The notes under the pieces: generated by a model
Told to the model about the DNA's origin: nothing
The model's database searches: none
The model's input: only the letters and a program-made list of their open reading frames with translations
Source: Escherichia phage Bp4
Length of the DNA: 64,000 bases
Reading direction: 5' to 3' (one strand)
Sequence record: NC_024142.2
In this document: one piece after another, positions 1 to 64,000 of the stretch
How positions within the stretch are numbered: position 1 is the stretch's first letter
How the letters are laid out: each line of letters begins with the position of its first letter
Made by a program: the position numbers and the translations under genes

Positions 1-268
1 CGTTCTCTGAATCCTTGCAGAATTCCTCGATACTTTTCTTACGCAGAGTCTCAGTCATAGCTGTTTCCTCTGCCAGTTTATTAACAAAGGTATGCATTTC
101 TAATTTAGTACGAATGGCTTGTTTCTCTGCCATAGTACTTACATATGAATTAAGCATACCTACTGCTTTAGTTGCTGTACCGAAGGTATCTGCAACAGTA
201 GTAGCAGCTGAGTTAACAGTACCAAGTAAAGTTCCTGCGGTCATACGTACAGTAGCTTGAGTAGTCAT
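1..268 (-). CDS. hypothetical protein, 3' end truncated by window edge
   Basis: Minus-strand frame opens with ATG at 268-266 (MTTQATVRMTAGTLLG...) and runs past position 1 without a stop; the plus ORF 15..260 is its antisense shadow. Confidence 0.35.
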   Translation of the reverse strand, partial: MTTQATVRMTAGTLLGTVNSAATTVADTFGTATKAVGMLNSYVSTMAEKQAIRTKLEMHTFVNKLAEETAMTETLRKKSIEEFCKDSEN

Positions 269-469
269 GATGATAGCTCCAATAGTTGATGATAGGACGA
301 CATGTCCATAACATGCGGAGCATGTGTAACGTGTAAGGTGGGGTAGGGTAGTGGCTACACCGTCAACATACCGGGGGGGATGGTTGAGTGTAAGGGTGTA
401 GCCCCAGCCACACCACTGTAGCCATACATAACTATGCTACTTTTCATATGCAAAAATATGATAGCTATC

Positions 470-796
470 CTACTTATAAGCAGTTAAATAGGAGGAAGGA
501 ATCTGGGAGAGGATGTAGTCATAGTAATAGCAATATGCTTCACTATTGGTAGAGTTTATAGGCATACCTATGTAGTCAAACACCCATAAACAGAAATGAT
601 TGAGTTCGTGGATGAGTGTATGTAAAGGTTCCTTGAAGATACCAATCAATACACGATTACCAGAGTAAGTAGTATACCCTTTACAACCTTCCAAGTCTGG
701 CTCATACCCTTTAAGTTTCTTGTACTTTTTAATGAAGGTATCCCGGTCGAGTACTACTTCTAACTGCACCGGATAGGGTGATGTGTTTAGTTTCAT
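470..796 (-). CDS. small HExxH-motif (zincin-like) protein; may be the 3' part of a frameshifted gene with 729..1004
   Basis: ORF contains HTLIHELNHF (HExxH); 68-nt overlap with upstream ORF 729..1004 in another frame. Confidence 0.45.
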   Translation of the reverse strand: MKLNTSPYPVQLEVVLDRDTFIKKYKKLKGYEPDLEGCKGYTTYSGNRVLIGIFKEPLHTLIHELNHFCLWVFDYIGMPINSTNSEAYCYYYDYILSQIPSSYLTAYK

Positions 797-1004
797 TGTC
801 TTTCCTTATAGATTGGGGTGTTATCCTCGAAGGATAGGATGTACTTGTCTGTATTGAGATGCCATGGACTGAATCTACCCTGCCAGGACATTGGTGTACC
901 TGGTTCAAGTAGATGTACTTCTGCTTTCTTATTGTGTAAGAAAAGCAATCCTTGTAGTTCATGCAAGGACTGTTCGTCTGGAACCAGGATAAGTATATCA
1001 GCAT
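729..1004 (-). CDS. hypothetical protein or 5' segment of the HExxH gene
   Basis: Only open minus-strand frame filling the gap between 796 and 1076; composition rather low-complexity. Confidence 0.25.
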   Translation of the reverse strand: MLIYLSWFQTNSPCMNYKDCFSYTIRKQKYIYLNQVHQCPGRVDSVHGISIQTSTSYPSRITPQSIRKDNETKHITLSGAVRSSTRPGYLH

Positions 1005-1075
1005 CTAGGTTAGCTACTTTTTATGGTGGGTGTATTCATCCCAAGGTATTTCTGAATAAATTTTACTGATAACCA

Positions 1076-1306
1076 TTAGCAGCTCTCGTCGCTAGATAAA
1101 TATGAGGTAGAAGGATACAGGGTAATTAGTCTACCTGTTAGGGTAGTAACTACCATAGGTTCACAAGAGGAGTAGATGTATACAACTACATTCTCTGGAA
1201 CTTCGATGGAAGTATCTATTTTAATAAAGGTAATAGGTACACCCAACATGAGGCAGGTTCCGATGAACTCATCTGCTTTTTCGCATTGTTCGTAGTACAT
1301 GGTCAT
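1076..1306 (-). CDS. small protein, paralog family member A
   Basis: Shares core motif ADEFIGTCLMLG with three downstream ORFs. Confidence 0.45.
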   Translation of the reverse strand: MTMYYEQCEKADEFIGTCLMLGVPITFIKIDTSIEVPENVVVYIYSSCEPMVVTTLTGRLITLYPSTSYLSSDESC

Positions 1307-1395
1307 AGGCGTGCTTATTCTAATCCAGTGAGATTTACCTACCCCAGATTAAGGGGACTGGTACTACGATAACTCAAACCATAGAAGCGCATACC

Positions 1396-1710
1396 TTACT
1401 TCCTTACATAGTAGTAACGGGATTCACCATCCTCATAGCGACAATCCCATTGGTAATCATCAGACACCATCATGTATGGGATAGGTTCCCCGGAGTTAAA
1501 GTTGGTATAGACAGATGGAGGAACAATACATACAACCTTACGGTCATTACCTGCTAAGAAGAGTTGACCCCTTACCTCATGGTAGTCCTCTAAAGTAGGA
1601 ACCAGGATTACTTGCTGGGGGTTGCTGTCCATGACTTCTTCTAAAGTGAAGTCTCCTGCATACATAGCCCCCCTTCCAGTAAAACTAGGGATGGTCATTA
1701 TGAATTTCAT
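1396..1710 (-). CDS. small protein, paralog family member B
   Basis: Core motif LEDYHEVRGQLFLAG; likely start at the internal Met (MTIPSF, about 1698). Confidence 0.45.
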   Translation of the reverse strand: MKFIMTIPSFTGRGAMYAGDFTLEEVMDSNPQQVILVPTLEDYHEVRGQLFLAGNDRKVVCIVPPSVYTNFNSGEPIPYMMVSDDYQWDCRYEDGESRYYYVRK

Positions 1711-2074
1711 GATTGGTTCTCCTTCCTTTAGGGATAGGTCTGAAGTAAATGGAAAGTGTTTTATTAAAGACGTTACGGGAAGCTATCAATTCCCAACCGG
1801 GTACTTTATAGAAGCGTATACCAGGGAAGAACTCTTTGAACCCGCCATAACGGGTGAGGTCATACACCTTTGGTTCGGTAAGTATCTCAGTATTGAGTTG
1901 TAGGTTTGATAAGAAAAGAGAGCCAACAATCTCATGGGACTCTTCACAGTTAGGTAAGAACACAGATTGCCAGGGAGCAATGAACTTACTTACTGTTTCT
2001 GGTTCCCCAAGTAGATAAGGTTCTTGCTTATGAAGTACTCCGGTAATATCAATATCAAAAGCGTAGATGCTCAT
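1685..2074 (-). CDS. small protein, paralog family member C
   Basis: Core motif CEESHEIVGSLFLSN. Confidence 0.45.
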   Translation of the reverse strand: MSIYAFDIDITGVLHKQEPYLLGEPETVSKFIAPWQSVFLPNCEESHEIVGSLFLSNLQLNTEILTEPKVYDLTRYGGFKEFFPGIRFYKVPGWELIASRNVFNKTLSIYFRPIPKGRRTNHEIHNDHP

Positions 2075-2273
2075 AATTGCATTCCTCCAGAAAAAGAAAT
2101 GGGGTAGAGCCTCTCGACTCTACCCTTACCGTTTTCAATCACGGGTCAGTTCATCACCCTAGATACATGTGTATCGTTAGCCTACTAGGTAGGAAAGGAG
2201 CCGGGCAACCCTGACTGTAGAAGTTATTAACTCTTTACGAGTACCGCCACTGTCTACTAGGCGGCATGACTAA

Positions 2274-2564
2274 TCACATCGTCACCGTCATCCGAACACT
2301 GTCTTTGCTTCGCCTGACGGAGACACTATGAGGTAATTTTGTGAAGAACACAATAGCTGAAGGGCGTTTTTCTAAAGAGTAAGTTTCTCTTGGTTCTAGG
2401 ATTTTAATGCCTGGACGATTCTCTAAAAGCATCATCCCAGCTAATTCATGGTAGGTATCTTCATCATGTGTGATGATAATATCATCTGAAAGGATACCTG
2501 CTTTGGTGTGGTCTATCTCTGCGTATTCATCTTTGGAGTCATGGACTCTCATATAGATTCTCAA
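2274..2564 (-). CDS. small protein, paralog family member D
   Basis: Core motif DEDTYHELAGMMLLEN. Confidence 0.45.
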   Translation of the reverse strand: MRIYMRVHDSKDEYAEIDHTKAGILSDDIIITHDEDTYHELAGMMLLENRPGIKILEPRETYSLEKRPSAIVFFTKLPHSVSVRRSKDSVRMTVTM

Positions 2565-2733
2565 AGGTTACTCCTTTTGGGAATAGGGTCATCGGAACAT
2601 TACATACTATTTAGTATCATGAACTTTTTCTATATCATGACTAAAGTGTAACTGTATGGTATCGTTTCTTCAAGGGTAACTCACCCCAAGAAAGAATCTT
2701 CTTTAATAGACATAACTTTGTAGCGAGATAAGT

Positions 2734-3423
2734 ATGAGTGAACTAACTAAGCAGCAGATTGTTAATGCCTTACCTGCTAACTTCAAAAACAGTGTGACCC
2801 AGGAGTTGGTAGACACGATCAACAACATAACCCAAGACCAACTGGTTGCTGAGTCTTTCCGTGAAAACTTTATCTCCTACTCTGGTGTAATGAAGGAAGG
2901 TAAGTTCAAGACACAGGACTACATGAATGCAGTTCAGTATGTGACTTATAAACACATGGGCTATTCAAATAAGGAAGCCTACTTCAAGACATTCCCTAAC
3001 CGACAAGCAGAACTTGTTGCACGAGGAACCAGCGAGAAAGATATTAGTGCTTATGTATCTGCATATCACAGAGGTAAGTTAGTTAACCTCATCATGGAAC
3101 AAAGTTTGGTTCCAGTGTGGATTGTGAACCAGGACAATTATCAGAAGGCAATCAATGTTCAGGTTGAACTGATGACTTCAGCAGCAAGTGAGAAGGTAAG
3201 ATGTGATGCAGCTAACTCTATCCTTACTCATTTGGCTAAACCAAAGGACCAGGTAACAAATATCAATCTGGATTTAAGAGAGAACTCTGGGTTAACTGAC
3301 CTCAAGGCAACACTTGCTGCATTAGCTGAACAACAAATCAATGCAATCAATAGTGGTGTACCCACCAAAGAGGTTGCTGGTTCTAAACTAGTACGTGCTG
3401 ATGAGGACATTACAGATGTCTGA
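2734..3423 (+). CDS. hypothetical protein, possibly terminase small subunit (position only)
   Basis: 229-aa ORF immediately upstream of and overlapping the large terminase start. Confidence 0.35.
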   Translation: MSELTKQQIVNALPANFKNSVTQELVDTINNITQDQLVAESFRENFISYSGVMKEGKFKTQDYMNAVQYVTYKHMGYSNKEAYFKTFPNRQAELVARGTSEKDISAYVSAYHRGKLVNLIMEQSLVPVWIVNQDNYQKAINVQVELMTSAASEKVRCDAANSILTHLAKPKDQVTNINLDLRENSGLTDLKATLAALAEQQINAINSGVPTKEVAGSKLVRADEDITDV

Positions 3424-5005
3424 GTTAATTAAACAGGAACTGGATGAATGGCTAGACCAGGTGGATTACTCCCACCTAAACTCTTCCAACTATGTTCCCA
3501 GTCAGTTTGCTCTTACCTTTGCCAACTTTATTAAGTTGGTTAATGGCAAAGAAGGTGAATCCAACAAAACACCCCCAGTTCACTTGAAGATGCTTGATAA
3601 GATGATTAGCCCGAACCAGTATGTAGTTAACCTGTGCTTCCGTGGTGCAGGTAAGACTGCTGTGTTTATGGAATACTTTACTTTGTTCCTGGCAGTGTTT
3701 GGTCACTTACCAAGTCTGGGTAAAGTAGAGGGAATGATTTACGTATCTGACTCAATGGATAACGGTGCTAAGTCTGCACGTAAGAACATTGAGTTTCGTT
3801 ATAAGAATAGTGAGTTCCTACAGCAATGGATACCTGAAGCTACTTTTACGGATAACCTACTGGAGTTCCGTAATGTAGAAGGGCATCGTCTTGGTGTTAA
3901 GCTGTTTGGTGCTAAGACAGGTCTTCGTGGTACGAAGATATATGGTAAGCGTCCAACACTCTGTGTACTAGATGACTTGATTAGTGATGGTGATGCTAAC
4001 TCCAAGACTAGCATGGAAGCTATTAAAGACACCGTTTATAAAGGTGTGAACCATGCTCTTGACCCAACTCGTCGTAAAGTAATCTTCAATGGTACTCCTT
4101 TTAATAAGGAAGACATTATCATTGAAGCAGTTGAGTCTGGTGCATGGGATGTCAACGTATGGCCTGTATGTGAGAAGTTCCCTTGTAGTAAAGAAGAATT
4201 TCAGGGTGCATGGGATGACCGTTTCTCTTACGACTACATTAAAGCCCAATATGACATGGCAGTTAAGACTGGTAAGTTGGCTGGCTTCTATCAGGAACTT
4301 ATGCTCCGTATTAGCTCTGAAGATGAGAGACTGGTTCAGGATAGTGAAATTAGATGGTATAGCAGACAGCAACTATTAAGGATGAAGTCCTGCTACAACT
4401 ATTATATTACAACTGACTTTGCTACATCGGAGAAACAGACCAGTGACTATAGTGTCATATCAGTTTGGGCTTATAGTTCTAATGGAGATTGGTTCTGGGT
4501 TGATGGTGTGGCTAATCGTCAGCTTATGGATAAAAACTTTGATGACCTGTTCCGTCTGGTTCAAGAATACCAACCACAAAACGTTGGTGTCGAAATCACA
4601 GGGCAGCAAGGTGGATTCATTTCGCTCCTTCAGAAAGAAATGATTAACCGTAATGTCTTCTTTAACTTTGCATCTTCTGAAGGTGGTAAGCCGGGTATAC
4701 GTCCTGTAACCTCTAAGCTGTCACGCTTTAACCTGGTAGTTCCATGGTTCAAAGCTGGTAAGATGTACTTCCCGGAAGAGTTGAGAGATTCAACTATTAT
4801 GGGTCTGTTCATGGGCCAGATTAAACTAGCTACCATTAATGGAATCAAAGGTAAGGATGACTGTATTGATACTATCTCCATGCTGGGTTATCTCAATCCT
4901 TGGAAACCACAAGCAGGTATGACTCTGGTGGATAACAAAGGTGACCCAATGTGGGATGATGAAGAAGAAGATAGTGTTAACCCACTTCGTTCATACATTG
5001 TGTGA
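3416..5005 (+). CDS. terL: terminase large subunit
   Basis: Walker A-like CFRGAGKTAV near N-terminus, ~530 aa, position at head of the structural module; ATG at 3416 (MSELIKQ). Confidence 0.85.
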   Translation: MSELIKQELDEWLDQVDYSHLNSSNYVPSQFALTFANFIKLVNGKEGESNKTPPVHLKMLDKMISPNQYVVNLCFRGAGKTAVFMEYFTLFLAVFGHLPSLGKVEGMIYVSDSMDNGAKSARKNIEFRYKNSEFLQQWIPEATFTDNLLEFRNVEGHRLGVKLFGAKTGLRGTKIYGKRPTLCVLDDLISDGDANSKTSMEAIKDTVYKGVNHALDPTRRKVIFNGTPFNKEDIIIEAVESGAWDVNVWPVCEKFPCSKEEFQGAWDDRFSYDYIKAQYDMAVKTGKLAGFYQELMLRISSEDERLVQDSEIRWYSRQQLLRMKSCYNYYITTDFATSEKQTSDYSVISVWAYSSNGDWFWVDGVANRQLMDKNFDDLFRLVQEYQPQNVGVEITGQQGGFISLLQKEMINRNVFFNFASSEGGKPGIRPVTSKLSRFNLVVPWFKAGKMYFPEELRDSTIMGLFMGQIKLATINGIKGKDDCIDTISMLGYLNPWKPQAGMTLVDNKGDPMWDDEEEDSVNPLRSYIV

Positions 5006-5011
5006 GGAACC

Positions 5012-5722
5012 ATGCAGAAATTATCGGAAGTATACCGTGGCTTGGCACTAAGTACCTTGAAGGGTACTGGTGCAGTCACTGATGACAAATTAGATATTGA
5101 ACCAGATAGTAAGCCAGAGATATTAGCTGCTATTAATGAAGGGCTGGTACGACTACATAGTCGTTTCCCTCTTAGAACTAATAGCTGCATTGTGGAGATG
5201 AAAGAAGGTCGTACTGATTACCCTCTTCAATCCAAGTATGCTTACTCCAGATTTACTAAGCCTACTCTTGAGATTCAATATCCATACATCATGGATGGGT
5301 TCATGAAACCTTTCCAGGATGACGTTATTAAAATCTTAAATGTGTTTGATAACTCGGGGAATCGCCGTAGACTTAACGACGACTCAGACCCTCATGCAAT
5401 TTTCACCCCTCGGCCTGATACTATTCAGTGTATGCGACCTCGACACTTCGAGGCACTTAACGTAACTTATCAAGCTAAGCACCCAGTACTTACTGGTGAT
5501 GAAGAACAGGAAGTTGACTTAGCAGACACACTAATGACAGCACTTCATAACTGGGTGGGTTATCGTTACCACACTGGTTTGAATACTCCGGAAGCTAATG
5601 CTAAGGCAGCAGAGTATCTGCAAACGTATGAAAGCATCTGTGGTGAGGTTGTTGATTACGACCTGGCTAATGGAAGTATTTCAATTACCGAAACTAAATT
5701 TGAACAACGAGGATGGCGATGA
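5012..5722 (+). CDS. virion structural protein (hypothetical)
   Basis: 236-aa ORF in the structural module, tightly packed. Confidence 0.45.
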   Translation: MQKLSEVYRGLALSTLKGTGAVTDDKLDIEPDSKPEILAAINEGLVRLHSRFPLRTNSCIVEMKEGRTDYPLQSKYAYSRFTKPTLEIQYPYIMDGFMKPFQDDVIKILNVFDNSGNRRRLNDDSDPHAIFTPRPDTIQCMRPRHFEALNVTYQAKHPVLTGDEEQEVDLADTLMTALHNWVGYRYHTGLNTPEANAKAAEYLQTYESICGEVVDYDLANGSISITETKFEQRGWR

Positions 5723-7515
5723 ACGCACACACTCCCTTTGATGCAAAACAGGATTGGACCAATCCATACTGCCAGAATAGTTCCAATGACCCTATGGTAG
5801 ATGCACTACTTGGTAATGCTTACCATGTGGTTCGTACTGTCTACTGTAACCTGGGTAACCTGAAACTTATCTATGACTTCCTTAACCAGTATGGAATGGT
5901 ACTTGGTGTACAGTCTGAAGCAGAACTTAAAGCATTAACTACTAAAGCTAAGTATGCACGTATCTACGGCTTCTCTCGTACAGGTGACCGTCAGGTAACT
6001 GACTACTTATACGTAGAGGGTGACCGTACAGGTATTTTACCCGATGACACTACTGCAACCGGTTCATGGATTACTGTTGCTACTTCTGGCTCTACTGGTG
6101 GTGGTGGTACTTCTTCCAGTGAAGGTGCTTATATTCCTTGGGTATACAGCAATGGTTCCGCTACTGGTGGTGAAACCACAATTAACGTACCTGACGGTAC
6201 TGTGGGTGTACCTTTTATCATTATTAATGGTGACATGCAGTATGTAGGGCGAGGCTTTGAGTTTAACGCAGATAACCTGTCCGTAACTCTGGCTCAGCCT
6301 CTGGAAGAGGGTGATGAAGTAGTATTCCTTCTGACTGGGGTTCCTGCTGTACCAGATAATCCTAACGTTAACGACTGGGTTCAGATTAATTGGTTATACA
6401 ACAATGGTGCTGCTGTAGGAGGTGAGCAGGTTATTGCTATCCCTTATACCTTCCAGTCTATTCCTGCCGTGTATAAGAATGGACTTCGTTTGTATAAAGG
6501 ATTAACTACTGAGTCCTATACTGCTGACCCGGATAGCCAACGTATACTTCTTACTGAACCACTGACAACCAATGACCGGTTGATTGTGCAAATTGGTGGG
6601 GAAGCACAGGTACTGGAAGCATCAGACCATACTCTTCAGGAAGTTGCTCGTGCTGCTAATGTTAAAGATAGTGAAGTAATCCTTAGTACTGATACTTCTC
6701 AGATACTTAATGGTAAAAAGGTAATTTTTGATGTAGCTACCCAACACTGCTATGCCTTACCTACTTTGCCCAGTAATGTTTATATTACGTCTGTTAATGA
6801 AGGTCAGTTAACATTTTCCCCGGGTAATATAACAGTTGATTTGTTACCACTGGTTGACTCAAAGGAAAACATTGTTGCTGTGGTTAAGGATATCTATTCA
6901 CAGTCAACTGGTTCGGTATCCGTTGGGCATGGTTCAAGAACTGTTGCTGACAATCTAGATGATATCAAGCATTCAGCTAACTACCCTGATTTACAAGCTG
7001 CAATTGACGCTACAAATCCACGTGATGATCTGCTCATTACAGCAGGTACATACCCAGGTGGGTATACTTCAGGTAATGCAAACCTAATCGGTGTAGGTTA
7101 TGGTGTCAATTTTACCCCGGGTATTGGTAAAACTTCTCTTACACTTTCCGAGTCTTCTCGTTTATGGCAATACCGCCATGCGGAAAACTTTCTAATAACT
7201 GGGTCAGTAGATGTACCACAGGGCATCGGCATTACTTTTGGTGGTTCGCCTACACCGAACCTGGATGGGCGTTGGAATTTTAAACACATTGCATTTGACG
7301 GGCTTGACATTGGTGTATTTAAACCTAAAGGGAATATTGGTAATACATACCAACACTGCAGCTATTTAGGGTGTAATTACGGGCATAAAACTGAGTCAGA
7401 TCCAAATATGCACGTGGGGCTGATACATGGAGGGATTGCCATTTTGCAGGCATCAATACTTATGGTATTTACCTTAACGGTTCTGTTGGTGGCCCTGCTC
7501 CAGGTGGTGGTCTAG
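5713..7515 (+). CDS. tail/appendage protein, N-terminal segment (frame broken at GGGG 7416-7419)
   Basis: Gly/Thr/Ser-rich beta-type composition; C-terminal ~30 residues are hydrophobic out-of-frame read-through; the protein continues in frame 0 from about 7395. Confidence 0.5.
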   Translation: MAMNAHTPFDAKQDWTNPYCQNSSNDPMVDALLGNAYHVVRTVYCNLGNLKLIYDFLNQYGMVLGVQSEAELKALTTKAKYARIYGFSRTGDRQVTDYLYVEGDRTGILPDDTTATGSWITVATSGSTGGGGTSSSEGAYIPWVYSNGSATGGETTINVPDGTVGVPFIIINGDMQYVGRGFEFNADNLSVTLAQPLEEGDEVVFLLTGVPAVPDNPNVNDWVQINWLYNNGAAVGGEQVIAIPYTFQSIPAVYKNGLRLYKGLTTESYTADPDSQRILLTEPLTTNDRLIVQIGGEAQVLEASDHTLQEVARAANVKDSEVILSTDTSQILNGKKVIFDVATQHCYALPTLPSNVYITSVNEGQLTFSPGNITVDLLPLVDSKENIVAVVKDIYSQSTGSVSVGHGSRTVADNLDDIKHSANYPDLQAAIDATNPRDDLLITAGTYPGGYTSGNANLIGVGYGVNFTPGIGKTSLTLSESSRLWQYRHAENFLITGSVDVPQGIGITFGGSPTPNLDGRWNFKHIAFDGLDIGVFKPKGNIGNTYQHCSYLGCNYGHKTESDPNMHVGLIHGGIAILQASILMVFTLTVLLVALLQVVV

Positions 7516-7520
7516 ATGGA

Positions 7521-8435
7521 TTGGCAATTCGTGATTGCATCATGGAGGCAAGCCCAGGTGGTGGCATTTATTTTAAAGGCAATGGATTAGCTCCTGTAGT
7601 ACCACCTACCATCAGCAATGTATGGTTCGAATTGGTAGCCACTGCAGACACAGTAACTGTTGACGGAGTTCCGCAAGCACCTAGACAGTTGAAACTAGAA
7701 AACGTTCCGGTAACTGTTGCAGAGGGATGCTATTTTAACAATATTGAGTTAATAAACTCTACTCTAGTGGCGAAAAACTGCAGGTTTGATAATGCGTCCG
7801 GTGTGTATGACATTAATGTCAATTCCGGTAGTCAAATCATTGCACATGACCTGATTGTTGGTGGCTCTGTTGGGCCAAAGGTTTTTGTAGAATCTGTATC
7901 GGATGTGTCATTCCCTGTTGCTAATAGTCTGGATTTATCCTTAAGAGGAACCTGTCTGAAAGGACGAATTAAGAGGCTTTCCAATGGTCAGGCAATGCTA
8001 TCTGAATCTTTCGCTGGTGCAGGTCCATGGCAGTTCCTGGGTACTTCTACTGTTGATGCAACTTCCGTAACGGATGGTGTATTGTCAGACACTTGCGGTC
8101 AAATAGTAGTACCAGCAGGAGCTACAGTAATGCTAAATGTACCCGCTAGTTTGGCTCAGTACTACACCCTAGTTTGGGGAGCAAGCCTGAAATTGGTATC
8201 CGGCGATGTAACAGCAACTCTATCGGATAGTATTAATATAGGTAGCTTGTATACCAGTACTGGTGAATGGGTGCACACCTTTGGGGTTGGGCAGTTAGGT
8301 ACTGCTGGTACAGTTAAACTAACCTTTTCCTCCGTGGCAGGTTGCGTTTTACGTATGAGTGATGTGTTTGTTGCTCAGTTTGCTAACAAGTATGATGCAT
8401 ATAATTTTGCTAACTCTCGTATGTCTATTGGCTAA
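7521..8435 (+). CDS. tail/appendage protein, C-terminal segment of the same gene
   Basis: Frame 0 is open from 7395 (…ARGADTWRDCHFAGINTYGIYLNG…); adding one G to the G4 run joins both ORFs into one ~900-aa protein. Confidence 0.5.
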   Translation: MAIRDCIMEASPGGGIYFKGNGLAPVVPPTISNVWFELVATADTVTVDGVPQAPRQLKLENVPVTVAEGCYFNNIELINSTLVAKNCRFDNASGVYDINVNSGSQIIAHDLIVGGSVGPKVFVESVSDVSFPVANSLDLSLRGTCLKGRIKRLSNGQAMLSESFAGAGPWQFLGTSTVDATSVTDGVLSDTCGQIVVPAGATVMLNVPASLAQYYTLVWGASLKLVSGDVTATLSDSINIGSLYTSTGEWVHTFGVGQLGTAGTVKLTFSSVAGCVLRMSDVFVAQFANKYDAYNFANSRMSIG

Positions 8436-8438
8436 ACA

Positions 8439-8456
8439 GACTGCCTTCGGGGCAGT
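8439..8456 (+). terminator. terminator-like hairpin after tail gene
   Basis: CTGCC-TTCG-GGCAG stem-loop followed by a T-rich stretch. Confidence 0.35.
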
Positions 8457-8483
8457 TCCTTATAGAAAAACAATGAGGTTTAT

Positions 8484-10598
8484 ATGAACGAAATGTTCTC
8501 ACAAGGCGGTAAAGGCTCTACTGGTATTCTTACCAATAAGCAAGCCATTGCCCGTAAGTTTGGTGTTAAGCAGAATGAAGTAGTCTATTTTTCTGTAGGT
8601 GTAGACTTGGGTGGATACAAAGTCATTTATGATAAGACTACTCAACGCGCTTACTCATTGCCCGTACTTCCAGTAGGAACCACTGCTGTAAGTCTTAGTG
8701 AACATGCAGTCTTGGTTCATTCGGCAGGTACAGTTGATTTGGGTGAACTGGCTGCTGCACGTAGAGAGTTTGTATGCTTATCTGATTCATTTACTACGGG
8801 CTTAGTAGTAAATACTCGAAATGAGCTTTTGATGCATAATGGTATTGGTTATACCTACTTAGGTTCTCTACCCGTAACTATTGTTGAAGGGGCCAACCCT
8901 GTTGGCAACACGGATTGGAAGTCCCAAACGGATCCTAATTTGCGTGCTCAGTTGGCATCTCAGGATGGTATGACTTTAATTGGTAGTGTACCCGACGTAA
9001 CTGCCCTGGCTTCTGTTGGAGCAACAGTAGGGTCTAGTATAATGCTAGATTCGTACTCAGGCTCTTCCGTTGGTGGGGGTATTATGATTGCGGTTCCTAA
9101 TACTACTCCTGTAGATGAAGTTGTAACTTTCACCGGTGCAGGAGTGGTCTGGAAGCGTAAGTTCTTTGATGGCACTGCTACGGTATACGATGCAGGTTAT
9201 ACTGGTACGGGGGATATTGCCCCATTCATTAACAAGGTAAACTCTGCCGGTTACGATTGTCTTGTACCTACATCAGGGACTATTAGTACACCTATCTTAC
9301 TGGATGTAGCTAAGGGGGCTTTAGTAGGAGCCAATAAGTGTACCCTTACGGAAATGGAAGGTGTAACAGGAGAGTATTATTTAACCGTAATCAATTCTAA
9401 TACAGATTACACAGCCCGTGATGCCATTAATGCTACTGCCCTATTAACAGGTATTTCCTTTGTAGGTAAAGGTACTCGAAAGATGTGCTTGGGCAGTAGT
9501 ACTGGAGGGGAGATAGCAGAATTACGTATATCTAACTGCGGGTTTATATCTACCGCAGGTATTGAGTTTAAAGATAATGCATACCGTATCCTGTTTGATA
9601 AGTGCACCATTTCTCGCAGTTTTACTAACTCTGTAATCTTTAATTCCCCGGTTAATGCTGGTGAGGTTATAAAATTCAACCACTGCTGGATGGTTGATAA
9701 TGGGGGTCCATTTACATTTGAGAATGGGCAGTTCATCTTTGATTCATGCTCATTACCAGCAGGTAAAAAGGCAGGCTACTTCGATCCAGTAGTGGCATTA
9801 AGTGATAATGCTACCTTAGTATTTGCTAACGGTAATATTGAGTATCAACCCGGGCAGAGTTTTGTAGGCTTTACTGTGAGTGGAAGCTCACGCCTCAGTA
9901 TTAAAGATTCTACTATTCTGCTTCCAGAAGGCTACAGTACAGTGCCTATTGTTAGTAATGGTGATGGGGTAGTTAGTTTAAATAACTGCTCATTGCCCCT
10001 CTACGGTAACACAACGATTGCTACTGGATTTGCTACAAGACAGTTGATAGGCGGTGCAAGTAAAAAAGTAATGTCCAGAGGGTGCTTCCCTCGTGCAGGA
10101 TTTATTACAACTAACTGGAATCTAGGGAGCATTGTAAGCCCATATATTAATAGTATTAGCAATGGCTCAGGACAGTTTGGAAATACATCTAACTGGACAC
10201 TCTCGCAAACTGGAACAGGTGCTGTCACTGCTACTACAGCAAATGATGTTCCTAACGATTTAATGTTTACAACTTCTTTTGTTTTATCTGTACCATCAGC
10301 AGATGCAGCAGCTAACTTCACTCAAACAATCATTGATTGTGAACCGGGTCGTTATTTTCAGTTTGGTTTTTGGGCTAAAAATACAACAACCACCTTGGCG
10401 TCAATTAGATTCCTGGACCAGCAAGGAAATGCTGTTGCGGATTCCATAGGATATATCATTCCAGTAGTAAACACGTTCAACTTTTACGCTTTGGTGGATT
10501 GCGTTCCTCCAGGAGCTTACAAAGCTGAAATTAATTTTAATGTTTCTTCAGTTGTTGGAGGCGTCGTAATACACAATGCAGTTTATGGATTGATTTAA
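8484..10598 (+). CDS. tail fiber/spike-like protein
   Basis: 704-aa Gly/Thr/Asn-rich ORF in the tail gene region. Confidence 0.5.
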   Translation: MNEMFSQGGKGSTGILTNKQAIARKFGVKQNEVVYFSVGVDLGGYKVIYDKTTQRAYSLPVLPVGTTAVSLSEHAVLVHSAGTVDLGELAAARREFVCLSDSFTTGLVVNTRNELLMHNGIGYTYLGSLPVTIVEGANPVGNTDWKSQTDPNLRAQLASQDGMTLIGSVPDVTALASVGATVGSSIMLDSYSGSSVGGGIMIAVPNTTPVDEVVTFTGAGVVWKRKFFDGTATVYDAGYTGTGDIAPFINKVNSAGYDCLVPTSGTISTPILLDVAKGALVGANKCTLTEMEGVTGEYYLTVINSNTDYTARDAINATALLTGISFVGKGTRKMCLGSSTGGEIAELRISNCGFISTAGIEFKDNAYRILFDKCTISRSFTNSVIFNSPVNAGEVIKFNHCWMVDNGGPFTFENGQFIFDSCSLPAGKKAGYFDPVVALSDNATLVFANGNIEYQPGQSFVGFTVSGSSRLSIKDSTILLPEGYSTVPIVSNGDGVVSLNNCSLPLYGNTTIATGFATRQLIGGASKKVMSRGCFPRAGFITTNWNLGSIVSPYINSISNGSGQFGNTSNWTLSQTGTGAVTATTANDVPNDLMFTTSFVLSVPSADAAANFTQTIIDCEPGRYFQFGFWAKNTTTTLASIRFLDQQGNAVADSIGYIIPVVNTFNFYALVDCVPPGAYKAEINFNVSSVVGGVVIHNAVYGLI

Positions 10599-10606
10599 TT
10601 AAAACT

Positions 10607-10631
10607 AAGGCCCAAACTGGGCCTTTTCTTA
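10607..10631. terminator. bidirectional intrinsic terminator
   Basis: AGGCCCA-AAC-TGGGCCT stem flanked by A-run upstream and TTTTCTT downstream, between convergent genes. Confidence 0.6.
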
Positions 10632-11282
10632 TATAGAGTTTACTGTTTGCATTACCTCAACCGATACTGCTGTTAGGGTAATTACTTGCCCGGATAAGTT
10701 AAACATACCCAACTGAATACCATCTACCATGAAAGGGTCAGATGAACCAAGTGTGTAAGTAGCTAGTACGTTATCCCTATTAGCTATGTCCGTACCCTGT
10801 ACCTTAACACTAGTGTCTGAACCAACTACTGTAGTTCCATTGGTTCGTCTTGTTTGTGTTCTCCATTCTCTTGCTGTACCAGCACCTCCTGTAATAGTTC
10901 CTGATATACGTACACTGAACATTACCTGGGTATTCCTGGTTCTAATAGGGAATTTAAGATTACCTCCTTCAATTGTTAATGCTGCTGTACCCCCAGGTGA
11001 TTTAGTTATCCATGGTAATGAAAAGTAATTGAGCCAGGACTGGTCATTTACTACCTGGCTCCCGGTCCATGTATACAAGTCCAGAAGGAAAGTATCTTCT
11101 AACTCTGTTGGTGGGATGGGTAGTAGTTCAGGGGGAAGCTCTGAAACGTTATTAGCAGAAACTATTCGTTCCCCATAGCTTCCCACGACCAACAAACCAC
11201 CCTTCATTTTGCACACAACATCCTTACCACTTTGGAAAATATCTTTAATAGACATAGATACCTCGTAGTTGATACCAGACAC
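10629..11282 (-). CDS. hypothetical protein on opposite strand inside the late module
   Basis: 217-aa beta-rich ORF, convergent with tail genes and divergent from the lysis cassette. Confidence 0.5.
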   Translation of the reverse strand: MSGINYEVSMSIKDIFQSGKDVVCKMKGGLLVVGSYGERIVSANNVSELPPELLPIPPTELEDTFLLDLYTWTGSQVVNDQSWLNYFSLPWITKSPGGTAALTIEGGNLKFPIRTRNTQVMFSVRISGTITGGAGTAREWRTQTRRTNGTTVVGSDTSVKVQGTDIANRDNVLATYTLGSSDPFMVDGIQLGMFNLSGQVITLTAVSVEVMQTVNSI

Positions 11283-11379
11283 TATGTCTGGATGTACTCC
11301 ATCATACTAAGTATTATCTAAGAGTCATCTTATGATACGACCCTATTGGGGTTTCTAACTTTACAACTACGGTAATATT

Positions 11380-11709
11380 ATGAATGAATCGGGTGAACTG
11401 CTCCTAGTCAGACTGGAGGAACGATTGAAGACTCTGTTTGAGAACCATACAAGGGAAAGGCAGGACCGTGAGAAACTGGAGGAAACTCTGGTGGAACTAC
11501 GGGATTCAATCAATGACATAGGCAATAGACTGAAAAATGTGGAGGATAGCTTAGCTAAGAATGAACCTACTATTGAAGAGTTCATCACCATTAAGCATAA
11601 AGTTGTTGGTGCTGGAATTTTTGGTAAGTGGGTGTGGGCTGGGGCAGGTGCAATTATTGGTGTATTGGCTGCTGCAAGACGGGAGATATTCGCATGGTTC
11701 GCAGGCTAA
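11380..11709 (+). CDS. membrane protein, holin-like candidate
   Basis: Coiled N-terminal region and a C-terminal hydrophobic segment (GIFGKWVWAGAGAIIGVLAAA); sits just upstream of the endolysin. Confidence 0.4.
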   Translation: MNESGELLLVRLEERLKTLFENHTRERQDREKLEETLVELRDSINDIGNRLKNVEDSLAKNEPTIEEFITIKHKVVGAGIFGKWVWAGAGAIIGVLAAARREIFAWFAG

Positions 11710-11954
11710 AAAGAAAGGTAGAGCTAGTACCTAACTGGAAAAGATGCTGGAAGTGGGCATCCATCCAGATTAGTACGCTCGGGTTAATTATGTTTTCTGC
11801 CATAGATATCATTCAACCAATGCTGACAGGATTACCTCGTCACATCCTGGAAGATATTCCCCATGGCTCCAATATTGTAATCGCACTGTTTGCCTTAAAC
11901 ATCATAGGCAGATTAATACGATTCCGACCAAAGGAAGATTCACATGAAAGCTAA
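11694..11954 (+). CDS. holin-like small membrane protein
   Basis: Two predicted TM segments (ISTLGLIMFSAIDII and IVIALFALNIIGRL); overlaps the endolysin start. Confidence 0.4.
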   Translation: MVRRLKRKVELVPNWKRCWKWASIQISTLGLIMFSAIDIIQPMLTGLPRHILEDIPHGSNIVIALFALNIIGRLIRFRPKEDSHES

Positions 11955-12579
11955 ACAGAAACTTGCTGCGAAAGGTGGTGCAGTGGGAGGGGTTGTCGCT
12001 GCTATCCTGGGGGCAGTGTTTTATATGGAAGGGGGATATGTAAATAATCCTCGTGACCCAGGTGGTGAAACCAATCATGGTATTACCCAAGCTGTAGCTA
12101 AATCTCACAAAGAAGTTCTGGCTACTGAATACGGCTGGGATGGTTCTATGAAGGGTTTATCTAAAGAGATGGCTGCTGAGATATACATTGATGACTACGT
12201 ACTTAAGCCTAACTTCGTAGCCTTCGCTGATATATCTCCTGCTGTAACACATAAGCTGGTAGATGCTGGTGTTAATACGGGTGTAACCCGTCCTGCTAAG
12301 TGGTTACAGTTGTCTCTTAATGAAATGTCACGTAATGGCAAAGACTACCCTAAAATACAGGTTGATGGTAAAGTTGGTACAAGTACTGTTAATGCATATA
12401 AAGCATTACAGAAAAAACGAGGCAAAGTTGCAGCATGTCAGGTAATGATTAAGTTACTCGATGCTAAACAACTGAACCACTACACCTCATTAAACATGCC
12501 AGACTTTACGTATGGTTGGGTAGCTAACCGAATAGGCAATGTGCCACTGGAGGCATGTAATGAAGATGCTAATCTCTAA
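11944..12579 (+). CDS. endolysin, GH108-type N-acetylmuramidase with peptidoglycan-binding region
   Basis: N-terminal EGGYVNNPRDPGGETNHGIT, the hallmark GH108 motif. Confidence 0.8.
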   Translation: MKAKQKLAAKGGAVGGVVAAILGAVFYMEGGYVNNPRDPGGETNHGITQAVAKSHKEVLATEYGWDGSMKGLSKEMAAEIYIDDYVLKPNFVAFADISPAVTHKLVDAGVNTGVTRPAKWLQLSLNEMSRNGKDYPKIQVDGKVGTSTVNAYKALQKKRGKVAACQVMIKLLDAKQLNHYTSLNMPDFTYGWVANRIGNVPLEACNEDANL

Positions 12580-13066
12580 AGGTTGGCCTTATCTTCTGGT
12601 GGTGGTCCTAGGGGCCACCATTTACTTTTGGGGTAATTCCAATGGGCAGTCTACTGTTCAAAAGAAGTGGGATGATCAAAAGGTTGAAGATCAAAAGGCA
12701 ATGCAAAAACTACAGGACAAATACAATGCTCTCCAAAGAAACCATAGTTATGAAGTCGGGTTACTCACTTCCCGGTTGCAGACGGCTGAGAGTAATTACG
12801 CAAGCGAGCTTGCTCGCGTTAGCAGTGATTATGACAGCCGGATGCAACAGTCTGAAAGACGAGCATCGGTATATAAACGTCAAGCCGAAGCCGGAACCTT
12901 TGAGTGCAGAAGTCTTGCAAGCCATGCAGCCAGACTCGACAACAGTCTTGAAGAAGGCAGACGTTTGGTTGAAGAACTCCGGGCAACTGTTAGACTCCGT
13001 GACAGCCAACTAATTGAGTTGGGTAAACAGATTCAGGCTGATCGTAAACTTTTTGAACAGGAATAA
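12560..13066 (+). CDS. i-spanin (Rz-like)
   Basis: N-terminal TM ([14 protein letters not shown]) then coiled-coil; directly after the endolysin. Confidence 0.55.
12750..13013 (+). CDS. o-spanin (Rz1-like) embedded in the i-spanin gene, alternate frame
   Basis: Signal-like [12 protein letters not shown] with Cys lipobox-like site, then Pro-rich KPKPEP; fully nested within Rz. Confidence 0.4.
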   Translation: MKSGYSLPGCRRLRVITQASLLALAVIMTAGCNSLKDEHRYINVKPKPEPLSAEVLQAMQPDSTTVLKKADVWLKNSGQLLDSVTAN

Positions 13067-13068
13067 CT

Positions 13069-15339
13069 ATGGAACACCAAGACACTTTTAAGCCTTTACC
13101 AGACCCGGTTCAATCAGAGAAGTTAACGGACTGGAAGAAGGAACCAAGTATCCAATTACTGAAGGGTGATTTGGAATCTGCTAAACCTGCTCACGATGCA
13201 ATCATGGCTCAGATTCGTGAGTGGAATGACTTGATGGAAGTCAAGGGTAAGGCTAAACCCCCAAAGGTTAAAGGTCGCTCACAAGTCCAACCTAGACTGG
13301 TTCGCCGTCAGGCAGAGTGGCGTTATGCACCATTATCTGAACCATTTCTCTCATCTAATAAACTCTTTAAGGTAACCCCTGTTACTTTTGAGGATGAGTT
13401 AGCTGCACGACAGAATGAATTAGTTCTTAACTACCAATTCCGTACCCAGCTTAATAAAGTAAAACTGGTGGATGATTACGTACATAGTGTCGTAGATGAT
13501 GGTACTGGTATTGCCCGTATTGGTTGGGAACGTAAGACCGTTAAGATTAAAACAGAAACACCAGTCTTCCAGTTGTATCCAATTGAGAACCAGGAACAAG
13601 CAGATATTCTTCAGCAGGCTTTACAGCTTCAGGCAGAAAATCCCCGTGAGTATGACGAAACAATGCCGGAAGATATTAAGGAAGCTGTTAACTACTTCAA
13701 TGAAACTGGAGAAGCTACTTATGCAATCCAGACTGGAGTTACTGAGATAGAGGTAGAGAAGGCACTGGTTAACAGACCTACTGTTGAAATGCTTAATCCT
13801 AATAACGTAGTTATTGACCCGAGTTGTAATGGTGATTTGGACAAGGCTCTGTATGCAGTTATCTCATTTGAGACGTGCAAAGCAGACCTCATGAAGAACA
13901 AAGACCGTTATCACAATTTGGATAAGATTGACTGGGAAAGTTCCAGTCCTATGACTGACCCAGACCATGAAAGTAAAACTCCTGGTGACTTCCAGTTTAA
14001 AGATGCACTACGTAAGAAAGTAGTCGCTTATGAATACTGGGGATTTTACGACATTAATGATGATGGTTCACTGGAACCGATTGTTGCTACCTGGATTGGT
14101 TCTACTCTTATTCGTATGGAGAAGAACCCATTCCCTGATGGTAAGTTACCTTTGGTAGTTGTTCCATACATGCCACGTAAACGTGAACTCTACGGTGAAG
14201 CAGATGCAGAATTGTTAGGAGATAACCAAGCAATTCTTGGTGCAACTATGCGTGGGATGATTGACCTGTTAGGTCGAAGTGCAAACGGGCAGCGTGGTTA
14301 TCCTAAAGGGATGTTAGATACTCTGAACCGACGTCGATATGATGACGGACAAGACTATGAGTATAACCCAATGCAGGGCAACCCTAGTCAGGCCATTATG
14401 GAACATAAGTTCCCTGAGTTACCTCAGTCGGCAATAGTTATGACTCAGATGCAGAACCAGGAAGCAGAAGCACTAACTGGTGTTAAAGCATTCTCTGGAG
14501 GTGTAACTGGTGCAGCTTATGGAGATGTGGCTGCTGGTATTCGTGGTGCACTCGATGCAGCATCCAAACGTGAGATGGCAATCCTTCGTCGATTAGCTAA
14601 GGGTATGGCAGACATTGGTACTAAGATTTGTGCAATGAATGCCGTATTCTTATCTGAGAAGGAAGTAGTACGTATTACCAATGAACAGTACGTAGAAATT
14701 AACCGTGAAGACCTTAAAGGTAATTTCGATATTGAGGTTGATATTAATACTGCTGAAATTGATAACCAGAAATCTCAGGACTTGAGCTTCATGGTTCAAA
14801 CGTTAGGTAATACAGTTGACCAGACTATTACATTATCTCTCGTAGCTAAAATTGCAGAACTTAAGCGTATGCCAGACCTTGCTCATGAATTACGTACCTG
14901 GCGACCACAACCAGACCCTATGGAAGAACAGCTTAAGCAATTGGCAATTCAAAAAGCACAGCTTGAGAATGAAGAGTTGAAAAGTAAGATTGCACTCAAT
15001 AATGCTAAGGCTAAAGAAGCTATTTCTAGTGGTGACCTTAAAGACCTGGATTATCTGGAACAGGAATCTGGTACTAAACATGCTCGTGATATGGAAAAAC
15101 AAAAAGCACAATCTCAAGGAAACCAGAACCTTCAAATAACTAAGGCGTTGACAACACCTACTAAAGAAGGTGAAACTACCCCCAACATATCTGCTGCTGT
15201 CGGATATAACGCTTTGACTAACGGGAACTCTTTACAGGAACGTGACTTAGCTGCACAGCAAGACCCGACTTATTCACTTAGTTCCCAACATTATGACCCT
15301 AGCCAAGACCCAGCATCGGCTCTTGGTATGAACTTATAA
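13069..15339 (+). CDS. portal protein
   Basis: 756 aa, between lysis cassette and scaffold/capsid genes; size and position match N4-type portal. Confidence 0.75.
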
Positions 15340-15352
15340 GGCAGACCTTCAC

Positions 15353-15697
15353 ATGAGTAAAGAATCAACAATCGCAGGACTGGAACATCGACTGGAAGCT
15401 GCTAAAGGTGCAGTTGCACACGCAGAGGATGTACGTAAACTTCTGGAGAATCCACTGTTCCGTAAAGTAATCCTTCGACAGTTCTGTGTAGAAGATTGTG
15501 CACGTTACGTGCAGGAGTCTGGTGACCCACTGCTTGAACCGAATAACCGTGCAGATGCACTTAACATGGCTCAAGCTGCTGGTCACTTACGTCGTTGGCT
15601 CGACCTCGCCATTCGTATGGGTGAAAATGAAGCTGACGTTATTCTTCAGGTAGAAGAAGAACTCGATGCAGTTCGTGCTGAACCCGAAGACGAATAA
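15353..15697 (+). CDS. hypothetical head-module protein
   Basis: 114-aa ORF between portal and scaffold-like gene. Confidence 0.5.
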   Translation: MSKESTIAGLEHRLEAAKGAVAHAEDVRKLLENPLFRKVILRQFCVEDCARYVQESGDPLLEPNNRADALNMAQAAGHLRRWLDLAIRMGENEADVILQVEEELDAVRAEPEDE

Positions 15698-15716
15698 TTA
15701 ACCGGAGATATTTCCT

Positions 15717-16937
15717 ATGACTACGGAAGCTGCAACCACAGCTTCCGACATTCTCGCAATGTCGGATGATGAGATTCTGAATATGGAAGCCCCAGCTATT
15801 ATTGCTGAGGAAGATACTTCCACTCAGAACAACCCAGAAACCAACGGCGTACAGACTCCTGATGAAGAAGTTGACACCCCTGCTGTTGAAGAACTACCAA
15901 CCGAAGAAACCTCCCCCGAAACTGACGCAGATGAAGATGATTCAGCAAATTCTTTAACTTCTGATAAAGTTGATGATAAAGTTGTTGACACAGAAGTTGA
16001 TAGTAACGGTAAGCCGATTACTGAAGCTGAACCTTCTACTGCTGAACCAGGCCAGGAACAGAAAGAAGAAGGCAAACAGTCTGAAGGTCTGCCTGCTGAC
16101 TTCAACTATAAGGAAGGTTATGAGAAGTTGATGGCTCCTTTTAAAGCTAACGGCAAAATGATTACTCCCCGTTCTCCGGAGGAGGCCATTAGCCTGATGC
16201 AGATGGGTGCTAACTATACTCGTAAGATGCAAGAACTTCAGCCGTACCGTAAGGTAATGCTGATGCTACAGAACAACGGTTTAATGGATGAGGAAAAACT
16301 TTCTTTCCTGATTGACCTGGATAAGAAGAATCCTGAAGCCATTAAAAAGTTGTTGAAAGACTCTGGTACAGATCCTCTGGACTTTAATCCAGAAGAGGAA
16401 ATTAACTACCAGGGTGGCAAACACCGTGTTACAGACACCGAAGCAGATTTTGCAACCGAAATTGACGACTTAAAGTCTACTCAAGAAGGACAAGCTACAT
16501 TAGGTGTTATTAGCTCGACATGGGATGCTGCCAGTAAAGATGCTCTTTATCAGAATCGTGGCTTACTCCACACCATTCACGAACAGCGTGAGAATGGTAT
16601 TTATGACACCATTGCTAATGAAGTGAATCGTCTTCAGGTGTTAGGTCAGATTCCGGTAGGTACTCCGTTTATTCAGGCTTATAACTACGTTGGTAACCTT
16701 CTTGCACAACAAGGAGCATTTAACCAAGTAGCTAAGCCTGAACCAGTACAAGCAGTTAAACCAGCAGTTCAGCCGGTAGTGCGTGTAGCACAACCTAAGC
16801 AGACTCTGGCTAACAGTGAGCAAGCTAAAGCAGCTTCCCTTAATCGGGCTGCTACACGTAAAGCAACACCTATTGTAAACCCACTCGCTATGAGTGATGA
16901 AGATTTCGCTAAACTCCCAGTACCGGGTAGTCTTTAA
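15717..16937 (+). CDS. scaffolding-like protein (acidic N-terminus)
   Basis: Asp/Glu/Thr-rich N-terminal ~120 aa, immediately upstream of the capsid gene. Confidence 0.45.
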   Translation: MTTEAATTASDILAMSDDEILNMEAPAIIAEEDTSTQNNPETNGVQTPDEEVDTPAVEELPTEETSPETDADEDDSANSLTSDKVDDKVVDTEVDSNGKPITEAEPSTAEPGQEQKEEGKQSEGLPADFNYKEGYEKLMAPFKANGKMITPRSPEEAISLMQMGANYTRKMQELQPYRKVMLMLQNNGLMDEEKLSFLIDLDKKNPEAIKKLLKDSGTDPLDFNPEEEINYQGGKHRVTDTEADFATEIDDLKSTQEGQATLGVISSTWDAASKDALYQNRGLLHTIHEQRENGIYDTIANEVNRLQVLGQIPVGTPFIQAYNYVGNLLAQQGAFNQVAKPEPVQAVKPAVQPVVRVAQPKQTLANSEQAKAASLNRAATRKATPIVNPLAMSDEDFAKLPVPGSL

Positions 16938-16953
16938 ACAGGAATGAGATGAT

Positions 16954-18156
16954 ATGTTAAACTATAACGCTCCAATTGACGGTCAGAAATCTAGCATTGA
17001 TGGTGCTGGTTCCGACCAGATGAATACCTATTACTGGCTGAAGAAGGCTATTATTCAGTCTCGTAAAGACCAGTATTTTATGCCTCTGGCTAACACCGTT
17101 AACATGCCGAAGAACTACGGTAAGACTGTTAAGGTGTACGAGTATGTTCCTTTGCTCGACGATAAGAACATTAACGACCAGGGTATTGATGCTAATGGTG
17201 CTACCATCGTTAACGGTAACCTTTATGGCTCTTCCAAAGACGTTGGTAACATCACTTCTAAACTGCCTCTGCTGTCAGAGAATGGTGGTCGTGTTAACCG
17301 TGTAGGCTTTACTCGTCTGGCTCGTGAAGGCTCTATTCATAAATTCGGCTTCTTCTACGAATTTACTCAAGAGTCCTTGGACTTTGATTCTGATGACCAA
17401 CTGAAAGAACACCTGTCTCGTGAACTGATGAACGGTGCTGTACAGTTGACTGAAGCTGTTCTCCAGAAAGACCTGCTGGCTGCTGCTGGTACTGTACTGT
17501 ATGCAGGTGCTGCCGTCTCTGATGCTACCATTACTGGTGAAGGTTCTACCCCGTCTGTAGTTTCTTATAAGAACCTGATGCGTCTTGACCAGATTCTTAC
17601 TGAGAACCGTACCCCGACCCAGACTACTATCATCACTGGTTCTAAACTGACAGATACCAAAGTACTCGGTGGTACTCGTGTAATGTACGTTGGTTCTGAA
17701 CTGGTTCCAGAACTGAAAGCGATGAAAGACCTGTTTGGTAATAAAGCATTCATCGAAGTTCAGCACTATGCTGATGCTGGTACTCTGATGAATGGTGAAA
17801 TTGGTTGTATTGATAAGTTCCGTATCATCCAGGTTCCAGAGATGCTGCATTGGGCAGGTGCTGGTGCTCAGGTTACTACTAACCCGGGTTACCGTACCTC
17901 TATGGTATCTGGTCAGGAACACTACGACGTATTCCCGATGCTGGTAGTTGGTGATGACTCCTTCTCTACCATTGGCTTCCAGACTGATGGTAAGTCTGTT
18001 AAGTTCACCATCATGACTAAGATGCCGGGTAAAGAAACTGCTGACCGTAATGACCCGTATGGCGAAACTGGCTTCAGTTCTATCAAGTGGTACTATGGTA
18101 TCCTGGTTAAACGTCCAGAACGTCTGGCTCTGATTAAGACTGTTGCTCCTCTGTAA
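16954..18156 (+). CDS. major capsid protein
   Basis: 400 aa, strong RBS AGGAATGAGAT, followed by a strong hairpin; position after portal and scaffold. Confidence 0.75.
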
Positions 18157-18174
18157 TAGTCCGAAATAAAACAA

Positions 18175-18200
18175 GGGGGACATAAGTCCCCCTCTTAATA
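18175..18200 (+). terminator. terminator hairpin after capsid gene
   Basis: GGGGGAC-ATAA-GTCCCCC then TCTTAATAAAA. Confidence 0.55.
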
Positions 18201-18223
18201 AAACTAAATGAACCACAGGAAAT

Positions 18224-18865
18224 ATGAACATGAGCATTAACGATAAACCGACCACTGACGTAGAAGTGAACGTACAGGGCAACGAAGATACCGTTAACGA
18301 TATTGCAATGCCTAGCGAACTTGAAGTTCTTAAGCAACGTGCAACGTTGATGAATATTAAGTTCTCTAACAACATTTCCGTTGAAAAGCTTCGTGAGAAG
18401 ATTGAAGCTGCACAAGTAAAAGATGAACCAGTAGTAGAAGAAGCTGCTGTTAACCCATTGGGTGCTAAGCAGGAAACTGGTGTTAAGAAGATGACCCTGG
18501 GTCAGAAGATTCGTGCAGAACAGACTCGACTGATTCGTGTACGTATCCAGAACCTTGACCCTAAGAAGAAAGACCTGCCGGGTGAAATTATCACCGTAGC
18601 TAACGAATATATGGGTACTGTACGTAAGTTTGTTCCGTTCGGTGAAGTAACCGACAATGGTTATCATATTCCGTACTGTATCTACGAGTTCCTTAAAGAA
18701 CGTAAGTTCATTAACATTACTACTCGTAAAGGTAAGAATGGCTTACCGGACATTCGTGCAACAGAAGCACGTGAGTTCTCCATTGAAGTACTGCCTCCGT
18801 TGACTGAAGCTGAATTGGCTCAGCTGGCTCAAGCACAGATTGCTGCTGGTAGCCTTAACGATTAA
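18224..18865 (+). CDS. virion structural protein (hypothetical)
   Basis: 213-aa ORF after the capsid gene. Confidence 0.5.
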   Translation: MNMSINDKPTTDVEVNVQGNEDTVNDIAMPSELEVLKQRATLMNIKFSNNISVEKLREKIEAAQVKDEPVVEEAAVNPLGAKQETGVKKMTLGQKIRAEQTRLIRVRIQNLDPKKKDLPGEIITVANEYMGTVRKFVPFGEVTDNGYHIPYCIYEFLKERKFINITTRKGKNGLPDIRATEAREFSIEVLPPLTEAELAQLAQAQIAAGSLND

Positions 18866-18885
18866 CGTATAAGCTACAGTTCAAC

Positions 18886-18924
18886 ACGGCTCACTGGGGT
18901 AACTCCGTGGGCCGTTTCTTTTTG
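18886..18924 (+). terminator. intrinsic terminator
   Basis: 9-bp stem ACGGCTCAC/GTGGGCCGT followed by TTCTTTTTG. Confidence 0.55.
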
Positions 18925-18935
18925 AACCAAGAGGA

Positions 18936-19778
18936 ATGATTATGTCTTGTTCTGCTGAGGTAGAAGCTAACCGACTCCTAGAAGAGTTAACTAAGGGTGA
19001 TGACTTTACCCTTCCTGATATTGATATGTCTGGTCCTGAATGGGATATCCCTGGTGGAGATGATTCTCCAATCTTTGGGGCTATTACTAAAATAACCAAT
19101 GAATCTCTTACTACCCGTGAAGTAGGAGGCAGTGGTACGTTTGATGCATTAATGGAATCTGCTCACAATCACCTTAAAGCTGAGTTTAAAGCTAACCGTA
19201 TTACTGGTGGTGAATATACCAAAGCATACATTGCTATGATGGAATCATGCATGAGTAATGCTGTTCAGTTCTTACTTGGACGTGACCAGGCATACTGGGC
19301 TGCTGCTATGGCACAGATTCAGGCAGTTACTGCTCGTGTTCAACTGGCTACTTCTAAGGCTCAGTTTGTACTGGCTAAGATTCAGGCATTGTCTGCTAAG
19401 AGTGAATACGCTCTTACTAAGATGAAGATTGCTACTGAGTCTGAGACGTATTGTGCTGCATTGTTTAATGCTAATCAGATGTTACCTCAACAGCTTAAGC
19501 TGATTACTGAGCAGACCGAAGCACAGCGTGCACAGACACTAGATACCCGTAGTGATGGTGCTACTGTTACTGGTTCTGTGGGTAAACAGAAAGAGTTGTA
19601 CTCTCAACAGATTACTTCTTACCAACGTGATGCAGAAGTTAAAGCATCTAAGTTGTTTACTGATGCATGGATTACACAGAAGACTATTGATGAAGGCTTG
19701 AATCCTCCTAATGGTTTCACTAACGCAAGTATTGATACCATTTTGACCAAGCTGAAGACTAACAACGGGCTGAACTAA
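18936..19778 (+). CDS. virion structural protein (hypothetical)
   Basis: 280-aa ORF with RBS GAGGAA. Confidence 0.5.
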
Positions 19779-19779
19779 T

Positions 19780-20916
19780 ATGGGCTTATTCAGTGGGAAG
19801 ACTAAAGTATACGTAGCATCCTCTGTCTATAACATGGCAGGGGATATACACAAACGTCCTAACTATATGAAGACTGTAGTCATCGGTAACATTGTTTCCA
19901 ATACAGGATTCACTATGGCAGACACTATCTCTGATAGTTATCTGAATGGACCTGGTATTCGTATGCGATTGTTCTCCAGCTGGAGTAAGAACCACTATGA
20001 TTCAGAAGTTGGTATGGCTGGTTCTTCGTTGGGTGTATTGGCTAAGATTGACCCTACTGTTATAGAGGGTCAAATTACACCACCTGCTGGAGAGTCTGTC
20101 TATGTTCAGGCAGCAGAAATTGGCTTTGCTGACTTTGAGCAATGGTGTGACCAATATCTTTATGAAAATGCTCCTAGTCGAATCATGGAACGATTCGACA
20201 TAGACATCAATGAAGATACTAATGAAATTACTATGACCTCCCTGGATGGTGGTTCTACTATTAAATTCACACCTACTAACTTTGAACCAGGTGCTTTGTA
20301 TCTCTATGCTGATTACTCATTCTATAAGTCCCCGTCTATCAATCCACCGGTAGAGGGACCGACTACTGTCTATGATGATGAGGATGACTTACCTTCTACT
20401 TTGTTATGGACTACTGTTTCAAGTGATACAACAGCTAATACAACTAATCTCACTAAGACTATACAGACTCATTCTGTTTATTCTGATGGTAGACCAGATG
20501 AAGACAGTACTGTCACCGAACCAAGTGTAGATAACTGGAACTCTTACATTAAGGTTTACCGTAGAGGATTCACTGAAAAACCTGATGACGTAACTGTAGT
20601 TGTATCTGACAGGGTAATGACTCATAAAAAGTTTGGTGAGATTCAATCCAGTACTTCTGTAACTACCAATGTAGTTGATATAGGTGGTGGTGTTACTCGT
20701 ACCGATACAATCACTACAACCACAGAGACACTGGTTCGTAAGTATTCCTCCCAGACTACTCGTACAGATACAGAGATGACTGCTGTTGGTACACCTAAGC
20801 TGCTTATCTATAAGCAGAACTCTGGTAACGTTGCACTAGACTCACTGTTCGATACCGAAGCTACTGATAACCGATTCTACCATTCATTCCAATCAGGAAT
20901 GATAAGCAATGGGTAG
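19780..20916 (+). CDS. virion structural protein (hypothetical)
   Basis: 378-aa Ser/Thr-rich ORF. Confidence 0.5.
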   Translation: MGLFSGKTKVYVASSVYNMAGDIHKRPNYMKTVVIGNIVSNTGFTMADTISDSYLNGPGIRMRLFSSWSKNHYDSEVGMAGSSLGVLAKIDPTVIEGQITPPAGESVYVQAAEIGFADFEQWCDQYLYENAPSRIMERFDIDINEDTNEITMTSLDGGSTIKFTPTNFEPGALYLYADYSFYKSPSINPPVEGPTTVYDDEDDLPSTLLWTTVSSDTTANTTNLTKTIQTHSVYSDGRPDEDSTVTEPSVDNWNSYIKVYRRGFTEKPDDVTVVVSDRVMTHKKFGEIQSSTSVTTNVVDIGGGVTRTDTITTTTETLVRKYSSQTTRTDTEMTAVGTPKLLIYKQNSGNVALDSLFDTEATDNRFYHSFQSGMISNG

Positions 20917-21107
20917 AGAATGACCCAATCTATCCATACTGTAAGAAAGCTCTTTATAAAGCTACCGGTGGAAAAATTGATAAGGTAGTAACAGAGCTTA
21001 AGAAGAATGATGATATAGGTGATATTCAGTACATTTATGGCACATTTGGCGTATCTCTTAATACTCCTGAAGATACTGCTAAGGAATACATCTACCGTTT
21101 CTTTCAG

Positions 21108-22433
21108 ATGGCTACTGAAGCATTCCCACCTGACCCAACCTATCCAACCTTGGAGGCAGTGATTGCAGGTTATCAGGCAGCTAATGATGCAGTTGATGCA
21201 TATGTAGAATGGTGGAATAGGACTGAAGGGCACACTATTGGAACTCCTCCACCACTGCCAGAATACCCAGTCATACCTAAGAGAGAATTTAGGGTACATA
21301 GTAATAAGCATTACAAGTATGACATGACCATTGGTTGGAATTACGTATCTGAAACTACCCACTCAGGGCAAGCATGGTCTGGTGCTAAGCAAGGACAACT
21401 TCGAGCCAGGTATGCAGGGGATATAACTCTTACTCGCAAGAACATACGAACTGCTAGTAACTCCGGTTCAGCTAAGAAGTTAGAGGTTACCACTACATTC
21501 TATTCTATGCAGGAGTATGAACTGCTTTGGCAGGATGGTAATAACACTTACCGTAAACTCAGAGTACTGGGTCTAAATCACAATAACAGGGTATATAAGA
21601 ATAAGTCAGTGCATATTGATGTTGCCGAAGCAATGGGTGATGCAGAGGAGAGTGGGTTCATTATTCCACTACATACTAACATCTATCGTTCAATGTCACT
21701 GATTCGAAGTACTCAGCTATCCACTGCCTGCTCCTACTTAGTGATGAACTCATATAAGAAGGTTAAGCAGAAGTGGTATCAAACATCTGCCTTTAAGATT
21801 GTGGTTGTTGTGGTTGCTGTCGTTGTATCCGTATTCACTATGGGTACTGGTGGTGCAGGTATACTTGGGGCATATGGAGCAGTTGGGGCGTCACTCGGTT
21901 TTGTTGGATTAGCTGCTGTAATAGTAGGTGCTGTAGCAAACGCCATTGCTGCAATGATTCTGGTATCTATTATCACTAAAGTATCCACTTCACTCTTTGG
22001 TGATAAGCTAGGTTTTATCATTGCTGCTGTTGCTTCAATGGTAGCTATGAATGTTGGTACTGCTCTATCTACTGGTTCATCCTTATCTACCTTAGCCAGT
22101 GAAATGATGAATGCTCAGAACATCATGCAGCTTACCAGTTCAGTAGGTAATGGTATTAGCCAGTATATTAATGCATCTACGGCTGCTACTATTCAGAAAG
22201 CAGAGAAAGTAATGCAGCAGTACAATACTGATATGATGGCAATCAATAAGCAGTATGAAGAGATGTTTGGTACTGCTGGGCAGGGTGTAATTGACCCTAT
22301 GCAATTTGTGTCAATGGAGTCGATGGATTCTTTCCTCTCACGTACTCTCATGACTGGTTCGGATATAGCTGACATGTCTTTAAACATGATTGGAAGCTAC
22401 TCTGATATGACTCTTAATACTGACCTTGTTTAA
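21108..22433 (+). CDS. virion protein with central multi-TM/Gly-Ala-rich region (ejection-protein candidate)
   Basis: ~100-aa hydrophobic block VVVVAVVVSVFTMGTGGAGILGAYGAVGASLGFVGLAAVIVGAV…. Confidence 0.5.
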   Translation: MATEAFPPDPTYPTLEAVIAGYQAANDAVDAYVEWWNRTEGHTIGTPPPLPEYPVIPKREFRVHSNKHYKYDMTIGWNYVSETTHSGQAWSGAKQGQLRARYAGDITLTRKNIRTASNSGSAKKLEVTTTFYSMQEYELLWQDGNNTYRKLRVLGLNHNNRVYKNKSVHIDVAEAMGDAEESGFIIPLHTNIYRSMSLIRSTQLSTACSYLVMNSYKKVKQKWYQTSAFKIVVVVVAVVVSVFTMGTGGAGILGAYGAVGASLGFVGLAAVIVGAVANAIAAMILVSIITKVSTSLFGDKLGFIIAAVASMVAMNVGTALSTGSSLSTLASEMMNAQNIMQLTSSVGNGISQYINASTAATIQKAEKVMQQYNTDMMAINKQYEEMFGTAGQGVIDPMQFVSMESMDSFLSRTLMTGSDIADMSLNMIGSYSDMTLNTDLV

Positions 22434-22446
22434 CAGGAGAATCCCT

Positions 22447-22890
22447 ATGGATTTGTCATTCTTAACAGGCAACCAAACCCCACAGCCAGCTGCTATGTCT
22501 TGGATGTCTAATAACAATCAGAATTTTAATACCCCAGCTATGAACTACAATCCGGGTGCAGCTATTGGTATGAATGCAGGTACAGGAGTAGCCTCCCCTA
22601 CTTCCTTCTTGTCTGGTTCAGCTAATCAGTTGGGTATGAATGTACCCACCTTCCAACTAGGACTCGGTGCACTTGGTTCCTTAGCTGGTATCTATAGTGG
22701 TTTCCAGGCTAACAAGTTAGCCAAAGACCAGCTGAACTTTACTAAGAGTGTTACTAACACTAACCTGAATAACCAGATTAAGTCTTATAACACTGCACTG
22801 GAAGACCGTGCTCGTAGCCGTGCTACAGCAGAAAATCGTGACCAGTCTTCGGCTGATGCTTATATTGCAGCCAATAAACTAACCCGTTAA
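22447..22890 (+). CDS. virion protein (hypothetical)
   Basis: ATG at 22447 preceded by AACAGGAGAA. Confidence 0.5.
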   Translation: MDLSFLTGNQTPQPAAMSWMSNNNQNFNTPAMNYNPGAAIGMNAGTGVASPTSFLSGSANQLGMNVPTFQLGLGALGSLAGIYSGFQANKLAKDQLNFTKSVTNTNLNNQIKSYNTALEDRARSRATAENRDQSSADAYIAANKLTR

Positions 22891-22902
22891 TAGGAAACCA
22901 CC

Positions 22903-23769
22903 ATGGCTCAGATAACGTGGAGAAATGTTGATGCACCTAACTTCTCTGGAGTTGGTGACAGCATTCGCACATTTGGTAGCATGATTGGTAACGCCACCTC
23001 CGGCTTAAGTGATGCACTGGGTAATTTCCAGAACGCTGCCAAGCAGGAGGCTGGCAATGCCGTCATGATGAATGCTATGCAGTACCAAGACCCGAATGAG
23101 TACCGTAATGCTTTGGCATCTGGTGCACTGTTTCAGGGGGTTGATCCTTCACTGGTAAATCAGCGTACCCTCCAAAACCTGGATGAACGAGCAGGTACAT
23201 TACTGACACAACAAGGACAGCAGGGAACCAATGACTACATTGCTTATCGCTTTGGTCGTTTACAGGATACTAACACTGCATTAGATAATGCTTCCCCGGC
23301 TATTCGTTTACTGTCTGAGGCTTATCAGTCCGGTGACCAGAACCGTATTAATGCTGCATTAAGTCAGACCCGTGATGCACTGTCTGCACTCCCTGCTGAC
23401 CAACAACTGGAGATGATGGGTCGTCTACAAGGTCAGGGTGGTCAGGCTATTAATCAGGCACAGAATCGTTTTGATTTAGGTGTTGCTCAACGTAATGATG
23501 CTGACAGTCAGGCAGCTATGGGTGTAATGTCACAGATTACCCGTGGTGCTGAGAACCTAATGATGCCCGTCTGTTGGCAGAAGCATACAGTAAGAACTTG
23601 TCCCCAGTTGCACAGGCACGTTTACAGAGTTTACTGGCTAGTACTTACCGGTGTATACGGCAATGGCGTAGGTGCTGCGTCTGCTCCTGGTACTGCTGGT
23701 ACTCGTCAGGGTTCCCCTTACGATGTTACTTACCAGTTTGCCGGTACATCTACCCTATTACTCAAATGA
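22903..23769 (+). CDS. internal virion protein (hypothetical); about 30 codons read out of frame between 23555 and 23650
   Basis: Open frame, but an alternate frame reads protein-like (EPNDARLLAEAYSKNLSPVAQARLQSLLASTY) where the annotated frame reads Cys/Trp/His-rich. Confidence 0.45.
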   Translation: MAQITWRNVDAPNFSGVGDSIRTFGSMIGNATSGLSDALGNFQNAAKQEAGNAVMMNAMQYQDPNEYRNALASGALFQGVDPSLVNQRTLQNLDERAGTLLTQQGQQGTNDYIAYRFGRLQDTNTALDNASPAIRLLSEAYQSGDQNRINAALSQTRDALSALPADQQLEMMGRLQGQGGQAINQAQNRFDLGVAQRNDADSQAAMGVMSQITRGAENLMMPVCWQKHTVRTCPQLHRHVYRVYWLVLTGVYGNGVGAASAPGTAGTRQGSPYDVTYQFAGTSTLLLK

Positions 23770-24029
23770 GTATTGGTGATGTAATTAAACACCAGGATGG
23801 TATGAAGTCGAATCAAGGTGCTTCACCTGTTGGTGCATTCCAGATTAACCAAGCTACTCTGAAAGACTTCGCTCCCAAAGTTCTTGGTTCAGATTGGCAA
23901 AGCCAGCCTCTTTCTCCTGAGAACCAGGATAAGATTGGTAAGGCTATCTTCGAGTCTCGTAAGAACGGTAACCTTAAAGATACTTGGGCTGCTCTGCCTA
24001 ACTCTACCCAGGTGCTTATAAGGATATGA
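23766..24029 (+). CDS. hypothetical protein, ATGA-coupled to neighbours
   Basis: ATG overlaps the upstream stop (ATGA); 87 aa. Confidence 0.4.
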   Translation: MSIGDVIKHQDGMKSNQGASPVGAFQINQATLKDFAPKVLGSDWQSQPLSPENQDKIGKAIFESRKNGNLKDTWAALPNSTQVLIRI

Positions 24030-24862
24030 CTTGGGAACAGATTAAACCTGTTATTGCTCAAGCTGAAGTAGGGGCTGACCCACTTGCTATGGTTCAGAAT
24101 AATCAAGGTAATCAGGCAGTATCTACTCTGGCTCAGGGTATGATTGGTACTCGTTCTATGCAGGATAACACTGGTAGTCTTAACACAGACTTCCTTGGTA
24201 CTGTCACTGATAATACCCCAGTAGGTGAGATTGCTAATCGTTTGCTGGAGGGTGATTTTAAAGGTGCTGACCGTAACTGGGTACTGAATCGACTGAACGA
24301 TATTTCTCAACGTGGGAATATGTCACCTGCTATGGCTGCTGCTGTTATGCAACGTGCACAGACTGGTGTACCAGAGGGTTATATTAGTCGTGCTATTGAT
24401 GCAGTTAATCCATTCATTACCAATGAAGCAGGTAATGGTATGCGTCTTAATGACCGTCAGGTAGAACAGTTAATCGAGGGTGTGAAACGGGGTGAACCAC
24501 TGGAAGGTAGTGTTCGTAACCTTGGTCGTGCTCAAGCTATGCAGAATATTCAGGCGGCACAGACTGCATATGATGCTGCTGTAGCTGCACTGGCAAATAC
24601 CCAGAATAAGATTAACACCGGACAAAGCGGTCTTACTGCTCTTTTACCTGCACGTCAGGAGGCTGTTACTAAAGCTGCTGCAATGCTCCAAGCTGCACAG
24701 GCACAAGTACAGGCTGACCCAGCTAACCTGGCTCCAAGAGGTTTCCAGTCACAGGCTAGTGTGGATAGAGCACGAGCCAAGGAAGATGAAGAACGTGCTG
24801 CACGGTACTTACGTCAGGCACAAGGACTGCCTGAGTATATGCAACCCAGACAAAATCGGTAA
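24026..24862 (+). CDS. internal virion protein (hypothetical)
   Basis: 278-aa Ala/Gln-rich ORF, ATGA-coupled. Confidence 0.5.
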   Translation: MTWEQIKPVIAQAEVGADPLAMVQNNQGNQAVSTLAQGMIGTRSMQDNTGSLNTDFLGTVTDNTPVGEIANRLLEGDFKGADRNWVLNRLNDISQRGNMSPAMAAAVMQRAQTGVPEGYISRAIDAVNPFITNEAGNGMRLNDRQVEQLIEGVKRGEPLEGSVRNLGRAQAMQNIQAAQTAYDAAVAALANTQNKINTGQSGLTALLPARQEAVTKAAAMLQAAQAQVQADPANLAPRGFQSQASVDRARAKEDEERAARYLRQAQGLPEYMQPRQNR

Positions 24863-24872
24863 TACTAATAAA

Positions 24873-24895
24873 AGCCCTACGGGGCTTTTTCTTTA
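24873..24895 (+). terminator. intrinsic terminator upstream of the giant ORF
   Basis: AGCCC-TACG-GGGCT followed by TTTTTCTTT. Confidence 0.6.
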
Positions 24896-24955
24896 ACTGG
24901 CTTACTGTAGAGTAAGTTACCTATATACGATATAAGTTTGAACAGGAAACATGCT

Positions 24956-27900
24956 ATGTCAACATTTGACCGTCTGGCAGGTTTCGCAGACAGCATCACT
25001 AATGCTAAGCAAGTCGATGTCTCTACTGCAACCTCTCAGAAGCAAGCTGCACAAGGGCAAAGCCCTTTCCAATTAACCCCAGAGAATGCTTACAATCTCC
25101 AGACTGGACGAGTAGGTAATCTTGGAATCGGTGCATTCGAACCAGGTTCACTTCAGGCAGATTTCACTCAAGCCTCCCCATTAGAAATCATTAATAAGTA
25201 CGGTAATGAGCAAGGTTTACAAATTCTTAATAGCCGAGCTAATGCTGCTGATGTTGTACGTCAGGACTTATCTAAACAACGTACTAACGCAGAAGCATTT
25301 GGCGATACTCTTTCTGGTGTTGGTCTTGGTGTTGCTAATACCCTTGGGGGCATTGCTGCTCTTGGTACAGGCTTGGTCAATGATAATGCCGGGGCATCCA
25401 TTGCTTCCGGTCTTGACTGGTTGAATAAAGGTGTACACAACCTACAGTCTGATGCACTGAATGCTCGTCGTAATGTAGTACAGAACCAGAACGTAATATC
25501 TGCTCAAGAGAATGAGAAACTCTATAAGCAAGATATTGCTAAAGGAGAAAGTGAACTCGTTGCTTCTCTGTCTCGTATTGGACGAGATGCCTATGATTCT
25601 GTTGCTAACACCCTGTCTAATGACATGGCTGCTACAGATGGCCTGGCTGAAGGTGTTGGTTCATTCTTTACTGGCGGTCCACTTATCCGTGGTGTATCTG
25701 CACTTGGTAAAGTAATGGTAGGTGGTGATAAAGCTGTTAAGGGTATTACCTTAGCTGCTGAATTAGGTTATCGTCCTGCACGTATTGCACAGACTGCTGG
25801 TCGTGTTGCTGCACCTGCTATAGCAATTGGTGGTATGGAAGCTGGTGGTGCATACCAACAGACTGCTAATGAAATTATGGAAATGCCATTCAGTGAACTG
25901 GCTGCTAAATCTCCTGTATACCAACAGCATATTAAAGACGGTCTGTCTCCTGAAGAAGCACGTCGCCAGACTGCATCTGAAACAGGTATCACTGCTGCTG
26001 GCTTAACTGCTCCAGTTGCTGCTCTTACTGCTCCACTGGTATCCAAGTTTGAACTTAACCCACTTAAGGTAGGTTCACTGGCTGGTGCTGGTTCTAACAT
26101 GCTGCGTGAGACTGTAGAAGAAGGTATCCAGTCTGGTACAAGTCAGTTTGCACAAAACAAGGCAATTCAGGGCAATGTAGATGCTGAGCGTGATTTGCTT
26201 AAAGGTGTGGGTGAACAAACTGGTCTGGGTGCATTGTATGGCTTCGGTTCTGCTGGAGTTGCTCAAGCTCCTGGTGCAACTGTTAAGGCTGCTGGTGCTG
26301 CCGTTGGTCCTGCTGTACGTACTACCCTGGCTGGTGCTTCTTTGGCTGGTAAGGCACTAGCAAAAGTAGCTTCACCTATTACTAACATCCTGGTTCAACG
26401 TGGGGAAGAAGTTGCTAAGCGTAATGAACAAGCATCCCCCGTATCTGATGCTACGGTTAACGCTGCTGCACAAGAAGCTACTGCTCAGGCAGAACAAGCT
26501 CAAGCAACTGTTCAGGAAGCAGTGGATGCAATGGATATTTCTCCAGAAGAGAAAGCTGCTGCTACCCAGTATGCTGCTGACTTAACTCAGGCAATGAAGT
26601 TTGACCCGGTAGAATTGGAACAAACTAACCCAGCAATCCGTGAAGCTGTTTCTGGTTCCACTAACCGTGTAGAAGCTATTCAGAAGATGGCTGACTTGGT
26701 TAATACTGCCGAAGACCCTAACGTTCAAATGGAAGCTGCAATCCAGATGTATGACAATATCATGTCTATGGATAGCTTCATTAACCGTGACCCGGGTGCT
26801 TTGGCTAATCTGGAACAAGGTTCCCCTGCTGCTGCAATCGTAGACCAATTCTCCGGCCTGATGGCTAACGTACAGAATACCCCTAAAGTACTCCGTGCAT
26901 TTCGTGCCATCCATTCCATGATTCAGGAACAGGCTGAAGCGGGTAAGCTGAAAGCTACTGAAGAAGCTAATCAAGCCCAAGCAAACAACATTGCTATGGC
27001 TGCTGATGTATCTCCAGAAGTGCTGGATGCAGATTCAGTGAACATGGTTCTGAAACATGCAAGTGAAGGTAAGATTACACTGGGGAATCGTCAACGTGCT
27101 GCCCTGCAATCTGCTGCTGCCTTATTACAGGGTGCACGAGAGTTCGACGCTAAAGCAGAAGAACTAGGCTTACGTCCTCAAGATATTGTTAGTAAACAGA
27201 TTAAAACCGATGAGTCTCGTTCTAATGAAGGACAGTACTCTGCGTTGCAACATGCGAAACGCATTCGTTCTGCGTATAACTCTGGTAACTTCGATTTGGC
27301 CTCCGCTTATCTGAGCGATTTTATGAAGTTCGCCCAGCACATGCAGAATAAGGTCGGAGCGTTGAATGAGCATCTGATTTCGGGGAATGCGGATAAGAAT
27401 AAGTCTGTTCATTATCAGGCTCTCTCGCCTTCCCGTGAATGGGTACGTAGTCGTACTGGCCTCGGTGTCAATCCTTACGATACCAAGTCTGTTAAGTTTG
27501 CCCAGCAAGTAGCACTGGAAGCTAAGACCGTAGCTGACATTGCTAACGCACTTGCTACGGCTTACCCGGAGCTTAATGTTTCTCATGTGAAAGTTACCTC
27601 GTTGGATTCACGTCTGAACAAGCCAGCTGCCCAGGTAGTTAAAGAGTTCCGTCAAGGTGGTCTTGATGCCACTCAGTCTCAACAGACTAATGAACCAGTG
27701 AATCAGGTTGATGAAACTCCTGCACTAGTGCAAGAGGACACCACTACTGTACAGCCTAAAGATAAACTAGTGGTAGAAAATAAGACTGCTCCTACTAAAG
27801 AGACTAGTCCAAAAGCAGAAGAAGTCTCTACTACTGAATCTGAAAGAGATGCTTATGTGAAAGAAAATACTATTTCACAGGAAATTCTTAATAAGAATGG

Positions 27901-30900
27901 TGACCGTAGAGAAAGCCCTTGGTTGTTTGCTGATGGTACTGTGGTTGGTTCTAATGGCGACCATATCAGCCTGTCCGACGTATTTGGGCATGATGGTTAT
28001 CGTGATATGTCTCTGGATACTGGTGCTATTCGCTCTACCTTCTATAAAGGTAGTGAGCAACCATTTGTATCTCTGCAACTGTTTGATAATCAGAAACTGA
28101 CTGCTGAACAATTCAATACTGTTCAATCTTTCGTTGAAGCAAACAATGCACTGATTCAGGTTGGTGTAGATACGTCTGGGCGTAATACCAATAATGTTGA
28201 GAAGGAAGAAGTATCACTAGCTCAACTGAAAGCAGACTATACCGTCGGTGGTAAACCTCTATCGGAAATGGAAACAGTGTTCCCTGTTTATAACAATGAC
28301 AAGACACCGAACCAGTTCATTAAATCATTCTCTCTTCCAGAAGAACCTAAGTCTCGTACCATTGGTTCCGAATCTCCTTTGACTGATGTTAAGAAAGCAC
28401 TGTCTTCTGCTGCTCGCTTTGAAGCATTTACTCAAAAAGAAAATAACGCTCTCACAAGTGATGTGATTAAGCGTTACCAGGACTTATTTGAGTTTGGTGA
28501 AACTCTGAAGACTACTCTGTCTGACCGTCTGGCTAAGTTCCTTGCTAACAAGAACGTTGGTAAACGTTTTGCGGAAGGTACTGAGGCTAACCGTTGGGTA
28601 GGTGGTAAGTTACTTAACATCGTAGAGAAAGATGGTGACACCTTTAAGTTCAATGACCAGCTATTAGAAACTGCTGTACTTGCTGGTCTGCAATGGCGAT
28701 TGACTGCTACACAGAATGCTGCTGTTAAAGACATGAAAGACGTAGCTGCTATTACTGGTGTGGAAGCATCTCTGCTACCAGAAGGTATTCTGGCTGACTT
28801 CGAGAATGCTCAGACCCTGGTTGAAGCTACTAACTCACTAGCTCAAAAGATTGAATCCTATTGGGGTTTGAATCGTAATCCTAATGCACCTTTGGGGTAT
28901 ACCAAGGGTATCCCAATGGCAATGGCTACAGAGATTCTGTCTTCCCTTATTGAGATGGGTGAAGTTAAAGAGTCCATGTTAGATGTGTCTGAGATTGACC
29001 CAGAATCTAATAAGACTGTTGGTCTGTATACCATTGAGAAGCTGGATGATAACGATGCCATTAATAAATTCCCTACTGCTATTGAGGAAACTGTCCTTTT
29101 AGAACCAGTAGAGAAATTGTATCTGGGTGATGACATTCCTTCCGTGGCTCAAACTCAGTTACGTAACCCGGCTGTTAAGAATACCCCGGAACAGAAAGCT
29201 GCTCTCAAAGCAGAACAAGCTACTGAGTTTCGTGTACATATGCCGATGGTTAATTTCTATGAAGCATTGGGTCGTGACAACATTCTGGAGTTAATGGGTG
29301 CTGGTGCTCTTAATCCAGAATTGCTGAATGTGAATACTGCTAAGTCTCTGGAAGGTAAAAACCTGTCCGTGTCCATGGCGTATGATTCCTTGTTTGGTGT
29401 AATCAATCAAATTAAGGAACAGGAGAATGGACTGGATACACCTATTCACTATGGCTACAACATGACCCGTGTAGGTCGTATGCAGATGCTTGGTAAGAAC
29501 AACCCACAGTCCAGCAAACTGGTACGTGAAGCAATCTTACCAACCTTCTCTACCATCGACTTGAGTAATGAAAACAGTCAAACGTTCTCTGACTTCCAGT
29601 TAGGTCTGGCTCAGGCATTGGGCATCAAAGTTCATAAAATGTCCCGTGAAGTTATGTCGGATGAGCTGACTAAAGCTCTGGAAGGTAAATTGAAACCTGC
29701 CGTTGATATGATGGTCGAGTTTGATAAGTCTGGTCACTTACCTGCTGATGCAGTGGATATTCTGAAGACTTCCTTGGGGAATGATAAATCATTCGTAGCT
29801 CTTATGGCCCTGATGGAATATGCCCGTTACCTGAATAGTGATGATCGTGCCAACTTTAATACCCCACTGTACGTTGAAGCCGATGGTGTAACCAATGGAC
29901 CAATTAACGCAATGGTATTAATGACTGGTGGTAAGTTTACTTCAGACTGGATTAAGAATACTGCTAAGGGTGGTTTGTTCTTTGGTAAAGCTGGCAAGAC
30001 TATGAACGAACACCATTCGCACGAGGATAGTGTTGACCTGTATGAAGCATCCACTAATAGTCTGCAACAGGCACTGAATGAATTACGTAATAATTACCGT
30101 AACAACGTTCCTGTTACGAATCAGATGAAGCATCTTCAGAAGTTAATGGACCTGTTCATTAAAGACTTCAATCTTAATGAAGATGGTACTCTGGACCTGA
30201 AACGTGGTATCGCTAAAAACCCACTGACCATTACCATCTATGGTTCTGGTGCTCGTGGTATTGCTGGCAAAATGGTAAGTGCAATTACTGATACCATCTA
30301 CGAACGCTTCAGTGACGTTCTACAAGCCCGTGCTGCTGACCCTAGCATTTCCCCAGCTATGGCTATGTTTGGTAAGGAGGCTGCGTCTGAGGCTGATGCT
30401 CAGGCTATGCTGGATACTTTCCTTACTTCTATGGAAGCACTAACTGGTAATGTTCCGGTTATGCGTAAAGGTGAGTTGTCTATTCAGCAGGTAGATGGTG
30501 CTCTGACTGGTAAGTTAGACCCTCAGAAGTTTACTGTATCCGGTAATGCTCTGAAGAACTTACAAGAGAACATGCTTCATCTGTTCGTTGAACCAATGCG
30601 TACTGGTATCCGAAATACCGTGGGTGAAGGTCTGATGTACTCTACTGAGAACTTGCAGAAAGCTACCCAGATTCAATCTCTGGTTCTGCAAGACATGTTC
30701 CAGCAACGTGTTCAGGAGAAACTGGCAGAAAAAGAAAAAGACCCAACATGGAAGAAGGGTGATTTCTTAACACAGAAAGAACTGAATGAAATCCAGGCTT
30801 CATTATCTCCACTGGCTCCAATGATTGAGACTGGTTCACAGACTTTCTACATTGCTGGTAGTGAGAATACTGATGTTGCTAACCAAGTATTGGCTACCAA

Positions 30901-33900
30901 CTTAGATGACCGTATGCGTGTGCCAATGAGCATCTATGCTCCTTCACAGGCAGGTGTAGCAGGTATTCCATTTATGACCATCGGTACAGGTGATGGCATG
31001 ATGATGCAGACCCTTTCTACTATGAAAGGTGCTCCGAAGAATACCCTGAAAATCTTTGATGGTATGAACATTGGTATTAATGACATTACTGATGCAAGCC
31101 GTAAAGCTAATGAGGCTGTATATACTTCCTGGCAGGGTAACCCTATCAAGAATGTTTATGACTCCTTTGCTAAGTTCATGAAGAACGTAGACTTCAGCAA
31201 ACTGTCTGATGAAACCAAACAAGCTATCGCTAAATCTGCACTGGAATACGACCAACGTGAGGGTGCTACTGATGACCTGTTACGTGTTGGTGCTGAACAG
31301 ATTGAACGTAATCTGCGTAACATTGCTCTGGGTGTGGATATTCGTCATAAGGTAATGGACCAGGTACAGGTCACTGTTGACCAGATGGCTGCTGTTGGTG
31401 CTCCTTATGTGAACAACGGTAAAATCTCTCTGGAAGGTCTGACTGTAGACCAGCAAGTAGCTAAGCTGAACGAACTGTTTGATGCTGAATTAAACAAGCG
31501 TCGTGATGCAGTACGTGCTGCTAAAGCAGAACCAGTGAAAGAAGTGCCAGCAATGGAACAGGTCGGTCGTGTACTGAAGTCTGGTGTACGTCTGCTGTCT
31601 AATGCTGCCATTACTAAACTGGCTAAAGAGATGTCCCCTGAACAACAAGCAGTACTGAAAGAAATACAGAAATCTCTTGCTGCTAAAGACTATAAGGTTG
31701 TTTATGGTACGCCTTCTCAACTGGATGCCTATGCTATTGAGAAGAACATTACTCGTCCAGCACCGGAAGATATTGAAGCTGCTGAAGCAGGTAATGCATA
31801 TGGCTGGACTAACTTTGAAGATAAAACCATCTACTTAGTTACCCCTTCCTTAGAGACTCTGGTTCATGAATTGGTACATGCCTCTACTTTTGAATCTGTA
31901 CTAGCTCACTACGAGGGTACTCCTAACGAAGCAGTCCAGAATATTGAAGACCTGATGAACCAGTTCCGTGCTCTTGATGTTAAGAATGAATCTCCGGCAG
32001 TACGTGAAGCATATGCCGATGCACTCAATACCATTAATGGCCACTTGTCCAATGGCTTTATTGAACCAGCAATGGCTAAAGCTGCTGCACTGAATGAGTA
32101 CATGGCTTGGGGTTTAACTAACCGTGAACTTATAAGTAAGCAGAAGAAAACCACTGCACTTAAAACTATGGTTCAGGCTGTATATGAAGCAATCAAACGT
32201 CTGGTATTCGGACGTAAGAAAGCTCCTGCTAATGCAGATGATATGTTCTCTGGCTTACTGTTTAACTCTGCTGTAGTAATGCGTGGGCAGGCTCCTACTG
32301 CTGCTGTAGCCAAAGATACTACCTTGTTCCATAACAAAGCATACGGTGACAATACTCGTCTGGAAGAGCTAGGGAAAACCTTCGATAAGCTGATTACTAA
32401 CTACATTGGTTCAGAACCAGTACAGCAAGTAATTCGTAAAGGTAAGTTCTCTGATGCAGTAGTAAAAGCAACTAAAGTAACTCGTGATGTTCAGGCTCAT
32501 GGCTTCACCATGAATATGCAGGAACAGCGTCTCTTCACTAACATTGTTGCTGCACTAGCTACTGAGGCTGCTATTAACCCTGCTGCTATGGCTCGTGCAC
32601 AGGAATACTACACGCATGTTACTAAGAACCTGACTGTTGAAGCGTTCATGGCTGACCCGGATAGTACTAACCCTGCTGACCGTTACTATGCACAGCAGAA
32701 GTTCGATACCATCATGGGTGCTAATAACATTGAGTTTGATGCACAGGGTCGTTCTTCCTTACTACCTACCTTTGTTGGTCTGGTAATGGTAAGTGAAGAA
32801 GTACGTAAGGTGCTGGCTGATATTTCTGTTATGAAAGCAGATAAAAAATCTGGCAATACTGTTGATGCAATGCTGACTAACATCGGTACTGCTGCAATGG
32901 CTAGTCTGAATGCTCGTGTAGCAGGTGATACTAAAGCCACTAACGTACAGGAAGGTATGGATGCACTGGCTCAGACAATCATGCAGACCAGTCTTAACGC
33001 AGAATCCTTCTATGATTCCGTTGCTACTCCTACCGGTAATGCTATCGACCGTGCTAACCAGTATTTGGTGGACTCTATTGATGCATTGTCTACCCGTGCT
33101 TTAGAAGGTGCTCGTGAAGTTGCAGCTAATACCAAGAATCCATTGGTCAAAGGTGCTGCTCATGCTGCACAACTGGTAGCTGCTATTGCTACAGAGAAGA
33201 ATGGTGCAATCGTAGCCGAAGGTGTTATGGCTGCAATGAACCAGGGTAAAGTATGGCAACCTTTCCATGACCTGGTTAATGACATAATTGGACGTACTAA
33301 GAGCAATGCTTCTGTATATGATTTGATTAAAGCAGTACGAGCACAAGTGCAGGCTGACCGTCAACAGTTCCGTGAACACTTGCCTACCACTATCGCATCC
33401 AAGTTCAGCCGTAAACTGACTAATGATGAGTGGAAAGCAATGCATACCGGTATGGGTAAAACTGACTTAGCTGTTCTGCGTGACACTATGTCTTTGGATG
33501 AAATCCGTGACCTGCTGACTGACCAGAAGAATGTTGACCGTGAGGTTAATAAACTGGAAGCAGATTTGCAGAAACAAGCAGGACGTAACTGGCCCCTGAT
33601 TAACCGTAAATCTAAGCAACTGGCTCAGTATATGATTAACGGTACAGTCGGTAATAACCTGCTGCGTAATGCTACTGCAATTTCTCGTTTACTGGGTGAA
33701 CGTAAGACTACACGTTCTGTTGTAGATGTAGCTCAGCTGGATAAACTGATTACCCTGTATGCACTGGAAGCAATGAGTAAGACTGACCGTGAGGTGTTAT
33801 CTTCACTGGCTCAGACAGAAGTTGAAGGCATGGACTTTGCTACTTCTTACCTGGTTGGTCAGCGTAAAGACGAAATGGCTAAAGCCAAGTCTGATAGCCG

Positions 33901-35668
33901 TGCAACCTTGAACCAGTACAAAGGATACATCCCAACTGAGAACAAACAGGGTGTTAACCTGATTGTTGCTGAAGATAATCAGTTTGCTGATTTGATTGAG
34001 AAATCCTATGTACGTCTTGGTACTTATCAGGGTAGCTCTGCTAACCGGGGTCCAGCACGTAGTTACTACTTTGCACCGGTACAGGCACAGGCTCCGTTCT
34101 CACAAGGTATCCTACAGAACGTTCGAAATACTGCTGGTGGTGTAGACCTTGGTACAGGCTTTACGATGGGAACCATGGTAGCTGGTCGTATTACTGACAA
34201 GCCTTCCGTAGACCGTATCACTAAAGCACTGGCTCGTGGTGAACGTGGCAATGAACCACTGCTGCCTGTATATGATGCTAATGGTAATGTAGTTGCTTAT
34301 GAGCAATCTATTGACCCTAACATGCTGAAGCACATTGAGGGTGAGAATCATCTTGCTCGTGCAATCGGTGTATGGCGTGGTCGTCAGGTGGAAGAAGCTA
34401 AGGCTCAGCGTTTCAACGATATGCTAATTGAGAACCTGCATAGCATGTATGAGAACGACATTAAGATGTCTGCTTCTAATAAGTCCCAGTACGTTAACCT
34501 TCTTGGTTCTAAACTGGACCCAGTAACTGCCGATGCCCTTAAGCTGATGAACAGTGAAACTCGTCAGAAAGCAGAAAGTCTCTTTGGTCCAGGTGAATTG
34601 TGGGTGCGTCGTGACATGCTTAATGATGCTCTGGGTTATCGTGCAGCTTCTGTAGGAGATGCCTGGTCTGGTAATTCTCGTTGGTCACCAGAAACACTGG
34701 ATACCTTCAAGAAAGCTATGTTGGGTGTATTCGGCAACCGTGCCTATAAGTATGTAATGGGTGGTGAGAACCTGGTTCAGAACTTAGTTAAAGAAGCTAA
34801 GACCCTGATTGTAGTTAAGTCAGTAGTTGTACCTGCTGTTAACTTCCTGGCTAACCTTTACCAGATGGTTGCTCGTGGTGTACCTGTTAAGAACATTGCT
34901 AAGAGCATCCCACAAAAAACTGCTGAGATTAACCAGTATCTGAAATCTCGTCTGCGTCAGGTAGATGCAGAAGCAGAATTACGTGCAGCTACTAACCCGA
35001 ACCAGATTCGTAAACTCAAGGCTGAGATTCAGTCCATCTCTGATAGCCATAAACGTTTGAGTATCTGGCCTCTGTTGGAAGCTGGTGAGTTCTCTTCAAT
35101 TGCAGATGCTGGTATTGGCCGTGATGACATCCTGATTACTGAAGGTAAACTCCACGAATACATGGAAAAGCTGGCTGATAAGCTGCCTAAGTCTGTTCGT
35201 AACGCAGGTCGCTATGCACTTATCACTAAGGATACTGCTCTCTTCCAGGGTATTCAGAAGACGGTTGAGTACTCTGACTTTATTGCTAAAGCAATCATCT
35301 ATGATGAACTGACTCAGCGTAAAGGTAAGACTCGTGAAGAAGCACTGGGGCGTGTAACGGAAGAGTTCATTAACTATGACCGTCTGCCTGGTCGATTCCG
35401 TGGGTATATGGAAAGTGTTGGTTTGATGTGGTTCTACAACTTTAAGATTCGTTCTGCAAAAGTTGCAGTGTCCATGATTCGTAATAACCCAGTACATGCT
35501 GCTATGGCTATGTTGGCTCCAACCCCTACCATGTTTGGTAACGTTGGTCTTCCTATTCAGGACAACATCTTTAGTATTGCTGCACAAGGCAATCTTGGTT
35601 ACTCCTTTGGTTTCGGTCAAGGCTTACGTGCCCACAACCTGAACCCTTGGCTCAACCTTACTAACTAA
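24956..35668 (+). CDS. giant virion-encapsidated RNA polymerase (N4 vRNAP-like)
   Basis: Single uninterrupted ~3570-aa ORF in the virion module; size and position are diagnostic of N4-like phages; ATG at 24956 with RBS AGGAAAC. Confidence 0.8.
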   Translation: MSTFDRLAGFADSITNAKQVDVSTATSQKQAAQGQSPFQLTPENAYNLQTGRVGNLGIGAFEPGSLQADFTQASPLEIINKYGNEQGLQILNSRANAADVVRQDLSKQRTNAEAFGDTLSGVGLGVANTLGGIAALGTGLVNDNAGASIASGLDWLNKGVHNLQSDALNARRNVVQNQNVISAQENEKLYKQDIAKGESELVASLSRIGRDAYDSVANTLSNDMAATDGLAEGVGSFFTGGPLIRGVSALGKVMVGGDKAVKGITLAAELGYRPARIAQTAGRVAAPAIAIGGMEAGGAYQQTANEIMEMPFSELAAKSPVYQQHIKDGLSPEEARRQTASETGITAAGLTAPVAALTAPLVSKFELNPLKVGSLAGAGSNMLRETVEEGIQSGTSQFAQNKAIQGNVDAERDLLKGVGEQTGLGALYGFGSAGVAQAPGATVKAAGAAVGPAVRTTLAGASLAGKALAKVASPITNILVQRGEEVAKRNEQASPVSDATVNAAAQEATAQAEQAQATVQEAVDAMDISPEEKAAATQYAADLTQAMKFDPVELEQTNPAIREAVSGSTNRVEAIQKMADLVNTAEDPNVQMEAAIQMYDNIMSMDSFINRDPGALANLEQGSPAAAIVDQFSGLMANVQNTPKVLRAFRAIHSMIQEQAEAGKLKATEEANQAQANNIAMAADVSPEVLDADSVNMVLKHASEGKITLGNRQRAALQSAAALLQGAREFDAKAEELGLRPQDIVSKQIKTDESRSNEGQYSALQHAKRIRSAYNSGNFDLASAYLSDFMKFAQHMQNKVGALNEHLISGNADKNKSVHYQALSPSREWVRSRTGLGVNPYDTKSVKFAQQVALEAKTVADIANALATAYPELNVSHVKVTSLDSRLNKPAAQVVKEFRQGGLDATQSQQTNEPVNQVDETPALVQEDTTTVQPKDKLVVENKTAPTKETSPKAEEVSTTESERDAYVKENTISQEILNKNGDRRESPWLFADGTVVGSNGDHISLSDVFGHDGYRDMSLDTGAIRSTFYKGSEQPFVSLQLFDNQKLTAEQFNTVQSFVEANNALIQVGVDTSGRNTNNVEKEEVSLAQLKADYTVGGKPLSEMETVFPVYNNDKTPNQFIKSFSLPEEPKSRTIGSESPLTDVKKALSSAARFEAFTQKENNALTSDVIKRYQDLFEFGETLKTTLSDRLAKFLANKNVGKRFAEGTEANRWVGGKLLNIVEKDGDTFKFNDQLLETAVLAGLQWRLTATQNAAVKDMKDVAAITGVEASLLPEGILADFENAQTLVEATNSLAQKIESYWGLNRNPNAPLGYTKGIPMAMATEILSSLIEMGEVKESMLDVSEIDPESNKTVGLYTIEKLDDNDAINKFPTAIEETVLLEPVEKLYLGDDIPSVAQTQLRNPAVKNTPEQKAALKAEQATEFRVHMPMVNFYEALGRDNILELMGAGALNPELLNVNTAKSLEGKNLSVSMAYDSLFGVINQIKEQENGLDTPIHYGYNMTRVGRMQMLGKNNPQSSKLVREAILPTFSTIDLSNENSQTFSDFQLGLAQALGIKVHKMSREVMSDELTKALEGKLKPAVDMMVEFDKSGHLPADAVDILKTSLGNDKSFVALMALMEYARYLNSDDRANFNTPLYVEADGVTNGPINAMVLMTGGKFTSDWIKNTAKGGLFFGKAGKTMNEHHSHEDSVDLYEASTNSLQQALNELRNNYRNNVPVTNQMKHLQKLMDLFIKDFNLNEDGTLDLKRGIAKNPLTITIYGSGARGIAGKMVSAITDTIYERFSDVLQARAADPSISPAMAMFGKEAASEADAQAMLDTFLTSMEALTGNVPVMRKGELSIQQVDGALTGKLDPQKFTVSGNALKNLQENMLHLFVEPMRTGIRNTVGEGLMYSTENLQKATQIQSLVLQDMFQQRVQEKLAEKEKDPTWKKGDFLTQKELNEIQASLSPLAPMIETGSQTFYIAGSENTDVANQVLATNLDDRMRVPMSIYAPSQAGVAGIPFMTIGTGDGMMMQTLSTMKGAPKNTLKIFDGMNIGINDITDASRKANEAVYTSWQGNPIKNVYDSFAKFMKNVDFSKLSDETKQAIAKSALEYDQREGATDDLLRVGAEQIERNLRNIALGVDIRHKVMDQVQVTVDQMAAVGAPYVNNGKISLEGLTVDQQVAKLNELFDAELNKRRDAVRAAKAEPVKEVPAMEQVGRVLKSGVRLLSNAAITKLAKEMSPEQQAVLKEIQKSLAAKDYKVVYGTPSQLDAYAIEKNITRPAPEDIEAAEAGNAYGWTNFEDKTIYLVTPSLETLVHELVHASTFESVLAHYEGTPNEAVQNIEDLMNQFRALDVKNESPAVREAYADALNTINGHLSNGFIEPAMAKAAALNEYMAWGLTNRELISKQKKTTALKTMVQAVYEAIKRLVFGRKKAPANADDMFSGLLFNSAVVMRGQAPTAAVAKDTTLFHNKAYGDNTRLEELGKTFDKLITNYIGSEPVQQVIRKGKFSDAVVKATKVTRDVQAHGFTMNMQEQRLFTNIVAALATEAAINPAAMARAQEYYTHVTKNLTVEAFMADPDSTNPADRYYAQQKFDTIMGANNIEFDAQGRSSLLPTFVGLVMVSEEVRKVLADISVMKADKKSGNTVDAMLTNIGTAAMASLNARVAGDTKATNVQEGMDALAQTIMQTSLNAESFYDSVATPTGNAIDRANQYLVDSIDALSTRALEGAREVAANTKNPLVKGAAHAAQLVAAIATEKNGAIVAEGVMAAMNQGKVWQPFHDLVNDIIGRTKSNASVYDLIKAVRAQVQADRQQFREHLPTTIASKFSRKLTNDEWKAMHTGMGKTDLAVLRDTMSLDEIRDLLTDQKNVDREVNKLEADLQKQAGRNWPLINRKSKQLAQYMINGTVGNNLLRNATAISRLLGERKTTRSVVDVAQLDKLITLYALEAMSKTDREVLSSLAQTEVEGMDFATSYLVGQRKDEMAKAKSDSRATLNQYKGYIPTENKQGVNLIVAEDNQFADLIEKSYVRLGTYQGSSANRGPARSYYFAPVQAQAPFSQGILQNVRNTAGGVDLGTGFTMGTMVAGRITDKPSVDRITKALARGERGNEPLLPVYDANGNVVAYEQSIDPNMLKHIEGENHLARAIGVWRGRQVEEAKAQRFNDMLIENLHSMYENDIKMSASNKSQYVNLLGSKLDPVTADALKLMNSETRQKAESLFGPGELWVRRDMLNDALGYRAASVGDAWSGNSRWSPETLDTFKKAMLGVFGNRAYKYVMGGENLVQNLVKEAKTLIVVKSVVVPAVNFLANLYQMVARGVPVKNIAKSIPQKTAEINQYLKSRLRQVDAEAELRAATNPNQIRKLKAEIQSISDSHKRLSIWPLLEAGEFSSIADAGIGRDDILITEGKLHEYMEKLADKLPKSVRNAGRYALITKDTALFQGIQKTVEYSDFIAKAIIYDELTQRKGKTREEALGRVTEEFINYDRLPGRFRGYMESVGLMWFYNFKIRSAKVAVSMIRNNPVHAAMAMLAPTPTMFGNVGLPIQDNIFSIAAQGNLGYSFGFGQGLRAHNLNPWLNLTN

Positions 35669-35675
35669 ATGAAAA

Positions 35676-35705
35676 AGCCCCTCTAATGAGGGGCTTTTAT
35701 TTTTA
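35676..35705. terminator. bidirectional intrinsic terminator
   Basis: 8-bp stem AGCCCCTC/GAGGGGCT, loop TAAT, A-run upstream and TTTTATTTTT downstream; between convergent genes. Confidence 0.75.
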
Positions 35706-36194
35706 CTGAGCTAACACCCAATCTTCTGCTAATACATCTGATTGAGATGGAACCCATGGCATAAACTGGTTATCAACGGTTTTAATACCCAGCCAATCCC
35801 GTTTCTCACAAACGGTATTTTCATGTTTATCCATGGCCCAATTTTCACCAGATACTAAGGTGATATACATTCCTTTTCCGTTCCAACCTTTACGGGTCAT
35901 TCTAAAGCCTGATTTGAGAATCTCTACTGCATGACCAAAGGTACAACCTTTTTCTACGTCACGGTATGCAGCTTCGAATGTAGCTTTAGGTGACCAGCTA
36001 ATATAGCCACGGAATTGGGGATGGTTGGACTTAGAGTCTGGATACTCGACTAAGTAGCCTTCTTCTAGCGGGTCTTCATCTGCTGGTACATCCCAACCAC
36101 GAAGTTTGCAGTATGTTTCTTTGCTCATCGGGAAACCATTTACACACTTGGTTCCAATGTAGTTGGTGAAATGGACTTTAATTTCTTCTGACAT
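35703..36194 (-). CDS. DUF2829/Tad2-like domain protein (candidate anti-Thoeris sponge) with N-terminal extension
   Basis: C-terminal ~80 aa: AVEILKSGFRMTRKGWNGKGMYITL … PWVPSQSDVLAEDWVL matches my recollection of the DUF2829 motif; start taken at MSEEIKV with GAGG RBS. Confidence 0.45.
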   Translation of the reverse strand: MSEEIKVHFTNYIGTKCVNGFPMSKETYCKLRGWDVPADEDPLEEGYLVEYPDSKSNHPQFRGYISWSPKATFEAAYRDVEKGCTFGHAVEILKSGFRMTRKGWNGKGMYITLVSGENWAMDKHENTVCEKRDWLGIKTVDNQFMPWVPSQSDVLAEDWVLAQ

Positions 36195-36211
36195 AACTAC
36201 CTCAAATGAGA

Positions 36212-36240
36212 AAGCCCTCACTAGGAGGGCTTGTTTTGTT
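36212..36240. terminator. terminator-like hairpin between two minus-strand accessory genes
   Basis: AGCCCTC-ACTAG-GAGGGCT followed by TGTTTTGTTTT on plus and TTTCTCATTT on minus. Confidence 0.4.
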
Positions 36241-36312
36241 TTGGCTTCATGAGCTTACTACTTTGTCGGGTAGTTCAGTACCTTTCGGTAAAAACTACCA
36301 TACACCTTTGAA

Positions 36313-36693
36313 TCAAATTGTACAACCACCACCATCACAGGTATTGTTTTCTGCAAAGGAAGCCAAAGCTTTAGCAGTCTCTTCCTTCTCATGCAGTGCC
36401 TGACGTAGTAGGTAGCCCTCTAATTCCCAAATCTTATTGAATGCATTTTCATATGCATACTGGCGACCTAACTGCTCATCATAGATAGTTGGGTCTACGC
36501 AAGCAGATACACCTTCAACTTTAAAATTGTTTTCCAGAATGATAACACAATAGGTTACCAGACCCAGGTTAGCCAAATCATCTGCCGGGAGTGCAGAAGG
36601 ATCAACGAATGCAGATTTCACTGCATCAGCACCATTAAAATAGTAAACGCTCTTAATCTTAGCTTCGATTGCTTCTTTACTTACTGTTGCCAT
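36313..36693 (-). CDS. hypothetical accessory protein
   Basis: ORF with start at MATVSKEA; contains YYFNGADAV … ENAFNKIWELEGY; no confident family. Confidence 0.5.
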   Translation of the reverse strand: MATVSKEAIEAKIKSVYYFNGADAVKSAFVDPSALPADDLANLGLVTYCVIILENNFKVEGVSACVDPTIYDEQLGRQYAYENAFNKIWELEGYLLRQALHEKEETAKALASFAENNTCDGGGCTI

Positions 36694-36751
36694 TATTAGC
36701 CTCATAGAGTGGTTTGAATTTGTACTTAAGCATGATTGCGTTCATCAATAC

Positions 36752-36783
36752 TCAAATAAAAAAGTCCCTCCGAAGAGGGACTT
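36752..36783 (-). terminator. intrinsic terminator ending the tRNA-region transcript
   Basis: Minus strand stem GTCCCTC-TTCG-GAGGGAC followed by TTTTTTATTTG. Confidence 0.7.
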
Positions 36784-37009
36784 AGTAGCTTTAACGCAGC
36801 TAACGAGGCTAGGCCAGTTAACTATTACCACCGGTGCTTGTACCAGCAAACAGGATTGATAGTCCGATAATAGTTAACTGTAATTGAGCATTATAGTCTG
36901 CTCATACTCACACCGTTAGGTATGTTTTCAATAATTAGAGTGCCGGACTGTCTCACCGGCATTGTCTTTAGAGTGCAATGCAATCAGGACTATGTTCTCT
37001 ATTAATAAG

Positions 37010-37083
37010 TACCCACTACTGGATTTGAACCAGTGACCTTCCGATTATTAGTCGGTTGCTTTCCCCGTCTAAGCTAAGTGGGC
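37010..37083 (-). tRNA. tRNA, canonical cloverleaf; anticodon loop CUAAUAA, isotype uncertain
   Basis: Hand fold: acceptor GCCCACU/AGUGGGU, D-arm GCUU/AAGC, anticodon stem with one mismatch, T-arm ACUGG-UUCAAAU-CCAGU; no encoded CCA. Confidence 0.5.
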
Positions 37084-37457
37084 ATAAATGAGTGAGTCAT
37101 GCCAGACTTTAACTGGCTCCTTCTTCGCAATCCTTACATACCCCTACATAATTATTGCGTTAAGCTTATATTGTTTAAGTTTAAGTGAAGGCGTTCTTGC
37201 TGACTCATAATAGGGTGGGCGTTTGACGAATGACTAGTTCGTTACTACCCGTTTGCCATAAGTACCTGGCGACTTTGGTTTGAGGCGGGAGTCCGAGTCC
37301 TGTACAGCCTTACCGTTCACACATTGGCAGCGTATCTAGAATAGCACTTCCGGCAACTGGATTTAACTGTTACACCCCAAATCTGGTAGGGGCGTCCAGA
37401 AGTCTCATCTGGTACTTACGCCGTCGTATGGTTACGACTTACCCCCATAATCTTTCT

Positions 37458-37529
37458 AATTCAAAGTAGCACTGCTCCATGTTTGGCCTTTGAACTCCGG
37501 GATGGATTAGTGCAATGCTACTTTGAATT
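37458..37529. repeat. 14-bp perfect inverted repeat with 44-nt spacer
   Basis: AATTCAAAGTAGCA at 37458-37471 and TGCTACTTTGAATT at 37516-37529, abutting a tRNA-like 3' end. Confidence 0.6.
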
Positions 37530-37615
37530 GGTTACCAGTGAGGGATTCGAACCCCCGGTTGGAGTCTATAGCTTACCGCAGCAGCTCTCCAATCTAGCGG
37601 TGTCACACTTAGTCC
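37529..37615 (-). tRNA. tRNA-like element (T-arm, 3' acceptor strand and encoded CCA; no canonical 5' half found by eye)
   Basis: GGGGG-UUCGAAU-CCCUC then ACUGGUA-A-CCA; upstream region does not fold into D or anticodon arms. Confidence 0.3.
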
Positions 37616-37653
37616 AAACTTGAACATATCAAGCTATCTCGTGCAACTGATAA

Positions 37654-37719
37654 TTGGTTCCGGCGTCTGGACTCGAACCAGAACACTTATGCCGTGCACG
37701 ACACTAGTACCTACACCGG
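37654..37719 (-). tRNA. tRNA-like minihelix (7-bp acceptor, T-arm, CCA; about 10 nt too short for a cloverleaf)
   Basis: Acceptor UCCGGUG/CGCCGGA, T-arm UCUGG-UUCGAGU-CCAGA, A-CCA; internal 29 nt have no stems. Confidence 0.3.
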
Positions 37720-37795
37720 AATTAATTGCCAGGGATTCCACCTGGTCCATCTGTTTTTATAGTCACTCAGATATCGTCTGGACTGTAGGCATGGG

Positions 37796-37871
37796 TGGGA
37801 ATCGAACCCACAAACCATTCAGCACTGTAGCCTCACGCTCTACCTATTTGAGCTATCACACACCATTGATT
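37796..37871 (-). tRNA. tRNA-like element (canonical D-arm and T-arm; acceptor and anticodon stems not pairable)
   Basis: D-arm UAGCUCAAAUAGGUAGAGC and T-arm GUGGG-UUCGAUU-CCCAC present. Confidence 0.3.
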
Positions 37872-38156
37872 AACTCCCCGTTTCTAATACACGGACGAGG
37901 ACACTCCATGGTCGTTTGATAATCAGGACGACTCACTCCCGACTGACGCTTGGCTTATTAGGCTGCCATCAGAACAACATCATCGTTTGCATTTATGTTA
38001 TTGGTTCGTTTCTAAAAAACCGCATAATCGCTTACGAAAACTATCAAAGAGTACACTAAGCACAGGTAGCTACCCTGCCGTCTTCTCCACCTACACCGGC
38101 TACAGTGTAAACCTCCGCACGTTAGCTTAATGTACTCATTGATAGGATGTCAGTAG

Positions 38157-38226
38157 GTCGGGGGCTGGATTCGAACCAGCGAGAGAAGTAGCGACCATCT
38201 GCACATGCCTACGTGCTACCTCGACC
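38157..38226 (-). tRNA. tRNA-like element (acceptor with one mismatch, D-arm, T-arm; anticodon region 2-3 nt short)
   Basis: GUCGAGG/CCCCGAC, D-arm GCAC-GUAGGCAU-GUGC, T-arm GCUGG-UUCGAAU-CCAGC. Confidence 0.3.
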
Positions 38227-38401
38227 ATTATAATAGGAGGGAGGGGACGAGTCCTCCCTTTATACCCTATATTGCATGTAAGACCTAACAATTCGATGCT
38301 GTAGGTAGCTATGCTATCCGACATTTAACCCAGCCATATAGGGCTTATGTGATTAAAATGCTCAACATTGAGCGGTTAGTTTGATAAGGGATCTGAAGCC
38401 T

Positions 38402-38429
38402 TATCCCAAAGATACTAACCTTTGGGATA
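38402..38429. other. 10-bp stem hairpin in non-coding region
   Basis: TATCCCAAAG-ATACTAAC-CTTTGGGATA. Confidence 0.5.
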
Positions 38430-38610
38430 TAGCCTATCATTCAGAAATGGCCCCTATAGGGAGAGGCCATTGATTAACCCGAATGTTGCTTTACATTTTC
38501 TGTGATAACCCATTCTTAAAATAGTTTACCTGACGGATGGGGGCCACCCCTAGCGTCAGTGCCATACGGCAAAGATTAAGTTAAGAAAGGTTATGATAGG
38601 AGTTCCTATC

Positions 38611-38811
38611 TCAAAGGATTCTAACAGAACCCTTCACGATATTAACTACTCTTTTTAATGCTTCTACTTCACCCTCTCTATACCAAGCATATGGTACTAA
38701 GATTTTGCAGCCTTCTGATTCAATGTGAAATGCTTTCTTTCCTTCAACGGGTTCTCCACCCATGAAAGAACTAACCTTTCCATTGAGCCAGTGAATAGTA
38801 AATTTGTTCAT
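38611..38811 (-). CDS. hypothetical small protein
   Basis: 66-aa ORF (MNKFTIHWLNGK…) with upstream GAGA RBS-like element. Confidence 0.45.
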   Translation of the reverse strand: MNKFTIHWLNGKVSSFMGGEPVEGKKAFHIESEGCKILVPYAWYREGEVEALKRVVNIVKGSVRIL

Positions 38812-39045
38812 ATTAGTCTCAGTTGAACCAATGGACTTCGGAGAGTATTAAAGTCCACTGGTTCGGTTGTTGTTGTTACTCTGGCGGCTTGTCACCACCG
38901 TGTTTACCACTGCATTTCCACAGGATAATGACAGTGATGATAAAAGCTATGTATGGAGCCGACACGTCTATAATCCTGACCAGTAGTAGCATTAGGACTA
39001 TAAACACTACCACACCTAGCAGCAGCTTCTGAGCCACCTACCAGA

Positions 39046-39486
39046 TTAACTACGTTTAAGGCCAGCGAACAGTGAAGGCTTAGTAGCAGGTTTCTCTGCT
39101 GGTTCTTCAGCCTTAGCCTCTTCCTGCACAACTTCTTCTTGTGCTTCTGGTTCAGATACTGCTTCTTCTTCAGGTTCCGGCGTAGAACTCTCGTTCTGAC
39201 CACCAGTAGAGGTCTGGGTTTCTTCTACCTTTACCTCTTCAACTACTTCTTCCGGCTCTGGTTCTACCGGACGATGTTTAGCTTCCTGTGGGTTCTTACG
39301 AGAACGACGAGTTTTCTTCTCTACTCCCACGGGTGGAGTATCTTCATGAACCTCTTCGTTGATACCAACGGAAGCTGTACCGTCTGCATTGATGACAATA
39401 TTGATGTCACCAGCAAGATTGATTTGATCATCGACATAAGCCTGTACAGCAGCTTCTACTTCGGACTGGTTCAAAATGATTTGCAT
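39046..39486 (-). CDS. acidic protein with Glu/Pro-rich tail
   Basis: C-terminal ~70 aa are E/P/V-rich (EPEPEEVVEEVKVEETQ…). Confidence 0.5.
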   Translation of the reverse strand: MQIILNQSEVEAAVQAYVDDQINLAGDINIVINADGTASVGINEEVHEDTPPVGVEKKTRRSRKNPQEAKHRPVEPEPEEVVEEVKVEETQTSTGGQNESSTPEPEEEAVSEPEAQEEVVQEEAKAEEPAEKPATKPSLFAGLKRS

Positions 39487-39487
39487 G

Positions 39488-40042
39488 TTACGCCTTTATT
39501 AAATTAAGGAGGTTTTGGAAAGCTGGGAGATTTACACCAGCATGGATTGCACCGATTGCATCAGCTAAGTGCTCATTCTTATTCAGAAGTTTGCCCTTCT
39601 TATCTGTGAGCCAGTTGGCTTCAGGATAGATGGCATGAGCAGCACGAATCATCGTGTCCTTAGATGCAGTTTTATCACCGACCAGTGCAAGTTTGTTTTC
39701 AATTGGGGATACTTCAAAGATTGGACAACCCAATGCACGAAATGCACCTATTAATCCTACGCATACGCCATAGGATTTCATACCGTTAGCAGACTGAGAG
39801 CCTACTGGTACTTCTACGAATACTGCTTTAGCAGACCGTAACCATTCCTCACAACCAAGAAACAAATCGTGAGCGGCTTGTATATCTTTGGAGTTGGTTC
39901 GAACTTGTTTGTTGTGGTCAACTTCAGTTTGAACCAGTTTAAGTTCGACCTGCTCGAAGACGCCGGACTCAATGTCCAGCATCCCACGAGCTAAACCCCA
40001 ATTGCGGAGACTAATGTCTGCACCGACAATTGGGATTTTCAT
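39488..40042 (-). CDS. RuvC-like Holliday junction resolvase
   Basis: N-terminal IVGADISLRNWGLA, FVEVP, C-terminal HLADAIGAIHAG, paralleling RuvC catalytic motifs. Confidence 0.7.
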   Translation of the reverse strand: MKIPIVGADISLRNWGLARGMLDIESGVFEQVELKLVQTEVDHNKQVRTNSKDIQAAHDLFLGCEEWLRSAKAVFVEVPVGSQSANGMKSYGVCVGLIGAFRALGCPIFEVSPIENKLALVGDKTASKDTMIRAAHAIYPEANWLTDKKGKLLNKNEHLADAIGAIHAGVNLPAFQNLLNLIKA

Positions 40043-40845
40043 TAACGTTTACCGAACAGTGATTTACCACTAGCAGGAGTAGTACCAGTGCCAGCACCTG
40101 CACCTGGTTTAGGAGGCAAGCCACCTTTACCATTACCACCAGCAGAACTCTTAGTCTTGTCACGAGTTTTGCCTTTGTTCTTTTCCAGCCATGCTGCATA
40201 GAATACAGCCAGTTCTGGGGTTAGTTCTTTTTCAGCCTTCTCTGCTTCCTGAGCCTCGACGACTGTGACCAGCAGTTCCGGGTGAAACACTTTCTGAATC
40301 TCGTTTACTTCACGAGTTTCGTCAGAGTCTACATAACCGTTGTCGCCTTTAACCTGCTTGTTTTCCAGAACTTTTTCCAGAGCGAAGGTAACAGTCTGGC
40401 CTACCAGGTCAACTGGAACCATGACAGATTTATTAACTTCTGCTTTAGCGTCGTAGTCGTAGACTTTAACAATCTTCTCTTCGAAGTCTGCTTCAGGCAG
40501 TTCAGTACCAGTAGCCATCAGCATCATGTCGTTAATGACAGTGTAGCCAGGCAGGAAGTACTCTTTACCATTTTTCTCGTAAGTCGGCTTGTTGCCTTTA
40601 GCATTACCAGAAGTGAAGTACACCTGAGCACGGAACTCGCCAGCAGGCACGCCATCAGAGTTTTTCAGGTCTTCAATAATTAACTGCATCCAGTCTGCAC
40701 CAGAATCAGCTTTGCCTACGTAAGCTACTTTTACAGTACCAGTGTAGATATCGGTTTCTTTTGCACCGAAGCCACCACCACCCAGAGAGTCTTTAGCAGC
40801 TTCAACGTTTTTGGTTTTTTCTTTCAGATTACTGAACAATGACAT
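40042..40845 (-). CDS. single-stranded DNA-binding protein (N4 SSB-like, by size and position)
   Basis: 267 aa with Gly-rich C-terminal tail, next to resolvase and ATPase. Confidence 0.45.
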   Translation of the reverse strand: MSLFSNLKEKTKNVEAAKDSLGGGGFGAKETDIYTGTVKVAYVGKADSGADWMQLIIEDLKNSDGVPAGEFRAQVYFTSGNAKGNKPTYEKNGKEYFLPGYTVINDMMLMATGTELPEADFEEKIVKVYDYDAKAEVNKSVMVPVDLVGQTVTFALEKVLENKQVKGDNGYVDSDETREVNEIQKVFHPELLVTVVEAQEAEKAEKELTPELAVFYAAWLEKNKGKTRDKTKSSAGGNGKGGLPPKPGAGAGTGTTPASGKSLFGKR

Positions 40846-40884
40846 ATGATTTTCCTAATAAGTGATTAACAACCAGACAAACGC

Positions 40885-41637
40885 TTAAGCGTAGTATTCA
40901 GCCAGGTGGTCTAAGAGTTTCTGGGCATCGTTATCAATGTAAGTCTCGGACTTATCGAACATACCCATAGGAGAACGAAGTCGTTTACCAACAGACTTCT
41001 TGGTTGGACGGGTCTGGAATACATGTTTATAGCCTAAATCACGTTCTTCCTCCGTAATTTCAAGCATCTTGTTTCCATACTTCTCCAGTTCTTTAATGTC
41101 TACACGTTCTGCGTAAACCACTGTAGAGAAGTAGGCTTCAAGCCCGTTATTCTTCAGAGAGCCTTTCACTGGGATGAACGTTTTCATCACACCAGCAGCT
41201 TCATCCAGTTCGTCTTTAGCATGAGCAGTAATGATTACTGGCTTACCAAACTTAACGACTTTTTGTTGCAGCAGTATCTTAAAGAACTGTGCAAAATCCC
41301 CCCATGCCTTTTGCGTGTTTGCAGAAGGCAGAACATACTGGGATTCCAGCATATCCATCATAAAAGTTGCTGAGTCAATGATGATACCATCAACATCATC
41401 TGCCATTTCTCCACCAGGAGATGCAACATCAAATGCTTCCCAGATTTGGTATGGGTCTTCGATGTTGTAGGTATTGAACTTGTTACGGAAAGGTAGACGT
41501 TTACCTGCCTCAGTGTTCAGATAGAGCCAGCGTTCCTGGTTCCTGATGTTACGCAGTGATGCTGATTTACCACTCGCTGAGAATCCTGCAATCAGGATTA
41601 GCTGAGTGTTCATATCATTGGGAATTACTTCGGACAT
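40885..41637 (-). CDS. P-loop ATPase (RecA/Sak4-like core)
   Basis: Walker A LILIAGFSASGKS and Walker B-like IIIDSATFMMD. Confidence 0.55.
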   Translation of the reverse strand: MSEVIPNDMNTQLILIAGFSASGKSASLRNIRNQERWLYLNTEAGKRLPFRNKFNTYNIEDPYQIWEAFDVASPGGEMADDVDGIIIDSATFMMDMLESQYVLPSANTQKAWGDFAQFFKILLQQKVVKFGKPVIITAHAKDELDEAAGVMKTFIPVKGSLKNNGLEAYFSTVVYAERVDIKELEKYGNKMLEITEEERDLGYKHVFQTRPTKKSVGKRLRSPMGMFDKSETYIDNDAQKLLDHLAEYYA

Positions 41638-41693
41638 TATTTTTCCTCATTTAATTTAGGAGTCCTTCAAACCAAAGAAAGACTCCTGTTTGC

Positions 41694-43586
41694 TTATTTG
41701 CCAGCGAAGCGTTTAGCCACGGTGACCATTACGGTTGCATTCAATTCATCATCTGGTAATGGATTAGCCAGTTTCTTATTGAATGAGTGGACGGCTTGCT
41801 GTACTTGGGCAAAATCCCAACCACTGTCAACCAATGCCAGTGCGTACTTAATCATTTGATTATTACGATTACCGGTAGCAATACGACTAGCGAACCAACG
41901 CTCCAGATTATCCAACGACTGTACTTCCTTCATCTGGTTCTGGAACTGCTCGTTCTTACTAGTACGAGGAATAAAGTCACGCACGTCCAACAGATTTGCT
42001 TCAAGATTGTAATGATAGGAACCAGTCTCACAGGACATCCATTTCTTGGCTCGCTGGTTAGCAGATTCATCCGTTTCGAACGGTAGCCAAGACATAACGT
42101 TATTCATAAACTCTTTGTATTCCTCAGTGTCGAGGTGTAACTCATAGTTCATTGGAATAATCAGTCGGAAGCGGTTCTCTTCATCAGAATGACGTTTAGT
42201 GGTATAGGTCATGAACTTATATTCCTTCATCAGTTCATGGCACGTATGCAGTGGTACTCCACCATCACAGTCAATAACAATCATGTTAAATCCTGGAATA
42301 ACGTTCTCTTCAGAACGATGTCCATTCTTCATGTGATGGTTTACCCAGTGCATACCGGGAGCTTGGGTTAATACATGCAACTGGTCGAACGGTACACGTT
42401 CACCAATGTAGTCATAAGCAAAGCTATCACTATATGCCACTATCATCTCATTGATGTCAGTTTCTTTCAGAGTCTCACCACGGAAGAACTCAATACCTTC
42501 ATTAAAAGTCTTCTTAATGATGATGTGCTGTTTGTAGCCCCATGCTGTAGCAAGAGTCATCATCTCATTACGAGCTGCATTGCCACTCTTATAGAATGGC
42601 AATGACTCCACCAAGTCAGCATGAGTTACTTCTTTACCTACAGAAGCAATGTATTTAGCCAGCTTCACATAAGCCTTCTCACGATTGAGGATTGTCTGGA
42701 ATGCTGCTCCAGATTCTTCTACAAGCAGAATTGCTTGTTTAAGGTGAGTCATCTCAATGAATGAACTCTGGTCAACAAACGCCAGTGCTCCTGCCAGTTT
42801 AAGTGCTTTGAAATAACGGTGGGAAATTTCAGCTTTACGAATTTCTTCGTGGTCAGCCATAGCTTCTGCTTGTTTCTCACAATCAATTTTGTAAGCAATC
42901 AGAGCAATACCCACTGCATCTTCCACAACCATCTTAAAACCAAACAGGTTTGGATCAGCCAGACTATGGAAATGGTTAGCCCACTTACCAAGAGTCTGTA
43001 CGTTATCTTGTTTAATCAAGTTACGGTAGATTTCTTCCGGGGTTAGTGTTGCATGTGCTCTTTTGTCTAAGTGACCAGTGGCAAACAGACAGCGACGTGC
43101 ATACCCTATATCAAGAAAGCCATAGAACTGGTCTTCAGTCTGACCACCATCCAGTAGCTTACTTGGTGTACCAAACAGCAGCAGGTTAGTTGGAGTTTTG
43201 CCATCCAATTCTTCACCACGAACGCTTTCAGCAGTATTCTTGGTTAGCTTCTGTTTTACTTTTCCCTGGTCATATAACTCCAGGAACAGGGTTAGTACAT
43301 CCATGTTAGCCAACAGGTTCGAACCAATTTCATCAATCTGAAGATTGATTGAACCACATCCAGCCATTAATAGTTTATGGCGTAGTTGTTTAACTGCTGG
43401 TGGAGTACCTGAGTCAAACGTAAACGGATATGCCCCTGCACGTTTATACTCTGCCTCAACTTTATCAAACTCTTCCTGCTGGTCAGTACCCTGCCGTGCA
43501 GAGCGTTCGTTAGCAATCTTCCATAGACGATCATTTGCAATGACGGGCATGGTGTCTTCCATAAAGCGTTTACGGAAGCCAGTCAT
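41694..43586 (-). CDS. primase-like replication protein (DxD motif)
   Basis: 630 aa, MIVIDCDGG resembles the hhhDhD primase motif; position in the replication module. Confidence 0.4.
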   Translation of the reverse strand: MTGFRKRFMEDTMPVIANDRLWKIANERSARQGTDQQEEFDKVEAEYKRAGAYPFTFDSGTPPAVKQLRHKLLMAGCGSINLQIDEIGSNLLANMDVLTLFLELYDQGKVKQKLTKNTAESVRGEELDGKTPTNLLLFGTPSKLLDGGQTEDQFYGFLDIGYARRCLFATGHLDKRAHATLTPEEIYRNLIKQDNVQTLGKWANHFHSLADPNLFGFKMVVEDAVGIALIAYKIDCEKQAEAMADHEEIRKAEISHRYFKALKLAGALAFVDQSSFIEMTHLKQAILLVEESGAAFQTILNREKAYVKLAKYIASVGKEVTHADLVESLPFYKSGNAARNEMMTLATAWGYKQHIIIKKTFNEGIEFFRGETLKETDINEMIVAYSDSFAYDYIGERVPFDQLHVLTQAPGMHWVNHHMKNGHRSEENVIPGFNMIVIDCDGGVPLHTCHELMKEYKFMTYTTKRHSDEENRFRLIIPMNYELHLDTEEYKEFMNNVMSWLPFETDESANQRAKKWMSCETGSYHYNLEANLLDVRDFIPRTSKNEQFQNQMKEVQSLDNLERWFASRIATGNRNNQMIKYALALVDSGWDFAQVQQAVHSFNKKLANPLPDDELNATVMVTVAKRFAGK

Positions 43587-43846
43587 GAACCCGTCTTCAA
43601 TGATATTACTGAGTGACCTTTACCGAAACCAGATGTAGCCAACGCTATAGCGTAGATGTTTACCGGCAGGTCACCACGATCTTTAGTTACGATGGTTGCA
43701 CCCATGCAGGATGCCATTTTAGCCAAGAAGTAGGCTACTTCGACACGGAAAAATCCCCGGTCATTATTCTGGGTTTTATTGCAGAGCACATCTACGATTT
43801 CTTCAATCGCCGGATGATGCACTACTCCGGTAAGGTCAATACTCAT
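43583..43846 (-). CDS. hypothetical small protein
   Basis: Start at MSIDLTG overlaps the upstream stop; end overlaps the next start. Confidence 0.3.
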   Translation of the reverse strand: MSIDLTGVVHHPAIEEIVDVLCNKTQNNDRGFFRVEVAYFLAKMASCMGATIVTKDRGDLPVNIYAIALATSGFGKGHSVISLKTGS

Positions 43847-44823
43847 GATGGAAAATATCTCTCTCTTTGTTTGCAAATGGACGCGACAGGGCAGTATAGA
43901 CAACGCTTAACCTGCCCCTCCACGACCTTGATAGCACCCTTGCCACCTTTTTCAGCCATGAAGATACGAGCAGATGCCATATCGTCAAATTTTTTGGTAC
44001 TTCTGGCTCCAGGTACATCTACCTTAGAAGCATCAGAGAAGTATTTGAACTGTGGCTCTGTTCGCCACAACTCCTCATCAGTACATTCAGGAATTTCCTC
44101 TTCTGGTGCATTCCAGTACTTCTCAATGAGGTGAATCTTCTCTTCTACCCAACGTTCAGTCTTCTCAACAGATAGCAACGGAATATCCTTATGCATAATA
44201 CGATTAGCAGGATAGTTTGGATTGCTATTAGCCATATGCTTCATGAAGTCAGTGAAGATGTAGTTAATACGGATTACATCCTCGGTAATGATGTCGTTGT
44301 GAATCCAACGGTACAAGCTGCCTTGCATCTTGTGTTCATCATCACGGGAACCAGCAACCCAGGAATAGGTTGAGGTAGACTTAAAGTCCTGCAACAGACC
44401 TTCTGTTACGATGTCGAACTTACCACCGATAGTCCAACCCTTAACTACCCTGGTTCCACGCTGTTCAATGTAGATTGGGATAAGGTCAGGGTTAGCATCA
44501 AAGTCTGCTTTGGTTGGGTTAATAACTACTGCATCAATTACTCGTTGAGGATAACCCAACTTCTTCAATGCAGTCTTATGACCCAGCTTCCAGGCTTTCT
44601 CGATAGAATCATGTAAACCAGTACCCATTGATGTGGAGACGAAATCCATAACATCAATTGACTGATCACTTAAATCTACACGATGCTTCATGACGATTTG
44701 CTTAATGGGCTTAAGCAATGTGGTAACAGACAGATACTTAGGGTTATCTACATAGTCATAATCATCCGTTACAAGCCATACAGCTAGTGCAAGACTAACG
44801 TCGTGTTTGTTGGTAAGTTTCAT
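43843..44823 (-). CDS. PD-(D/E)xK family nuclease with C-terminal Cys cluster
   Basis: GKFDIVTEGLLQDFK (D…E…K arrangement) and C-terminal CLYCPVASIC. Confidence 0.45.
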   Translation of the reverse strand: MKLTNKHDVSLALAVWLVTDDYDYVDNPKYLSVTTLLKPIKQIVMKHRVDLSDQSIDVMDFVSTSMGTGLHDSIEKAWKLGHKTALKKLGYPQRVIDAVVINPTKADFDANPDLIPIYIEQRGTRVVKGWTIGGKFDIVTEGLLQDFKSTSTYSWVAGSRDDEHKMQGSLYRWIHNDIITEDVIRINYIFTDFMKHMANSNPNYPANRIMHKDIPLLSVEKTERWVEEKIHLIEKYWNAPEEEIPECTDEELWRTEPQFKYFSDASKVDVPGARSTKKFDDMASARIFMAEKGGKGAIKVVEGQVKRCLYCPVASICKQRERYFPS

Positions 44824-45317
44824 AACAGTCCCAATTGCTTATTAGTTTTAGCAAACTCACCATAATGAGTTATAGCAGCTTCATCATAGAGAACAGCAGC
44901 TTCTCTTGGGTCATCTGTAAAACCTAATGTAATTGGTTTACTGTTAACCCAAATAGTTGCTCTGTATTTACCTAAATTCTTTGAAAAGGATACCCCCTTA
45001 AATCCAGATGTGTTTGTTTTAGATAAAACAGCACTCTGGTTATTCTGCTTGTGGGTCGCTTCTCTGAGGTTATCTATCCAGTTGTGATGGCGAATATTGT
45101 CCTTATGGTCAATCCTATCCGTAGGCCATACACCGTGCACATAGAACCATGCAAGGATATGCCCATAGTACAACACACTATCTACACGGAGTTGAACGTA
45201 ACCACTCTTCATTAGGTAACCAGATACCTTTCCGGTATTCCTACGAGTAAAAATCCCGGAAATAGGGTCATAACTAACAAGCTGTAAAAGCCTGTCATGG
45301 GCAATCCTCTGTTTCAT
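44820..45317 (-). CDS. HNH homing endonuclease with AP2 DNA-binding domain
   Basis: HNH core RIDHKDNIRHHNWIDNLREATHKQNN, then AP2-like SGFKGVSFSKNLGKYRATIWVNSKPITLGFTDD. Confidence 0.8.
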   Translation of the reverse strand: MKQRIAHDRLLQLVSYDPISGIFTRRNTGKVSGYLMKSGYVQLRVDSVLYYGHILAWFYVHGVWPTDRIDHKDNIRHHNWIDNLREATHKQNNQSAVLSKTNTSGFKGVSFSKNLGKYRATIWVNSKPITLGFTDDPREAAVLYDEAAITHYGEFAKTNKQLGLL

Positions 45318-45388
45318 AATTAGTTACTCGTCATGCAATAGCCATACAGCCAGGGCCAGTGATACATCATGGTTGTTGGTTATCTTCA

Positions 45389-45865
45389 TTAGTAAGTAAT
45401 CCTGTATCTGTGAACCCAGTTCCACTTAATTTCACTTAGCTGATTGAAGTTATACGAGTAAATTTCATCTCGTTCATCTTTATAAACAATCTCAATGAAT
45501 GAAAATTCTTTAGTGAAGTGAGGTTTACCATTGTTTGTATGGTGCCAATAACTACCAACGGTATTTACATTCGTAGCAGGATCCGGAAATAACTCACTAG
45601 CTAACTTCTCCTTAGCAAGAATACGATTAGCATAATGAACCAGCTTCTCTGCATCGTAAACAGCAGTGTTTCCAGGTTTACCATTACCCATACGGGCAGC
45701 AGCATTTCGCCATAGAGCTTTAAAGGCACAACCTTCATCGAAGGTCATGCCCAGTGCTTGGATAATATCCTCACACTCTGCTTGGTATGGCTCTTGCTCT
45801 TTCCGTTGAGGGTGCTTAACTGGTACTACATACCAGTTATTCAATCCACCGGAGAGCTTAGCCAT
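45389..45865 (-). CDS. hypothetical protein
   Basis: 158-aa ORF in the replication module. Confidence 0.45.
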   Translation of the reverse strand: MAKLSGGLNNWYVVPVKHPQRKEQEPYQAECEDIIQALGMTFDEGCAFKALWRNAAARMGNGKPGNTAVYDAEKLVHYANRILAKEKLASELFPDPATNVNTVGSYWHHTNNGKPHFTKEFSFIEIVYKDERDEIYSYNFNQLSEIKWNWVHRYRITY

Positions 45866-46170
45866 TATTTCTCCTTGGGAATCATGTTTGCCTGGAACTC
45901 TGGTTCAGACATCAGACCCAGGTTGCTAAGAGACAGATAAACGATGTCTTTCAAGTCAACTGAAGTGTCGAAACGCTGGTCCAGACTGATTTTCAGAGAG
46001 TGATTGGCACGAGCCAAATCTTTATAGGTCACGTAAGGTTCATCTGTGAGCAACATTGTGTTCATGGTAAGCAGGGAACCATCATCCACTTTAGGGAGTT
46101 GGAAGACTACCTGTGCTGCTACCATCCAATGATATTTTCTGACTACAGTTTCTTTAGTACTTTTGGTCAT
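45865..46170 (-). CDS. hypothetical protein
   Basis: 101-aa ORF, start overlaps upstream stop. Confidence 0.4.
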   Translation of the reverse strand: MTKSTKETVVRKYHWMVAAQVVFQLPKVDDGSLLTMNTMLLTDEPYVTYKDLARANHSLKISLDQRFDTSVDLKDIVYLSLSNLGLMSEPEFQANMIPKEK

Positions 46171-46661
46171 GCGAATGCCTTTTGAATTATTTGATGAACT
46201 TCTTCTGGGGTAGCGTGATTTGGAATTTCAATCTCGTTAGCCCACGTTGGGTAAAACAAGGATAGTTCCCCACCCAAACCAACTTCTGGGTGAGCAATAT
46301 CAGGATGGTCTTGCCAGTTAACGGCTTCAACCAAGTGCTTGTTCGTGAATTGCAAAGTATCCATGTTGTCACGAATCATGAAGTACTGAGCATCATGAAT
46401 ATGAATACTAGGACGAATATCTAACCTGAACTCACTGGCTCTGACTTTACGCATAAACTCTGAACCAGCACGGTTATTTAGTAGACACCAGCTTTGCCCT
46501 AAAGCATTACCAGCAGTTCTGCCTTCTGCTTCTGCTTCATACGGAGTCTTACATGTCCCACGTAATACTTGAGCCAGTAAAGGAGTACGCACTCTCAAAC
46601 CGAATGCGGCAGTAACATAACCAGTTTTGGCAGCTTCGTCTAGCTTAGCCTGAACCCACAT
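46167..46661 (-). CDS. DNA polymerase, family A, C-terminal segment (motif C)
   Basis: Frame continues upstream as …YGLMENCGFSEEKAKTTEKRYHDLYVVSDMWVQ…; contains HIHDAQYF; separated from the middle segment by a T4/A4 indel at 46732-46735. Confidence 0.75.
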   Translation of the reverse strand: MWVQAKLDEAAKTGYVTAAFGLRVRTPLLAQVLRGTCKTPYEAEAEGRTAGNALGQSWCLLNNRAGSEFMRKVRASEFRLDIRPSIHIHDAQYFMIRDNMDTLQFTNKHLVEAVNWQDHPDIAHPEVGLGGELSLFYPTWANEIEIPNHATPEEVHQIIQKAFA

Positions 46662-46669
46662 GTCGCTAA

Positions 46670-47143
46670 CTACATAGAGGTCGTGATAACGTTTCTCTGT
46701 AGTCTTAGCCTTCTCTTCTGAGAAGCCACAGTTTTCATTAAGCCCATATATGTACCACCATAGGTAAGCAGGAAGGTTGGAGCCTTCGAGTCACTACGCA
46801 ATGATTTGTACTTATGCTGAATGGAGTTAATGGATTCTACCGTGTCTTCTATGTCCGGCATCTGCTCACCAAAGTAAGCATATGCACGAAGACTGTGACC
46901 ATCATAACCATCGGTATATACCTTGAGCTTCTGCGGATCTTTAGTAGTTAAAGCTGAGATACGGTCTTCAAGGCTTGCAAAGTCCAGTCCACAAAAGATC
47001 CAACCCGGTGGTGCTTCGAAGCATTTCTTAATCTTCTTGGCGTATTTGGAACCAGATGGAATGGTTTGCAGGTTTGGCTCAGAGGCAGATAATCTACCAG
47101 AAACCGTTCCCCCAAATTGAGGTTGCCGAATAGGTAGTGCCAT
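46670..47143 (-). CDS. DNA polymerase, family A, middle segment (motifs A and B)
   Basis: GRLSASEPNLQTIP and GLDFASLEDRI correspond to Pol A motifs. Confidence 0.75.
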   Translation of the reverse strand: MALPIRQPQFGGTVSGRLSASEPNLQTIPSGSKYAKKIKKCFEAPPGWIFCGLDFASLEDRISALTTKDPQKLKVYTDGYDGHSLRAYAYFGEQMPDIEDTVESINSIQHKYKSLRSDSKAPTFLLTYGGTYMGLMKTVASQKRRLRLQRNVITTSM

Positions 47144-48633
47144 CCATCCGGACCAGGTTGGGCATTTCTAAAGGCCGGGATGAAGCTAGTGATAATCTTA
47201 TCCACAAGCTTATAGTCGATAAGCGCATTGAGCAGTTCCTTAACATCTTCGCTCTGCGTATGTGTACGCAGTGCTTTAATGGTGTCACCATCAGTAGCAG
47301 GTTGCTTACTCTTAGTAAGACCAAGAACCGGTAAGCCAATATAGTCAAATAACAGCTTCTGTAATTGTGGACCGGAGTTAGGATTAAACTCGATGTCACA
47401 ATCAGCAAGCGTTACCTGTTTCTTCTTGAGCTTAGCATTCTTATCATCTACCCATTCCTGACGAAGCATCAGGGTGAAGTTCTTCATGAGCTTAGACTCA
47501 CGAATAGTTTTCAGAGCCTGGTTCCTGTCAGTTTCCATCTCCTTAGCTACTTGGTTAACGGTATCCATATTCATGGGCATACCGGTTAACTGCATCTGGA
47601 TTATGTCTTCACATGCTGGTTTAAAGATGTTGTTGTAAACATCTAATTGGTCATCAGCAATGAGAGTATCCCAGTGCTTCTCATAGGTGTACCAGGTACA
47701 CAAACCGTCAATGAGGTTGTAGCGTAACAGTTGCTCATTAGGAATAAGACGAATGTCTTTAATGTCATCCTGAGCATAGTTACCAGCATACTCCTGAGCC
47801 TGGTCTTTTAGACTAAGGTGATTACCAGCACAACTGTTAGTAGCCAGGTAGGTGATTAACTTAGTACAGTCCCAGTTGCGTAGCATGATTTCCATACCAT
47901 GCAGTAAGCCTTCTGTATCAATCAGGTTATCCATGAATAACTGATAGATAAGCACATACACGTCGTAGCTAATGTTGTGATACATCTGCCGTTGAGTGTA
48001 CTTAATGAAGAACTCACGAAGAAGATTTCGAACAACATCATTTCTGTTGATACGCCCGTATGGTGCTTCAGTAGCTCCAGGAATCGGCTCGTAGTCCACA
48101 TTAAAGGCTATGCCTTGTGTCTTACTCCAACAGAACGTAATTGTTCCTATACCTGCGTTATAGTGCTTTAAACCGAATGCCTCGATGTCTATAGCCAGTG
48201 GCTTATTCATCTCAAGCAGTTGGTCTAGCCAGGCTTTAATCTTCTCTGGGGTATCTGGATAAGCCTCAAACTCAATGATTCCCTGACCTGGTTCTGCATA
48301 CTGCCCACGTATGTGGTTAAGTAATGCATCCATACCCTGAGCAATCTTAGATTTCACTACAGGAGGGTCATAAAAGACCTGTCTGTAGCTAGGTGCATAG
48401 ATAACCTTCTGCTTACCCCATACTGAATCACAAACGTAGCCGAGGTTAGCCTCTGCTTTTGCTTCTTTAGTCAGTATTTTGAAGTAGTCAGAATCGGTAC
48501 AGATAATGTATTGAGTCTCTGCATCGTCCAGTACTTGTTGCAACTCCTGCTGTATGAACTCCTTAATCTCCCTTGCAGGAGTCTTCTTCTTGCCGGGGGC
48601 AGAATGAAGTTCGATGAAGATGAAATCTTCCAT
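46948..48633 (-). CDS. DNA polymerase, family A, N-terminal segment with 3'-5' exonuclease domain
   Basis: Exo I-like LAIDIEAFGL; true frame ends near 47110, where a C5/G5 run shifts into the middle segment. Confidence 0.8.
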   Translation of the reverse strand: MEDFIFIELHSAPGKKKTPAREIKEFIQQELQQVLDDAETQYIICTDSDYFKILTKEAKAEANLGYVCDSVWGKQKVIYAPSYRQVFYDPPVVKSKIAQGMDALLNHIRGQYAEPGQGIIEFEAYPDTPEKIKAWLDQLLEMNKPLAIDIEAFGLKHYNAGIGTITFCWSKTQGIAFNVDYEPIPGATEAPYGRINRNDVVRNLLREFFIKYTQRQMYHNISYDVYVLIYQLFMDNLIDTEGLLHGMEIMLRNWDCTKLITYLATNSCAGNHLSLKDQAQEYAGNYAQDDIKDIRLIPNEQLLRYNLIDGLCTWYTYEKHWDTLIADDQLDVYNNIFKPACEDIIQMQLTGMPMNMDTVNQVAKEMETDRNQALKTIRESKLMKNFTLMLRQEWVDDKNAKLKKKQVTLADCDIEFNPNSGPQLQKLLFDYIGLPVLGLTKSKQPATDGDTIKALRTHTQSEDVKELLNALIDYKLVDKIITSFIPAFRNAQPGPDGWHYLFGNLNLGERFLVDYLPLSQTCKPFHLVPNTPRRLRNASKHHRVGSFVDWTLQALKTVSQL

Positions 48634-48705
48634 GCTTAGGTCATTAGGCAGCAGGTAGGTTTAATCATCTCCTCCCTTCGGATTTGATGACCGAGGATAG
48701 CAATA

Positions 48706-48723
48706 GGATACTTACCCGTATCC
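48706..48723. promoter_or_regulatory. hairpin in the DNA polymerase upstream region
   Basis: GGATAC-TTACCC-GTATCC in the 120-nt gap upstream of the pol start. Confidence 0.3.
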
Positions 48724-48752
48724 TGAGAGGTGATGTAACGCATAGCCTTACC

Positions 48753-49283
48753 TTAGAAAATCAGATGGGAAGCTGCATAGTACTCAATAGAGGGAAGAAT
48801 CTTCTCATACTGTTTTATTGCCATAGGATCACCAGCAAGTGTCCAGGCTGCTTCACGAGTACGTGGCAGTTCCTTGTACTTACCAGTCTGGTCCTGGGCT
48901 ACCAGGCATTCAGGTAAAGCATCACGTACATCCTGATAGGACATACAACCACGAACCAGGCGATATACAGTCTGGTTCACAAGGTGTACTTCCATAATCA
49001 GGCGACTGGAGGCTTTCAGATACTTGTCCATTGCAGGCCAAAGTTCTGGATTAAGTGTTAATCGTTCACCGTAGGTTGGAGGTCTGGCAGCATTAGAACG
49101 CTGATAGAACTCCCCTTGATAAAGAAATCCAGCCGATATATCAATACCATTGATACGGTCGTTCTTATCAATGATACCGTTTAACACACTATCAAGACGA
49201 ACCAGTTCTGCTAAGAACAGGTGTTTGACTATCTCACTGCTATTGGCAACCTGACCAATAGTCGCTGAACCAATCTGAGGCAT
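48753..49283 (-). CDS. hypothetical protein
   Basis: 176-aa ORF between helicase and polymerase. Confidence 0.45.
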   Translation of the reverse strand: MPQIGSATIGQVANSSEIVKHLFLAELVRLDSVLNGIIDKNDRINGIDISAGFLYQGEFYQRSNAARPPTYGERLTLNPELWPAMDKYLKASSRLIMEVHLVNQTVYRLVRGCMSYQDVRDALPECLVAQDQTGKYKELPRTREAAWTLAGDPMAIKQYEKILPSIEYYAASHLIF

Positions 49284-49293
49284 ATATCCTCCC

Positions 49294-50604
49294 TTAGAAA
49301 GTTAGACCACCATACTTACTGGCAAGATTGCCATAAAACACTACTCGCTTACGGGCACGAGACACAGCGACGTAAAGCAGACGAGCAACCATATCCGGTT
49401 GGCGACAGCTTGAGAGGTCATCTGCATCAATGAAGATTGTGTCGTAAGTAGAGCCTTGTGATTTATGGACAGTACATGCATGAGTAGCACGTAGGTCTGG
49501 AATGGTTTCTTTAAGACGGAAGTAAGGTTCCCAGTTCTTCTCCTTACCTAGCCACTTAACCAAACGGTTGAAGTATTCTGGGTCGGTAGGTACTGGGACT
49601 TCACTTACAATACCACCATAGCCAAGGTCCAGAGTACTATCACGGACTTCCAGTTCCAGGTCACCTGTAACCTGAATCATGCGAGTACTGCTATCCTGGT
49701 CGATGAGTTTTACGTCTTGCTCGATAGACAGACGGTCTTCCACACCTAAGCGAACAGCAGAGTTAGAAACTAACTGTTCACCGATGGAGTACTCACCCAC
49801 GTAACCATTGGCTTCACGAATGTAGTTATTGTAATTAATAACCTGGTCATTTGTGTAAGCAACAATACGGCTGTTGGTGGGTTGAGTGAAGTGACTGAGA
49901 ACCAGTTTCTCCATCTCTTCTCCCTGTACCCAGTCAATAATGCCTGGAATACACTTAATAGGCAGGAAACCTGTCTTACCTTCCACCGTATCACGTAATT
50001 GTTGGTTCAATGCTTTGAGTTCAGGTACATCGGTACGCATCTGTTCAGTCAGATAGTGTGTTGGGATATTACCTGCATATACCGGAGACTTATTCTCTTT
50101 AACAGGCAGAAGCTGAGAAGCATCACCTACGAATACCAGCTTACACTGGTGAGTACCTTCACGAGCATACTTAAGTAACTGACGGTCAATCATGGATGCT
50201 TCGTCTACGAAGATGATTTTGTTCTTCTTAATATTGAATGATTTGGACGGTACGACATTAGCCTCACCAGTCTTAAAGTCATTCTTAACAATCAATCCCT
50301 GGAAGGAATGATAGGTAGATGTTGGACGCCCAGTAGCTTGAGCCAGAACTTCAGCAGCCTTGTTCGTGGTCGCAGTCATAACGACTTCGTTATACAGGGG
50401 CTTGGTTCCCATAAGGGAGCAAGTTTCCATATATGCAGGCATAGTGTCATCAATGAGGTGCGACATCAGGAATGTCTTGCCAGTTCCCCCTGGGCCACTA
50501 ATATTGAATTCGGTAGCATTAGGGTCGAGCAGGAAGTCGAAGAACTTCTTCGCAACCGCTTCTTGCCCCTTGTTCAGTGGGGCTTTGGTAGGTTTGGAAA
50601 ACAT
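49294..50604 (-). CDS. Dda/RecD-like SF1 DNA helicase
   Basis: Walker A GPGGTGKT, Walker B FVDEASM, HKSQGST and VAVSRAR. Confidence 0.8.
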   Translation of the reverse strand: MFSKPTKAPLNKGQEAVAKKFFDFLLDPNATEFNISGPGGTGKTFLMSHLIDDTMPAYMETCSLMGTKPLYNEVVMTATTNKAAEVLAQATGRPTSTYHSFQGLIVKNDFKTGEANVVPSKSFNIKKNKIIFVDEASMIDRQLLKYAREGTHQCKLVFVGDASQLLPVKENKSPVYAGNIPTHYLTEQMRTDVPELKALNQQLRDTVEGKTGFLPIKCIPGIIDWVQGEEMEKLVLSHFTQPTNSRIVAYTNDQVINYNNYIREANGYVGEYSIGEQLVSNSAVRLGVEDRLSIEQDVKLIDQDSSTRMIQVTGDLELEVRDSTLDLGYGGIVSEVPVPTDPEYFNRLVKWLGKEKNWEPYFRLKETIPDLRATHACTVHKSQGSTYDTIFIDADDLSSCRQPDMVARLLYVAVSRARKRVVFYGNLASKYGGLTF

Positions 50605-50615
50605 TAAAATCTCCA

Positions 50616-50639
50616 GTAAAAAACCCTCCGTAGAGGGTT
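50616..50639 (-). terminator. intrinsic terminator
   Basis: Minus strand AACCCTC-TACG-GAGGGTT followed by TTTTTTACT. Confidence 0.5.
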
Positions 50640-51105
50640 AGATGTAAGGGGTTAAATCCGGGGGAGTGTAGTCTTTCCCTTTCATAACTTTCTTATTCTC
50701 ATTGAAGACAGGTTCACCATCTTCAAACTTAGAATAGTTTGAGCGATTGACTTCAGCCAATGCTCCAGGGACATTCATCCCAAGGAAAGTACCGACGCCA
50801 GTTGCTGTAACAATCTGGTCTGCCAGTGAATCCAGCAAAGCCAAGCGATTGCTATTTGCTGGGAAGATAGCCATGTGGTCTGCTTTCATCAGCAGAGATA
50901 ATTTACCCAAAGCAGCCTGTGCATCGGCTAACACTTGCATACTATCCTCGCAGGATGGGGTCAACTCATCTAACATTTCACATACTTCTTCCAGATGACA
51001 ACCAATCTGGGTACTAATGTTCTTACTTGTTGGATTTGCTACTGCTTTCCGGAACCAGGCTTCCGTATTTGCCAGCGTACAAACGGATGAACTTGTCATG
51101 CTCAC
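50638..51105 (-). CDS. MazG-like nucleotide pyrophosphohydrolase candidate
   Basis: HLEEVCEMLDEL and DSLADQIV acidic helix pair; 83-nt overlap with the upstream ORF. Confidence 0.35.
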   Translation of the reverse strand: MSMTSSSVCTLANTEAWFRKAVANPTSKNISTQIGCHLEEVCEMLDELTPSCEDSMQVLADAQAALGKLSLLMKADHMAIFPANSNRLALLDSLADQIVTATGVGTFLGMNVPGALAEVNRSNYSKFEDGEPVFNENKKVMKGKDYTPPDLTPYI

Positions 51106-51418
51106 TCTCTTGGTTAAGGTGGCGATTATTATATGCCTCCAGAATCAAGTCTCTTACATATGAGCGAATCTCATAAGCAGGACCAACTTGTTCTGACAGC
51201 CAATCAGCCACATGGGTTGGTAAAGGTCGTAATACGTTTTCCATGAACGTCCGACGTGTGTCGGCTGGTTCAATGTTTAGAGAACGCAATCGCAAAGTGA
51301 CTGTGGTTGGGTGAACCCCCAACGTCTTAGCGATAGTTGCGAGGGACAGACCAACAGCATTCATACGAATGATGTCTTCATCAGTTGCTTTGCGATTACT
51401 TCTGAATACTTTAGACAT
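51023..51418 (-). CDS. helix-turn-helix DNA-binding protein
   Basis: GLSLATIAKTLGVHPTTV HTH-like segment. Confidence 0.45.
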   Translation of the reverse strand: MSKVFRSNRKATDEDIIRMNAVGLSLATIAKTLGVHPTTVTLRLRSLNIEPADTRRTFMENVLRPLPTHVADWLSEQVGPAYEIRSYVRDLILEAYNNRHLNQESEHDKFIRLYAGKYGSLVPESSSKSNK

Positions 51419-51436
51419 AGCTTATTTCCTCTTCAA

Positions 51437-51470
51437 AGATAGCCTCACTTTATTATAAGTGAGGCTATTT
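51437..51470. promoter_or_regulatory. 12-14 bp perfect hairpin between rIIB-like and HTH genes
   Basis: ATAGCCTCACTT-TATTAT-AAGTGAGGCTAT. Confidence 0.5.
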
Positions 51471-51480
51471 GAACAGGCTA

Positions 51481-53529
51481 TTACTTAAGGTGGTGCTTCA
51501 GCTTATCAATGGCTTTGCACTCTTCTTCAGTAAGACCCATAGCAGCATAAGACTTCTTAGCTGCATGTTTCAGGTCATGAATGGAGTGGGCTTTCTGATA
51601 ATCAGACATACCACTATCTGCTAGATAACCTCTGATGATGTTGGCATTAGTACTATTAATAGCAGGCTTAGATTTAGTAGGTTTAACTGTCTTATCCTGC
51701 TTAACAGCTTTAGGTTTACCAATAGGCTTAGCTGTATAGGTAGCACGTACATCAGCAATCTTAGCTACTACATCATTACCCACATCGAATGCAGCCCAAG
51801 GCTTACGAGCTTTACCACGCAGTTCTACCAGAAGGTCAGCAGCAGCTAACTTATCTTCTGGGGTTGTTGCAGTAAGGAACTCTTTGACCAGTTCCTGGAT
51901 TTGTTCTTTCACAGTAGGAGCCTTCTTAATAACAGGTTTAAGGTCAGTAGCCTTCACTGGTTCAGCAGCTACAGCTTCATTCAGTGACTCTTCCATGTTC
52001 AGTGCTTCTTTGCTAGCAACTGTACGGAATTGTTCTACAGAACCAGATGTGAGATTAGTGTATTTGAGGTTAGTACCATAATGACCCCCAACCATAATAA
52101 GTGTGGTAGGTGAGCTATGGTTCCCAACGATGGCATCATTAAGCAATTTCTTACCTACTTCTGTCTTAGACAGGTAGATACCATTATTAACATTATTACG
52201 TTCCTCTTCCGGTAGTTCAGCAATAATATGATATGCAGATACACGCATTTTATTGGTGCTGTACTGAGGAACAGCAAATACATCTTCCGGTGCTACTTTA
52301 CCAAGGATGGTCACATTACCACCGAAGCCACGTAGATAGCTCATGGATGCTACGTGCAGACCGTTAGAGCAATCCTGACGACGGTCAGGGTCTACCAGGT
52401 CTTCACGTACCTGCACTTTACAGCCTACCCATTGACGAATGTTACCCGAGTGACAGTCAACGAATACACGTTTACCGTTTTCTATACCACTAGACTTAAG
52501 GCGTTTGAGGAACAGGATTGAACCATCATCGGCAATAGGCAGTTCAGCAGTTTCCATGAACTTCATCAGGTCTTCTACTGAGTGCAGACGGTCTTTAATA
52601 ACCGGAGCCAGACGTTCAAGGAACTTAGTAAAGCCCTTGTAGTCTTTCAGCTTGGCAGACTGACGTAAGTGACGTTGCAGGTTCTCAACTCCGGGGATAA
52701 CCCCATTGTTGGTAACAGCAACAACCACTTCATCTTCCTTCACATCGGTGTGGAAGTTAGCGTTATCAGTACTAATAGCACCCAATGCAGCTAGTTTCTC
52801 CGAGGCAGCAGCCAGCTTATCCTGGTTCGTAACTTTAGTTACTTCAATGTAAGGTGGTGGGGTATGTTTACGACTGGTGAATACAACATGAACCCCTTTG
52901 ATGTGTTCGGCTTGTTTAGCAAACTCACCCATTTCATCATCAGATACTGCACGAACTGCAACAGGCCATTCTTGTTTGAGCATGGTGTTAGTATGTTCAT
53001 ACCCACAACCCATTACGTCGTTAATAAAACGAACCAGTGCAGGATGGTTATGGTCTTTGTCCCAGCCAGTAACCCACATCAGGTTGTCACGTTTGTCGTA
53101 ATAACCATCTGTTACAGTTACTTCTGGTTCATTAGCCTGTACAGCCAGGAAGGTATCCATAGCTTTAGACACTAATGTTTTGGTTGGATTGCCTAGCTTA
53201 ATATCAGAAATGATACGGTCAGGTTGAGTACCTGTACCATCCTGGAAGAACTCTTTCAGTTTAGCTTTAGCTACCTTGAAGAAACGGACGAATCCGTTAG
53301 TGTTCTTCTCTGCTTCCAGATATTCAGTACGCAGGTTTACTTCTGGTGCAATGTTTACTTCTATCTGGTCTTTGGTAGTTCCCAGACCTTTGGTTTGTGC
53401 TTCAGATACAATACGAGCAACCCGTGGGTCGCTCTGAGGATATACAATCGTGGAGCCATCAGGCTTCCACAGTGTAAGGTTACGACTGTCAACTGCCAGT
53501 GCGATGATAGAAATCAGTTCGATTTTCAT
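51481..53529 (-). CDS. large hypothetical protein, possibly rIIB-like (position only)
   Basis: 682-aa ORF downstream of the rIIA-like gene. Confidence 0.3.
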   Translation of the reverse strand: MKIELISIIALAVDSRNLTLWKPDGSTIVYPQSDPRVARIVSEAQTKGLGTTKDQIEVNIAPEVNLRTEYLEAEKNTNGFVRFFKVAKAKLKEFFQDGTGTQPDRIISDIKLGNPTKTLVSKAMDTFLAVQANEPEVTVTDGYYDKRDNLMWVTGWDKDHNHPALVRFINDVMGCGYEHTNTMLKQEWPVAVRAVSDDEMGEFAKQAEHIKGVHVVFTSRKHTPPPYIEVTKVTNQDKLAAASEKLAALGAISTDNANFHTDVKEDEVVVAVTNNGVIPGVENLQRHLRQSAKLKDYKGFTKFLERLAPVIKDRLHSVEDLMKFMETAELPIADDGSILFLKRLKSSGIENGKRVFVDCHSGNIRQWVGCKVQVREDLVDPDRRQDCSNGLHVASMSYLRGFGGNVTILGKVAPEDVFAVPQYSTNKMRVSAYHIIAELPEEERNNVNNGIYLSKTEVGKKLLNDAIVGNHSSPTTLIMVGGHYGTNLKYTNLTSGSVEQFRTVASKEALNMEESLNEAVAAEPVKATDLKPVIKKAPTVKEQIQELVKEFLTATTPEDKLAAADLLVELRGKARKPWAAFDVGNDVVAKIADVRATYTAKPIGKPKAVKQDKTVKPTKSKPAINSTNANIIRGYLADSGMSDYQKAHSIHDLKHAAKKSYAAMGLTEEECKAIDKLKHHLK

Positions 53530-53533
53530 CAGA

Positions 53534-53779
53534 TTAGTTACCTTTCAGTTTATTTAGACGATTACGGTAGAGGGACTTAAACCCAGGAATATCCTCTGGA
53601 TTCTTCTTAAGGTGTTTGACCAAACTACCTAAGTCCAGCGTCTGTAGGATGTCATTTTTATTCCAGCTATAACTGAATAATTCTTTGTAATCATTAAGTA
53701 TTTTAAAGTACTTATGATTACGCGGATTAGTCATTATTGCATATGGCTCTAAGTCATCCACTGACTTAATACAACCCAT
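53534..53779 (-). CDS. hypothetical small protein
   Basis: 81-aa ORF. Confidence 0.4.
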   Translation of the reverse strand: MGCIKSVDDLEPYAIMTNPRNHKYFKILNDYKELFSYSWNKNDILQTLDLGSLVKHLKKNPEDIPGFKSLYRNRLNKLKGN

Positions 53780-53880
53780 TTCAACAAGTTTTTCTTTGTT
53801 GTCGTGTGGTCGATTCCGTAGAAAGTCATATGCCCATTCATATTCTGGTTTAAAAATCAGATTCTGTAATGGTTTGAAGG

Positions 53881-55263
53881 TTAGACCAGTATGTCTAGGA
53901 TTTCCCAGTATTCCCTGTCATCCAGTCCTACGTATTCCAGAATACCAATACGGTGTTCAGTAACATATTTCTTGAAGCCTTTACTGGTAATAACTGGCAT
54001 CAGCTCCATAAAGCGAACATCATCAATGTGGATAGCACCTCTCCGTTTGGCCTTGTTAGCTTCGATTTGATTACGGCAGACAACAGTCTCTGCTCTCATC
54101 TCATCAGATAACTCATACCATTTCCACATGGTTCCAATTCGAGCAGTTACTGGGCTACCTGAACCAACCTGATTGGCTAGTACGTAGTACTTAGGTTGCT
54201 CTACTTCAACGAAACCAGACTTATCATGGCGACTTGGGTCTGCAAATTCCTTCTGAATATAAGGCTTTGGTTCCCAATCCCCATTTTTATTCCGTATTTG
54301 GGTAGCACCAAGAACTGCATTCAATGAAATCAGAGAATTAGTTTTACCTCCTGCCTTGGTTTTATTGGCAGCGATTGTCTTAGACCGTTTCTCAGCAGCT
54401 ATCTTAGCTTTCTCTCTACGGAAGTTAGTTGGTTTGTCCCACTCATTATATTGAGTAAGGTCGATTACCCGATAACCCATAGCAGTGAACTTAGCCACAG
54501 CTTCTTCTGCTGCACCCTTCTTAGGTCCAACGACGTGAACAAAAGCTGTACGCTCCAGGTCACCTCGATCGTACTCAGGGAAGTACGAGAAAGAGTCTGC
54601 ACAGTCAGACAAACGTCGGGTAACTACAACGTTTTTGGTAGTGAATATGCCAATACTTTGGTGGGAGTTATTGTATATCCTAAAGTAGTCAGTAAGTTTA
54701 CCTTTTACCAAGTCAACACGGTTACCTTGATTCATTATGTAACCAGACCACTTAATACCAGAGGTTTTCAAAGCAGCCAGCTGAGGTAAGTGCAGATGGC
54801 GATATACTAATTCCGAGAATGGGGAGTATGTACTTTCTTCACGAGTATCCTTAAGAGCACGCATAGCCTTACCATACAGTTTCTTAAGACCTGCGTATTC
54901 AGGACGAGCTAATAATGCCTTATTGGATAAATTACGCCAGTGCTTGATGTAATGCTTACGTTGCTTAGCCCACAAACTAGAGGACATATAGCGTTGAACA
55001 GTTCTGTCTGTAACAGCACCCAGGAATGATGGATACTCCCAGAAGCGAGTAGAGGATTTAGAAGCATATTCTTCAACCTGCTTAATGGCTTCAGGAATCT
55101 TAGCCTTAATCTCTTTCTCCATACGGTCTACTAAATCTACACATAGAGTAGTAATACCATCGTCGGTTAACTTCTGGTTAGACAGCGTTTCTCGACTAGG
55201 AGCAATAGCTAAAGTGTCTGGTGCAGCCTGAACTACTAGATTAGAAGCACCAATAATATTCAT
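53881..55263 (-). CDS. rIIA-like protein, C-terminal segment
   Basis: Frame is open upstream of the ATG and joins the N-terminal segment once one TACAT unit is removed. Confidence 0.5.
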   Translation of the reverse strand: MNIIGASNLVVQAAPDTLAIAPSRETLSNQKLTDDGITTLCVDLVDRMEKEIKAKIPEAIKQVEEYASKSSTRFWEYPSFLGAVTDRTVQRYMSSSLWAKQRKHYIKHWRNLSNKALLARPEYAGLKKLYGKAMRALKDTREESTYSPFSELVYRHLHLPQLAALKTSGIKWSGYIMNQGNRVDLVKGKLTDYFRIYNNSHQSIGIFTTKNVVVTRRLSDCADSFSYFPEYDRGDLERTAFVHVVGPKKGAAEEAVAKFTAMGYRVIDLTQYNEWDKPTNFRREKAKIAAEKRSKTIAANKTKAGGKTNSLISLNAVLGATQIRNKNGDWEPKPYIQKEFADPSRHDKSGFVEVEQPKYYVLANQVGSGSPVTARIGTMWKWYELSDEMRAETVVCRNQIEANKAKRRGAIHIDDVRFMELMPVITSKGFKKYVTEHRIGILEYVGLDDREYWEILDILV

Positions 55264-55280
55264 GAAGTTGAGGATAAGGC

Positions 55281-56099
55281 CTACAGCTTCTTCACTAGCT
55301 GGGCTGGATACAATTGGTACATTACATTACCGTAGCGAACGTATATGTTACTGCTACCCATATAGCCTTGATACCATCTATCAGACATATCATATGAACC
55401 AGGTTCAAATGGCATGCCTAGTGTATCCAGTAGAGTGTAGTCGCCTTGTTGAATACTATTACTCTCGTCTGTTCTAATGAGTTTGGGAGTACTTAGCTCA
55501 GCTTTAATTTCACCGTTAAACACAATTGATTTGATGTAATGAATAAAGGTATTTAAATCATGTTTGCCTAACTGGAATTTAACTTCCAGACCAGATTCCT
55601 CAGTAGGAATACCAGTAATAATAGGAACAATACCAGGCTTACCATCATTCTCAATTGCAGCCTTAGCTACGTTATATACCGACATCTTCCCCTGGTTCCA
55701 TGAAGTAACCTGGAAGCTATCTGTATAAGCGAATGGAGATTTACATCCCAGACCAAAGCCACCAGTAGCACTACTGTTGGCTTTCTTAGTAGATGCACCA
55801 TAGACACCATAAATGGAACCAATGAGTTCATCTGGAATACCACTACCGTAATCACGGAAGGTAATAAAGTTGTCTGTATCAATGGTGATACGAATAGGGG
55901 TATCAGTTTTACCTGCCTCAATATGAGCATCCCAGCTGTTACATATAGTCTCACGAACTACTGCCAGAGTAGGATTGTTATACAGGGAAGTACTTAATAC
56001 ATGGAAGAATGCCGGGTCATCAGAGATGCCAAAGGCAATTGTTTCTTTGCCACCCAGTGTCGCTGAGGTAGCTATTTCGTTGGTATCTGCAACTAACAT
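55281..56099 (-). CDS. rIIA-like protein, N-terminal GHKL-type ATPase segment
   Basis: ICNSWDAH, FRDYGSGIPDE and GGFGLGCKS match the histidine-kinase-like ATPase fold found in rIIA. Confidence 0.55.
   Translation of the reverse strand: MLVADTNEIATSATLGGKETIAFGISDDPAFFHVLSTSLYNNPTLAVVRETICNSWDAHIEAGKTDTPIRITIDTDNFITFRDYGSGIPDELIGSIYGVYGASTKKANSSATGGFGLGCKSPFAYTDSFQVTSWNQGKMSVYNVAKAAIENDGKPGIVPIITGIPTEESGLEVKFQLGKHDLNTFIHYIKSIVFNGEIKAELSTPKLIRTDESNSIQQGDYTLLDTLGMPFEPGSYDMSDRWYQGYMGSSNIYVRYGNVMYQLYPAQLVKKL
55318..55327. repeat. 5-bp tandem duplication (TACAT x2) that frameshifts the rIIA-like gene
   Basis: Plus strand TACATTACAT; removing one unit gives a continuous …RYGNVPIVSSPASEEAVGLILNFMNIIGAS… frame. 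Confidence 0.6.
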
Positions 56100-56126
56100 T
56101 TATTTACTCTCCAGATTAAATGTTGC

Positions 56127-56375
56127 TTACATTAGAACTTGTTTACACTTATCAAAAATAGCTTTACGAAGTTCAGCTTCTTCCCGTGGTTCATCATTAG
56201 GATGGTGACCTACAGGACTATTTTGAAAAGCATTCATTAGGAATAAGACCTGATACTCGGTTAAACCATTAATCTGAATGCTATACGTTTTCTCTGAGGC
56301 GATATTTACATTAGCCATTGCGTTTACCTGCCATTGCTTGTAATACAAACACAGCCATATCTGATGCCATGTCAT
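56127..56375 (-). CDS. hypothetical small protein
   Basis: Likely start at MANVNIASEK. Confidence 0.35.
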   Translation of the reverse strand: MTWHQIWLCLYYKQWQVNAMANVNIASEKTYSIQINGLTEYQVLFLMNAFQNSPVGHHPNDEPREEAELRKAIFDKCKQVLM

Positions 56376-56685
56376 CTGTTATATCGTTGACCGTTCCATA
56401 TGGTAGTGGGCCGTTCTCTTCCCAGTTATCTAACGTGTTTTGTACTTCAGCTAAACCAGCCTGAATCATTTCCTTGCTTGGTTCCAGCCATAACTTACGT
56501 TCCTCTGCTAGTGCAGCGATGCATATGCATAGAGAGGCAATGTTAGCTGGACAAGCAGCAATATCACCAGTTACTGCAATCTCACTGAGTGGGACAGCCT
56601 TACCGGTTTTACTATGAATTACTTCAGGGTTAATCATGAATTTGCTCCAGGTTATGGGCAGGAATAGGGAAGCATGGATAGTCAC
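56311..56685 (-). CDS. hypothetical small protein
   Basis: Tightly packed minus-strand ORF. Confidence 0.4.
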   Translation of the reverse strand: MTIHASLFLPITWSKFMINPEVIHSKTGKAVPLSEIAVTGDIAACPANIASLCICIAALAEERKLWLEPSKEMIQAGLAEVQNTLDNWEENGPLPYGTVNDITDDMASDMAVFVLQAMAGKRNG

Positions 56686-56842
56686 CGGTAGGGTCCAGTG
56701 TTACTGACACATGCAGTGTATTTGTCATTTGGGTTAGCATCTGAGCAGCATTGAAATCATCCTGGATACAGGCATATACAATGTCGCCCTTCTCACCCTC
56801 ACACATTACGGGTGTGTCTTTGATACGGTATTTAGCAGGCAT
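56630..56842 (-). CDS. hypothetical small protein
   Basis: 70-aa ORF. Confidence 0.35.
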   Translation of the reverse strand: MPAKYRIKDTPVMCEGEKGDIVYACIQDDFNAAQMLTQMTNTLHVSVTLDPTGDYPCFPIPAHNLEQIHD

Positions 56843-56870
56843 ATGCCCTCCTGAAAGAGTTAATTGAAAC

Positions 56871-56896
56871 CAAAAAAGACCTCCCGGAGGAGGTCT
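56871..56896 (-). terminator. intrinsic terminator
   Basis: Minus strand AGACCTCC-loop-GGAGGTCT followed by TTTTTTGG. Confidence 0.55.
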
Positions 56897-56901
56897 TAGG
56901 T

Positions 56902-57156
56902 TTACTTACGATTTTGTTCTACAAATCGTATCATTTGTTTTTTCACTTCTTCTTGCTCACGAATTGCTTCGTAGTCACGAGCAAAGTAGTAAACACACCA
57001 TAAACCAATCTCGCTTACAAAGAACAGAATACTAGCTCGAATGAACTGCATATCTGTTTCTACGACAAAGGCAACTTTGTATGCGTAGGTCAGTGTTAGT
57101 AGGGTACTAATTAGCATTGCGTATAGAGCTAGTTTTTCATTCAGTAATAGTCTCAC
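56902..57156 (-). CDS. small membrane protein
   Basis: Two hydrophobic segments (LALYAMLISTLLTLTYAY and ILFFVSEIGLWCVYYF). Confidence 0.4.
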   Translation of the reverse strand: MRLLLNEKLALYAMLISTLLTLTYAYKVAFVVETDMQFIRASILFFVSEIGLWCVYYFARDYEAIREQEEVKKQMIRFVEQNRK

Positions 57157-58081
57157 CAGGAATTAATTTACGGAATTGGATAAAGTGGAGCAGGTTACCT
57201 GAGTACAGATTCCCTTCTTTATCCATGGATGTAACACCTTGTTCCCAGGTAACTGGGTTCATGTTATTCACATACTTCTCACCAAGGTTCATAGGCGTAG
57301 CTTGATGTTCCGTTGGGGAAGCATGAATAGGTTGGTTTTCCACTAACTTAGCAAATAAGCCAAGGTCTTCCTCAATAGTAGAGGGACGTCCCTCAAAGTT
57401 GTTATAGGAAGCACGAGCACAGCGTGCAGCACTTACCTTGAGAAGTAGTCCATGCACTTCTGCATCACTTGGTTCATCGCGTGTAATTCGATTACGTTTG
57501 CAGAAATTGTAAGCCCCAACACGGTCAATATGAGCAATATATGGCAAATGCCATTGCCCATACGGTAATGCTCTTGGTGTGCTTTCTTCGTGTGCCTTAC
57601 GCATTGCTTGAGCCAGTTCACGAATCTCCGGTTGTGCATCTTTGTGGTCACGCAGTCCATAGAAATTAGCCCAGCTAGTTGAAGTTACCACTACACGGAT
57701 ATGTGTGAATGGTTCCAGAATACGGTTAACAATTTGCTTATGTACTTGCCCACGACGAAGGATTTCAGCATAGATAGCTGCACTTGTGGCAGCTTGTTGC
57801 CATGCAAATGTAGCGTCTACAATCTCCAAAGGGGTGAGTTCTTCCTCTGCTTGCATACCTTTCTGGTTCTTACCCCAGTGACTTGGCATCACTGGTTCAT
57901 TACGAACCTGTTCGATGAACTTAGCGGTAGGGATAGCACGACTACTTGAAGCATTGCGGTTGAATACACGGTGAGTCATAAACTCACTGTGAATGAATCG
58001 GGGATAAACCAATTCAAAAGTTGTGATACGAGTTCCTGTTTCTGGATGAACGGAATCTGCAATTACTGATGCCTTAATCAT
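57137..58081 (-). CDS. thyX: flavin-dependent thymidylate synthase (ThyX-like)
   Basis: THRVFNRNASSSRA resembles the ThyX RHR…S…R signature; sits in a nucleotide-metabolism cluster. Confidence 0.5.
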   Translation of the reverse strand: MIKASVIADSVHPETGTRITTFELVYPRFIHSEFMTHRVFNRNASSSRAIPTAKFIEQVRNEPVMPSHWGKNQKGMQAEEELTPLEIVDATFAWQQAATSAAIYAEILRRGQVHKQIVNRILEPFTHIRVVVTSTSWANFYGLRDHKDAQPEIRELAQAMRKAHEESTPRALPYGQWHLPYIAHIDRVGAYNFCKRNRITRDEPSDAEVHGLLLKVSAARCARASYNNFEGRPSTIEEDLGLFAKLVENQPIHASPTEHQATPMNLGEKYVNNMNPVTWEQGVTSMDKEGNLYSGNLLHFIQFRKLIPGETITE

Positions 58082-58524
58082 TAGAATGACCTTAGATAGT
58101 TGGTGATACCACTTCTCGTCTCTGTGATTCTCTTAACCTGAACATATACCAGCTTAAACTCACTACGAGGTAGTTCTTGTAATACTGCTACACCTTCAGT
58201 AAGAGCCACAGAACACGCTACAGCGGTTTCTTCTTTAAAGGAGTACAAGTCTTCATACATGAGGGCTTCATACTCTTTACGGAGCATACAGAGAGCATTT
58301 CTTGCTTTATCACTTACTTCTTGTGAACCAGCAGACATAGCTAAGCTGTATATGATAAAGACTTGTTCAAAAACAAAGTCCAGTAATCTATCAGGGTTGT
58401 TAGCCCCCATAAATAATTTTGTTGTGTAGGAACGAGCTTTACGGTTGAGTTCATACTCATCCTCTATGCCTTTATTATACAGAACAGGATTTCGTTTCCT
58501 TTTTCTTAGGAATGGGATACGCAT
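58081..58524 (-). CDS. hypothetical protein
   Basis: 147-aa ORF, start overlaps upstream stop. Confidence 0.45.
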   Translation of the reverse strand: MRIPFLRKRKRNPVLYNKGIEDEYELNRKARSYTTKLFMGANNPDRLLDFVFEQVFIIYSLAMSAGSQEVSDKARNALCMLRKEYEALMYEDLYSFKEETAVACSVALTEGVAVLQELPRSEFKLVYVQVKRITETRSGITNYLRSF

Positions 58525-58904
58525 TAGTATTTACTACCTCTTCTATACCAGGGGTAGTGATGAGTAGTGCTCTTACCTTTGAACACATCCTTGGTATAAG
58601 GATTCTTTTGTATTTGAGCCAAGTAAAGATGCATTTCGTCATAACACGGGCTAAGCCAGAACTTATCTATGATTCGGTCTACCTTAGATTTCAGATGGGG
58701 TTCTGGAGGAATGTATGAATGAAAAGGTCTGCTAGTAACCCATCCTTTCTGAACAAGAGCCTGCATTGTTGTGTAAAGATCTAATTCAATTTCATTATCT
58801 ACTTGATCATGTACAGCTTTACCTAAGGTGAGCATTGCAGTTTGTTCCAGCTTACCGAAGTCCAGTCCTTGTAGGATAGACTTACCATTTCGTCTGTTTG
58901 ACAT
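58524..58904 (-). CDS. hypothetical protein
   Basis: 126-aa ORF. Confidence 0.45.
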   Translation of the reverse strand: MSNRRNGKSILQGLDFGKLEQTAMLTLGKAVHDQVDNEIELDLYTTMQALVQKGWVTSRPFHSYIPPEPHLKSKVDRIIDKFWLSPCYDEMHLYLAQIQKNPYTKDVFKGKSTTHHYPWYRRGSKY

Positions 58905-58916
58905 AAGAGTACCTAT

Positions 58917-58946
58917 AATTAAAAAAGCCCACGGGTTAGGTGGGCT
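58917..58946 (-). terminator. intrinsic terminator
   Basis: Minus strand GCCCAC-CTAACCC-GTGGGC followed by TTTTTTAATT. Confidence 0.55.
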
Positions 58947-59059
58947 TGGGTTAGGAGATGGATAAGCAATGAGCTGGAAGCAACTTCCACAAGCATCACT
59001 ATGTAATGATGCTTAGGTTAGTTACTCTGCTTTACTACCACCGTTGGTTTGTACAACAG

Positions 59060-59263
59060 TTACATTTGTAACCTGGTTCTGCCTTTGTTGGACAGTGACC
59101 AAATCAGTGCTACTACCCAGAATACCAGTGACCAGCCTAATACTATATTAAGCACGCCAATGCCCCACTTAGAGGCATGGCCTCGTGCAAAAGCAATGAT
59201 AGTAGGGATAAGGTATACAGCTAATATAAACAACATAACAAGGATTGCTGCTAAAGATTCCAT
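59060..59263 (-). CDS. superinfection immunity (Imm-like) small membrane protein
   Basis: YLIPTIIAFARGH … VLNIVLGWSLVFWVVALIWS matches the Imm-type two-TM motif; likely start at MESLAAIL. Confidence 0.55.
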   Translation of the reverse strand: MESLAAILVMLFILAVYLIPTIIAFARGHASKWGIGVLNIVLGWSLVFWVVALIWSLSNKGRTRLQM

Positions 59264-59336
59264 GATGGTTCCTATGTGGGGTTGAGTTAGTTTCTTCACA
59301 AATAGCCCAACAATGCTGGGCTATTTAGGCAGCTAC

Positions 59337-59546
59337 TTACTCAGCGTCTTTGCTTGCAGGAGCAAGAGCTTTCTTCAGGTAATTACGTACTGAACGATAG
59401 GTTTCTTTGGTATCCATAGTACTATCATTTACGAATGTGATACGTGCACAATCAGACAGTGGAATTTGTTCCACTCCTACTACATTTGCAGCATTAATGG
59501 TTACACGTACATCTGAGGTTGCATGAGTTACTTGAAATACTGACAT
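59337..59546 (-). CDS. hypothetical small protein
   Basis: 69-aa ORF. Confidence 0.4.
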   Translation of the reverse strand: MSVFQVTHATSDVRVTINAANVVGVEQIPLSDCARITFVNDSTMDTKETYRSVRNYLKKALAPASKDAE

Positions 59547-59555
59547 GTTGTTTCC

Positions 59556-60062
59556 TTATTTACTGCTTCTTGCAGCTACTGGTTTGTTTTCCTGGTTCTG
59601 ATACTTGCCATTGTAATTAGCAGGTTCCTGAACCAGATGAAATAATACTTGAGCTATCCCAGAACCAGCCGGGATATGCAGTTTCTTACGACCGTGATAG
59701 ACAAGTTCGAGGGTAAGATACCCTTTCCATCCTGGTTCTATTACGGTATTGAACACAGATAATGCACGTCTTGCCCAGGTAGACTTATCGTGAACGATGG
59801 CTACACAGGAAGGAGACATGTTGAACTTCTCAATTGCTGAAGCCAATGTGAACTTACCGAGATGGCGTGATACTTGATTTCCATCAACGACTTTCACCAT
59901 TGGAATCAACCCAAATAAGCGATAGAAGGTAATATCTTGTTTGATACGAATATCATAACCAGCTTCACCCAATCCATAGCTTACACCATGCTCGGATACC
60001 TTACGGTCTGGGACATCCAGCAACTGAGATGAACGATAAAGAGAATTACCATTAACAACCAT
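59556..60062 (-). CDS. dcd: dCTP deaminase (Dcd/dUTPase superfamily)
   Basis: GYDIRI and STWARRALSVFNTVIEPGWKGYLTLELVYHG … AQVLF parallel E. coli Dcd motifs. Confidence 0.7.
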   Translation of the reverse strand: MVVNGNSLYRSSQLLDVPDRKVSEHGVSYGLGEAGYDIRIKQDITFYRLFGLIPMVKVVDGNQVSRHLGKFTLASAIEKFNMSPSCVAIVHDKSTWARRALSVFNTVIEPGWKGYLTLELVYHGRKKLHIPAGSGIAQVLFHLVQEPANYNGKYQNQENKPVAARSSK

Positions 60063-60580
60063 TATTTCATTCCTTTAGGGATATGAACTACCTCCCCAAA
60101 AGGTACGGTAGCATTAGGATTATTCAGAACACACCAGATGATAGGAATATCAAATGGTAATTCTTTCATTGGGCGAACATACATATCGGAGAATATGATT
60201 GCAGCGGTTGGCTTATTCTTAATAATCCAATCACGTACTGGTTCAAGGCTTGTACCACCACGACCAGTAATCTTAATCTCTTCAAAAGTATCTTCTTCAG
60301 TGATGTCTATTTCTTCCTGGATAATATCGTCGAAGGTAATTAGTGACATCTTCTTAGGATTGAACTGACTTTTAACGTAGGCGACTTCTGAGTTAAAACG
60401 CAGAGAGTCAGCACTACTAATAGAACCAGATACATCCTCAAAGTAGGCTAAGTGACGTAGACGTCCTTCATCATCTTCTAAGGAAGGTAGATAGATGTCA
60501 GTGTAACGACGGTTGGGTCTGGCCCACGTATAATGTGTGTCATCAATGTCGGTAAAAAGTTCATCAGAACTTCCTGCCAT
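60062..60580 (-). CDS. vWA-domain protein, C-terminal segment
   Basis: MIDAS-like DVSGSIS…TGRGGTS; upstream part of the gene lies in other frames. Confidence 0.55.
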   Translation of the reverse strand: MAGSSDELFTDIDDTHYTWARPNRRYTDIYLPSLEDDEGRLRHLAYFEDVSGSISSADSLRFNSEVAYVKSQFNPKKMSLITFDDIIQEEIDITEEDTFEEIKITGRGGTSLEPVRDWIIKNKPTAAIIFSDMYVRPMKELPFDIPIIWCVLNNPNATVPFGEVVHIPKGMK

Positions 60581-60675
60581 GGAACCACTGGTTTAAGGAA
60601 TTGGGTAATAACCTCTTCCATACGACCAGCACCTTTACCAGGCATCTGTCCACCAGCCATTTTCTGGCTCTGCAT
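60478..60675 (-). CDS. vWA-domain protein, middle segment (frame-shifted)
   Basis: Frame open upstream: HFGQSQGAVVNNVVRAMQSQKMAGGQMPGKGAGRMEEVITQF. Confidence 0.45.
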   Translation of the reverse strand: MQSQKMAGGQMPGKGAGRMEEVITQFLKPVVPWQEVLMNFLPTLMTHIIRGPDPTVVTLTSIYLP

Positions 60676-61234
60676 TGCACGTACTACGTTGTTGACAACA
60701 GCACCCTGGGACTGCCCGAAGTGGGGATTTCATGTCGCCAGCAAGACCTGCTCCAGCACCCCCTGACGGCTTCTGCCTTTTCTGAGGGTTCTTCATCAGG
60801 TCATCGTAGATGTCTTCTTCGACCCATCCTTTATATTGAGGGTCTTTGCAAATGCCTTCATCAATGCCAGTGAACTTGTAACCATCTTCTTCTAACTGAA
60901 GGTTAATGAAGTGGTCACAAGCCTGGTTCCAGACTTCTGGGTCACGGCTTCCACGTCGGATGTCGTGTAGATATGCCACATGCCATAATTCATGCATAAG
61001 CACTGTTTCTCTTACATCTGGACACATCCAGATAAAGAAATCTGGGTTGAAATGGAGTTCTATCCCATCAGTACATGCAGTGGGACAATCCTCACGTTTC
61101 CATGAGAATTTAAGACTACACAGTAATGAACCAAAGAAGGCTGCGCTGCGACCTAAAAAAGCCTGCGCTTGGATTCTATCGTACTCCCTCATTAGCTGCT
61201 CATCTGTGAGACTATGCGTAGGTATACTGTTCAT
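60635..61234 (-). CDS. vWA-domain protein, N-terminal metallopeptidase-like segment
   Basis: HELWHVAYLH motif; C-terminal ~30 residues Cys-rich out-of-frame; removing one C from the CCCC run (plus GGGG 60723-60726) restores the frame. Confidence 0.55.
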   Translation of the reverse strand: MNSIPTHSLTDEQLMREYDRIQAQAFLGRSAAFFGSLLCSLKFSWKREDCPTACTDGIELHFNPDFFIWMCPDVRETVLMHELWHVAYLHDIRRGSRDPEVWNQACDHFINLQLEEDGYKFTGIDEGICKDPQYKGWVEEDIYDDLMKNPQKRQKPSGGAGAGLAGDMKSPLRAVPGCCCQQRSTCNAEPENGWWTDAW

Positions 61235-61566
61235 TAGGGTGCTCCATGATTGGGGTGATAGCCATACAGTTTTTCAGCCGCTTTTCTGGCGTCTATGGCA
61301 TCTTGCTTGTCTGCAAAAGTGCCCAAACTTACCAGACGTGTTCCATCAGATATAGCTGCATACCAGATGGAATCACGCTTGTGCCAGTACACACCAGTAA
61401 CACCACTGGAATTAGTTACCCGTTTCTTTTGGTTTCTGGTGTTAGTTCTGCTGTCTACTAATCTAAAGTTACTTAGAAGGTTATTAACCCTATTGTGGTC
61501 TAGGTGATCAATCTGCATACCTTTCGGGATAGGTCCATTGTGCATTTCCCATATGACACGGTGCAC
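61234..61566 (-). CDS. HNH homing endonuclease with AP2 domain (annotated ORF is the 3' two-thirds; gene likely 61234..61713)
   Basis: IDHLDHNRVNN HNH core and SGVTGVYWHKRDSIWYAAISDG AP2-like; the N-terminus (MNWNDILVYINGELFW) lies in another frame, rejoined by adding one T to the T5 run at 61628-61632. Confidence 0.75.
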   Translation of the reverse strand: MHRVIWEMHNGPIPKGMQIDHLDHNRVNNLLSNFRLVDSRTNTRNQKKRVTNSSGVTGVYWHKRDSIWYAAISDGTRLVSLGTFADKQDAIDARKAAEKLYGYHPNHGAP

Positions 61567-61719
61567 TTTGTAACTTTTGCCCTTATAGTTGAAGCATAAA
61601 TAACCATCGCTATTTAGATTACCTACCTTTTTCCAGCAATGCCTCTGGAGGCTACTGTAACTTTCCAGAATAGCTCCCCATTTATGTAAACGAGTATGTC
61701 ATTCCAGTTCATGTTGTGA

Positions 61720-62220
61720 TTACCCGTGAATGTAGCGAGAGATATTAGCAGCAGCCTTACGCCATTCAGGGGTAGCCTGAAGATCTGGTAATGCATTGCC
61801 TACTGTACGGAAGTACAGAATCTTATGGGTGAACGTTTTAAAGCGTTCAATATACTGAAGAACATCAGCAAAGTTTTCTTCAGTAGTTTTGTTAGCCAGA
61901 TGGTTAACGGTAGCCCAACACAGGTTGTTATCTTCTGGTAGTGCACAACCCATAGGGTCTTTGACTACTTTTTCAATCGTAATGATACGATTGTATACCT
62001 GAGTGAACTGAACAAACTCTGTAGCCTTACCAGCAGTAACGTGACCTGAATAGTAGATAGAATCTTCATCAGGAAGAGCACCTTCTGGTAAGTTCTTGAG
62101 GTCTTTATTAACAAAGTCCCAAGTACGAGGGCAACAGAACGTTTTGTTCTTATGTGCTGGGTCGAAGTCATGCAGATAACCAGGGTTAGCATGTAAGAAT
62201 GCAACCAGACGTTCATCCAT
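61720..62220 (-). CDS. MoxR-like AAA+ ATPase, C-terminal segment
   Basis: In-frame continuation of the upstream ATPase after a 1-nt frameshift near 62225-62245. Confidence 0.55.
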   Translation of the reverse strand: MDERLVAFLHANPGYLHDFDPAHKNKTFCCPRTWDFVNKDLKNLPEGALPDEDSIYYSGHVTAGKATEFVQFTQVYNRIITIEKVVKDPMGCALPEDNNLCWATVNHLANKTTEENFADVLQYIERFKTFTHKILYFRTVGNALPDLQATPEWRKAAANISRYIHG

Positions 62221-62771
62221 TGCTGAGGAATCATTACATCTTCAACAAAGATGTCGAAGTTAAGTTCCATTTCAAAGTGAACCACACGAGACTGCATTGC
62301 AGTACCCAGTGGGTTAACAATGGCACGGTCAGTAGCTTTGTTACCAGCACAGACAATCATCACATTAGGATGAAGTTTTTTCTGACCAGTCATACGGTCT
62401 AGAATCAGTTTATATGCAGCAGCTACTACTTCTTTCTTAGCTGAGTTGAACTCATCAAGGAATAAGAGCCAGCCATTATACCCTTCTGGTAATTCATCTC
62501 CCTCAATTGGGAATAAGTCAGCGAATGGAATAAACTCTGCACGGTCACCATTACGGAATGGTAAGCCAGAAAGGTCTTCCGGGGCAGAAGTTGACAGACG
62601 ATGGTCTATCAACTTCATACCAAATTCTTCTGCAATAGAACGAATGATTGCAGATTTACCCATGCCAGGTGATGAAGTCAGGAACGGTACGTTACCTGCT
62701 TTCAAAGCACGGATAATAAAGTTACGAGCTTGACGTGAATTACATACGGTCAAGGAGTCAATGCTTGCCAT
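61965..62771 (-). CDS. MoxR-like AAA+ ATPase, N-terminal segment
   Basis: Walker A SSPGMGKS, Walker B LLFLDEFNSA; last ~80 residues are out-of-frame read-through. Confidence 0.65.
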   Translation of the reverse strand: MASIDSLTVCNSRQARNFIIRALKAGNVPFLTSSPGMGKSAIIRSIAEEFGMKLIDHRLSTSAPEDLSGLPFRNGDRAEFIPFADLFPIEGDELPEGYNGWLLFLDEFNSAKKEVVAAAYKLILDRMTGQKKLHPNVMIVCAGNKATDRAIVNPLGTAMQSRVVHFEMELNFDIFVEDVMIPQQWMNVWLHSYMLTLVICMTSTQHIRTKRSVALVLGTLLIKTSRTYQKVLFLMKILSTIQVTLLLVRLQSLFSSLRYTIVSLRLKK

Positions 62772-62805
62772 TTACTTACTCTCCTAAAGCTAATGGAATT
62801 ACTGA

Positions 62806-63135
62806 TTAAGATTTAGTGCAGGGATAGGCCTTGTGTACTGAGTACACAACAATTTGAGATGTATTCTTCATCTTGAGGATTGCAGAGTCATAAATAACCA
62901 CTTTGGCAATCTTAGGCAGAATGACCGAATATTTAATACCTTCTGGAACACAGTTATCTGTGCTCTCGATGTAAGAGATCATACTGCCCATGAAGAAACC
63001 TTGTCCGAACGCATCACGAGTGTCATCCAGGTAAGCCTGAGCACCTTCCAGAATTGGTTCTGGTTCAATTGCTTGTGCACTTGGGGCTAAAGCTATCAGT
63101 GCAGCTACTGCAATACCTTTAAGTAAAGTTTTCAT
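62806..63135 (-). CDS. secreted/periplasmic small protein
   Basis: Sec-type signal peptide MKTLLKGIAVAALIALAPSAQA with AQA cleavage site. Confidence 0.5.
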   Translation of the reverse strand: MKTLLKGIAVAALIALAPSAQAIEPEPILEGAQAYLDDTRDAFGQGFFMGSMISYIESTDNCVPEGIKYSVILPKIAKVVIYDSAILKMKNTSQIVVYSVHKAYPCTKS

Positions 63136-63321
63136 TTAGTTACCTTTCATTTCATTGAGTTTAAGTACACCGATAGGGGTTAATGACCACCCAAGACCAG
63201 CATTGAACTGAACTAAGCCCAGCTTCTTAAGAGACTGTGCGGTTTTGTTATTACGGTTGCTGGTGGCAGAACCACCTTGAACCATACGAAGGAAGATTGC
63301 TTGGGACTGAGTTAATTTCAA
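63136..63321 (-). CDS. hypothetical small protein
   Basis: 61-aa ORF abutting neighbours. Confidence 0.35.
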   Translation of the reverse strand: MKLTQSQAIFLRMVQGGSATSNRNNKTAQSLKKLGLVQFNAGLGWSLTPIGVLKLNEMKGN

Positions 63322-63527
63322 AGGTAATATCCTTCCAGGTTTATTGGTGTTACAAATGTATTTGCTGATAGATAGAATGATTTACCAGTTTCTACAGCAA
63401 CAGCAGCAGGTTTGCCTTCAGGTAGGTGAATCTTTAAACACACTGTCTGGTTATAAATAAAACCATTAGCAGGCTCTACATCACCGAAAGTTACTTCATT
63501 GTTCTCAGAACGATTTGTTACTTTCAC
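63318..63527 (-). CDS. hypothetical small protein
   Basis: 69-aa ORF, overlapping stop/start. Confidence 0.35.
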   Translation of the reverse strand: MKVTNRSENNEVTFGDVEPANGFIYNQTVCLKIHLPEGKPAAVAVETGKSFYLSANTFVTPINLEGYYL

Positions 63528-63784
63528 TCATCTTCTCCTTCATCCGGTAGCGGTGATAAATCTACACCTAAATGCTTCAGGCGTTTCTCTAAGTCATCTA
63601 CCTTATTTTGATAAAATGACAGTAGCTCAGGTAGTATTCTTGTACGAGCTTGCGGTCCTAAATCCTTATCGTAAAAGGATACTTTCACCATATGTGGAGC
63701 TTTCTTCAAACTAGCTAATTGCTGTCGGTTGTCGTTGTATTCTTCATACAATTTCTCAACCAAATGTAGATTGTGGATATTCAT
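63524..63784 (-). CDS. hypothetical small protein
   Basis: 86-aa ORF with acidic C-terminus. Confidence 0.4.
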   Translation of the reverse strand: MNIHNLHLVEKLYEEYNDNRQQLASLKKAPHMVKVSFYDKDLGPQARTRILPELLSFYQNKVDDLEKRLKHLGVDLSPLPDEGEDE

Positions 63785-63969
63785 TTCTTCTCCGGTACGA
63801 ACTGCATTACACAGCTTTGATTACGAGGGATATTAAGTTCACATTCATGCTTGAGGGTTTGTGTTACAGAGTTTGGAGTAGAACCAAAATAGGTATTGGA
63901 GATAGCTACGAATCCTGCACCTATTAAACCACCTAGTAAGAATGAGAAGAATGCAATCTCTTTATACAT
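63781..63969 (-). CDS. small membrane protein
   Basis: Single TM segment FFSFLLGGLIGAGFVAI. Confidence 0.4.
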   Translation of the reverse strand: MYKEIAFFSFLLGGLIGAGFVAISNTYFGSTPNSVTQTLKHECELNIPRNQSCVMQFVPEKK

Positions 63970-64000
63970 TTCCTGGCTCCAGATGTAGAAAACCCAGTCA

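Follow-up and report, generated by a model that had tools for sequence, protein, structure and literature searches.

The secreted protein encoded in a block of small genes of this N4/G7C-like coliphage, a homologue of G7C gp17.3, belongs, as an orphan, to the Rap1a/Tai4a type VI amidase-immunity family, and its divergence among related phages, which is confined to its own coding sequence and spans at least seven allele classes, is read as the signature of an arms race. The likeliest role for gp17.3, at about even odds, is to inhibit incoming peptidoglycan endopeptidases of the Tae4 type in the periplasm, which would protect the infected cell. The window, meaning the whole 64,000-nucleotide stretch of DNA that was analysed, belongs to a Gamaleyavirus that is 99.8% identical to phage PD38; the coordinates of the features discussed are collected in Table 1.

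Table 1. Features of the gp17-gp24 interval and its downstream neighbour (positions in the window).
Feature	Position	Strand	Remarks
G7C gp17.1 homologue, 62 aa	63781..63969	-	One N-terminal TM helix; core gene of the locus
Accessory 86-aa ORF	63524..63784	-	Acidic, net charge -4; without a hydrophobic segment
Accessory 69-aa ORF	63318..63527	-	GTG start overlapping the preceding stop; without a hydrophobic segment
G7C gp17.2 homologue, 61 aa	63136..63321	-	TTG start; net charge +7; core gene of the locus
G7C gp17.3 homologue, 109 aa	62806..63135	-	Precursor of a predicted periplasmic Rap1a/Tai4a-family (PF18602) immunity-like protein
Predicted Sec signal peptide of gp17.3, residues 1-22, MKTLLKGIAVAALIALAPSAQA	63070..63135	-	Predicted signal peptidase I cut after AQA
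Hypervariable allelic cassette (body of the gp17.3 CDS)	62820..63120	-	Defined by sliding nucleotide identity; contains the codons of the invariant cysteines C62 and C106
gp24 AAA-type ATPase gene (context)	61720..62771	-	Directly downstream of the small genes, same strand

The gp17-gp24 interval

The five minus-strand ORFs that a preliminary description of this DNA had placed between 62806 and 63969 were recovered at the same positions, and all five are genuine small genes. Successive genes either overlap or touch where one stops and the next starts (ATGA, GTGA, TTGA and TAA-ATG), a ribosome-binding site of the GGAG/AAGG type precedes every start, and the five are translationally coupled. Each belongs to a PHROG family of its own (E 1e-33 to 1e-61) and pairwise comparison with 11 related phages gives a dN/dS of about 0.04-0.3, so the ORFs are real rather than chance occurrences; they are under purifying selection. 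NCBIfam and PADLOC gave no meaningful match for any of the five, or for the bacterial orphan genes discussed below.

Together the five genes fill the variable interval that separates gp17, which encodes the capsid-decoration protein, from the gp24 ATPase gene. This interval is an accessory hotspot, in which ORFs have been gained and lost among phages and in which PGN829.1 carries a gene annotated by Pfam as GP17 superinfection exclusion (PF17420). The gp24 gene itself is an intact 1053-nt CDS in PD38, G7C and others, and appears split in the window into two ORFs (61965-62771 and 61720-62220) by a 1-base deletion at 62216 that lies inside a C homopolymer run.

The small genes had been described as early and as the upstream end of an operon, and neither label fits well. 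The apparent upstream end is mostly an effect of the window edge, for in PD38, G7C and UE-S5b the same-strand array extends further upstream across one more small ORF and gp17 as far as the genes for RNAP2 and RNAP1. Directly behind gp17, some 400 bp past the window end, there is a terminator-like hairpin, and no terminator-like site was found between the small genes and gp24. The five genes follow the phage RNAPII genes, a position that in N4 is occupied by the middle genes, which makes the early label doubtful; they are probably middle. In a promoter scan, sigma-70-like matches were not enriched over shuffled sequences, as is expected of a phage that relies on RNA polymerases of its own.

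The neighbours of gp17.3

The single TM helix anticipated among the other four ORFs was located in gp17.1, at residues 5-23 by hydropathy (KD19 = 2.28). The remainder of the protein, a tail some 35 aa long, contains two conserved cysteines (C43 and C53) and the motif ECELNIPRNxSCVMQFVPEKK, and the cysteine pair suggests a C-out topology. Homologues of gp17.1 (phrog_7508, E 4.5e-33; dN/dS about 0.04-0.17) occur in 99 phage records, including N4-like phages of Klebsiella, Shigella and Erwinia. No Pfam or PADLOC match was obtained for gp17.1, and its candidacy as a homologue of T4 Imm (PF14373, Imm_superinfect) was ruled out for lack of a Pfam match. The second core gene, gp17.2 (phrog_7665, E 1.4e-35; dN/dS about 0.1-0.3), is found in 80 phage records, is 92-98% identical among Gamaleyaviruses, and adjoins a gp17.1 homologue in Moo19. 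Hydropathy revealed neither a signal peptide nor a TM segment in gp17.2, which is probably a small cytoplasmic helical protein; a single-sequence AF2 model has three helices at an unreliable pLDDT of 65.7, and no fold was assigned. The membrane protein gp17.1 and the basic, cytoplasmic gp17.2 are a widely conserved pair.

The two remaining ORFs are accessory insertions. The 86-aa ORF (phrog_19185, E 1.2e-56; dN/dS about 0.06-0.19) encodes a probably cytoplasmic product with nothing in Pfam beyond sub-threshold noise of the coiled-coil type; it is found in PD38, PE007, ECBP1, EC1-UPM, St11Ph5, UE-S5b and PGN829.1, and is missing from G7C, phi G17, Moonfish, Jgk1 and IME11. The 69-aa ORF (phrog_18793, E 1.3e-51; dN/dS about 0.04-0.17) is present, among the phages compared, only in PD38, PE007, ECBP1, EC1-UPM, IME11 and PGN829.1.

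These distributions bear on the proposal, made in the preliminary description, that the five ORFs jointly form one early set of secreted or membrane factors for host takeover or exclusion, a proposal that now appears improbable. The genes are indeed tightly packed and coupled, the 62-aa and 109-aa products are directed to the envelope, and the trio gp17.1-gp17.2-gp17.3 is syntenic across Gamaleyaviruses. However, the other three products (86, 69 and 61 aa) are soluble, with neither signal peptide nor TM segment (KD19 <= 1.06), the 86-aa and 69-aa ORFs come and go independently, gp17.1 and gp17.2 are widespread without gp17.3, and the block occupies a middle-gene rather than an early position. 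Furthermore, gp17.3 alone is hypervariable beside neighbours that are 92-98% identical, and thus the five genes evolve as separate units. What survives of the proposal is the idea of accessory envelope or competition functions, which suits two of the five ORFs and the hotspot locus, with the secreted protein now placed as a Rap1a/Tai4a homologue. Whether or not gp17.3 has an anti-effector role, the small genes of the cluster form a mosaic of independent units.

gp17.3 as a member of the Rap1a/Tai4a family

The Sec signal peptide with an AQA cleavage site that had been proposed for gp17.3 is upheld by hydropathy and by conservation. The N-terminus is lysine-rich (K2 and K6), a hydrophobic core spans residues 8-16 (KD9 = 3.1), and A-Q-A occupies residues 20-22; among 31 diverse alleles, M1-L4 and A22 never vary and A20 hardly ever does. 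By these heuristics, gp17.3 is predicted to possess a signal peptide and to reside in the periplasm. A lipoprotein was ruled out, as there is no lipobox. Rap1a itself has a cleaved signal peptide of 26 residues (PMC3852654).

Two cysteines of gp17.3, C62 in the loop at residues 59-68 (codon at 62950-62952) and C106 after helix 5 (codon at 62818-62820), are invariant, with a spacing of 44, in all phage and bacterial relatives, and they may well form a disulfide bond. The helix order and the cysteine positions, one in the helix2-helix3 loop and one at the C-terminus, agree with those of Rap1a, where the corresponding residues are C78 and C122. The predicted fold of gp17.3 is the compact bundle of five alpha-helices that characterizes Rap1a/Tai4a, and not the canonical Tai4-type helical fold with a protruding inhibitory loop of Rap2a and the E. 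cloacae and Salmonella Tai4 proteins. There is likewise no sequence or fold likeness to T4 Spackle (PDB 6X6O).

The sole Pfam match of gp17.3 from the window is the Rap1a model PF18602, at 14.6 bits (E 0.049), which is below the 27.7-bit cut-off; the Moonfish-type allele (46% identical) alone passes the model by itself, at 29.6 bits. Comparison of a phage profile with a bacterial profile by hhalign returned a probability of 99.4% (E 9.5e-22), and 99.0% (E 4.8e-18 over 83 columns) when the signal peptides were removed. The bacterial profile was built from 20 proteins, for 17 of which a match to PF18602 was established one by one. An exhaustive search of 1.84 billion proteins supplied 20 relatives for alignment with the window protein, and PF18602 was matched by 18 of these 21 sequences. 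Against the PDB, neither a single gp17.3 sequence nor the phage-only profile found a match by sequence search, and a mixed phage and bacterial profile matched Tai4 (6ijf/6ije, E 6.5e-4) and Rap1a (4bi8/3zfi, E 1.1e-3), the only matches at about E 1e-3 or better. In the opposite direction, an Enterobacter Rap1a used as a query against 50,697 phage records retrieved mainly gp17.3. The domain label is already attached to gp17.3 in UniProt and in some GenBank records, and the present assignment corrects the database labels 'Tai4' (used in some GenBank records) or 'type VI amidase' to Rap1a/Tai4a. A literature search found no paper on gp17.3, on Tai4 or Rap1a in N4-like phages, or on T6SS immunity encoded by lytic phages.

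A hypervariable cassette

Sliding comparison of the window with G7C, PGN829.1, UE-S5b, Moonfish and phi G17 showed nucleotide identity of 87-100% on either side of gp17.3 and a fall to 30-65% only between about 63120 and 62820. The amino acid identity of gp17.3 is 37-46%, compared with 92-95% for gp17.2 and 95-97% for gp24, its dS is >1.1 or saturated, compared with 0.17-0.52 in the neighbours, and its alleles fall into the seven or more classes at <70% identity.

The distribution of variable sites within gp17.3 was compared with the known interface of Rap1a and its effector Ssp1, in which the contacts are S81-T87, E90 and E94, just past C78, together with the helix4-helix5 loop. The equivalent phage positions (65-71, 74 and 78) have a mean entropy of 1.44, compared with 0.81 elsewhere (one-sided Mann-Whitney p = 0.013), in a mapping of just 8 positions through an alignment of low identity. 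The most variable sites are V71, N91 (in the helix4-helix5 loop) and R40, and the most conserved part of the protein is helix 2, the equivalent of the Rap1a dimer interface.

Orphan status and distribution

The genes flanking gp17.3 are gp17.2 and the gp24 ATPase gene, with no adjacent Tae4/Ssp1 effector. A Pfam scan of the 51 other window ORFs, a set exclusive of vRNAP, several replication genes and about 8 kb of the genome outside the window, found no NlpC/P60, CHAP or Tae4 domain. The phage endolysin consists of GH108 and PG_binding_3 domains, and self-immunity against a Tae4-like lysin of the phage was ruled out on the basis of this endolysin and of the failure to find a papain-like hydrolase domain.

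The closest bacterial relatives of gp17.3, Rap1a genes of Enterobacter and Citrobacter, are likewise orphans on integrase/resolvase islands, where they adjoin integrase, resolvase or P4-like primase genes. Among phages, a second, unrelated N4-like contig has a PF18602 gene at a different position, so that genes of this family recur in at least two Schitoviridae lineages, and PF18602-type genes are also found in phage DSL-LC04, Cronobacter phage ENT47670 and uncultured phages. Relatives of P0123 and P0125 were not found in IMG/VR, nor was a relative of the phage-type clade among 185,579 species-representative genomes, both searches being pattern-limited and absence therefore only suggestive. 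At the DNA level, complete E. coli genomes contained no blastn match to the orphan Rap1a gene of Enterobacter.

A papain-like fold is common to the Tae4/Ssp1 enzymes and the NlpC/P60 endopeptidases of the host, and gp17.3 might act on the infected cell's own wall, either by inhibiting a host endopeptidase of the MepS/MepH type or by modulating phage lysis, so that the sacculus is stabilized and the cell lyses later, as in the lysis inhibition of the N4 type. The unexplained lysis inhibition of N4-like phages and the location of gp17.3 in a block of replication-phase genes, rather than in a lysis cassette, would accord with such control. However, a GH108 muramidase offers no Rap1a-type target, the highly conserved endopeptidases of E. 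coli are a poor fit to at least seven deeply diverged classes that vary at the putative contact surface, and many N4-like phages keep gp17.1 and gp17.2 without gp17.3, which is present in 55 phage records as compared with 99 and 80 for its two neighbours. A controlling role of this kind, whether over the host wall or over phage lysis, is accordingly given little credence.

Proposed role of gp17.3

If gp17.3 is an inhibitor of incoming Tae4-type enzymes, its precursor would be exported by Sec and cleaved after AQA22, to judge from its sequence. In the periplasm, the model and the precedent of Rap1a suggest that a C62-C106 disulfide would lock the five-helix bundle and that the protein probably dimerises through the conserved helix 2. 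The mature protein could then sterically block the active site of an incoming papain-like gamma-D-Glu-mDAP endopeptidase of the Tae4/Ssp1 type, presumably binding through the helix2-helix3 loop, the start of helix 3 and the helix4-helix5 loop, which hold the most allele-variable positions. The hypothetical outcome is that cell-wall toxins of neighbouring bacteria would be kept from lysing the infected cell before the phage's programmed lysis, those toxins coming most probably from the type VI systems of Serratia, Enterobacter, Citrobacter and the like in the gut or in sewage, and that the many allele classes would correspond to different effector variants. A sharply bounded, multi-allelic cassette suits allele swaps against panels of effectors.

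The hypervariability of gp17.3 would fit conflict between phages equally well. Periplasmic gp17.3 might, in the manner of Spackle, neutralise a papain-like (NlpC/P60 or CHAP) endopeptidase of rival virions, or a peptidoglycan-degrading bacteriocin, and so stop secondary infection or lysis from without, with gp17.1 as a possible membrane partner comparable to Imm beside Sp in T4. The same periplasmic-inhibitor architecture and the same cassette would serve this purpose, the locus is a hotspot of inter-phage conflict that holds the PF17420 ORF of PGN829.1, and the recurrence of Rap1a-family genes in the two or more Schitoviridae lineages is consistent with it. Elsewhere in the window, moreover, the ORF at 59060-59299 is a member of the T4 Imm family, and for N4 a superinfection exclusion system has yet to be characterised (PMC12642591). 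On the other hand, a peptidoglycan hydrolase is not recognisable among the N4 ejection proteins (PMC13434306), nor did the virion proteins of the window reveal one, so that exclusion of the phage's own kind would be left without a target; in addition, all characterised members of the Rap1a/Tai4a family neutralise T6SS effectors. Exclusion of this type is thus considered rather unlikely.

A broader reading spans both kinds of attacker: virulent N4-like phages may repeatedly have recruited Rap1a-fold proteins as a swappable cassette that would arm the periplasm of the infected cell, for the minutes or hours that infection takes, against incoming cell-wall endopeptidases, delivered either by T6SS attackers or by rival virions bearing NlpC/P60 or CHAP domains. 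This is put forward tentatively, as possible though on the doubtful side. If true, it would amount to Spackle-like exclusion built on an unrelated fold, lytic phages would take part directly in interbacterial and inter-phage cell-wall warfare, and the allele class at one locus would decide which attackers an infection survives. Should gp17.3 neutralise effectors of the Tae4/Ssp1 type in particular, a strictly lytic phage would possess immunity to a contact-dependent bacterial weapon that serves its own replication only. Phage fitness would then be tied to the type VI warfare of bacterial communities in the gut and in sewage, and the behaviour of G7C-like therapeutic phages in mixed communities could be influenced.

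Comparison with known systems

The best reference for gp17.3 is Rap1a of Serratia marcescens (PF18602; PDB 3ZFI, complex 4BI8), which likewise has a Sec signal peptide, a mature length of about 85-95 aa, cysteines 44 residues apart in the helix2-helix3 loop and at the C-terminus, and a conserved helix 2, although identity in the structural alignment is only about 6-10%. Unlike Rap1a, gp17.3 is encoded by a virulent phage without an adjacent Ssp1/Tae4 gene and without a T6SS, and a single locus holds its many deeply diverged alleles. Tai4 of Agrobacterium tumefaciens (PDB 6IJE; Tae4-Tai4 complex 6IJF), about 10% identical to gp17.3, is chromosomal and paired with Tae4 in a T6SS cluster.

A parallel in genetic context is provided by orphan T6SS immunity genes on mobile elements, such as the acquired interbacterial defence clusters of Bacteroidales described in the literature, which similarly encode members of immunity families in the absence of the cognate effector and are presumed to protect against non-self effectors. 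The carrier of gp17.3 differs in being strictly lytic, a case of which no example was found in a literature search, so that any protection would last for one infection cycle and would benefit the phage rather than a bacterial lineage. T4 Spackle (Sp, gp61.3), which inhibits the gp5 tail lysozyme in the periplasm, resembles gp17.3 by functional analogy alone: each is a small, helical phage protein made with a signal peptide, and gp17.3 is proposed to inhibit, like Spackle, a peptidoglycan hydrolase that reaches the periplasm from outside.

Organization and setting of the small genes

The five small minus-strand ORFs lying next to gp24 were found as the preliminary description had them, with starts and stops that overlap or abut and a ribosome-binding site before each. 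Each ORF matches a PHROG family of its own (E between 1e-33 and 1e-61), and because pairwise dN/dS against 11 related phages is ~0.04-0.3 for all five, they are real, constrained genes. By hydropathy, the 62-aa ORF alone has a transmembrane helix (residues 5-23), in agreement with the single helix predicted among the four companions of the 109-aa ORF. The Sec signal peptide read in the latter was likewise supported by hydropathy and conservation, as it alone has a signal-peptide-like N-terminus, with A-Q-A at residues 20-22 and an invariant A22. Hydropathy revealed no hydrophobic segment in the 86-, 69- and 61-aa ORFs, and thus the label of a secreted and membrane cluster holds for two of the five products.

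Features of the window discussed in the text
Feature	Position	Strand	Remarks
gp17.1 homologue	63781-63969	-	62 aa
Small ORF	63524-63784	-	86 aa
Small ORF	63318-63527	-	69 aa
gp17.2 homologue	63136-63321	-	61 aa
gp17.3 homologue	62806-63135	-	109 aa
gp24 (ATPase)	61720-62771		split
HNH/AP2-type homing endonuclease ORF	61234-61566	-	inserted between gp24 and gp25
gp25	60062-61234		split
Imm_superinfect ORF (T4 Imm family)	59060-59299	-	79 aa, two TM; PF14373, E 8.5e-15
Tad2-like (Thoeris anti-defence 2) domain ORF	35703-36221 and 36313-36705 (for ORF pair)	-	172 aa; PF11195, E 1.6e-21
Virion protein gene	19780-22433		comparable splits

The 2 kb around the ORFs is closest to Escherichia phage PD38 (Gamaleyavirus Bp4; 99.8% identity), with other G7C-like, N4-related Schitoviridae podophages at 91-98%. 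Annotated relatives have gp17, the capsid-decoration gene, on one side of the region and gp24, the ATPase gene, on the other; in G7C this interval is occupied by gp17.1, gp17.2 and gp17.3. The locus had been taken for the upstream end of an operon, but the same-strand array runs on past the window, through one more small ORF to gp17 and the RNAP2/RNAP1 genes, and a hairpin resembling a strong terminator (L002 6382-6360) lies 3' of gp17 in PD38, ~400 bp beyond the window end. Since the array continues upstream and no terminator was found between the small genes and gp24, the "upstream end" is mainly an impression given by the window edge.

Between 58000 and 64000, the window departs from PD38 only by six single-base deletions and one mismatch. 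The deletions (59081, 60553, 60714, 60722, 61627 and 62216) all fall in homopolymer runs, where they split gp24 and gp25, touch the HNH region and leave the Imm-like ORF with a shortened or changed end; most likely they are sequencing errors and not biology. The HNH/AP2-type ORF varies among relatives, being absent from phi G17, EC1-UPM, St11Ph5 and IME11 and 477 nt long in G7C and UE-S5b. Elsewhere, the Tad2-like ORF adjoins an N4 gp49-family ORF (PF13876), directly after the vRNAP gene.

A mosaic interval with a hypervariable cassette

All Gamaleyavirus-like phages examined carry gp17.1, gp17.2 and gp17.3, and among them the 86- and 69-aa ORFs come and go independently of each other. Homologues of the three genes occur in 99, 80 and 55 phage records, respectively, those of gp17.1 and gp17.2 including Klebsiella, Shigella and Erwinia N4-like phages. 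Further variable small ORFs lie between gp17 and gp17.1: a 92-aa ORF in PGN829.1 (L019 3573-3851) that matches PF17420, "Superinfection exclusion gene product 17" (E 2.9e-37), and in PD38 an 86-aa ORF (L002 6033-6293), just past the window end, with no Pfam match. The gp17-gp24 interval is a hotspot for accessory genes rather than one module.

When the window was compared with G7C, UE-S5b, PGN829.1, Moonfish or phi G17, amino acid identity was 92-95% for gp17.2 and 95-97% for gp24 (dS 0.17-0.52 over both), versus 37-46% for gp17.3, with dS above 1.1 or saturated. In a sliding comparison at the nucleotide level, identity falls to 30-65% solely from about 63120 to 62820, the main part of the gp17.3 reading frame, showing that the divergence is confined to this cassette. 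The 121 representatives at 90% identity form at least seven classes below 70% identity.

Relationship of gp17.3 to Rap1a

Sequence comparisons place gp17.3 in the Rap1a/Tai4a family (PF18602) of type VI secretion amidase-immunity proteins. Taken alone, the window protein scores 14.6 bits against the Pfam model, below the cut-off of 27.7; Rap1a is nevertheless the top Pfam match in every allele class, and the Moonfish-type allele (46% identical) clears the cut-off. Searching 1.84 billion proteins by HMM yielded only 25 cluster representatives; the window protein was aligned with 20 of these relatives, and 18 of the 21 sequences match PF18602 (best E 8.7e-21). Profile-profile comparison of phage alleles with bacterial PF18602 proteins gave 99.4% probability, or 99.0% (E 4.8e-18) without signal peptides. 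In the PDB, the matches of a mixed profile that reached an E of about 1e-3 were confined to Serratia Rap1a (E 1.1e-3) and Agrobacterium tumefaciens Tai4 (E 6.5e-4). The identical phage Bp4 protein is auto-named "Rap1a immunity protein domain-containing protein", a few GenBank records carry a "Tai4" or "Rap1a" label, and no paper discussing the gene was found in the literature searched.

Variability within gp17.3 is uneven. Positions equivalent to the Rap1a residues contacting the effector Ssp1 have an entropy of 1.44, versus 0.81 for the rest (p = 0.013), and N91, in the helix 4-5 loop, ranks with the most variable sites. The most conserved part is helix 2, through which Rap1a dimerises. Such a distribution points to a conserved scaffold that tracks variable binding partners, and it speaks against the target being a conserved host enzyme. 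It is improbable that gp17.3 modulates host endopeptidases or lysis timing.

An orphan Rap1a-family gene

As its endolysin the phage encodes a GH108 muramidase that also has a PG_binding_3 domain. A scan of 51 other window ORFs detected no domain of the NlpC/P60, CHAP or Tae4 type, and N4 ejection proteins are without recognisable peptidoglycan hydrolase activity (PMC13434306). gp17.3 is thus an orphan, with no cognate effector gene found in the phage. Its nearest bacterial relatives (Enterobacter, Citrobacter and others) are likewise orphans, adjoining integrase, resolvase or P4-type primase genes. Enterobacter, Citrobacter and metagenomic loci (L008/L009/L010 5001-5769; L020 4001-4767; L024 4001-5195) lie in integrase, resolvase, HTH_17 or DUF5906 (P4-like) islands, and in most an unannotated ORF follows the Rap1a gene (121-136 aa in Enterobacter/Citrobacter, 277 aa in L024). 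This ORF, which has no strong Pfam or PADLOC match, could form a two-gene unit with it.

Family members also occur in phage DSL-LC04, Cronobacter phage ENT47670 and uncultured phages. The DSL-LC04 homologue (L012 4001-4327) is called "type VI amidase" in GenBank, apparently a mis-annotation of an inhibitor, not an enzyme. A second N4-like contig (Logan SRR32475513, 68 kb; region L011 5582-6351) has a clear PF18602 gene (116 aa), and before it comes an ORF of 110-125 aa that has a TM segment at its C-terminus. As the PF18602 gene abuts the vRNAP gene, a position different from that of gp17.3, Rap1a-family genes may have entered Schitoviridae in more than one independent event.

Proposed function

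We propose that gp17.3 would be exported by Sec and cleaved after AQA22, form its disulfide and dimerise, and sterically inhibit incoming Tae4/Ssp1-type DL-endopeptidases, thereby shielding the infected cell against neighbours armed with a T6SS. A role in Spackle-like exclusion of rival phages is less likely, albeit favored over action on host endopeptidases or lysis timing; the window does hold a T4 Imm-family ORF, whose PF14373 match makes it a candidate superinfection-immunity membrane protein, separate from the five small genes. The preliminary description, which saw host-takeover or exclusion factors here, was largely correct in observation and right in spirit, if not in the details of interpretation.

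Rap1a has five helices and a disulfide, C78-C122, linking the helix 2-3 loop to the C-terminus (PMC3852654), and the invariant C62 and C106 of gp17.3 have the same position and spacing. The notable element of the locus is this orphan Rap1a/Tai4a homologue of a lytic phage, with its sharply bounded, multi-allelic cassette.
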